In this document: piece by piece, positions 1 through 64,000 of the stretch
Numbering within the stretch: the stretch's first letter is position 1
Layout: every line of letters starts with the position of its first letter
NCBI GenBank assembly: GCA_013265495.1
Contig: MU058198.1
Span: 6,897,779 to 6,961,778 of the forward strand
Reading direction: 5' to 3'
Origin: Vicugna vicugna
Taxonomy: Eukaryota
Length of the DNA stretch: 64,000 bases
Notes under the pieces: generated by a model
What the model was told of the DNA's origin: nothing
The model's database searches: none
What the model saw: only the letters and a program-made list of their open reading frames with translations
Made by a program: the position numbers and the translations under genes

Positions 1-1267
1 CCTCATCCTCTTCCTTTTCTTACCTCAGAAAAACACCCCCCCTCCAAACTCCATTGTGCAGGGTCTGGTCTAGAGCAGGAGAGCCAGTGTCTCCAGCTCC
101 CTGGCTTCCCTTGAGGATAACCCGCAGGGTCCTTTGAAGACAGCGGTTCTCACCTAGCATTCATGAGTACTAAGGGGGCCATGAACCCCCTGAAAGTCCA
201 TGCAAATGCGTGTTGATGCAGTTGGAGTTTTAGGACAAAAAGTTTATTTGTTCATCCAGTCCTCCAACAAATATTTATTGAAACTCTGTTTTAGGTGCAC
301 TTACTTGTAATTAAGACCAGTGTGGGTAGGGTAAGGACTTCCCTGAGCTTACAGTCTGGGTGGGGAGACAGATATTGATTAATTATAGCATAACTCTCTG
401 ATTCTCAAGCAGAAAAGCGAGGATTTTCCTGCTGGGAGACAAGAATTAACAAAGTAACAGCTAGGCAGAGTATCAGGAATTTGGATACTTCGTCAGCTCT
501 CAGGCCAGGGCCCTCCCTTTGCCTTCTGAGACCTTCTCAGTGGCAGCCCCAGTGCTCTCTGCTCCCCTCTGTTGTCCTGAGGGAAGCTCCCCACCAACCC
601 CAACCATCACTTGCTACAAAGAGATCATTATACTACAGAACTTAGGGTACATAACTTTTTATACAGGGCTTGCAAAATGTTTTCACATCCTCGGTTTTTT
701 TGAGCTTTACCTTGCAGCACCTGCAGGAGATACAGGAATCATGACTCCCTACCATAGTACCCATGGAGAAGCTGAAGCTCAGAGAGTTTCTGTAATTTGC
801 CCAAGGTCACATAGCAGAGCCTGCCCTAGGACACTGTAAAAGCCTCCAAAGTCACCCCTAGAGTGGGACAGTTGGCCGACCCACTAAGTCTGTCTGGTCT
901 CAGGAGGCTGATCAGGCCCAACCAGGAGAACCTCCAGATTGTGCATCCAGCTTAGGAGTCAAGCTGTATTCTGGTCCAGGCCCTGGCCCCACCATGGACT
1001 TGCTGTGTGACCTCGGGCAAGTCACTCTAGTTCTCCAAGGCTGTTTCTTCCTAGGTAAAATGGTGAGGAGGGCACCCTCAAAGCATGGAGTCAAGGATAT
1101 GGGAGCAGAAGTTCACTGAACAGTGGGTGAATTGTTCCTCTGGGCAACCGCAAGTGTTCATCTAGAGGGGGTGGAGTTACACTGGTCTAGGGGGTCATTC
1201 CTACCCCACCCCACCCCTGTGACAGAGAGGGACCCAAAGGGCTGATCATGACACCTCCTCTCCGCAG

Positions 1268-3272
1268 GACCTACTTCCCATTTCCCTGTTCTGGGCTGAA
1301 TCAGCTGGCAGCTGTGGTTTCCAAATGGTGAGGTGGGCAAGAAGGCGGGGTGGAGTGTCCCTTCCCTCCTCCTTAGTCCCATCGCATCACTGCCTTTGCT
1401 ACCCCACCCCCACCAGGCTCATCATGAGGAAAAGTCTGATCCAACACCTGGAGCAGCGAGGGGTACAGGTGAGCAAGTGGGTTGTTCCTAGGGGGAGCCC
1501 AGCACAGCTCTGCTACTGACTGGCTGGGTCACTTGAGCAGGTCACCTTCTGAGTCTCAGTTTCCTTGTCTGTCAAATGGGGTAATGGTATATTTAACTCT
1601 TCTGGATATGCAACTGGTACTTAGTCAAGGCTTGATCAAGGCTGATGATGATGATGATGATGATGTATCAAACCCTCCTGATTCCTGATGACGGGGGTTG
1701 GGAAGAGACCAGAGAAGGAAAAGACCAGCCCAGACCATCCCCTCCCTCTCCCCTGAGCATCAGCTCTGTTTAATTAGCAGACCTTTGTTGAGAACTAAGT
1801 GTTGAGAACACAGTTCCAGGCACTGTGCTCCCAGGGAAGGAGCAGGGAGCCTGTCATCAAGGGCAGAGGAGGAAAGGAAGCAGGCATCGCAGAGGCAGCC
1901 AGCAGACAGAAAGGAAACAGAGTGCTGCGGTCTGTGGGGTCAGTGAAGGCCTTCTGGAAGAAATGAGAAGCCCACTCGCAGGGAAGGGAAAGGGAGGGCA
2001 TGTCAGGCAGGAGGCTCAGCACAGGGGAAGGGTGGGAGGAGCAAGAGGCCAGCAGAGGAACGAAGAGGGGTCCCTCCAGGCTGCTGTCTAGAGGAAGTGG
2101 TACAACGGGAGCTGGAGAAGGCAGCAGAGGCAGCGGCAGGCAGCCTGTGAACCTCAGTAAGGAGCCTGGACTTCAGCCCAAAGGGAAGGGGAGCTTCTCA
2201 GGGGCTTAAGCAGGGGAGAGACCTGATCCAGTTGAGGCTTATTGAGTGAGGGTCACTCTTGCCATCACATGGAGAAGTGATCGTGGGTAGCAGAGTCTCA
2301 CTAGGAGGCTAATGTGGACACTGACAGGACTGGGGCTGAGGTGGCAGCAGTGGGGATGGATGAAGAGTTAAGTCAGAGACAGGCCAGGACTCAGCCACTG
2401 ATTGGCTGTTGGGGGGAGTGAGACATAGGGATGACACAGCTCTTTCAGATCAGCCCTCCTGCTCCATGGGTCTTCACCACAGCTCTGGGAGGTTGGACCA
2501 TCACTCTCATTTGCCAGAGTAAGAAACTGAGAGGTCCAGTGACTTGCCCAGGGTTCAAATACCATCTCCACCTACTTCAGTGCCCACAGGAGAAGACTCA
2601 GGAGGCAGGAAAGAGGCAGAGCAGCAGCAGATATGGGCAGGCTGGGAGGCACTGGTGGGCTGGTAAATGTTCCACAACCAGCTTTCCCCGGGGAGGGGGT
2701 TGGAACACCTGATTTGAGCATGAGATAATTTCTCTGCTGTATTTACTCCCACCTTGGCCAATTTCAGGCTACCAACATGAAGTCACTCAACAGAGTTGGG
2801 ATGAGATGCATGGTAGCACACCATTATATAGTATTTCCATCTTATACATTCAATAGCTGTAGATAATCTCCAGAATATAGGTAATGGTAAAATGTCATAA
2901 AATAACGAGGAAGTGATGAGTTTTGAATATTTATTACTGAATTGTAAGTTTCTATAATATTTAATAATGGCTGCATTTAATAACCAGTTTGCAAAATTCC
3001 TGAAAATGTAACAACCAGCTCCAGTACAGTACTGCTGGGAAGTCTCCACAGAGGAGAGCACCCCACATCTGGGTACAAGGGGAAGTGCCAAGTAAAGTTG
3101 TTGGGGAACTGCAAGCCTGTCCCTCCCCACTCAGGTGATATTTTGGTGCCTTAATGAAGAATCAGATTTTAAAGCAGCCTTCGACCTGGGGGCCACTGGC
3201 GTCATAACTGATTACCCAACAGCCCTGAGGCGCTACCTGGACAACCATGGACCACCTGCCCCATCCTACTAA
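1268..3272 (+). CDS. GDPD3: Lysophospholipase D GDPD3, last three coding exons (5' part lies upstream of the window)
   Basis: Exons 1268-1327, 1417-1468 and 3135-3272 have AG/GT boundaries and translate to TYFPFPCSGLNQLAAVVSKW-LIMRKSLIQHLEQRGVQ-VIFWCLNEESDFKAAFDLGATGVITDYPTALRRYLDNHGPPAPSY*. This is the GDPD C-terminus with the GVITDYP motif. AATAAA at 3318-3323. Syntenic with YPEL3. Confidence 0.93.
2650..3034. mobile_element. hAT-family DNA transposon fossil (MER63-like)
   Basis: Degenerate terminal inverted repeats (CACTGGTGGGCTGG ... CCAGTACAGTACTG), 7/8-identical 8-bp flanking duplication (CTGGGAGG 2642-2649, CTGGGAAG 3035-3042) and an AT-rich interior. Family name from recall. Confidence 0.65.
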
Positions 3273-4439
3273 CCCAGAGTTCCTCACCCGTCACCCCCTC
3301 CTCTGTTTCTCTTCCCCAATAAATATGCTCTTTTCAGTCATGTCTTTGTGCTTGGCGGGGTTTGGGGGTGGAGTGGTTAGAGCCTAGAAGACTGCAAAGA
3401 TGGCAGCTTGAGGCAGAAGAGGCCACCCAAGAGGCCAGCTGAGGGCCAGAGTCTGAGGCCCTAACCATCCTGACCCACTGGTTCCACCACATTCCAGACC
3501 CAGAGTGATGCCACACCCTGTGGCAACCTGACCTCCACTCTCTTCAGGAATGTCCCTTGCAAGGCCCTCTGCCCCTTCCGGGCCACAGACAATGGTTCCA
3601 TTCTCCTGAGGCCATTAAGAGCCCCAGACACGTAGCAAGGGACTCGATTTGCCCCTGTGGGCCTCCTTGCCTGGCTTTAGAGGGTGGGCATGGCAGGCCC
3701 ATCTGCTACCTCAGCTGTTCCAACCTTCCATTCCCAAGTCTCCCACTCCAGAAGCTCTCTGAGTTCCTCAACCCTCTCCAGCCCTACTACCTTATTCATT
3801 TAATGAATCACATATTTCACAAAGGTTTATTGACTACTCTAGGCCAGGCTGGGTACTAGGGCTACTGCAGGAAACACGGCAAGTCTAGTATGGCAGACAC
3901 ATGTTTAAACACGTTTTCAACCGAGTTCGGAGGAGAGAAAGGAAAAGGGGGAAGCCCACAGCAAGCCCTAACCCTGCCTGGAGGGGTAGGGTATCAGAGG
4001 AGGCTGCCTGGAAGAGGTGATGCACAACAGTAGGAACTGGCTTGTTCTGAGGCTCTGGCTCCCTGGGGTCTAACACGGATGGTCACCTTTAGCTCTTCCC
4101 ATTCAAGAGTTGGTCCCCGGTGCTATAGCAAAGACGGTGAAATCAGACCAAAGTGAGAATCGCAACTTTGCCTCTTGCCAGGCGGTTACACTTTGGAGAG
4201 CTGCTAGACGTCTGTGAACCTCAGTTACCCAGTAAAATGGGAACAATAGCGGAAGCTGCCTCCCAGGATTGCTGTGAGGATTAAGGGAGTGGGGCACCAG
4301 TGCTGGGTAAAGGCAGATAATTATGACTATTATTTTCCTGGAGTGTGCATCCAGACACCATCCCGCTCCTAACCCCATGCCAGGTCAGGTACCTCAGATC
4401 GTCGCCCCCTCAAAGACCGCAGGAGGCCAAGGAGGGGAC

Positions 4440-4900
4440 GACTAGACCCAGGCCGCGGGGCTGGCCAGCTGGGTTGCCGGCCGCAGCCGCATTTCCGGGC
4501 CGGCGGGAGCCGGGAGCAGGGGGAAGGGCAGCCCAGGCCTGCGCTGGCCGCTGTGTGACGCGCCCCCTCATTTGCATGCTGCATGCCGATTGGTCACGGC
4601 GGCCGCCGGGACCAGGGGCCGGCCCCCTCCCCCTCCCGCCGCAGCGGCGGCAGCAGCTGGTCTCGGTGTAAACAAGTCGCGGCGGCTGCGAACCCGGGCC
4701 GGGGGGGGACGGCGCCCACCAGGAGCGCCCCCCACTCCCAGGCCAGGCCACCCCGGCGGACCGGGCCTCCGCGCGCCCAGGCGAGGTGAGGACTGCATCG
4801 TCAGGGCTGCGCGTCGCCCCGCGCCCCCGCCCCGCCAGAGAGGACTGCCCTCCTCCCCCGGCGCCCGCCCCCCACCCTCGCGCCCCAGGTGAGCCCCGGG
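4440..4900 (+). promoter_or_regulatory. YPEL3: YPEL3 CpG-island promoter and non-coding exon 1
   Basis: CpG-dense. TGACG half-CRE (~4556), octamer ATTTGCAT (4570-4577), reverse CCAAT (ATTGG ~4589), forkhead GTAAACAA (~4668) and donor GAG|GTGAGG (~4786). Confidence 0.75.
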
Positions 4901-5526
4901 GTCTCAGGTAAGGCTCCGCGATGCAGGTAAGATCCCCTCGGTATAGACGAGGCCTCAGCGCCCCCAGGTAAGATCCCCTCCCCTCCTAGGTGACCCTCCA
5001 CCTTCAGTGAGGCCTCCTGCCTTCTCCAGGTGAGGGATCCTCTCTCGGGGTGAACTCCTTGTACCTCAAGTGAAGTCACACCCCCCACCCCAACCCTGGC
5101 AGTTCAGAAGAGGTCCTAAGGACCTCCTAACCCGTCCATTGCTACTCCTAAAGGGAGAACTGACAGCTCATCCACTCTAGAGCCCCTTCCTCCAGTTTCA
5201 ATTGCCAGGTCAGCAGGGGTGAGGCCCAAAGCAGATGGGTGACTCATCTGGGGCTCCTCCTTGCCTCAGTTTCCCCTTTGATGCAATTTGAGGCCTCCTC
5301 AGTGAGTCAAAACTGAGACGACTCTGGCCCCTGGAGAGGCTGCTGGCTCTGGGGAGAGGAGACAGCAGCCAAGTGTGACAGAGAGAGTCCCCATGGCCCA
5401 GGGTGTGCCTGCATGTGTGTGGCCTGGGTCCTGACAGCACACTCACTCCCTCCCCTGCAGGCACTGGGCTCCCTCTGCTCCCCGTGGGCCGCTCCCCGCG
5501 TGGGGCCACTGCCCCCGGCCCCCGCC

Positions 5527-7578
5527 ATGGTGCGGATTTCAAAGCCCAAGACGTTTCAGGCCTACTTGGATGATTGTCATCGGAGGTATAGCTGTGCCCA
5601 TTGCCGAGCTCACCTGGCCAACCACGACGACCTCATCTCCAAGGTAACCAGGTCACAGTTGGGGCTGGAATGGGAGGCTAGCGGGGCTGCCTGGCAGCTC
5701 CCCACCAATAACCCTGACCTCCCCTCCTTTCTCCTTCCCACCCTTTAGTCCTTCCAGGGCAGTCAGGGGCGTGCCTACCTCTTCAACTCTGTGTGAGTAT
5801 TCAGTCTCCTTTCTTTACCTGTTGTGATCTGTAACCCCTGGCATCATGCTGAGACTCCCGAGTCCCCTGGTTTAGGCAGGAAGCTGTGATCGCCCTTCTC
5901 TTGAATGCTAAGGACAGACACAGTTGGATACAAGCTAGAGGGGGGCTCTCTGATGGCGGGACCCTCCCTGGGACTGCCCCCGTGTCCCCACAGGGTGAAC
6001 GTGGGCTGCGGGCCAGCCGAGGAGCGGGTGCTGCTGACAGGCCTCCATGCTGTCGCTGACATCCACTGCGAAAACTGCAAGACCACTTTGGGCTGGAAAT
6101 ATGTGAGTCAGTGACCTCTGACCCCAGGCTAGCCTTTGATCTGACCTCACATCACCTCCTCCTCACAAGCAGTCATCTAGTAATCTTTCAGAGTGTAGAG
6201 GCCCAGCTCACCCATGTTATTCTCTGACCATGTTCTCCTCTCTCACATCCTGAAAGGGCTTTTAGAATTTTTCTCTTAACTCATCCTTCTCCTCACAGGC
6301 ACAAGCAGTCCCATTTTAGAGATGAGATATAATCAGAATTACCATTTATTGCATGTTTACGTGCCAGGCACTGTTATTTACTTGGCATGTATTAGCTCAT
6401 TCAATCATCACAGCAATCCTGTAAGTAGTCTGTTATTATCTCACTTTACAAAAGAAGAAAGGAAGACCCAGAGATGTTAGGTAACTTCCCCAAGGTCACA
6501 CACACTGGTAAGTAACAGAATAGGGACTAGAATCCTTGTGTTGTTTTTTAACTCCAAACCCTTGACCACCAGCTTCTCTTGCCATTCAGAGATCAGAGAA
6601 GTTGCCCAAGACCCCCCAGCAACATGGAGCTTGGGTCCATGAGCCTCCTTTTCCACTGCCCTCATTGCCACTGCTGCTGTTCACAGTCTGGTATCACTAC
6701 CCTGAGTCTCATTTCTTTAGCTGGCAGTGGAGGATAAAGCCACCACCTGGCACCCACGATTGTCATGGGGATCAGATTAGATGCAGCAAAAGAAGATGCT
6801 CTTGGGAAACTGCAAGGGGCAGGATTCCTCAGGGATCTCGTGGCACTGTGGTGCCTCTGTGAGGTGGATGCCCCAGGCAGAGACAGAATTCTGACCCTGG
6901 CCCTGCCACAGATTTGCTTTGTGTCCCTGGACAGGTGGTTTGGCCTCTCTGGGCCTCTGTAAAATAAAGAGGTGGCCTAATCCAGAGGTCAAAAACTCAA
7001 GTGCTTGCATCAAAAACTCAAGTGCTTACAGGGCAAAACAGATACTGTGGATCTGCAAAAGGGGCAACATAAATCTAGAGATGGGGGCAGGCTGGCAAAT
7101 GGGAGTGACATGGCCTGCCCCGTATTATAGTGTTTTAAAGTTACTTTTATTAAACTGCTGGCCAAACAAAACACATGAATAGGTCAAAACTGGCCCTCAG
7201 GCTACCAGTTTGTAATCCCTGGGCCTTTTAGAAATATCCATATTCTCTCTGTTGGGGCCAACTTTAGTACTTAAAAATTCTGTAATTCAGAGAGTTTTGT
7301 CTATCTCCTGTTAGTGAGAAACCTGGCCCTGCCATTTACCAGCTCTGTGTCTGTGGGCAAGTGGCCTGGCTTCTTTGGGTGACAGTTTACTTCTATGTAA
7401 AGTGGGGCCAGTCATACCCACTCCCCAACCCCTGTCCCGTTTGGCAAGGCCCTAGCTCCAAGGATGACAGCCTCTCCCCTCTTTTCAGGAACAGGCCTTT
7501 GAGAGCAGCCAGAAGTACAAAGAGGGGAAGTACATTATTGAACTCAACCACATGATCAAAGACAACGGCTGGGACTGA
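5527..7578 (+). CDS. YPEL3: Yippee-like 3 (119 aa)
   Basis: Exons 5527-5643, 5749-5792, 5994-6102 and 7489-7578 total 360 nt: [14 protein letters not shown]...CAHC...CENC...KDNGWD*, with two CxxC zinc motifs. Strong Kozak GCCATGG. AATAAA at 7959-7964. An in-frame upstream ATG at 5413 gives a longer form. Confidence 0.97.
6982..7222. mobile_element. Degenerate hAT (MER45/MER58-like) element with an internal 18-bp tandem duplication
   Basis: CAGAGGTCAAAAACT ... AGTTTGTAATCCCTG TIR-like ends. TCAAAAACTCAAGTGCTT occurs at 6989 and 7010. A related copy lies at ~44345-44670. Confidence 0.5.
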
Positions 7579-8229
7579 CTCCTGTTCTGACGCATGTGGC
7601 TCCAGCCCGGCCTGGCCGCCAGGGGGCGCCACTGGCTTCCCTCTACCCGAAGGGAGCTCTGGACCCTCAGGGCCCCTGCAGTGGAAGGATCCAGCTCCTG
7701 TACATATATTTTATTGCATGCACTGTGACCTTGGTGGGAGATCAGAAAGTGGACAAGGTGGACGACACCCCCGCACCTCCCTGCGATCTGGCTGGCTTGG
7801 ATCTCATTTTTAACCCCTTCCTGCCCCGCCTGCCCTATAGATATGGCCTGTGTGCTGCTCTTTTGGCCCCAGTGCACCATCTGCCCTATGAACTTCTCCC
7901 ACTGGGCCCCTCTTACCCCGCGCGTGTCTGCTCCCCTTGTTCTGTAGCGTTTGTACATAATAAAACAATGGATTGGAGACAGCCCCAGGCTCACGTGGAA
8001 TGCGGGAAGGGGGGTACTCAAATGTACATTCCTGCCTTTGTAGACCTGTTCCCTTCTGAATCCCAGAAGCATGGGGTAGGCTCAGCGGTCAAAGCTGGGA
8101 GCCTGCACTCACGGGGCTCAGCTATCTTCTCTAGCACCCAGGGCGGGTCTCACTGCCTGTGGAGATTCCGGAGCCCACTCTGGTCTCTATTCCTTGACCT
8201 CAGCTGATCAGCGTTTTCTCAGCCTAAGT

Positions 8230-8460
8230 TTTGCCGCCGCCTAGGGGCAGCTCTCCTGGGAGGCAACCGCACCGCCACTTTAGCGAGGTCCCTCGTCTCA
8301 ACTACAATTTCCAGCGGCCCCAGCGGCATTTGCTTGTCTGCTCCGCGCGGAACCTCGGCGGTGGGCCTGCTGGGAAGTGTAGTTCCGCGGGTTTCCCAGC
8401 GCGGGACCTTCTGGGAAATCCAGGCGCCAGCAGTCAGAGCGTGGAGCTGTGGGCGTCTTT
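8230..8460. promoter_or_regulatory. CpG-rich element upstream of TBX6 with an inverted pair of ZNF143/THAP11-type motifs
   Basis: ACTACAATTTCCAGC (8301-8315) and GCTGGGAAGTGTAGT (8369-8383, reverse complement ACTACACTTCCCAGC). CTCF-like CCGCCTAGGGGCAGC at ~8237. Confidence 0.6.
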
Positions 8461-8771
8461 AAACTTTTGAGACTTAGCCGAGGGTGGGGTTTTTTCAGAA
8501 TGGGAACCAGGAAAGACTCCAGGGTTCAGGTCTCGGCTTCGGACTCCTCAGGATCCCTGATGCCCGGCATAACAATAAGTTCAGGCCGCGTCCCTCTAGC
8601 CCTGCTCCTTCCCTCCAGTCATGCTTCATCCCTCCAAGTCTCATCGTCCAAGTGAAGAAGGATCACCTGCCAGGAAAGTCCGGGGCGCCAAGGTCTGCCC
8701 CAGGACTCTAGGCTCCATCCCAGGGTCTAGGCCCCGCCCATCAGTAGCTGATCCCTAGCCGGGGCTCCCCC

Positions 8772-8779
8772 CGTGGGAA
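8772..8779 (+). promoter_or_regulatory. RBPJ/CSL (Notch) binding site upstream of the TBX6 ATG
   Basis: Perfect CGTGGGAA about 350 bp before the ATG. Notch input on Tbx6 is established in mouse. Confidence 0.6.
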
Positions 8780-9122
8780 CGGGGACCAGCTGGCCGGAAG
8801 CGCCAAACTGCGTCCCTGTCGAGCTCCGGGGATCAATCAGGCCGAGGAGTTAATTATGTAATTAGGGGGCAGGGGGTTGGGGCTAATGAAGCCTGGGGGT
8901 GGGTGGGGAGGGGAGAAGGGGAGGGTATCCAGGTATCCGGCCCCCTCTTGGACCCCTTCCAGGCCCCAGGGGTCTCCACCCCAGCCCAACTCCAGGGCCC
9001 CAAAGAGGGGAGGGGCTGTGATCCTGGGTCTGGAAGGGGCTGAGCTGTGAGCTATAAAGGGGGCATCTCTCAGCACTGGGGCATTCTAGGCAGCGTGACC
9101 CGAGACCAGACAGAACTACTCC

Positions 9123-12899
<3,777 letters not shown>

Positions 12900-14085
12900 G
12901 CCTTTGCTGAGCCCTTGTGTCCCTCCCTGTCCTCCACCACAGGCTTCCAGCCCCCTTCCCCCAGGCCTGTAGCCCCCTCACTTCCACTGGCCCCATCCCC
13001 CACACCAAATGGCTGCCTTGGGCCTCCCCCACCCCACTTCACACTTTGATTTCACTCCCACCCCCCTCTGGCTTCAAAGCTGTGGCTAAGCTGCTGGGAG
13101 TCCAGCTGGGGCCAGCTTCCCCTTCCCGGCTCTCACCTCGGTGTGAATGGAGGGAGGCTCTGCTTGGCCAAATGGGGCCTAGGACCAGCACTCCCACCTC
13201 CCTGGCCTCACTCTTGGGCTCAGCGAGCTCTACCCTCGAGCTCTACCCTCTCGCCCCAGTGCAAGCCACACCGGTCTATTCTCAGGACCAGAGTATTTTT
13301 GTTAATAAAACTCGAAAAACATCAGTGCTCTAGAAACATTGGGCTAACAGTGTTCGGCCCCAGGGTGGGGCTGGATGAGCAAAGATTTTGTGAGGAGACC
13401 CAGGCACCAACCTAGATCTGTCATTTTCAGCTGTCTGACCTTGTGCGTTTAAAACAACACTCTGGGCCTGTTTCCTTTTCAGGGAAAATAGTGGAATCAA
13501 TGTCTTGACATTCAATGCCTTGAGAATTAAATAGTACTGCCTGAGAACCCAGCCCTCTACCTAGCACCCAGGAAGCCCTCAGGAGTGGTCACTGTCACTG
13601 GATGGGGACCAGGAGGTCCCCCTGGGTGTGGTCTGGCGAAAGCCTCACCTTCCTGGCAGGATTAGGGTTCTGGGGCTGTCACGGTCCTGATGTCTACCCG
13701 GCATCCCTGGCTGGCATCACTGCTCGTCCCCAATTGAGCCTGACACAAACCAAAAGGCCATTTTTCTTTTTTTATTAAAATTTTTTTTACTAAAAATTTT
13801 TATCTAAAAACAAACCAAAAAAAAAGAAAAAGAAAAAAAAAGAAAGAAGAAAAGAAAAACAAATTACCGGAAACTTCATGGTTCAAGTGGGGAGATGGGA
13901 GGAGGCGCATGGAGCTGAGGCTCCGAGCCTCTCCAGAAAAGTCCTCACCCTCGAAATGCCCTCTTTTGTGGGGAGAGCAGAGCCAGGGACAGCCCCCTCC
14001 ATGCCCAGCCTCCGTCTGGAGAAGAGGGCAGAGTCACAGTGGTCCGGGGGCCAGAGGGGCTGGAGAGGGGCAGGGGCCGAAGGAG

Positions 14086-17000
14086 TCACAGGAAGTAGTC
14101 GGCCACGGGCTTTTTGGAGGGGATGCCTCGTGTCTCTTGGGGAGCGGCCTCAAAGATGATGAAATCTTTCTGGAGATGCTCATCCAGCTCCAAGATGGCT
14201 GCCACATTCCCACAACTGGAAGTGGGGTGGGGGCAGCAGTGTTAGAGAAGCAGGTCAGCCAAGATCCCCACCCTCTCCTTCACCTCCCGGCCTAGGCAGC
14301 TCACCGGTAGCAGTAGTTGGGTGCTGACCACACAGTGAGTACAGTCTCATTGAAGTGCCACTTGTAACCTTCCATCACCAGTTGGTGGGCACGACAGATC
14401 ATGTCAATGTCGTTGGCTGCATTGAACTGGGCCACCACATCACTGCCAAATAGGTAGCCAGCCCCACGGGGGCTCACTCCCCAGCCTGTTGTGTCTAAAG
14501 CAAATAAAGGTAGGAATGGGGAGAGGGTGTCTTCAAGGAGCCACTAGTTGCCCTCAGCCCTTCGAAGGCGAGTAACCTCTCCCTCTCCCCTCTTGCCTGT
14601 GCAGCAAGAGTGCAGGTCCCAAATGTGTTCTGGGGGAGTGTAGGGGACAGGACGGCAAATGTTGAAGCAAATAAGCTCTAAAGAAGAATTTCCTCATAGT
14701 TGGAACCAGCTCAGAATCAGAGTGATCATGTAACTTACTGTCCAAACAGGTACAGAGGAGAGTGAAAGGAGGTGCTTAAAACAACCAGGTCCAAAAAGCA
14801 CCTGTGACCCAGGGCGGCTCTGCCAGCGGCAGGGAGGCAGTCACAGGGCGGTCAGGCGCAGCAGGGAGGGAGCGGGGGCTGGCTGTGTTACAGCAGAAGA
14901 GCCCTAGACTGGTACCAGGAGACCTGGCTTTCAATCTCAGCCCTGCTCCACAGTAGCTGGGGAAGCCTGCAAAATGAGGGGTCCTGAGGGCAATCATTCT
15001 CCAAGTCTGACCTCTGCAGAAGCCCCTTCACATTCAGGGAGCCAATAATTTTGTCCTCAACAAGCCTGAGCCATGACATACATGCCCAGCCCTGCCTCTA
15101 AGCTCAAAGCACTCAGCTACCCTCGCTTTCACCCCTCATCGAGGGTGCCAGCCAGTCGTCAGCCAAGCACGGACCCCAGTGAAGACCAACCCTGCTCTGC
15201 TCTTCCCCAAACTCACCTTCCCCGGCTGTCCCTTCAAGGCACTTGCTTTAACCACAGGACTCCCTCAATCTCTCAGCAAACTAAGAGTAGAGCTCCTGCC
15301 CTCACCTTCAGGGTCAGACCAGAGCAGGTCACACATGGGCCCGTCGTGAGGCACCTCTTGCTTTCGGTCAATTGTCCGGATCTGGTCCAGCGTCTGGATG
15401 GAGGGGGAAAGGCCCCCGTGCACACAGAAGATCTACAGAGGAGAGGGAGACAGGTGGGAAGGGAGGCTGAGGCCCAGCGTCTCACCCATCCCTCCCATCC
15501 CCAGGGTGCCTCGTTGGTTGGCCTACCTTGCCATCAATGATGGCCGACAGGCTGAGGTAGTCAAAGATCTCAGTGCAGTAGCGCCACACGGTCACCGAGC
15601 CATATTTGCGCAGACACTCATCATAGAAGCCATAGACTTGGGTGATCTGACGGCTCTCATGGTTGCCCCGGATCAGGGTGATGCGGTCAGGATAGCGAAC
15701 CTGGAGGCAGCCACCGAGCCAGGCCTGGGGTCAAGGCTCTGTCTCCACTCCTAGATGTCCTCACATCTGCCAGCCCTGCTCCACCCTCATCACTACTGCC
15801 CTAGCCCAGACTTGTGTCATCTCTGCCTGAATCATACTGTATCCATCTCACAGGCTCCCATTCCCTCCTCTAGAGAACGCAAAGCTGAACCCTCTCACAG
15901 CCCCTGCCCTCATCTACTACAAACAAAGGGCCCCTCCTTCATCCATGAGGTACAGACCAAGCCCTTAGCAAGACACTTAAAGTGCTTTGTCATCTAGCCC
16001 CTTATGCCCTCTCTCCCACCAATGTATCCAGTTGAACTCAACTCCTCACCATTTCTGAACAAGGTGAGCCTCTACTCCCTCCCCTACAAGGCTGCCCCTC
16101 TGACCTCATCCTCCAGGGGCCCAACCAGATGCCCCCAAGTCAAGGAAAGCTTCTCTGACCACCTAAGCAGAATCTGTTGGTCACCAGCAGCACAGCTCAA
16201 GGGTTGGGGGTGGATGGAGCAGGAGATGAAGGCAGAAAGGATGCAGACAGGTCAGGCCTGAGGTGGCCCAGGTGTGGGCTCCAGAAGCCGGGGGTCCCAC
16301 CTTAAGTGCCAGCAGCAGGAGAAATGTTTCGACGCTGTAGAAACCACGATCCACAAAGTCCCCCATGAAGAGGTAGTTAGTCTCAGGGACGTCGCCACCC
16401 ACCTGGGGGGGGGGTAGGTAGGAAGAAGGGTCTGCTTGGTCCTAAACTGTCCCCTACCCACTGTGGTGGCCCATTTCCAGTCAAGTTGAGGCCCTTCTTT
16501 CACAAAGGGCCCACCTAACTAGAGGCCTCTGGCCCCCACCCCACTCACCAAACTCAGAGCTCCCAATTTCAGTTAAAGGGATCTCCTAGTCACCCCTACC
16601 CCAGATCACCCTCCCCAGTGTTTCCCCACACTCACTCTGAACAGCTCCTTGAGGTCATAGAATTGTCCATGGATGTCGCCACATACCTAGAAAGGAGAAG
16701 GTAGGTTGAAACTCATAGTCCAAAAGTTTCTGCTGCTGGGGGCTGTCCTTCGAAACACCCACTGCTTTCGAAGATCCTTATCACTCTTGGCTATGCCTCT
16801 ACTTCTCAGGGACCCAAATCTGCTCTCCCACAAGTTAGAGTCACCCTCCATCCCATACCAAGTACCAGCTAGAGAGTGTGTGTTGTGTGTGTGTGTTGTG
16901 TGTGTGTGTTGTGTGTGTTGTGTGGGGGGTGTGGTGGGGGTGTATGTCTCTGTCTCTGTCTCACTGGTGGAGTGCATGCCTAGCATGCACAAGATCCTGG

Positions 17001-20000
17001 GTTCAAACCTCAGTACCTCTGTTTAAAAAAAAAAGAACAAATAAATAAACCTAAAATTATCTCCCCTCATTAAGAAAAAAGAAAGAAACAAACAAAAAGA
17101 CAAAAAACTCCACAAAACTATTCTTGAGCAAGAGCTAGAGCCAAGTCTTCCCAGCTGGATCTGCAGCTCCCAGAGGACCTGGCCCTTTCCTCTTCCTACT
17201 TCCCTCAAGGTACCCAGAATAAAGTCACCAACAACACAAAACACAGCAACACATAGAGTCCAATCACTTACCAAATTAAGAGTCCTTCTGCCCTGACCAA
17301 GAGCATCCCTCCAATGACTCCAAAGACCCTGCCCATAACAGCCACTTCTAGCAAAGCTCCCTTGAAGATGAGGCTCCCAGAGATGAAGGGTAGACCCTGG
17401 ATTCCACAAGACTAAGGAAAATGTCCTTGTGCCTAAAAGACCAAGCTAGGCAATGGAGGGACAGAGGGTACTCACTGTGACTGGCGAGTCCACCCTCTGC
17501 ACGTTGCTCTCCTCCACCAAGATCTCTCTGGAGACAGGAGAAGACCACGGTCACCACAGCCGGGCCAGCCCAGCTCAATTCCTGACCTTCTTCTGGGGGG
17601 AGGGGAGGATATGAGGCCATCCTTGAACCTCTAGGGGGCAGGCTGGGGGACCCAGAACAGACTGACCAGTCTCTCTGCTCGACACCCCTTGTGGCCCCCC
17701 TGCTGCAAATAGGTCAAAACCCAAGCTCCTGCTCAGCATCCAAAGTCTTTCCAAGGAGTCTGGAACGTTCAGGGCCTTGATCCTCTCTGCCTCTCCCTTT
17801 TAGGCATCCAGCACTCACTCCCAGAAAACGGACCTCGTCCTTCTCTGCACAAAACAGACGGCGCCCTTGGCTGAGCTCTTATAGCCCCTCTCCCAACCAC
17901 AGGGGGCCTTCCCCCAGGCTGTCCAAAGGCACAGGGGTGGTGCCCCGGCAGACCAGCCATCAGAGGCACCTTCAAAGTGATACACTATTGCCACTTCTCC
18001 ATTATTCATGTAGAGCAAGTCTTTGTTCTTCCTTTCTCCTTGCAGAGCAGCCTACTTCTACCTGAATGAGCTTGACATGAAATCACTTTGTTGGTTACAG
18101 TAAGTAGCACCACATTTTCAGATTTCATCCTTGATGGTCACAGGATCAGTGAACACTCCAGTTCACACCATGCGCCAGGATGGCAGTAAGAATTCTGCAC
18201 GCATGACGCAGGCAATCAAACCACCACCCTCAAAGGCAGGCACTGCAATAAGTCCCACGGCTCAGATGAAGAAACTGGCTGCGAGCACACAGGCAGGAAC
18301 TGAACCAAGGCAGTGCGCTCTGGAGTCTGACTTTTATCAAGCTAGTCTGATGTGGGAGGCCCCGGGCACCTGCTCAGCCCTCGCTCTACCACTAACCCCT
18401 CCCACTAGTCCAGGAGTTCCCAGGCTCAGGGTGCTCTGTTTGACAGAGGCGGCTGCAGGGAGGTGAGCCATGGTTTCTGGGAATGGGAGGAGGTGCTGGC
18501 AGTGGTCCAAGGGGCCAGACAGCAACCAGGCTCTCCCACCTGTACTGCACCTTGTGCTCAACTTCCTTCCACATCTACTGCTTATAAAGACCTTTCTAAC
18601 TGACTTGGGGAGGTCCTATTCATCCGTATCTGACAAAGAAACCAGGGTTTAGAGAGAAAAAAAAGGGGCAGGATTAAGGTCACAAACATGGAGAGTGACT
18701 GAATTGGAACTTAGAAGCCCAATTTCCTGAGAATTTATACCTTCTGCCCTTCCACAGACTCTGGGTGGAAACTCCCCCTTGGTGCCAGCAGGCCCTCAGC
18801 ACGGTGTAGGAACCAGGCCCAGCTCCATCACCTGAGGTACACCATCAGCCATTTCAGAGCTCACACCTGCTCATATTCACTTCCACGACTAACACTGCCT
18901 TTAAGTTCCTACTTCTTAAAGTGCCACACTGCGTCCCTGATATGTAGAATCTCACTTGAGCTCTGTAATAATTTCAAAGACAAGAGAAGTAGAGTTACTT
19001 GACAAAGATCATACTGTTTATAGATGACAAAGCTGGGATTCCCACTGAAGACCACTTGATTCAAAATCTGCTGCTCTTCTAACATGCTGATGTTTTCAAT
19101 AATAGGAGCAAGTTCAGCTCACACACTTCAGGCCTCTGTAGTTTCAAGGGTTTGGAGTCTCTGTACCCTTTGAGCAAGCCGAAGCTCTTGACACTACCAG
19201 CCTTGGCCTGGGCCACTGGTGGGACCCCAGGAGGCCATGGCCAGGTGCTAGAGTTGGTTCCCCCCAGACTGGGCCTGGGATAACAGTGGCCACCTCAGGC
19301 CTGAGCCTAGTACCTCCTAGGTCCATCTCAGTTTCAACTGGGCAGGACCTTCCCACCCCTCTGTAGCTCCCTGCTGCCTCTCACAGAGTCTAAATGTCTG
19401 CCTGGCTGTGAGTGAGCCTGGAGTATAGTCAAAGACCTGGATCTGAAACCAGTCTCCCCTCCAATCAGCCAGACATTATCTTCTCTGAGGCTCAGCTTCC
19501 TCTTCTGTGAAATACTCACTCCTGCCCAACCTATTCCACAGAACTGCAAAGAGCAACGGAGACTGAATACATACATACTCTGAATACACTGTTATTCTGA
19601 AAACTCCACCACACTATCCAAGCATTAGCTATTATCACCAGAGCACTGATCCAGGCCCTGTGGAGGACATAAAACTTACGGGAAAAAGAATAGTGCCAAG
19701 CAGCAATAGGTCTGAGTTCCTAAAAATGCCAATCAAGACTGAAGGAGCAGGAATGACTAAAAACATCTCGGGGCTGGTCTAGCGAGGGAAATTTTCTTGA
19801 GCTGGCAAAACATGGAAGAGCCACAGATGAACATTTAAAGGGGGGCCTTGCCTGTTCACCAAACCCACGCAGGCCCTGTCTGATTGCTACAGGTCTGTGT
19901 GAGGCAAAGCTAAGTAGAAAGCCTGACAGATCCAAGTTGAGAACCCAGCTCTGCCACCTTCTCTCTTGGCCTTGGTCAAGTCACTAGGCTTCTAGGAGTC

Positions 20001-21406
20001 ATAGCTTCCTGTTCCATAAAATAGGGCAAATAATTCAAATGTCACAGGACTGCTGTCAGAAGGAAATGAATCTAACTTATTTGCCAGTACAAGGCCAGGC
20101 TAGCAGTGGGCCTGTTGTTTAATAAATGTGGGGTAAATCTGCTGGCTCCTTTCCTACAACTCTCCACCATGCTGGGAGCTACAAACAGTTTCTTAGGAGG
20201 CAAACAACTGGTCTCCTCACTGCTGCCCACACATCTCAGGGCTCCACTCCTACTCTCATCCTACTGAAGGCCCGTTCTTACCGGGCCTGCTCCATGAGCT
20301 GCCCAAATTATTTTCATCTTTCAAGGCCACCTTCTCATATAAGCCTCGAATGACTTCAGTCCACATCAGCATTGCCCTTTTCCTACAAATAACAATAACA
20401 CCTCAGAATTTGCCAAGCACTTGTATTTTACCAAAGCCTTATGCTAAGCGCATCCCAAGCACCAACTTACCAACCCTTCACAACCATCTTCTTAAATACT
20501 ATTACCCCCACTTTACAGATGACGAAACTCAAGAGACTTCAAGATCACCAACAAAGCTAGCAAGTGGCAGAGCTGATTCTAACCTAGAGCCAACACATTC
20601 CAAAGCTTGGCTCTTAACCCCTACATCATCCTACGCCCCACAGAACTCTGAGTTGGGCCTCCCTTCATACCTTGCTTAATTCTACCCTGGTACTATTCCT
20701 TAGGCTCCCACAATGAATATGAGAGTGATCCAACTCCACTTTCTTGCATTATGGCCTGAAAACGGACAGCTCACGGAGAACTGGCTTCAGGCTCTATCCT
20801 TTTAATTGCTGGTGACTCTGAAAATGAGAGCCTCACCTGTAAGATGGGGACAATTTCACCCACCTTTTAGGGTTGTTGTTGGAATTAAAAGAATTTTGTA
20901 TACTACAGAGTCTTTAGTTTTTCTGCCTTGAACTCTTGTTCTGACATTCGCTTTCATTCTTCAAGGCCTATGCCAAAGTTCAGTTCCTCCAAGGAACCTT
21001 CTCTGTCTCCCCACCCCAACTCCTGGCCACCCTCAGAAAGATAAAGAGTTGTTTCCCTGAGCTTTCTAAGTACTTTCTATAAACTCTTTAACTCCACTGA
21101 TAACAGATCATCTAATACTTCAAGTATCTTTATCCAGGTCTGTCTTCCCCCAACAGGCTGACTGCTCCTCAAGGGAAGTGACCCTATTCCGCTCCTCTCT
21201 GGGAAAGTTTCCAGGATGAGCCAGGCCTAAGTTCTCAGTGGGGTTCATCCCAAAACGGAACACCTGGGTAGTGGCCAAGCCTCGCTTCCTCAGGGCCACC
21301 GGGCTCACCTGGCCTTAGCGCACAAGGCCTTGACTTCGCTCTCCTTGATGAGCTCGCAGCGCCGCAGCTGCTCGATCTGCCGGTCCAGGTCGCTGATCTC
21401 CGCCAT
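14086..21406 (-). CDS. PPP4C: Ser/Thr protein phosphatase 4 catalytic subunit (307 aa)
   Basis: Minus-strand exons 21406-21309, 17527-17476, 16686-16636, 16402-16301, 15700-15527, 15432-15306, 14494-14305 and 14215-14086 total 924 nt. [14 protein letters not shown]..., motifs GDIHG, GDFVDRG, RGNHE and SAPNYC, C-terminal DYFL*. Poly(A) signal at 13771-13776 (-). Confidence 0.98.
16875..16945. repeat. Imperfect (TG)n microsatellite abutting a SINE head
   Basis: GTGTGTGTTGTGTGTGTGTGTT... run. Confidence 0.85.
16936..17110 (+). mobile_element. tRNA-derived SINE (camelid Vic-1-like), degraded 5' end
   Basis: TGGAGTGCATGCCTAGCATGCACAAGATCCTGGGTTCAAACC (B box), then AAATAAATAAACCTAA..ATCTCCCC and an A-rich tail. 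Matches the copies at 39799 and 50221. Confidence 0.75.
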
Positions 21407-21689
21407 GGCCCACCCCCCCGGCGCGGGTCAGAGCCGGGGCCGCCGCCCCCTCCGCACCGCACAGGGGTCTCCTGGGAAGGGCGAAGACGAGCCCGCGGAT
21501 CAGAGTGTCTGCAGGGGGCGCCAGGTCGAGGGGGGCAACTGGATTCTGGAGCTGGCCCGGCCCCCCCACTCCCTCCTCCCCTCACATCGGCCCCCGACCC
21601 CCAGCGCCCCAAGGCCTGGGCCGCCCCCCGCTAACTCCCGTCGAACACCGCGGGCCTGCGCAGAGGACGGTGGCCTAGAGGGGTCTCTG

Positions 21690-21970
21690 ACTATTACCGC
21701 CGCTGCGACTCAGGTTCCGGCTCGGGCTCCCTGCCTTCCTCCTTCCCTCCGCTTTGGGCCGCCGCCACCGCCGCTTCTACTTCCGGCCTCGCCGCGGAAG
21801 CAGAGGGAGATCAGTTCCGTCGCGCGCCGGATGTGGCGTCATACACACACTACCCCCCTCCCACGCCGGGCCTTTACCCCACCCCTTCAAGCCTAAGAAT
21901 AGAAATGAGCCCAAGGAACCGGATGTCGGCAACATGAGGGCGGAAGTGATTGTGGGTTAAGCCGATTGGG
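21690..21970 (-). promoter_or_regulatory. PPP4C: PPP4C CpG-island promoter and non-coding exon 1
   Basis: CpG-dense. ETS/GABP motifs ACTTCCGG (21779) and GCGGAAGTG (~21940). Minus-strand donor GTAATAG at ~21697. Confidence 0.75.
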
Positions 21971-23872
21971 TCTGTGAGGGCTATTAAGGACCTCAGCCCA
22001 GCCCCCACCGCATCTGAATGAGGGCAGGTGGAACTGAACTGGGGCTCCCCTCTAAGTTACACGTTTTTGTTTACCTGTTTTAGTCGGCCGCCCCCATTAT
22101 AATCCCAGAGGGATGGGAATTAGTCCTGTTCACGCTTGCAGCCCCAGTGCTTACTTAGTACAAGGCCTGGCACGGTTGGTATACCTAAGTATTTGTTCAA
22201 TGGGTGAAGGAACCCAGTCCAAATCTCTTTCCAGGGCCCCAGAGAAATCTCTTCCATGGAGGACCTCCGAAGTTCAAGGCGGAAAGGATCCCACCTTTCC
22301 CACATCAAGCCTGTACCTGAGTCAACATAACCTCCCTGATTCCAGAATGGTCCCTTTGACACACCTCAGTTGTTATTGTCTGCAACTTTATTCCCTTTTT
22401 TAATAAGAGGAAACTGGCTGAAAGAGATCAAATAATTTGTTCATGGTTGCATAGCTCAGGATTTTGAGTTTGAATCAAGGTTGAAATTTGAACCCAGGAA
22501 AGCTGTGTTCTCAGTTCTAGTTTCTTCTCCTGCTGTCACTTACTCTTTCCGGAGCTCACTTTGTTATTATAAACTTACAATACACCCCAAACTGGCATCT
22601 GAAGTCCTCTGCTTCCCTAATCTCTTGCTGCAGGCAGAGGAAGCGATTGGTTTTTAAGTAAACTTCGTGGTGTCTGATTCCTTTTGGAAAGTCCTTTTTG
22701 CTATCTTCTATTGACCCTCAACTTCTACTTGCTTTACTTCAGACTGTTTCAGAGAGCTGAGTGAGGTTAGGCACGGAAGTGAGGCCACACTAGGTATAGG
22801 TTTGATTTTTAATGTAGGCAACAGGTGCAACTGTGCAGAGAGAAGGAAAGGACCAAGTTTTAAAACTCCTAGAAGGTGCTAGGTTCCTATGCAGATCACT
22901 ATAGGGATTTAGTAGGTCCAGAGATCAAAAAGGTCAAGGTGCCTTTTTTTTTTTTTTTTTCCTAGAATGGAGCTCAGACAGGAAAGGGTCCATATCAGGA
23001 AATTTGGGGAGTGGCAGGACCAACTAGTTCTCTGGTTATGACTAGGATCTTTAATACCAGAAAAGATCTGGTGTAGCTACTGTTATACCTCATCCTGGGC
23101 AAATGGGGAAGGGTTCAAGGCATGGCACAGGTTAAGTGCAGGGCCCTCATTCTGGCTTCATGGAATGCAGAGGCCATAGAGGTTCAGTTCTTAACCTGGA
23201 ACCTGAGCTTCACAGTTTGTGTGTGTGTGTGTATCTGTTGCTGAGGGGTTGTTAGAGAGGAGGATTCTAGGTTCTTCAAGGGGTTCCACAGCCCAAAGTC
23301 TTAAGAAGACAGTTCTAATCACGTCTCCTATTCAGATGAGAAGACAGACAGACAAGCTCAACAGTGTAGACTAAGGAGATATGCATTAATAACCTTGTTT
23401 CAACAAAAACACAGTGCCATCCCCAGCAAGAGAGCCTTAAGGACAAATTGGGAATAACAGCATCTACTCTTATAGAATACTTACTATGTTGCCTGGTTTA
23501 TAGATTCAGGAAATCTTAGTTTTTGTCAGTGGCTCTTTTTTGTCATGGGGGCCTTCTACACCCATGAGTCCTGGACCTAAAAGTAAGGCTGAGGCTTCTT
23601 CTTCTGTGCTCTGCTACCTCCCCCAGCCCTCCTCTCCCCTAGACACCACAGACATGGACAACAGACTCCCCCTTAAATAGTTGTTTATTGGCAATACGCT
23701 GGAAAGGGTGATGGAGTTAGCGTACACAGACAACATCATGCACCAATGTCACCAGGGAGGCAAGAGTGACAGGAAAGAGCAGTCTGGAGCCCTGGGTGAG
23801 GCCTCCTCTCTTCAAGAGTGAGTGTGGGAGGGGCCGCAGCCTGGAGTGTTGAGGGGGCAGCCTTGGCTCGGC

Positions 23873-26487
<2,615 letters not shown>

Positions 26488-26600
26488 TCAGGGCCAAGGT
26501 TCCCTACCTCTCTGCCCCACACCTGGCAGGTCTTGGGGCACTTCCTGCCCCCAGCTCTCCCCTATACCCGACTTCCCTATACTAGGCCTGCCTCCTGTAC

Positions 26601-26750
26601 CTTTCCTAACTCTGTTGCTGGGTGTTGCCCAGCTGAGGGTGGGGCTGTATACTGGCATCTGGGGTAAAGGAATAGGCCAAAGCCATGGACAGGCAGGTCA
26701 TGTGGAAGCTGGACCCTTCTGGCTTGCGCTCTGCCATGGGGTCACCTTGC
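26601..26750 (-). pseudogene. ALDOA: Alternative (testis-type) ALDOA N-terminal extension exon, frame-disrupted
   Basis: Acceptor TTCCAG|G at 26750, ATG at 26737 and donor AG|GTACAG at 26601. Encodes [24 protein letters not shown]...[11 protein letters not shown] with TAG at 26608-26606. It resembles the recalled human long-isoform N-terminus [19 protein letters not shown]... Confidence 0.7.
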
Positions 26751-27479
26751 CTGGAAGCAAAATCAAACCAGAGTAGTTTAGAATTAGAGGTTGGGTAAGG
26801 CAGAGGGCCCAACCCCCTCACCCAAAAGAAGCCAGAAAAGGGAAGAAGTCTGTGCTTCAAGCCACACAGCAAACAAACCAGGGGCCAGATCAGAGATTAC
26901 AACCCAGATCTTCTGACTGCCACAGGAGTGTTCCTTCCAATCCACCCAAGACCCCACGGCTGGCCCAGGCTCCATGACCTCAAGGACACCCCAAGGTCAG
27001 ACTCCCCCCCTGGGGTGGGGGGAGGGTGCTAGGAAAAGGGTGTTAGGAAAAAGGTAGGAGGGTAATCAGAAGCCCAGAAAGGGGCAGCAGAGGAAGCCTA
27101 GCCCGAGGTGGAGGACAGGGGTGAGTTTTGCCGTTCTCACTGCTCAGACAGGGTTAAGAGTGTGGCGGAGAGACAAGCACCCCACCCCTTCCCCTGAAAA
27201 ATGCTCTGGTCTGCTCCACAGCTGCAGCTGTTCCGGGCTCAGAATCAAGGTCACCCGATAAGAAAAAATAGGCGAAGTGTTAATGGGGCATCAGGCGCTG
27301 CCAAGGGGTTTCCCTTACTCGCCAGGGCCACCCGTCTCCCAGGACAGGGGCCAACCAACCCGTTTTTGGGAACCCTGAGAGAGTATATGAGCTGCCTCTT
27401 AGGATCCCTGTAGAGGCAAAGGGCCATAACAAGGGTCCCAACAAGAAAAGGGGAGGGGGAATGGCCGTTCATCTTCTTC

Positions 27480-28720
27480 TGCTTCCTCCCGGCAGTGACT
27501 CAGCGCGGAGCGGCCGCTGCATTGCGTAGCAAACCAAGGGAGCTCAAGCTGAAAGAGTTGGGTAGTCTAGTCTGGGAGCATACGCGTGGGTGGTGGTGGA
27601 AGTGAGAGATGCTGGGGCCGAGTGGGGGGCTCGGCGCCGACGCCCGCCCCGCCACTGCCCCCAGGACCCTGCTCCATGACCCTCTCCCTGACCTTCGCAC
27701 GTGGCGAGGGGCGCTCACCTTGCACAAGAGAGGGGTGGGTTGGCGGGGTGTAGCGGTGGAGGACCGCGGGTCGGCGACTGGACTGAGGGAGCGAACGCGG
27801 CAGTCGTCACCAGGACTCTGGTTCTGCGGCGCGTTCCAAGCGGAACGCAGCCTATTCAGCTTCCGAGAGGGGGGCGCAGGGGGGCGGGCGTAGGTGGTGC
27901 CCCGCCTTATAAAGTCACCGCTCCACCTTCGGCAGGGTTTTTCCCTTCGCAGGGGGCGGGAGGCTCCCCGGCGTCCAATAGCAGGCGAGGAACTAGGGGA
28001 GAGGCCGTCCCCCGAAAGGCGAAGCCCGGAGGCGGCGCTTGGGCTGGGACAGATCCCCGAGAACACGATCCCTCCCCACCGTCGCCCTCGGACGTGACTC
28101 GGGCCACATCCCGCGGGTCGTCTGGGCCCTCCCCTCCCTCTCTCCTCTTCTCCCCGACCCCCCCAACCCCGCCCCGGCCTGGCATACTCTGGGGCTCTGT
28201 GACTCAGCCGATTTTTGGCGCCGGAAGAGATGGGGATGGGGGTGGGTTGAGTGAGGGAAAAGCGGGTGGCGAAGCCCGAAAAGACAGAGGCTCAGCTTCC
28301 CTCCGCAGGCGCAGCGGTCCTGGGCAGCCCCAGCTTCCGGCCGCGCTGAGGCAGCGTGTCACATTGTAACCGAATCCAGAGGCCAGGCGACTGCGGGCCG
28401 CGACTGAAGAGAGGCGGAGGAAAGGGCGGCGAGGGCACTAACGGAGAGCGCGAGAAGGCGGCCGGGGCTGGCAGGGGGCGGAGGCGAGGCGGCAGCGGTT
28501 CCGGATGTACTGCCGGGCCGGTACCCCCACCGCATCTGCGCCGCATCCTGGCGGGTCGGACTCGCGGGACGGGGAGGATTAGCCTCGCCCGCGCGTGCGC
28601 ACGCGCCCGCTCCCCCGGGCCGCCAGCAAAAGCCAGACCCAGCGAAAACTGGCTGGCCACCCCTCCGACCAACCAAACCTGGGGATGCGCGGCCAGAGTC
28701 CTTGCGAAACGACTCCCTGG
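27480..28720 (-). promoter_or_regulatory. ALDOA: ALDOA housekeeping CpG-island promoter region
   Basis: CpG-dense. E-box/HRE CACGTG (27698-27703) and GACGTGAC (28091-28098), AP-1/ARE-like TGACTCAGC (~27496, ~28200), TTATAA (~27907) and GC boxes. Confidence 0.75.
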
Positions 28721-28871
28721 GCCTGACTTCCCTCTCCAAAATAAAACCCGTCCCTGATCTGTAAGCCTCCCAGATACTTTCCGAGCCCCTCATCCTACCG
28801 GCCAGGTCCCTCTTCCTAGTCATGACGCCTTTAGCCCACCCCAACCCGGGCTCTATCCCGCTGGTGCCCAC

Positions 28872-29060
28872 CTGCGAGGCGGCTGAAGGAGCGGACAGAG
28901 CCTGGTCAGCAGCGAGTGAGCCAGACCACACCCGGGCTGGTTATAAGGCAGCTCCGGCCCTCCCTCCAACAAGTGTCCCTGACCTTCTCCTGTGACCCCT
29001 GCCCTTTCCTCACCACAGATTCCCTGGCAGGGACCTATATTTAGGGAAACCTGAAGCCCC
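28872..29060 (-). promoter_or_regulatory. ALDOA: ALDOA muscle-specific promoter (pM) and M exon
   Basis: MEF2 site CTATATTTAG (29035-29044) next to MEF3/SIX site GAAACCTGA (29046-29054). Nuclear-receptor half-sites TGTCCCTGACCT (~28974), TATA TTATAA (28941-28946) and donor CAG|GTGGGC at 28872. This matches the known aldolase A muscle-promoter architecture. Confidence 0.8.
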
Positions 29061-29819
29061 TGACATTCACACCAGCGTGGGGCCTAAAGTGAAGGAAGAG
29101 GGAGGAAGCTGTGGGCCTGCCTACTTTGGGGTGAGGAGGAGGGCCCCCTCCCCACTCACCTGCTCCTCAGAGACGGTTTTCCTTGGAAATCCAGACTGAG
29201 GCCCGCAAAAGTTTGTCAAGGGAAATAAATCTTTGGACAGGGGTCTGTGAGGAGGGAAAGAGGGGTAGGGGGACTCAGATCTGTGGCCCTCCCTGCCTCC
29301 TTTTCTGATCTCCCCTGCTCCTGACTCTGGGCCAGGACCTTGGCTGTTGTGATCCTCTGAAGCCTGCTTCTTTAGAGGGAGAGCAGATGCAGGCACTACA
29401 CTCATACCTCAAAATAACCCAGTCCATGGACAGGGTGTGGCTGGGGTACCCAACATCCTGATTCTCAAGGCCCAAGTTTCTCCCATAATGCTGCCTGTAG
29501 GGAGCAGTGTCCCCCACCCTCACCTTCAAACACAATCATTTACTTGGGGAGGAGGAGAGGAGGGCAGGGGCACCTGCCGAAGCACTAGCCCCTCTGTCTT
29601 CTGGCCTTCCAAAGGGGCTGCCGTCCAGCGAGCCAAGGGCTCTCTGAGTCTCGCTCTGCTGGGAGCCAGGCTCTCCGCTGCTGGTTCCCAGGCTGCTGAG
29701 CTGGGCAGGCCATTTGTGGTTCCAGTGGCCTGGAGAAAGGTGTCCTGAGGCCCCTCAGGGAACAGGGCATGTGGGCCCCGGGGGGTGGCCGCTCCCCAAG
29801 GGGCAGGGACACTGGGTCA

Positions 29820-32800
29820 TCATCGGAGCTTGATCTCAAAGCAGAGACAGTTGAGGCTCTGGCAGTCAGGAAGTTGGCACGCACAGGCACAGTCACAGAG
29901 TGGGCAGCAGCGAGGGCAGCGAGGGGCCCAATCCTGGAGGAGAGGAGAATGGGGTGAGGGAGGTGGGCACAAGGAAGGGGACCAGAGCCTGCAGCTGTTT
30001 CCTTCTCAAGGGAGAAGAGAACAGAGAGGCCTGGAAAGTCCCATTTGCCCAGTGGATCATAGGGTACCATCCATCATTCTTGGGAACAAATCAATTCCCT
30101 AAGCTGTTGAGAAATCAGCAAGGAGGCAATGTTCCTAACAGCTGGGTTCAGGAGGTAGAAGAAATCATTCAGGGGAGGTGTCTTCCTTTCTTCTCATTTT
30201 ATAGATGAGACTGAGGACCAGAGATCAGCTGACCCTTAGGTCCCAATGTTCAGCTCAAAGATGGTTCTACTACATATATCCTTGTGGCCTCATGCAGTTG
30301 AAAGTCAGTAGACCAGGAAAGCACAGACACTCTCTCTGTCCATGATGAAAATAACGTCGGTTTTGTGGATTTCTTCCTTGGCCTGAGGCCAAACTGCTGG
30401 ATCTCATTTGTCCTTCATTTCTGAGCACCTACTCTGTGCAAGGCACAGACTGCATTCATGAATGATTTTTAAAACTCTAGTTTTCTTTGAAAATTGTAAT
30501 TTGGCATATTTAATTTGTTAAATGTTTAAAAGGAGTTACATCTCTTGTTTATCAGAACCTGGAGTAGGGGGCCTGTTTACAAAAGAGGGAATGGAGTTTC
30601 AGAGAGGGGAGTGAGTGCCCAAAGAACTACAACTAGGGAATAGTGCTGGGATGGGCCTGGGCCTGCCTGCTTCCAGTCCTGAGATTCCCCCATGACCCCA
30701 CTGCTTCCCAGGGCCATGGGTATCAGCTTCTTTCTGGGTCTGCTAGGGCAGGGACAGTTCATCTCCTGTCTCCACTGAGCTGCCAGGGGGCTTGGGCTCA
30801 GCAGATATCAGATAAAAGAAGACTGTTGAATGAATCAATCAATCAAAGCATATCATTTTTCTCCTCTTTAGGCAAAGAAGAAAGAAGAGAGTATCTCAGC
30901 TCCCAGGAGAAACAGGAGGTCTGTCTCTCAGGGAAAAGGAACAGCATGTCCTTAGAGACAGGGAGAACCGGTCCACTCCAACCCACTCCTCTTCTGCCCT
31001 GGGACAGGGATGATCTGTAACTGCTTCAGGCATGGACTGGAGTCAGGCCAAGTGGCTGGAGTGGGACACACCCAGTATGTGTGACAGAAGATTGGCTCCT
31101 TGAGGCCTGGGGCAGAGCTAGTGACAGTCACAGTTGCACAGCTCAATCAGACACCGGGCCAAGCCAGGAATAGGGGAATGACCTTTAAGAACAGCTGATG
31201 TTTCGGGGTGTGGTGTCAGATGACCAGTGAGATCAGCTTCACTAGGGGCTCCAGTGAGGGGAGAGGATCCACTACTGCCAAAAGAACTGTGTCTCAAGGA
31301 CGCACGAGAAGTAGCATGGTGGAAGGAGGCAATGGGGTGGTTTCCTTGTGTTTGATGGGGGTGTGGGCTGGGGTGTCTCTGGAGAGTCCCAGGCTGGGGC
31401 TGAAGTCAGCACTGTGGGTATTTGGAGGACCACACTGTTATCCTGTGTGCAGAACTGAGTGCTGAGAGAGGCTCCACTGCCCTCACTTCACAGAAGCGGG
31501 TATTAAAAGCATTTCTTGGCTCTGTCTGCTGGAAAGGTTTGGAGCTAGTCATTAATAACTCGCTAATGGATATCTCCAGTGGCTTCTGGAAGGAATCTGC
31601 TTTTTAAGTACATTTAACAAGGGCTCCACGTGACTGTTAACCCTGGTGTTTCTCTAGGCTGTGCAGTTTTTCACTCCCATTTCTTTCACTTTGAGGTTGT
31701 GAAGACCAGTCTTTACTGTTTGGCACTCAGGCCTGGGTTTCAGTCTAATTCAGGCCCAGGTTTGGCTAGTTCATGTTTTGATCCTCAGTTTCCTCATCTC
31801 TGAAACAAATATAACACCCACTTTACAAGGTTATTGTGGGGAATGAATGGAAAGAACGAAGCACAAGCCTGGTACGTAGTGAGCTCTTGCCATAGCTCTC
31901 TTTCCCTGCAGCAGTAGGTCTTAACCCTGGTGTGCATCAGAATCGTGTAAGAACTTGTTAAAAATTCACAAAATCCAATCCCATTCCCGATCTACAGGGC
32001 ATGGGGCCTGGATGCCTGGCTTTTCAGTTGTAGCCTCATACCTGATTCTGATCACACACAGGGCTGAAAACCAACTGTTGCACTAAATCACATCATTTCT
32101 CACACACAATTGTCATTGCCTCCTGTTTCTCTTTGTCCTTCACTGGAACGTGAGCCCCGTGAGGGCTGGGGCCATGTCTACCTTGCTTCCGCTGCACCCC
32201 CAGGGCCCAGCACAGTGCCACCACAGTGACTCTATAAATCTTTGGTAAGTGAATAAATAAGTGAATGAATGGATGAATTAGATCCTCGCAACACACTGTG
32301 AAAGAAGTAGAGCAGGCAGGTTTCTCCCCCAGAGAGAAAGAGAAACCTGGACTTGTGTCCTGACCCAGGCTTTAGGCAGGTCACACTGTCCACCACAGTT
32401 TCTCCAGCTACAAAGGAGGCAAGAGCTTTGGAATATTTGTGGTTGTTTTGTGGTTGTTATTGTTACTAGAAGGAAACTGAAGAACACAGAGGCCTCACTG
32501 TGCTTTGTGGAAAGACAGCTCAAGGACAGAATGACCCTGCCCACCATTCAGCATTCTAGAATCCTTCCTGGCTCTGGCAGAAGCCGGGTAGGACCAGGCC
32601 CTGAGGTCTCTGGGTCTGGACATCCCAGCAAACTGGAGGAGGTGGGAGGAGCCAGTCCCTCCTGATAGTGCACCTGACTCTCAAGGGGAAAAAAAGGCCT
32701 CTGACAATTTCCTCTCCATGGACAGAAAATGAAGGGAGTGGCGTCCCCAGGACATGGGGCCAGAAATTATTTTGTAATTGAGCATTTCCAAGGTCGTCTT

Positions 32801-35312
32801 CTTTTTCCCCTCTGTCCCCTTACCCTCAGCCCTGGGTCCCATCTCCCGGCTTCCCCTGAGAAACCAGAAGCAGATTATCTGAAAGAGGAGAGCTCCTTGC
32901 CCCATAATTTATTTTGAAACTCAAAACATCTTGCAGGGATTTGCAACCGCAGTCGGCCTGAATTATGAGTCTGCTTGGTCTTTTCCCCTCACTCTTCCCT
33001 CCCCAGGGAAGGTCCCCACTTCAAGGGCAGGTGCTTTGCTGTCTAAATCTCTGAGCCCAAAATAATCACAGCCTAGGAGGGTGGTCAATTACATTTAACA
33101 TCTTTAAAGCCACAAATGCAAAAATGGCCTGTCCTCTGCAAGCCAGGCTTCTCCCTGAGGGTTCTGTTTCAACACACCATGGAGCAATTTGCTAAGCAAG
33201 ACTCTACTGTGGAATGAATGCAGGAGAAGCGACTAAACTTTCCCGAGCTAATTTATTCCCTTGCAAAAGGAGGATTAAAAACATGGATAGGTAGCCAAGG
33301 TGTGATGGCAAGTTAAAAAGGGGCAAGTAGCAGTTGTAATGAAATAGTATATGTGGTATATATGGTATGAATACATTTTTATCAATAATAGAATACAACT
33401 GATATTACAGTGATAGCAATAGTACAGTATGTATGCTTATATATGAGGGGCATACACAAAACACAGCAACCTTGGTTAGAGCTGGTTTGTAAAGTGACTT
33501 GTACTTTCTATGTATTTCTACACACACACTTTGCAATCAATGCTCTTTGAAATCTGGAAGAAAAATGTATAGGCTTTTAAAAATACTCAGGGGCTGCTAA
33601 CAAAGTAGCCCAGTATCTAGAACATTGTATTCACTCAGCCAACAGAAGGAGCTCTGTAAGGGGCTCTGTTTATTCTTTTAACTACCACTTTCAGAAGTGC
33701 TTATGTGCCCGACAGGTTACACACATTACCTTTCTCAAGCTGCCACACTATTTTCTTTTCTCCAAGTAGCTTTCATTACCAGAAAGTATTGGATATGTTG
33801 TTTATGTTGGTTATGTTGTTTTTGGCTGTCTTCAATGGACCCAGTACCTGGAACTGTGCCCTGCCTAGAATAGGTGCTCAGTAATAAATGTTGTTGAACC
33901 CCAAAAAATGAATGCACAGATAGTACCAAGATCAGGGCTCAGGGGCCAGTGGCCAGGATGAGAACTCACAGCTTCGGAGGGCTGGGGGCAGCAGGCATCC
34001 AGGTAGTGGGCTGGGCTGGGCAGAGGGAAGTCGCAGGCTTCTGCACAGGTCCAGCAACAGTCTTGGGGCCTGGAGGCGCCTTGCTTCCTGCAGGGGGAAC
34101 TGCAGTCTGTGCAGCCCTGGGCCTAGGAGATCGCAAGGCTCAGGATCTAGACCAGGCGGCAGGTAGGGACAGCCAAGGCTTGGCTTTTGGGAGAGGGGCA
34201 GGAGAAGGTTCAGCTGGGGACAGGAGGGAGGGAAAGGGATAGATGGGGGGGACTAAATGGCAAAGGTGTCTCAGGGTACTGGCCTGCAGATGAGGGGACA
34301 AATTGACCAGGTTCTTCTTCCCCAGGGCCCACCCTGCAGTCCCCACCAGGCCCCTCACCAGCAGGCAATGCCTAGTCAGCAGCACTAGGCCCAGCAGCAA
34401 CAGATAGATGCCCACAGCGATGATGACGATGGCGGGGATGGGGAGCAGCAGGGAGGGACTGCTGACGGGAGCCGGGGTTGGATTCCACGGGCTAGAGGAG
34501 GCCTGGACAGCACAGGAGGAAGGGGTGACAAGGTGGTGGAGAGGGGCTGCAGGAACACAGAAATACCAGGAGGAACACTGGAGGTGACTGGGAAAAGGGG
34601 AGGAACAGCCAGCAGGTGGTGGGGAGAGAGTCAACAGGACTACACTGTCTTGTCCCCAAACCTTTTTTTTCCCTTTTCATCCTGATCTTAGCACCATCAA
34701 GGACCTGTTAGTTGTTCAAGACTTTTCCAAGACTTACTGATCTTCCTTTTGGAATGCCTCTCCAAACAGATCTATTGTCTCTGATTCCACTGCACTACTT
34801 TACCATCCCTCAGCCTGCAGTTGTGCTCCTTTCCACACCAGCTGTCCTTGTGTAGCCCTCCCTCCCTTGCAATCCATCAATGGCTCCCACTGACTCAGCC
34901 CAAACTTCTTATCAAAGTGACAAAGTCCTCAATCTAGCCCTGCCTTCCTCTCCCTCCCTTTCCCTCTACACTCCAGCCATACTGAAGTCCTAGCAGTTCC
35001 CCAAATGCCCTATCCTCTCTCTCATGCCCACATATCTGCCCATGCCTGTCCCCTGTCGGGATGCCTTTTCTCAACTACTTGGCCAACTCCTCATCATTGT
35101 AGGAACAGTGAAATGTGCCCTCCCGTGGGAAGGCCACTGCCCTTGCATTCTATTTCTCACAACTCTTGTCCTGAGCTGGAAGGGTCTAAGTTGTGTAAAG
35201 AGTCCCCTCTCCAGTCCGGGCTCGGGCTTGAAGGCAGTCAAAGCCAGGATGAGCTGAGGGCGCTGAGGGGGTCGCTCCAGAGAAGGGTAAGGGGCCTAGG
35301 ACTCACGTCCAT
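29820..35312 (-). CDS. Uncharacterised 138-aa single-pass membrane protein with a Cys-rich tail (probable ortholog of the uncharacterised human locus upstream of ALDOA, recalled as LOC112694756)
   Basis: Four phase-0 coding exons with canonical splice sites: 35312-35307 (MD), 34502-34359 (ASSSPWNPTPAPVSSPSLLLPIPAIVIIAVGIYLLLLGLVLLTRHCLL), 34122-33970 (AQGCTDCSSPCRKQGASRPQDCCWTCAEACDFPLPSPAHYLDACCPQPSEA) and 29933-29820 (DWAPRCPRCCPLCDCACACQLPDCQSLNCLCFEIKLR*). 20 Cys in total. Confidence 0.8.
31912..32076. mobile_element. MER5-like hAT-Charlie fossil
   Basis: CAGTAGGTCTTAACCCTGG..TGCATCAGAATC ... GATTCTGAT..GGGCTGAAAACCAACTG inverted ends. Confidence 0.6.
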
Positions 35313-35589
35313 GGGGCGGGACAGCGCCGGTCAGTTCAGGAGCTACAGAGGAGAGAAAGTCCTGGGTCTCAGAGACTGAGAGGGGCCATTAGGGTGGGGT
35401 GCCCATTCTCCTCCTCCCATTTCCCGTTTGGGGAAACTGAGGCCCAAAGATGGTCCCTGGTCCGGACAGTGGAGATCGGGGTGGGGTTCGGGGATTCCGG
35501 GCAGCGCCTCCTTCGAAGGTCCCAGCCCTACCCAAGCCACAACCCTCCGTTGTCCCCAAACCCCAGGCTCCCTCCATAGGACTATTCCC

Positions 35590-35900
35590 ATCACCTGCAC
35601 CCACGGGGCCACGGGCAGTTCACGGATTCTGCTCGGCGCTTGGGCCAATCCGCCGCGGCTGCACCTCACAAAAACCTCCCGCTAATTCTCGTTGTTGCCA
35701 TGGGGATCAGAGCGCCGCTCCTACGGCGGCCGCCGAGACCCAAAACTGCTTCTGCCCGCCTCGCTTCTCCTTCCCGAGCCTCTGCGGCCATCAGCTCTTC
35801 TTAGTCGCGGTCCTCTGGGCTTTCCCGTAGTTACCGAGTAGAAACGGCGCATTCCTGTCGTTACCCGCCTCGGTCGGATCCTCATCATCTGCTGGGTCCT
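35590..35900 (-). promoter_or_regulatory. CpG-island promoter and non-coding exon 1 of the Cys-rich ORF / distal ALDOA transcript
   Basis: CpG-rich. CCAAT (35645), X-box-like GTTGCCATGGGGAT (35694-35707), minus-strand donor CAG|GTGATG at 35595. The next exon, 35342-35307, carries the ATG. Confidence 0.7.
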
Positions 35901-38249
35901 GCGGGGCTACAAGGGGAAGACTGAACCCCCAGGCTACACCAACCACCAAATGGCTGTGTGACTTGGGCCAAGTCACTGTGACCCACTGACTCCGTTTTCT
36001 CCTTTGTAAACAGGGAAACTCCTGCCTTCCAGGGATATTGAAAAATTTAGAGCTACTTGTTAATCACATAGAATTATCCTCAATATTTTTTCAAGCTGTC
36101 CCCATTCATTTTTATTGACAGTGCCCAAATTTAAGTTTCATCATCTGATCTCTTCAACATTCACATCACTGTCGGAGTGATTCCCTCCCACCCACATCAG
36201 ATCTTGGTCCTTTTCTATTTTAAAAGCCCGAAGGCTCCCCATTCCAGGATACAGTTCAAATGCTTTAGCCCACTGTCCACACCATCCACCCTGGGCCCCA
36301 CTTAACTTACATTTGTTCATTCACAATGTATCCCACAGGATGCCAAGCACCGCTCTAGGCTTTGGGAACTCTGGTGGAGAATAAGGCAGACAATTTCCTG
36401 CCCTCAAGTTGCTTATATTCCACTGGGGGAAGAGGATCAGGTAACATGTAAACAAATAAGATTGTTTTGTGCCCCATCAGTTCTTTCAAGTTTCCACTAT
36501 AGGATCTGTTCAAGGTTTCTGAACCAGTGCATAGGGTTTCACAGCTCGACTCCTTTGCAGACGCTGTTCCCTCTGCCTAGAACACCCTTCCTGTCTCCCC
36601 TCCTCCTTCCTCATCCTTTGAGCCACCGCTCAGTTTTGCCTCAGGGAGGTCTTCCTGGCTGCCTCAGGCAGAGGTGGCTGCATTGAACACCATGTACATA
36701 CCTTCTAGCACTTATCACCAGGTATTTAAATTCCCCATGTCAGTGCCTGGCTCCCCAATTAGACTGCAAGTGCCTCCGTCTGATTCATCATCATATCCCA
36801 AGCCTCAGCAGTTGGCTTGGCCTTGGGGGGCCTCCAATGAGTACTTACTAATACTGTGAATGAACAGAATCCAACCAATGAAGTACTGTTATTCAGATGC
36901 CCTAGTTCCCTTGGCTCTTAAGGCCTACAACTTCCCACTTTCATTCCTGACCTTCTTGGTTCTACATACATACACATGCTCACATACACACTCTCACATA
37001 AGCACACCTCTCCACAGAGGCCTCAGACTTCACCCATGATTACTGCATCCTGACATGCTTCCCTGAAAGTAGCACCACTGTATACCTACTTTTGTCTATG
37101 TTCTCCAACCTGAGGTACCCCATCACAGCTGCTGCCCTCAGGAATTCCTGCACCATGAGGCAGCCACAGAAATTGCCAGGGTCTGTGTCCCTAGTTCCCA
37201 AATATCCCCCCTCCGTCTCAACCACACTGAGAGGGTCTCAGCCACCTCCTTTGCCACCCCCAGGCCTCTCAGAGGGGGCTTCAAGCCCAGAAAACAGGAA
37301 TCTAGTTGTCCCCCATGTCACCTCTGTTGATTCTGTCTGGGTCAGACTGCCGGCTTAGGGCTGTCCCCTTGTCTGCTCCCATCTTCTCTGCAGAATCCTG
37401 AGGCCCAAGATGACACCAGTTCCCACCTCAGCCCTGGAAAGTCTTCAGGTGACAACACTCCCTCCCTCTCTTCAGCTCCTGCCAACAGAGACACGTCAGC
37501 CTTGGCAAGGCCTCTGGACATGTCCATGGCCTGCAGAGGCCAGACTCACTGCAGATGGTATTCTGTTCCTACCATGGGCTCCTACATTATGCAGGAGGGT
37601 GGACAGGGCACCAGGTCTGCTCATTGCAAGGCAAGCCAATAGAAGGGGGGATATATGCAACTCACTTTGCCAGGGTCCCGCTTCTACCCATATCACACCA
37701 TTTGTTGGAGGCAGGGAAAAACTGACTTCACAAAAGCTGAATAGCCACAAGGTCTCCCTTTACGTAAAGTTCAAAGCTGGCGATGTCAGATATTATCAAG
37801 TGCGGTTTTGCACTGCCCCTGGGAAAGAAAGTAAAAGATCACATACTTACCATCATGGGGTGGGTGGGAGATCTGAGACGCAAAGAAAGCCCAGAAGATG
37901 AAAGATGCCTCTGCAGACCTGGGCCTGGGCGTGGGAAGAGAACCTGGCAGTTCTGATTTTGATCTAATACTTTCAGGCCCCTCCTATGGACATCAGATAA
38001 TACTGCCTCCCAGAAATGAGGAAGAGTTCACAGTCTCCTCATTATAAGACTGAAAGGCCTATGCTTAGGTAATTACCTTGAAGGAATTAGAAGCTGAGCT
38101 GAGCTAGAGCAAGTATCAGTAGAGGCCTCTTTACAGATTTTATTTTATTTCATCCTAACAGTAGACCCCAGTGGCAGAAACCATCATTTCCACTTTACAG
38201 GTGGGAAAGAATTATGATCCAGTTGAAAAGGAATTTTAGAACCAGGCAA

Positions 38250-38720
38250 GATTTAGGTTTGAACTCTAGTTCTGCCACTGAGTGTCAGTGTGACCATGGG
38301 CAAGTTCATTGACCTCCCTGAGCCTCAGTCTTCTTCATCTGGAAAGTGGGGATTACATAAGAGATTGGCAAGGGCCTATTGTGATGATTAAAGAACATGT
38401 ATGTAGAGCACCTGGCACAGAACAGGGATCATTAAAAATATAACAACAAGAAATATTAATAACTATCACAATATTTACAACGTGCCACATAGGAATATTC
38501 ATTCGTCCCACAGCCCTATGTAGAGAGACTGCTCTTGTCCCCATTTTATAGATAAAAAGCCGAAGGCTCAGAGGAGTTAAATCACTTGCACAAGTTCTCC
38601 TGGCTAGTGAGTGACAGAACTAAGATTTGAGTCCAAGCAAAGGGACTTTGTGTGTATACAGCTGAAGCTCAGAGAGGTTCTGACACTTGCCCAAGATCAC
38701 ACAGCCAACCTATAGGAGAA
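38250..38720. mobile_element. Cluster of MIR SINE fossils (other MIR pieces at ~700-830, 4150-4330, 6340-6570, 12080-12215, 20390-20620, 39960-40210)
   Basis: MIR core motifs CTCTGAGCCTCAGT..TCATCTG, CCCATTTTATAGAT and GCTCAGAGAGGTT..ACTTGCCCAAGATCACACAGC. Confidence 0.7.
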
Positions 38721-39465
38721 AAACGGGGCTGGATGCTTAGTTTTCTCGTTCTAGCTCACCTGTTGTGCCCCTCAGCCTCTTTTGTTACAGATAAAGGGTG
38801 GACCGGGCTTGCTTAGAACAGGACCTAAGTTGGGACGGGTACAGTAAAAGTACTACATAATAAATGAGTTGTTGAGCTGGCCAGGGCACTCCCCAGAGCA
38901 CTGGGAGGAGGAATTGGACCCTTCCCTGGGTATCATGTGGGAAGCAGGCCTCTTCTGGCTGTTTATTGTTTACTTATTCACAGCCTTCGATGATCTCACA
39001 CTTGCACACCCCCGCAGGGCCGAGGCGGCGGAGGCACCCGGGTAAAGAAGATGCTCAAGACAGCATTTGGACTTGAGGAGGCTGAAATAGCAGGAAACGG
39101 TAAACTCCAGGCTCAGGGTGACTGTGTTCACTTGGGGGTGAGAGAGAGACTCACCTGGGGAGCCTGGCTGGAGAGGGAAAGCTGCAGCTGAAGTTGCCGT
39201 GGGAGCCTGGACGGGCCCTGGGGCAGCACCACCCCCGCGCTGCCCCTCTCCACGCGGGTGCTGCGGGCTGCCTTCCTGGGGCGTGTGTAGCGCGGGGGGG
39301 GGGGCGGCGGCGGGGGCTGCACCCCCACCCAGAGATGGCTGGCGCTGGCTCCCTTCCTCCGCAGGTTGTTCAGACACTCCCAGAACGCCCAGACAAGGGA
39401 CCCCGGTGTGTGGAATGCATCCCATCTTGGATTTATTTTAGATGGTACACCCATCAGCAAGACAG

Positions 39466-39500
39466 CGCGCGCGCGCGCGCGCACACACACACACACACAC
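39466..39500. repeat. (CG)n(CA)n alternating purine-pyrimidine microsatellite
   Basis: GCGCGCGCGCGCGCGCACACACACACACACAC. Confidence 0.9.
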
Positions 39501-39798
39501 CCCCGAAAGCCATTCTCTTTCCAATTTCCTTTCAACACTTCTGATTATTCCAGGACAAAGTCTCATTTTGCTGCCAGAAGCCCTTTAACACCTCTCTATC
39601 CGTGCTTATCTTGTCTTTTCTCTAACAAAGAGAGAGAAGGCCTCCAGCTCAGAATTCCGAGCTTGTGATAATATCTAGGCAGAACTTTAGAACAAGTTTT
39701 TTCACTTTATTTTTTGTTACCTTCTATTTACAAGTAATACTGATTTTCTATTTTCTGTAGTGATAAAAAGTTTCCTTTTAAAGAACACTGTTGAAGGC

Positions 39799-39926
39799 GG
39801 GGAGGGTATAGCTCAAGTGGTAGAGCGCATGCTTAGCATGCAGGAGGACCTGGGTTCAATCCACAGTACCTCCTCTAAAGATAAATAAATAACCTAATTA
39901 TTTCCCCCCACCCCCGCCAAAAAAAT
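39799..39926 (+). mobile_element. tRNA-Ala-derived SINE (camelid Vic-1-like)
   Basis: GGGGAGGGTATAGCTCAAGTGGTAGAGCGCATGCTTAGCATGCAGGAGGACCTGGGTTCAATCC with A and B boxes, then AAATAAATAACCTAATTATTTCCCCC and an A tail. Confidence 0.85.
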
Positions 39927-42900
39927 TTAAAACTAAATGAACTATAAAGTATATAATTAAAAGCAGGTACTCTGGAAATCAGACTACTAGGTTCAAATCC
40001 TAGCTGTGCCATGCCATTTCCTACCTGTACGACCTTGGGCAAGTCACACAACCTCTCTGTGCCTCAATTCCCTCATCTGGAAAGAGAAAATAATAATAAT
40101 GGCATCCTCTTCTTAGGTTATTGTGAGGATTGCATGAACTAATGTATGCAAAGGGCATGGACTGGTACCTGACATCTAGTATATGCTGTATAAATGTTTG
40201 CTATTATTAGGTCAAATGGGCAAAAAACCCCTGAGGTTTAGAGAACACTTCTTGGGCCCAATCGCACCACTTTCCACATGAGGAGACAAAACTTTGGAGA
40301 AGAAATTAAGCAGCTGAGCTAGGATCTGGGCAGATCTCTGTATTTCCAATCCATTTACCAGCCATTTCAATCTTCACTAATTAATATAACCTCTCAGCCT
40401 CAGTTAATTCATCTGCAGAATGGGACTAATACTATTTCACTGGATGTTGGGATGCTGTGTTTAAAGGTGGCTCAAAAAATGAGTTGGTATGATGTCTCCA
40501 ACGCATTTTCAACAGGGGTAATATCACCCCCACGAAGGCAGAAATTGGTTTTTTGGGGGCAAAAAAAGCAATCTTACTCTTTTAGGTATATATAGCACAG
40601 ATACACAGTATATTTGTGTTATCAAAAGTTCATGAGGAGTGGTGATTAGGAAACAAAATGTCTGAAAAAGTCTCAGGGAGCAATATGGGAAAAGAAGTTG
40701 AGAAATACTGCTCTTAACCAAGATTTTTCCAACTTGGGTTGTTACTCATAAATGTGTTGTGAAATCAGCTTAATAGGTCATAACCAGCATTTTCGGAGGA
40801 AAAAAATGAAGAGGAAAAAGTGATATAGTACAGTGTGCACTGCACATAATAAGAATCAGTAAGTATTGTGAGAAAGTTCAGGTTCAGTTTGGCAAGGTCT
40901 CTTGTGGGTCATTGTAAAACAAATGGTGCAAGTCATTGCTCTAAACGACTATTTTTCTTTTTCTCCCCTCATTATTTATCTCTCAGACAAGCCCGTGCAT
41001 TCTTGCACTGTTTTACTCTGAATAGGAAGAACTTGATAAGGAAAGAAAGAAATGTGGAAGACAGTGTCCTGCATCCAATGAAACTAGGGTCTGACTCTTA
41101 CCAGCTCACAGCCCAGGACTCTTCCCTTCCTTATTCCATTTTCCAGGGTAAGCCACAGCTACACAGGAAAAATCACTGGCCTTCAGCACCAGAGGAGAAA
41201 ATCACTCCCACTTTGCTGCCTCCCCTCCTTCTTTCCTTCCTCTGCCTCCCTTTTCCTCCTCTCCTCACTGCTCCCAACTTGGAAGGCAGCAGTCATGATG
41301 ATCTGAGTCTGAGTCCTAGCTCTGCCATTTACTGTGCAATCCCAGGGTGAGTCATCTAACTCCTCCAAGCCTCAGTTTTCCCAGCTATAAAATGGTGAGA
41401 TGATTTGTAAGATTGTAGCGATGCTTAAGTTAGAGGATGTCTAGAAAGTGTATCAGTATCTTAGTGCTGCCAGTGCTCATAATAATACTGGCTAACAGGC
41501 CATGAACCCTGTGTGAAGTTGTTTATACATGTTAACTCTATTTAATCCTCAAAATGAGCTTACACAGGAGTAAGGAAGGTAACAAGGCAGAAGCTAAGTC
41601 CAGCTGCATGGTTTCAAACAGTTCAGTAGCTTTTCACATGTTTGGTTTTTAAACAATTTTTAAACTATGTATGATAATATAAGAAGCTCTTTTCACATGT
41701 TTAAGGGCCATCTATAATTCTTTGTGACCACATAGCCTCCCTTTTAAAACATCTTTCCTCATAACCGCACAGAATGACTTTAGCTTACATCATATTGGCC
41801 AGACCTCTAACTACCAGGGAGGCTGGGAAATACAGTTTTTTAAATAGGCATATTTCAGTCCCCAACAAAACAAGGAAGGCGGTAAGAATGGATATGGGTT
41901 AGGCCAGCAGAGGTCTCATCTTCAACAGTCTTATCTTGCTCTTGGTTTAACCTTTAATTTAATTTTCAAAGGCGTCTCCAGAAGGGGGAAATGGATTAGC
42001 TAAAGAAGTAAGAACTGTTAGCAGAGATAAGCTCTGAAAATGTGGCTGATGTGTCTAAATTATATTCAATGATCTTTTGTTTCTTTTTGTTTTCATCTTT
42101 CAGTTCCTTTAGGAAAGTAAGCTTATGAGTTTTCTGTATCTGATAACATTAAAGAGAATGGTATGTTCAGAAAATTATTGAAAAAATCCTGCCTCATTAA
42201 CTTCCTGACTATGTAAATTTGGGCAAGGTTCCAAACCTCTCCATGCCTCTGTTTTCCCGTCTGTAAAATGGGTACAATAATAATTCCCACTCACAAAGTT
42301 GTTTTAAGGAAATGACGGTATTTTTAAGCACTCAGATCAGTGTCTGGCCTATAGTTAATGCTATATAATTAGCATTTAATGAGCTGGCATTATTACTATC
42401 TCAACTTCACAGATGAAGACTTGAGGCCCACAGAGACTGGCCCATCATCATTCAGGGAATGGAAGAGCCTAAATTTGTTTAGCATTGTAAAAATTCCAGG
42501 TGAGTTTGAATAAAGTGCACAAATTTTAAGAGTATGTCTTGAGAACATTTACATATGCAAACACTCATGATCTCTGTAAGAGCATTCTCAACCCCTAAGA
42601 AGGCTCTCTGGAGCCTCCTCTCAATCACTAAGTCCTCCAAACTAAAAGCTGTTCTGATTTTTGACCAAAGATATTTTGCCTGTTTTGAATTCCATCCAAA
42701 TGGAGCCATACCGTATGGTTTTTAAAATTATCCACGGAGTCTGAATTTGAAGCCCAGATGGTTCCTCCCTAGAAACTGCCGTCTTAACTACTACCCTATA
42801 CCACCCTCTAAAGCAATGACTGTTTAGGCTGCTCTTACTTCCCCCACCTCCTCTTCCTTTCCCCTCTTTCAGCTCTACCCCTGAATTATAGCTGCCCATC

Positions 42901-43939
42901 AAACCATCAACGAATTCTCATTGGTCAATTCTGAATTAGGTTTCCCCTCTGCAACTCCCCTTCCACCAAGCAGGCCCCTCCGCCAGGAAGCATATGATAG
43001 GGCACATGGGTCAAGAAGTGGACCAATGGGAAGATGGCATATTCCAAACCGTCAGCCAATCCACCAATGGGAGGGTGATGTTCCCACCCACTCTAACTGC
43101 CTCCGCAAAGCTGCATCGGCTTCGTGCCCTTGCAGTTTGACACCTTTCTTATACACTAAGAAGATCCCCTTAAAACTGCTTAAGGGATGCAGGATGGCAA
43201 CCCCTGACCCCTCCAAGTCCCTCCTGGCCCTTCCCCACCTTTCTCCTCCCTGGAGTGGACAGGAGGGGAGGCTTTTCCAGACAAAAATAGCATATATGTA
43301 AATATTTATGTTTCCATCGGTTCTCCTATTGTTTGTTTTCTTTTTTTAGTGGGATAATGCTTTGATTTTTCTTTTTAAAGAAACATTATTTTTAAAACTT
43401 CAATTATCTTTACAATTTGAACACCTGCCCCCTCCCCCCTTTTCTGAGTTCTGGGTGCTGATGAGAATCACCAGCCTCCCTGCGTAGCCTCCACCTTGCC
43501 CCTCAGAGGTGAGGACCTAGGGGAGGGGAGATGTGACCGGAAGAGCTTGGGGTGGGGGGGACAGAGGATGGGATAAGGTGAGTTAAGAGCAGACACATAA
43601 TTACAGTTGAAAGAGAAGGAGTTTTAAGGTGTGAGATGGACTGGGAGGTGTAGACCAGCTTCAGGGATTACAGGGAAAATGAATAAAATTGTTGGGATTG
43701 GATTGATAACGAAAAATTAGGGTGTCTAATTGCCCTGGATGAGGGCTATTTAAAGTGCAGTAAGGATCCCTAAAAGATTGGGAAAGAGCTACACCTGGTG
43801 GCTTTTTTGACGGTTACAGATAGATGGATCCCATAAGCCACTGAGTTATTGGGGTGAAGAGGGGGCTCTGAGTCTGAGGGGCACTGTGCTGAGGTGTTCT
43901 CACAGCCATCTTTTCTCACCTTCTCTACCGCAGACAGGC

Positions 43940-44064
43940 ATGACCCTGCTCTTTGTGCTGGGCTGCATCTTCTTCCCGTTGAGCTTTGCTCTCCTTTGCT
44001 GGAGTCTGCAGAACCACTCCAACCTGAGGATGGAGAGACCAGAGGCTGTTTTGGTGGCATCTAA
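43940..44064 (+). CDS. TLCD3B: TLCD3B alternative coding first exon (distal promoter)
   Basis: ATG at 43940, MTLLFVLGCIFFPLSFALLCWSLQNHSNLRMERPEAVLVAS(K), donor AA|GTAAGA. 125 nt, phase 2, so it joins in frame to the exon at 48018. Confidence 0.8.
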
Positions 44065-45206
44065 GTAAGAGGAGAGGGTGAGGGCATCCTTCCTGGGGCC
44101 AGGGCTGGAGGAGCTGATCTCCTACTTTCAGGAAGAGTTAGTGGTGAGAGCAGAAGCAGATTATGTGTGTGTGTGGAGGGGGTGCAGTATAGAATCAAAA
44201 GACACTGGCCATGGGATCTTTTGCTAGTCATTTACCTCTCTGAACTTCAGAGCCACCATTTGTAAATGGGTTTAAGAAGAATACCCACCTTCCATGCTTC
44301 ATGCAGATGTTGTTTCAGGGTCAGGTGAATTCACGTCTATAAAGTAGGGGTTGCAAACTCCTGCAAGTAATCTTAGGAGAGTAGGCTCTGCGGGGACTGC
44401 ATGATCTGGACTCACATTCATCCCATTGAATGGGGGCAGTGGCTTTTCAGCTCCAGCCAAGCATCATGGAGTTCGAGTGTGAGCCCAATGTTGTCTGATC
44501 TTCTGACTTTTCCTTAAAAGAAGCTGAGCTTTTATGTGAAATCTCCTACTTTTCAAACACTGACACATAACTTAGAATTTAAGAAAATACTATACTGGCA
44601 ACACCATACCGGCCAAACAAAACATGTTTATGGGCTGGACTGGGCCTTGTGCTGCAAATTTATGATCTGCTTCACAAAGATTAATAATATACCTGTGAGC
44701 TATCACCAAACCTTAGGGAGGAGAGGGAGCCTGCAGCAGGCAGAACTTACTCGAGTTTCTGGAAGACAAAAAAACATTGCTGGCTTTAATCCCCACTAAA
44801 CAACATGAAGCCATAACTCCTTGACCATGTCTGTGGTCCTCAGCCCAGTAGTCATGGTAGCCTGCTGTCGCTCATCCTCCCCCAAACTCAGCACCACCCT
44901 GTAACTATGCTCATCTTTGGCTTTCAAGCTATGCAAACATGGGTTTGAAAACCAGCTTTGCCAATTCTCATAGCTTTGTTATCTTGAGCAAGATTTTTTG
45001 TCTTCTTTTTTTTAATCCCTAAGACTCAGTTTTTTGTCTATAAAAGATACTACCATCTGGGAAGATTAAATAATAATGAATATAAACTACCTCTTCCTGT
45101 GCCCAGTACATAGTAAACATTCAGGAAGTATGTCCACTCTTGTCCCTAAAATTGTCCCTGACTTCTGCCTAAGGCCTGAGACCTCTTCTGGGCTGTTCCT
45201 GAAGCC

Positions 45207-45225
45207 TGCCACTAGAGGGCAGCAC
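45207..45225 (+). promoter_or_regulatory. CTCF motif
   Basis: GCCACTAGAGGGCAGCAC closely matches the CTCF core consensus. Confidence 0.7.
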
Positions 45226-47008
45226 AAAAATGCAAATCCCAGTCCTTTGATTGCAGAGATGATGGGTGGCCTGGGCTTTGGACAGGCAAAGGTAAATTGT
45301 AGGGTTGCTATGGAGGACAGGCTTGGAAACCAAACAACAGTTTGGGTAGCAGGGTCCCACATCATGCAGAAGTCTACAGGATAGTTGGGTTCAGGACGAG
45401 AAGGTCAATCTCCAGGGAGGCAGCATGGAAGGGTGAGAAGCCGCTCAGAAGCCAGTGTGGTCCTGGCTGGGTCTCTGACCTGCAGGGTGATCCTGGCCAA
45501 GCCACTGGGGCTCAGTATTCTGGCAGCTGAATGAGGGGCTTGAATCAGCCAGTCCCCAGGGTCCTTTTCCACTTAGAAACTGGGCTGTTCTGTGAAGTTG
45601 TAGAGGAAACGGAGCCTGGAGCATAATAAGCCTGAAGAGAAAGAGAGTGACCGGTGCTTAGGGGAGGCCAGGAGAGGCCAGGCAGCCAGAAGGACACGGG
45701 CAGGGGCATCTTTGGGCTCGAGGTGGGTTTTCAGTGAAGCAGTGCTTCCCTACCCTCTTCAAACTGCTCTGCTGCCTAGGGTGAGGGGATTCCTGCCTCT
45801 TCTTAACTATGTGACCTTGGGGAGGGTCACCAAAAATCTCAGGACAATTTCTGGACCTGTAAAAAGAGGAAAATGGTGTTACAATAGTTAGAGGAGATCA
45901 TGCGACCGTCTTGCAGTGGAGTCAGAAGCTAGAGGCACCTCCTGAACACCAGAGTTTCCCTCCCTCTCACTGGGGGTGAAGGATGTGGGGCTCTCTGGGT
46001 CTGGAGGACACTGTGTTGAGGTGTTTTTAGTCCCATCCATTCCTTACTCTCATCCTTCAGAGACAGCAAGATACATCACCTTCTCCTGCTCCTTCCTCCA
46101 GGGAATCCTCTCTCTCTCGCTGCTGGAGTGGGTGCCTTAAGCTGGGACCCCAGCAGGCTGCTGAGGGACACGTGTTGGGAGGCTTTGGCTGAGGAGGAAA
46201 TGGCAGGCATTTGCAAAGTGCTGGTGGGAAACAGGGTCAGGCCCGGCTGAAGGCTCAGGGTCCCTGCCCAGCTGGCCAAGGAGCCCCAGGCCACCTCCCT
46301 CCCCAAGAGGAGAGCCAACCCTCCCCTGGCCCTTGTCCTCAGCAGCCCCCTGTGCCGCAGCTGCTGTCTCTTTAAGGGCCTCCCCCTCCCTCTTTCTCTG
46401 CTCCCCCCCATCTCTCTGTCGCAGCCGCTGCTGTGGCTCAGAGCTGCATGGGGAGACGCTGCTGCAGGTCCGGTTTCTTGGTGTCTGGTCGGTGCCATCA
46501 TTTCCCCACCCTTTCCCCCGCCCTCCCCAGGCTGCTGGTTTCCCCTCCCCCTCCCCCTCCCCACCGAGGGGGCAGGGGGCTGGGCATGAACTCTCTATAA
46601 TGTCCCGTGTAGCCTCCCAGCCGGGCAACGGGGACTGTGACGGCAGCGAGAGGCGGGAGAGCAGTGCTGACCGCTGACCACTCCTGTACCCTCTCCCTCT
46701 GTCCTCTCACCAAGTCCTCCCCTCATCTTTCTCCCAACCCTCTGGCTGGCTTTCTCCTGCTCCCTTTCTCAGATCCTCCCTCTCCCCAGTCTCTCCCCAT
46801 TTCCACAGTCTCAGCTCACTCCCTTTCTCTCATCCTCTGCCCGGACTCCCCCGCCTCATCCCATCCTAGCCCTGTCCCCTTTGTGCCCCTTTCTCTTTCT
46901 CTCTCTCCTGCCCTGGCTTGGCGTCCGTTCTCCACCTCTAACTCCCTTCAGCTCGGCCTCCCTGTCCCTTCACGGCTGCTCCTCTCCCTGCCCGAGGCCT
47001 GAGCCATC

Positions 47009-52224
<5,216 letters not shown>

Positions 52225-53233
52225 GGGTGGGGCCAGGGGGCCCTCCTCACTCCTCCCCCACCCCACCACCGTGGGGCCAGGGCTCTGGGGCTGCCCGGTG
52301 GGGATGGGAGCCAGAGGCCTCTTACCCTGACAGCCCCAGGACTGACAGATGGACTCCAAAGGGGTGGGGACATATCCCCTCTGGGGCTGAGGGCAGGGAC
52401 CAAGTGAGATGGAAGGCAAGGAGAGGGGACCTCTTCTCACAGTGCCTGAGCTGAGGCAGGCCCCCTTCTGCATACCCCTCTCTCCATCACCACCCCCGGA
52501 CCTGGAAACGGAAAGGAAGAGGAAGAGGAAGAAGGGCACCCCTTCCCATCCGCTTAGGGCTTGAGGCTATGGGGAGCCTGAGGGGACCGGGACTCAAAGA
52601 ACTGTGGGGAGGCCCTGCTGCCAAGGCCATCCCAGCCCCTGTGCTGCAAACTCCTCTTAGCTCCCCTTCATCTGGGAAGGAGGGGCCACCCTTTCTAACT
52701 CTGTGGGCTCGCTTGGGGCTGGCTGTCCCCATCGCTCCTCTCCAGGGGAGGCCAGCCTGAGGAATCTTATTTATTTTATTTATTCACCCAAATTCAAACT
52801 TGTTTGTTGGGGCGGGGGGAGGGAATTGGCTGCTACCCCCCAGCCTTCCCAGTGCTGAGCAACCCCCGGGGCAGGTGGAGGGGGGCGCCGGTCCCTCCCC
52901 CATTAGGCTGCACATCTTGCCCTCGGGCCCTGGCATGTCCCTGGTGCTACAGACCTCTCAAGGCTTCCTCCAGTCTGGGGTCGGGGGACCCTGGGAGGTG
53001 CTTTACAGACCGCTAATAAAGATGATCTGCGTGAACGCCACCAAGGCCCTCTTAACTCAGTTCTTTGGGGCTGGGAAGGGAGGGGGCCCCTGGGGAAAGT
53101 ATGATGACCTATGACTCCCAGGTTGGTCACTGAGTAGTTGGGGAGAAAGAAGCAAGGACTTTTTTATTCATCAGTGGAAGAGGAGGGCAGGTGTGGGCAT
53201 TCAGAGCAGAGTCCAGGGAGCTTGTCCAACTTT

Positions 53234-54115
53234 CTAGGCCCCTTTCTGGAAGTTCCTGTAGGGTATGGAGAGCAGGGGTGGGAAGTCACACCACTTCCCT
53301 GAGACTTTGGGTCCTTCAGCCTCTCTTCAGGAAGGCTGAGGTGGGTGGGGCCAGGGATGGGGGTGGGGCAGGCCTCACATGTGTGTGCAGAACTGGAAAA
53401 GAAGGAAGAAGAAGGCCGCCACCAGAGCGCCCACCAGGATGTGATGGAAGAGCCTGGAGTCGGAATCTGCTAGACAGTGAGGGGGAGACAGGGACCTGGA
53501 CTCATCTCCAACCAAAAGGCCAAGGGCAGCTGTCCACCAGGCACTGTCAAGGAGGGAGGCCCCTTCTCAAACTGGTTCATACCTGAGTTAAAGATGACAG
53601 GTCTCTCTCCAATGAACTGGGCCAGGGCCAGGAGCCTGGCTTGGTCCGAGTCTGGGTAATCAAAGAAGTCAGGTCTGTCTAGGAAGAGTGGAGACTCTGC
53701 TCCTGGGGCCAAGGCCTTGGCACTCTCCGGGTTGGGTGCTGGGGACCAAGAGCAAAGTCTGAAAGAGCCAAGCAGACCCCTGCCCCCTACTCCCAGAGGC
53801 TGGGGCAGACCCAGGGCCCTGCCAGGCCACACAGTCTAGTGAAGCTGTGGAAGGGCCTGGTTTTGTTCCAGGAACTTCTTGAGGGTCAGCCTAGCCTTCC
53901 ACCAAAAGGCCCACACTAGGCAGGAAGGATAGGAGAGAAGTGCGGAAAGCAAAGAGAAAGGCCCGTGCTTGGCCTCCCAGCTTCTCAGGGGCATTGACAC
54001 TCCCCTACCCGAGCCTTCCTCCTCCCCACTATTCCCAGGCCAGCTTCCCACCTGATTCTACAGTCCCCAGCCCAACCAGCCACACCCACACCCAGGCCCA
54101 CTGCCACAGCCTCAT
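53234..54115 (-). CDS. C16orf92: Fertilization-influencing membrane protein FIMP (109 aa)
   Basis: Minus-strand exons 54115-54052, 53738-53583, 53466-53379 and 53255-53234 total 330 nt. Signal peptide MRLWQWAWVWVWLVGLG, core PLFLDRPDFFDYPDSDQARLLALAQFIGE, TM ILVGALVAAFFFLLF, end MNFQKGA*. Poly(A) signal at 53163-53168 (-). CRE-like TGATGTCA at 54151. Confidence 0.9.
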
Positions 54116-54807
54116 CACCCCTCCACTCTTGTGATGGGGTAAGGGCTCTGTGATGTCACAGCCTAGAGCCATTCTGATTGCACATTCTGGGGTGAGGGGA
54201 GAGAGGAAAGTGTTAGGCCTGGGACCCTTCCCTACAAACCCCTGCATCCGAAGGGAAGAGGCTGGGACCCACGGAGTCTTTGGGTTGATGCTGACGTTAG
54301 AACAATAACAGTGGAAGCCCCAGGACTTACTAATAGGGGCCTTGGTGGGGCAGTCTTGCTGAAAGCTGGGACTAAGGAAAGCTGCATTTGTATAGCAGGC
54401 ACAGTGGATTTCGGGGGGGAATGGGGGACAAGGTTAAACATCTCCAGTTACCCCTTGGATCAACCACAGTTAGAATTTATTGAGCACTTGTTCTATGCCA
54501 AGTATTTTACATGGACAGACTCATTTAACCGTCATAACACCGTACAAAGTAGGTGCTACTGCCCTCGTTTTACAGAAGAGGGAATCAAGGCATAGAGGGG
54601 CAAAGTGATGTGGGCAACATACACTTCCTAAGGGTGTGCATTTTCCTCCTTGAGGCTCTTCCTGCCTTGTGTCCTCAAATGCAGGAGCACAAGGGTGCCT
54701 GCTGCACCCCCTCATCCCCCCCGCACCCCGGGGCCAATCTCCCAAACTGGGCCTCAGTGCTCAGCTGACAACCCTGGGATTAGGAACCTAGAGGAATAAC
54801 AGGCTTT

Positions 54808-54825
54808 CCCACTAGGTGGCAGCAG
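54808..54825 (+). promoter_or_regulatory. CTCF motif
   Basis: CCACTAGGTGGCAGCA matches the core consensus. Confidence 0.7.
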
Positions 54826-55959
54826 TGTCCATGCCTGCCTGTTTCCCAGTTTTTACCCAATGAAGGCACAGCTGCCCAACTCCAGGCCCTCCCGCCTCTC
54901 CCCACAGGTTGCATCAGGTGCTACAGGAAAAGGTACTGCTGGGGGAATGCAGGCATGGAGGTTGTCAGAGGAACCCATCTCGGGACAGGTCTCTTGGTCA
55001 CGCACAGAGCCTGTGAACAGGCTCCTCTCTCTGGGTAGGCCATCTCATCTCTCCTTTCTGATTCCTGCTTTTCCCTTATTTGTCACTTCCCAGCAGCCAC
55101 TTTCACCTGAGCGTGCTCCCCTCAGCAGGCTAAGAATTAGCTCCTCTCTGATTGGAAGGTAGACCTGTTTGTCACACATGTGTCCCGCCCCACTCAAGCC
55201 CAAGGACACTTCAGGGTCTCCTTAGTTTTACTACACAGATGCTTGTGCAACAGCTTCTGACAGTCCCAGTTCCATGACATCCCATGTGTGACGTCCTCTG
55301 CCCTTTGGAAGGAGGCTCCTTCCTCCACTCAACCCCCACATCTCATCTTTCTTGCCCTCAGCGACTACTCACCCATTCTCATCACAGCAAGCCTGGGAGG
55401 AACTTGCCAGGGTCAGCTTCTACTTCCTAAACCAGGAAAAGGCACAGGGAGAAGAAAAAGGGGCAAAGAGGAGGCAGACTAATATCTATGGAGCCTCCTG
55501 CGAGACTGGCTCAGGCGGCCCTCCTTCCCCACACTTATCTCTTCTAAGAAAGAGGAAATGACTGACCCAAAGTCACAAGCAGGTGAGGGGTGGCAGGGAC
55601 TCAACCTGGTTCCTGGCTCTGGCCCGGGGCTCCCACCCCAAGCCTGTATGTAGCTGCCCTCGGGCTTAGCTGGGAGAAGGGGTCCAGGGTCTTTAGTCTA
55701 GCCTTTGGAGTGGATTTTGCAGTTTCCTCAACTGCCTCAAAATAATACAGCTGCCCTCTTTACCAGAAAAGGCCCTTTTGACACAAGCAGTGAATTATCC
55801 ATTCATTTATTCCTCCAACCATTAAATAAATGCACTGAGCTCCTGTTATGGGCTGGGTTCCATTTACGGCTTAGATAGAAATCACTAGGTCATGGTCTCT
55901 GCCCTTGGGGACTACAGGGAGAGAACTCAGGCAGCATATCATTAGAGTGTAGACAAACC

Positions 55960-57230
55960 ACCCCTAAGGGGCTGTCTACACTGCTGTCATCACTCCCTCA
56001 CCTGTAATGTATTCGTCAACCCCTTCAGACCTGGCTTTGTCCCCACCACTCCACTTAAGGCACTTTTTCCAGGTCCACAAATGACCCCATAACTTGCTAA
56101 ATCTAAACGCAACTTCTCTGTTGGTTCTGTCTCTTGGCAGAGTGCACACATCCCTGCCTCCAGGCATGGGGGCCACGCTCACTGATTTTCTCGACTCCTC
56201 CTCCTCTAAGTAGCTCAGCTTGGACCTTCTCTTTTCTATCTATACCCTCTCTCCCAAGGTGATCTCATCCAGTCTCATGGCTTTAAATACCATCTATATG
56301 CTGGTGACTCACAAATGTATATTTCCAGCCCAGCCCTCTCCTCTGAGCTCTAGACTCTTTTACCCGACTTCCTGCTTCATGTCTCTGTATGTCTGAAAAC
56401 ATCTCGAACTCCATAGACCCTAAATGGAGCTCTGGATTCTCCTATCCCAAACCTTGCTCCTTCATTCCATCACAGCAAATGTCTCACTCTTCCTCTAGAT
56501 GCTCTGCTCAACACAAACACGTAGGAATCATCTCAGACCTCTCCCTATTTCTCTCCTGACAAACCCATAATCAAGACCTGCTGGCTCAATTCCTGACATA
56601 CATCTCAAATCCATCCACTTCCCTCTCCCTCTGCCCCCTCTTCCGAGCCAACCCCACGTCTCATCTGGCTTATTGCAACAGCCTGTGGACCAGTTGATAT
56701 CTCTCTGTTCACACTTTCTTCAGCGAGAACAAACCAGAACACACAGATCCACTGCTGAGAACCGTCCAGTGGCTTCCCATAGGTCCTGCGTTATTCTGAA
56801 CTTCTTACCCTGATCTGCAAGATTCTTGTCTACCTACCCAGCTCAGCTCTTCTCATGCTTCCCTTCCTCAGCACACCCTAGCCTTTGCACACACATCTAC
56901 CTATGACACTCTGGCCCCACACTTGACCTGGGAGGCCTGGACCAGAGCCAGGAACTAGGCTGAGTTCCTGCTGCCCCTCGCATGCCGTGATTTTGGGTAA
57001 GTCCTACTCATCTTCCAGGTCTCAGCTGAGACAACACTTCACCTGGGAAGTGAACCTGAGTTCTCTGACATCCCCTGTCACTGCATCAGTCTCACTACAT
57101 TGGAGTATTTTTCTATCTCCCCTAGAAGCCTGTGAAGCCAGAGATCATTGATCTTGGGTCATAGCTGGAGCACCACAATATATAGTAGGTATTCAATAAA
57201 TATTTATTGGCTTAATGGATGGATGAAAAA
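55960..57230. mobile_element. LINE-2 fossil
   Basis: L2-typical CATCCAGTCTCATGGCTTTAAATACCATCTATATGCTGGTGACTC and 3' end TAGTAGGTATTCAATAAATATTTATTG..ATGGATGGATG. Confidence 0.7.
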
Positions 57231-57539
57231 CCTTTCCACCTCTGGACAAACTAAGGCCCAGCCCTGTCTGTGTTTTCCCCTACCACTGGTTGGAACTCCA
57301 GCCTCATCCTCACCCTCCTTCAACAAAGCTTTGTGGAGGTACGCTGCTGAGCCTGAGCTAAGCCCCAGAAGAAAGCAGCGGAGGAAGCAGGACATGGGCT
57401 TCTTGCCTAGCTTGCCCCTCCTCCCACAGCAGGCCCAGGTCTGCCTGTCACCACTCCCACCCACTCTGGTCCTGGACAGCATCTCCCTTAGTACTGCCTC
57501 CTTTTTTATCCTGAAGAACCTCGAAGGAAACCTAATAGT

Positions 57540-58300
57540 TGCCTTTCCTTACAAAAGATATTATTTTAGTACATTTGTTTGAGTAGGTAACATATGCACA
57601 TGGTACAAAATAAATCTTTCCTATTCCAGCCCTACTCTGCCTCACAGTGGCCTCCTCAGAGGTCACCATAGTTACCACTTTCCTGAGTAGCCTTCCAGAA
57701 ATAATTTATGCACAAATAAACAAACATATTTAAGCTCTTTTTTTCCCCCACTCAAATGTTAGCATTCCATTCATGCTGCTCTGTACCTTACTTTTTTCAG
57801 TTAACATGAGATTGTAAAGATGATTCCATGCAAGTACATAAAGGGCCTCTTCCTTAGTCATGACTACATGTTATTTCATTGTGTGAAATTGTGTCATAAC
57901 TGATTAAACCTGTCATAGGTATTTAGGTTGTTTCCAATCTTTTGCCATTGCAGACACGATGCAGTTAATGACCTTGAACTTCTATTTTTTTGTTCATGGG
58001 ACAGCAAATCTATAGGATAAAATAAAAAATAAAATAAAAAAGTGGAATTTCTGAGTGGCTACTGTCAGACTGGCCTCCACCAAGGTGGTGCCCATTTACC
58101 CATAGCCTCACCAACATTTGCTTTGAATTTTACCATTTGATAGGTGACAAGTGGTATTTATTTCAGTGTGGTTTGATTTTGCATTTCCCTTACTTAAAAA
58201 AAATTGGGGTAAAAATCCACACATGAATATTTCTGTCTTAGTCATTTTCAAGCACACATTTCAGCAATGTTAAGTATATTCACATTGCTATGCAACCTAA
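57540..58300 (-). mobile_element. Old LINE-1 3' fragments
   Basis: AT-rich, with L1M-like motifs TTTAGGTTGTTTCCAATCTTTTGC and GTGGTTTGATTTTGCATTTCCCT. Confidence 0.55.
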
Positions 58301-59059
58301 AATCACAGTATTTAGTGATGCCAACCTAGTGCCAGGCCCAGCTTGGGGCAGCCTCTGCTCCTTGATAGCAGAGGAGACCACCAGGCCTGGGGGGGCTGTT
58401 TCAGTAAGTGTCTTAGGAAAAGGTGGCCCAGAATGACCCTGAAGAAAAGAAAGATCTTCCAGGCTGAGAAACTTACGTGAGCAAAAGCCTGGAGGTCTGA
58501 GAGATCTAGGTGTGTTCTAGGAACTACAAGTAATGTTCCTGAGAGCCAGCAAGATGAGTAAGGGTGAGGAGATCAGAGACGTCAGGGTCTTGGACTGAAG
58601 GGTCTTAAAGGCCACGGTGAGGACTTTGTCTTTGTGGGCTGGTAAGTTTGGGGCAAAGAAGAGCAAAGATCAAAGGCTGGAGTTAAGACTGACAGGCAGA
58701 CATCAGGGTTCAGATGAGAGACCGGCAGTCAGATAAGGAAGGGTGGTAGGGCTCTGGGGCTTTCAGAGCGATGCCACACGCCCTGCCTTCTAGAGATGGG
58801 AGAGTGAGGGAAGGTGGATTCCCAAAGGAGAATGCCATCCCGGAGAAGGGGACTCGGGCCCTCGGGAGCTGGGGTGGGTCACAAAGAGAGAAGCCTGAAC
58901 AGCCTAAAGAAGAAGGCGCGGGGGAGGCGGGGTAGGTCACAGCCTCGAACCCCAGACTGTGAGGTTCCCCAACTGGGATCTGGGACCCCGAGATCCCAAG
59001 CCAGCGACTGCAGGCAGATCAGACCCCCTTCCCTTGCCCGCTCTTGGGTCACTGCGGAT

Positions 59060-59880
59060 CTCTAAGCCCCGCCTCGCAGGCCCCACCCCTACGGATATTA
59101 GGAGGGGAGGGCCAGACACCCTCCCTCCTCCTAGGAGCGCCCTCTGAGGGGGAGGGGGTGAGGACGCATGGGGGGGGCAGGATTAGCCGACGTCGCCATG
59201 GCAACTAGGCTGGTGGTCTGCCCTGGAGAGCCGGGAGGGAAGCAAGGAGAAAGCAATGGAGGGAGGCACCGTGGGCTCGGTGCGGAGGCGAGGCCGGAGC
59301 CGGGGTCTCCAGGGAGGAGTTGGGGAACACCGGGCAGTTCTCAACTGTTGGTTCCCGGTGGCGCAGGGAGCCCGTGTGTTTGTGCGTGTGTGTATGCGAA
59401 GTTCTCCGGGGTGAGTGTGCCAGCGCGTGTCTGGGTTTGTGCATGAGTGTGAACGTGAGCACGTGGGCACTGGCGTGTGCGCGGGAGTGCCTGTGCAAGA
59501 TGCGTGTGCTAGCCCGCCCGTGTGTGTGTGTGTGCACTTGTGTGCGCTCCCAAGTGTGCCCGGGAGGGCGCCGGAGGGAGAGTCCTGCCCCCTCCCCAGC
59601 CTCCGGCCGTCCCTCCCCGCCCCCCGCCGCCTGCGCCGGCTGCATCCTCGCCTCCACCTCGCTCACCCCCTCCTCCCCGCACTTTCTCCAGCTCTCCCTC
59701 CCTCTCGGCTCAGACTGCCGGACTCCGCGCTCTTCTCGCCGGCCGCCCTGGGAATCGCCGGCCGCCACCGCCCAGCCCGCACCCGCTGTCCCCCCAGTGC
59801 TTGGGCACCTGTTGGAGGCGCAGAGGCAGGTGCAGGGGGCTGGGCTGCCAGGGGCGAGAGGGTGAGGGTGAGTGTGTGTT
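59060..59880 (+). promoter_or_regulatory. DOC2A: DOC2A CpG-island promoter(s) and alternative non-coding first exons
   Basis: CpG-rich. Near-perfect RFX X-box GTCGCCATGGCAAC (59192-59205). Donors GG|GTGAGT at ~59411 and ~59868. Confidence 0.7.
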
Positions 59881-60245
59881 AGCTTGTATGTGCCTCCGGG
59901 GGTGTTCAGCTCTCCGGAGGCTGCAATTTCTGGCTCCTCTGGAGAGCCAGTCTCAGCAGAAGGCATCTGAGCCAGGGGTCCTCACTTTGGGCTGCAGAGG
60001 GTGGGGGACCAGGCAGGCAGGCAGGCAGATCCTGGGTCTGAATGAAGAGACAGTGGGAAGTGAAAACCTCAGGGGTGACACACAGGCTGGACAAGTGCCT
60101 GATGCAGAAGGATAGACAGAGCCTCAGAGAGACAGAGGAGGGGGCCTATGGGGCTGCTTCAGGGGTAGGCAGGACCCAGGGGAGACAAAAGCCCAGAATG
60201 AGGGGCAGGAGCCGGGGAGATGACAAAGGGACAATCTAGAGGTAA

Positions 60246-63975
<3,730 letters not shown>

Positions 63976-64000
63976 GTGGACCGTGGCTGCCCAGTACAGG

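Follow-up and report, generated by a model that had tools for sequence, protein, structure and literature searches.

Genome organization around the gene

The window, a stretch of 64,000 nucleotides of Vicugna vicugna DNA, carries a predicted four-exon gene on its minus strand. The gene shares its strand with ALDOA and is flanked by TLCD3B and ALDOA, the site also occupied by the annotated orthologues in human, mouse and camel. The position of ALDOA comes from tblastn and those of the other neighbours from Pfam matches on 148 open frames; the features are as follows.

9220-10989, plus strand: T-box (TBX6), Pfam
23876..26397, minus strand: ALDOA coding exons, the downstream same-strand neighbour, from tblastn of an aldolase-containing model
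29539..29544, minus strand: AGTAAA, a poly(A)-signal variant and the only one close behind the stop codon
29820..29933, minus strand: exon 4 coding part, 37 aa plus TGA; acceptor ...CTCCTCCAG; 10 Cys
29934..33969, minus strand: intron 3, 4036 nt, phase 0; GT at 33969-33968, AG at 29935-29934
33970..34122, minus strand: exon 3, 51 aa; acceptor ...CTCCTAG, donor GTGAGT; 9 Cys
34123..34358, minus strand: intron 2, 236 nt, phase 0
34359..34502, minus strand: exon 2, 48 aa; acceptor ...CTGTCCAG, donor GTGAGG
34503..35306, minus strand: intron 1, 804 nt, phase 0
35307..35312, minus strand: exon 1 coding part, ATG GAC (Met-Asp); ATG at 35312-35310, GAC at 35309-35307, then donor GTGAGT
35250..36000, minus strand: CpG island upstream of and over exon 1; GC 0.62-0.63, CpG observed/expected 0.60-0.78 in 500-bp windows
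50711-52221, plus strand: TLC domain exons (TLCD3B), Pfam
53473-53835, minus strand: FIMP, Pfam
62725-63972, plus strand: C2 (DOC2A), Pfam

The order TBX6, ALDOA, LOC112694756-type gene, TLCD3B, FIMP, DOC2A is that of human 16p11.2, as given in a passage of PMC11354020. The CpG island at exon 1, whose flanks fall below 0.4 in the 500-bp window scan, is likely the gene's own promoter, and ALDOA has a separate island at approximately 27500-29000 as well as an AATAAA at 23689.

Gene structure and conservation of the exons

Sequence inspection and splice assembly join four coding segments through GT-AG introns, all of phase 0, into a frame of 417 nt encoding 138 aa with 20 Cys, every one of them C-terminal to a hydrophobic helix. 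This is the structure that the first-pass annotation had proposed, and all of its segments and phases were found again, as was its 20-Cys tail; the exon joins in this species are predicted splicing. Exon 1 contributes only Met-Asp, in the start context CGCCCCATGG, with in-frame TGA and TAG codons 7 and 11 codons upstream. The same MD start is common to most placental models, including the curated mouse NP_001405981.1, and the 3′ end of intron 1 is read as an N-terminal extension in several database models from other species. Exon 2 encodes an N-terminal segment rich in Ser and Pro, followed by the transmembrane helix and an R-H-C juxtamembrane stretch, and exons 3 and 4 encode the first and second halves of the Cys-rich tail.

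Conservation follows these borders closely. Exon 3 is identical to seven orthologues at 42-49 of 51 residues, compared with 0-19 of 34 for read-through into the 5′ end of intron 3, and exon 2 to six orthologues at 38-46 of 48, compared with 5-30 of 58 for read-through of intron 1. The proposed borders thus coincide with a sharp drop in conservation and, given in addition that 136 of 138 residues are identical to the Camelus ferus model XP_032316398.1 (a RefSeq entry named "LOC112694756 homolog"), the predicted structure is supported far beyond chance. Searching the 2.03-Gb assembly of the species itself gave three exon matches at the locus and a single weak one elsewhere (E 3.1e-4, with two stops); the predicted gene is a genuine single-copy, protein-coding one.

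Orthologues and annotation

The gene is almost certainly the orthologue of human LOC112694756 and mouse Gm57854 (LOC129135233). Identity is 125/138 with human NP_001352233.1 (uncharacterized LOC112694756 isoform 1, 139 aa; UniProt A0A2U3TZJ4) and 119/138 with the curated 138-aa mouse NP_001405981.1, and the human, mouse and Camelus ferus orthologues share with it the MD start, the helix and the two Cys-rich exons. The first-pass annotation had pointed to a human counterpart, a near-identical open reading frame inside the long ALDOA 5′UTR. This counterpart exists, and in chimpanzee the human isoform 1 sequence is also filed as 'ALDOA isoform 8'. The gene is, however, not a hidden one as had been claimed: RefSeq already annotates it in human and mouse, where it is curated, and in many other mammals, including the camel model of the same 138-aa structure, and the window therefore adds no new gene. 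The accompanying view that no function has been described agrees with the literature searched, in which the gene is named in gene lists only.

The vicuña and camel proteins differ at two positions, I29V and C80F, with the Cys retained in the window. They share the 138-aa length (139 aa in most other mammals) and the absence of one Cys codon in G-C-C-T-D-C, such that exon 3 has nine Cys rather than the ten of most orthologues. The end of exon 4, C-D-C-A-C-A-C-Q-L-P-D-C-Q-S-L-N-C-L-C-F-E-I-K-L-R, is nearly invariant in mammals, and the final 30 residues show little or no variation across 14 placental and marsupial sequences.

An unnamed animal protein family

A profile search of 1.84 billion representatives identified 62 proteins at E ≤ 1e-3, 27 of them at E ≤ 1e-10, and exon 3 as the sole query recovered 46 at E ≤ 0.01. 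Vertebrate members come from echidna (monotremes), marsupials, turtles, geckos, a frog and teleosts, and invertebrate members from Ptychodera (a hemichordate), Priapulus (a priapulid), Limulus and spiders (chelicerates), Capitella (an annelid), Argonauta, Gigantopelta and oysters (molluscs), Intoshia, Seison, and the sponge Amphimedon. As judged from these alignments, the protein belongs to an unnamed animal family extending from sponge to mammals, and this breadth is new in the present analysis. The first-pass annotation had missed the reach of the family far beyond vertebrates.

There are several conserved features. First, the helix is preceded by an L-P-x-P-A-I lead-in, has a Tyr in its middle and is directly followed by Arg (window residues 20-46), with these columns kept in 43-52 of 55 members. 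Second, exon 3 contains C-C-x-x-C-A-E-x-C-D ... P-S ... L-D-x-C-C-P (of the 55, C74 is kept in 45, C81 in 49, P86 in 52, D93 in 49 and C96 in all). Third, exon 4 contains C-D-C-A-C-x-C-Q-x-P-[DE]-C-x-x-x-N-C-[LI]-C-F-E-I (C126 in 50, N130 in 49, C131 in 53, C133 in 55). Overall, 22 columns hold Cys in 60% or more of the 55 sequences, and 11 do so in 80% or more, the family-wide Cys columns 83 and 91 being replaced in mammals; the non-Cys positions P86, D93, P97, N130 and E135 are also kept.

None of the three exons matches Pfam-A by hmmscan at E ≤ 10, and 12 family members give only two sub-threshold matches at E ≤ 1, both over the helix (CD20, 16.1 bits against a cut-off of 27.9; DUF7248, 14.7 against 27). 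Among these same exons and members there is no match to metal-binding families in general, or to the metallothionein or Fer4 profiles in particular. A UniRef label of 4Fe-4S ferredoxin type on a felid orthologue is rejected, the pattern C-x2-C-x2-C-x3-C-[PEG] being present in 0 of 55 members and absent from the vicuña protein. No matching solved structure was found for the LOC112694756 / Gm57854 family.

Membrane topology and the Cys-rich tail

The hydrophobic segment spans residues 26-44 (mean Kyte-Doolittle 3.09). AlphaFold2, which the first-pass annotation had suggested, is informative for this part, predicting a helix at residues 24-51 of an orthologue (pLDDT 85-97), but not for the tail, where pLDDT is below 50 throughout with either 29 or 55 aligned sequences; a metal site is therefore without support from any fold. 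An orientation with the N-terminus outside and the C-terminus inside is favoured by flank charges (in 26 of 34 members the C-flank carries more positive charge than the N-flank), by odd Cys counts (27 of 55 tails), by the long Lys/Ser-rich, Cys-free C-terminal extensions of mollusc members, and by the curated human isoform 2, which has neither the helix nor a signal peptide. The earlier assignment as a type III protein agrees with the first two of these features. In the vicuña protein, however, and in the mammalian sequences closest to it, both 15-residue flanks carry the same charge (0 vs 0), and the call consequently draws its weight from the invertebrate members and from the Arg after the helix, present in 51 of 55. 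Three invertebrate members start with M-G-x-x-x-S/T, the N-myristoylation consensus, which could mean N-myristoylation and hence a cytosolic N-terminus, against the N-out orientation. On balance the tail is probably cytosolic.

At the median, a tail holds 22 Cys among 93 residues, along with four CC, four CxC and three CxxC motifs. From this motif content, the odd counts and the register-conserved Cys columns we infer that the Cys serve as thiolates rather than in disulfides. The best explanation as a whole, which we put at an even chance, is that of a membrane-tethered type III protein whose cytosolic Cys tail would bind metal. The protein would be inserted as a single-pass protein with its short Ser/Pro-rich N-terminus outside or in the lumen, placing a tail of some 90 residues in the reducing cytosol, where about 22 positionally conserved Cys (CC, CxC, CxxC) would act as thiolate ligands of metal ions, most likely in Zn or Cu clusters like those of metallothionein, with an iron-sulfur centre also possible. 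The Cys beside the helix would probably be S-palmitoylated, and the unusually conserved helix (Tyr35, Arg46) may dock onto another membrane protein. Since all introns are of phase 0, exon skipping would yield shorter in-frame forms, including a soluble helix-less form such as that curated in human. On this view the protein would serve as a membrane-tethered module for metal binding or metal sensing, and metal binding as its main role is a tentative proposal, plausible but somewhat short of probable. The failure of the Pfam metal-binding families to match, the family-wide Cys replaced in mammals and the further one missing from the camel model count against it.

The tail could instead be mainly a multiply S-palmitoylated Cys string at the inner face of the membrane, sorting or clustering the protein and holding no structural metal. 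Such strings are found in cysteine-string protein and in viral spike proteins, whose cytosolic tails are rich in Cys; the evidence for a cytosolic tail (flank charges, Arg after the helix) applies here equally, the helix is immediately followed by Cys columns 48, 54 and 55, and the tail has no predicted fold. However, Cys and several non-Cys residues stay in register over some 90 residues from sponge to mammals, which exceeds the usual need of acylation sites, and the conserved non-Cys positions favour a defined fold over a mere acylation string; the soluble human isoform also fits poorly. We consider this explanation unlikely, though it deserves serious attention. Palmitoylation and metal binding of the tail can coexist.

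Still less likely is the reverse, type II orientation, in which the Cys domain would be luminal or extracellular and disulfide-folded, a small ligand- or receptor-like ectodomain. Conserved Cys positions, the neutral mammalian flanks and the M-G-x-x-x-S/T starts are compatible with it, but it conflicts with the charge bias of the C-flank, the frequency of odd Cys counts, the abundance of vicinal CC and of CxC motifs and the Lys-rich, Cys-free mollusc extensions, and the helix-less isoform, having no signal peptide, would be out of reach of the lumen.

Relationship to ALDOA

The gene and ALDOA share a strand, and a motif scan of that strand detects neither AATAAA nor ATTAAA between the stop codon of the gene and the ALDOA coding exons. 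About 2.6 canonical signals are expected in this 3.4 kb by the window average, and their lack is weak evidence because the stretch is GC-rich. Database models fuse the exons of the gene to aldolase, and the 139-aa sequence is filed both as 'ALDOA isoform 8' and as 'Aldolase, fructose-bisphosphate A'. An expression value for LOC112694756 stands beside those of ribosomal protein genes in the part of PMC8848773 concerned, which suggests that the human model shares ALDOA exons. These observations would accommodate a long upstream open reading frame in ALDOA transcripts from the distal CpG island, tuning aldolase translation and encoding a dispensable peptide. Against this, the peptide is conserved far outside mammals, in animals with no demonstrated aldolase link, and conservation tracks its exon borders, so that we regard the explanation as very improbable. 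A regulatory role toward ALDOA could exist in addition to a protein role. A keratin-associated protein, sperm mitochondrial cysteine-rich protein or similar structural protein, as suggested by database names ('keratin-associated protein 10-x', 'sperm mitochondrial-associated cysteine-rich protein', 'Mst84Db', 'late cornified envelope-like'), can be dismissed almost entirely, as these names vary by species for one orthologue, the Pfam families concerned are matched by none of 12 members at E ≤ 1 and by none of the three exons at E ≤ 10, and a conserved transmembrane helix is present together with a Cys pattern that is position-specific and free of repeats.

Significance

It is striking that so little is known of a protein with position-specific Cys from sponge to human, conserved yet with neither a Pfam family nor a solved relative. 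Its entanglement with ALDOA transcript models means that expression counts of either gene may be confounded, and the human orthologue lies inside the recurrent 16p11.2 deletion/duplication interval, according to passages of PMC11354020. A broader reading, speculative and on the unlikely side, is that these proteins are ancient, shared across animals and membrane-tethered, with metal-thiolate or iron-sulfur centres; they would have gone unstudied because the family may be missing from the classic invertebrate models. In mammals the gene would be co-transcribed with aldolase A from the distal promoter, which would make it a dosage-sensitive gene of the 16p11.2 copy-number interval that has been overlooked. 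Knowledge of topology and of metal binding or acylation would open up a family present in most animal phyla.

Comparison with known systems

The proposed membrane-tethered protein resembles the metallothioneins (PF00131 and relatives), which likewise have about 20 Cys in CC, CxC and CxxC arrangements and few aromatic or His residues, and with which it shares a probably cytosolic location. It differs in its membrane anchor, in a smaller share of Cys (median 0.23), in having some aromatic residues and conserved positions other than Cys, and in matching no Pfam profile. In the palmitoylated Cys strings of DNAJC5 and viral spike tails a Cys cluster follows directly after the membrane segment on the cytosolic side, whereas the Cys-rich region here extends for about 90 residues with spacing conserved in register from sponge to mammals. 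Keratin-associated proteins and SMCP are similar only in their high Cys and Pro content; they have no transmembrane helix, and the pattern here has no repeat structure. A language-model feature search with the tail alone returned no named cluster. Influenza B NB (PF04159), which the search itself grades as a lead only, is the first Pfam-bearing cluster by such features (score 0.76); it has no sequence relation to the family and no Cys-rich tail, but does share a short N-terminal ectodomain lacking a signal peptide, a single helix and a larger C-terminal part.

Gene Model and Splice Sites

The gene under study is encoded on the minus strand by four segments:

35312-35307, minus strand: coding part of exon 1 (ATG-GAC), followed by GTGAGT
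34502-34359, minus strand: exon 2, preceded by a pyrimidine tract and AG and followed by GT
34122-33970, minus strand: exon 3, preceded by a pyrimidine tract and AG and followed by GT
29933-29820, minus strand: exon 4, preceded by a pyrimidine tract and AG and ending in TGA

When joined by script these segments form a 417-nt frame that encodes 138 residues. The 20 cysteines of the product all lie C-terminal to a single hydrophobic segment (residues 26–44, mean Kyte-Doolittle 3.09). Every intron of this LOC112694756 orthologue is in phase 0, and in-frame stop codons lie 7 (TGA) and 11 (TAG) codons upstream of the ATG. The four-segment minus-strand model that the first-pass annotation had placed at 29820-35312 is an exact match to the sequence in its segments, splice signals, intron phases and joined frame. 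In Logan-derived proteins, exons 2, 3 and 4 of a mouse-like sequence are found joined (P0038, from 7 contigs; P0121, from 3). These contigs measure about 1.2 kb and could carry all three exons only with the introns spliced out, judging by an intron 3 of about 4 kb (a size taken from the window rather than from a rodent). These contigs provide indirect support for splicing of the mouse-like orthologue; splicing and expression in Vicugna vicugna are predicted from orthology.

Conservation and Annotation Status

Of its 138 residues, the spliced product shares 136 with the Camelus ferus RefSeq model 'LOC112694756 homolog isoform X1', 125 with isoform 1 of human LOC112694756, and 119 with the curated mouse protein. 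Exon 3 alone, compared with longer proteins, gave 46 candidates, all 46 of which pass E ≤ 0.01, and those that are named are all mammalian. An internal control is offered by database models from other species whose translation continues into introns. Against seven such models, exon 3 is identical at 42–49 of 51 positions and the intron-3 translation next to it at 0–19 of 34; against six models, exon 2 is identical at 38–46 of 48 positions and the neighbouring intron-1 translation at 5–30 of 58. Conservation therefore ends at the proposed splice sites. Taken together, these comparisons show the four-exon model to be more than a product of chance.

The gene had been described as hidden, but this does not hold: there are curated human isoforms (139 aa and 91 aa), a curated mouse entry (138 aa) and models in dozens of mammals, and it is an already annotated real gene, not new as a gene. 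Many of the orthologues bear misleading automatic names, including keratin-associated protein 10-x, sperm mitochondrial-associated cysteine-rich protein and Mst84Db. The 91-aa human form (isoform 2) lacks exon 2 and hence the helix. In other species, 90/91-aa forms without the helix exon are annotated, as are 87-aa forms without exon 3, the latter as Ensembl-derived UniRef entries; such skipped forms stay in frame because of the intron phases.

The gene is present in a single copy in its own 2.03-Gb assembly, in which there are three exon matches at the locus and one weak match on another contig (E 3.1e-4, 36% identity); the latter (L004) has two internal TGA stops and is probably an unrelated cysteine-rich stretch. 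At the start of exon 3 (34100-34122, minus strand), A-Q-G-C-T-D-C in the window and in the Camelus ferus model corresponds to A-Q-G-C-C-T-D-C in nearly all other mammals, an in-frame loss of one cysteine codon that looks lineage-specific. The cysteine at residue 80, also lost from the camel model, is kept in the window.

A literature search, supplements aside, with the human, mouse (Gm57854, LOC129135233), rat (LOC103691235) and zebrafish symbols found no functional study of the gene. In the same literature the human symbol turns up in gene lists on copy number and expression and nowhere else, the mouse, rat and zebrafish symbols and the UniProt and RefSeq accessions return nothing, and no functional study is found for ALDOA combined with bicistronic, uORF, microprotein or cysteine-rich. 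AC093512.2 (ENSG00000285043) was set aside as an alias, since in the part of PMC10575785 that places it, it sits between DOC2A and FAM57B and may be a different gene.

Genomic Neighborhood and a Possible Link to ALDOA

Neighboring genes were located by tblastn (ALDOA) and by a Pfam search of the 148 longest open frames outside the locus:

62725-63972, plus strand: C2-domain pieces in three open frames (weak Pfam matches, E 3e-4 to 9.5e-4, below cut-off)
53473-53835, minus strand: exon of FIMP (fertilisation-influencing membrane protein, C16orf92; Pfam FIMP, E 3.3e-29)
50711-52221, plus strand, opposite to the studied gene: TLC-domain exons, TLCD3B-like (Pfam)
35250-36000: CpG island over and just upstream of exon 1
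27500-29000: second CpG island, that of ALDOA
26397-23876, minus strand, as the studied gene: ALDOA coding exons (tblastn), some 3.4 kb past the stop codon of that gene
9220-10989, plus strand: T-box exons (Pfam, E 1.4e-48 and 5.5e-07)

The T-box exons are consistent with TBX6 and the C2 pieces with exons of DOC2A. The portion of PMC11354020 that covers human 16p11.2 gives the order DOC2A, C16orf92, TLCD3B, LOC112694756, ALDOA, PPP4C, TBX6, and the gene order in the window is the same. The CpG island at 35250-36000 might serve as a bidirectional promoter, if a distal first exon of the TLCD3B-like gene shares it. Two Rfam tRNA matches in intronic or intergenic DNA, at 39802-39874 and 50226-50297 (both plus strand; 41.1 and 40.9 bits), may be the heads of tRNA-derived SINEs and not tRNA genes.

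A connection to human ALDOA had been mentioned in the first-pass annotation, and database entries do tie the gene to ALDOA transcripts. Aldolase models bear these exons at their N-terminus, a 139-aa chimpanzee sequence is filed as 'ALDOA isoform 8', and an 87-aa lemur isoform is named 'Aldolase, fructose-bisphosphate A', all of which fits transcripts that continue into ALDOA. From the stop codon to the ALDOA coding exons the gene strand has no AATAAA or ATTAAA, only an AGTAAA at 29544. The window average of 0.75 canonical signals per kb would lead one to expect about 2.6 in this stretch, but because it is GC-rich, their absence is weak evidence. An expression value for LOC112694756 stands beside those of ribosomal protein genes in the relevant part of PMC8848773, from which we infer a hint that the human model shares ALDOA exons.

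An Old Animal Family

A first profile, built from 14 mammalian sequences and run against 1.84 billion representatives, matched 62 proteins at E ≤ 1e-3, 27 of them at ≤ 1e-10; a second matched at least 88 at E ≤ 1e-3 among 8000 candidates scored. Exact look-up places members in echidna, marsupials, turtles, geckos, the frog Mantella and teleosts (si:ch211-198p11.6) among vertebrates, and beyond them in the hemichordate Ptychodera, Priapulus, horseshoe crabs, orb-weaving spiders, Capitella, Argonauta, Gigantopelta, oysters, Intoshia, Seison and the sponge Amphimedon. The gene belongs to a very old uncharacterised animal family.

Of the cysteine columns in the 55-member alignment, 22 are shared by 60% or more of the sequences and 11 by 80% or more; some of the family-wide cysteines are missing from mammals, and the camel model lacks one more. 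Conservation extends to other residues of the tail (P86 in 52 members, D93 and N130 in 49 each) and to helix columns 23–46, with Pro23 kept in 43, Ile27 in 46, the mid-helix Tyr35 in 52 and Arg46, just after the helix, in 51. The helix is conserved beyond what a plain anchor would need, which hints at a partner inside the membrane.

Structure and Known Relatives

Pfam has no match to the exons at E ≤ 10, and for 12 members at E ≤ 1 gives only two sub-threshold matches, both over the helix. Run against PDB sequences, the family profile has only two matches, neither significant (E 0.37 and 0.41), to the sodium channel beta-2 helix. The ESM Atlas returns only the family's own clusters and influenza B NB at 0.76, nothing usable, and the tail alone has no usable match among named clusters. 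No Pfam metal-binding family is matched. A felid orthologue carries the UniRef label of a 4Fe-4S ferredoxin-type domain, but the classical motif is present in none of the 55 members. AlphaFold2 predicts one confident transmembrane helix (pLDDT 85–97, residues ~24–51 of the orthologue) within models of mean pLDDT 56 and 54 (29 and 55 aligned sequences, respectively); with either alignment the tail stays below 50 and shows no fold.

Topology and Chemistry of the Tail

We propose that the N-terminus would lie outside and the tail in the cytosol, an orientation that we consider reasonably likely on three grounds. First, the C-terminal flank of the helix is more positive than the N-terminal flank in 26 of 34 members, the flanks being equal in mammalian sequences. 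Second, mollusc members have long Lys/Ser-rich, Cys-free C-terminal extensions. Third, the human isoform curated without the helix lacks a signal peptide. In such a tail the cysteines would act as thiolate ligands rather than in disulfides: 27 of the 55 tails have an odd number of cysteines and CC, CxC and CxxC motifs are abundant, which speaks for thiolate ligands and against an ectodomain built on disulfides alone.

Several observations stand against a metal-thiolate cytosolic tail: its want of a predicted fold and of a metal-binding relative, the neutral flank charges in mammals, the M-G-x-x-x-S/T start of three invertebrate members, and the cysteine losses in mammals and in the camel model. 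Metal binding as the main role is put forward tentatively, as somewhat less than an even prospect. The helix-adjacent cysteines are likely palmitoylation sites. The conserved spacing and the conserved non-cysteine residues point to a defined fold, probably held by metal, rather than to a mere acylation string.
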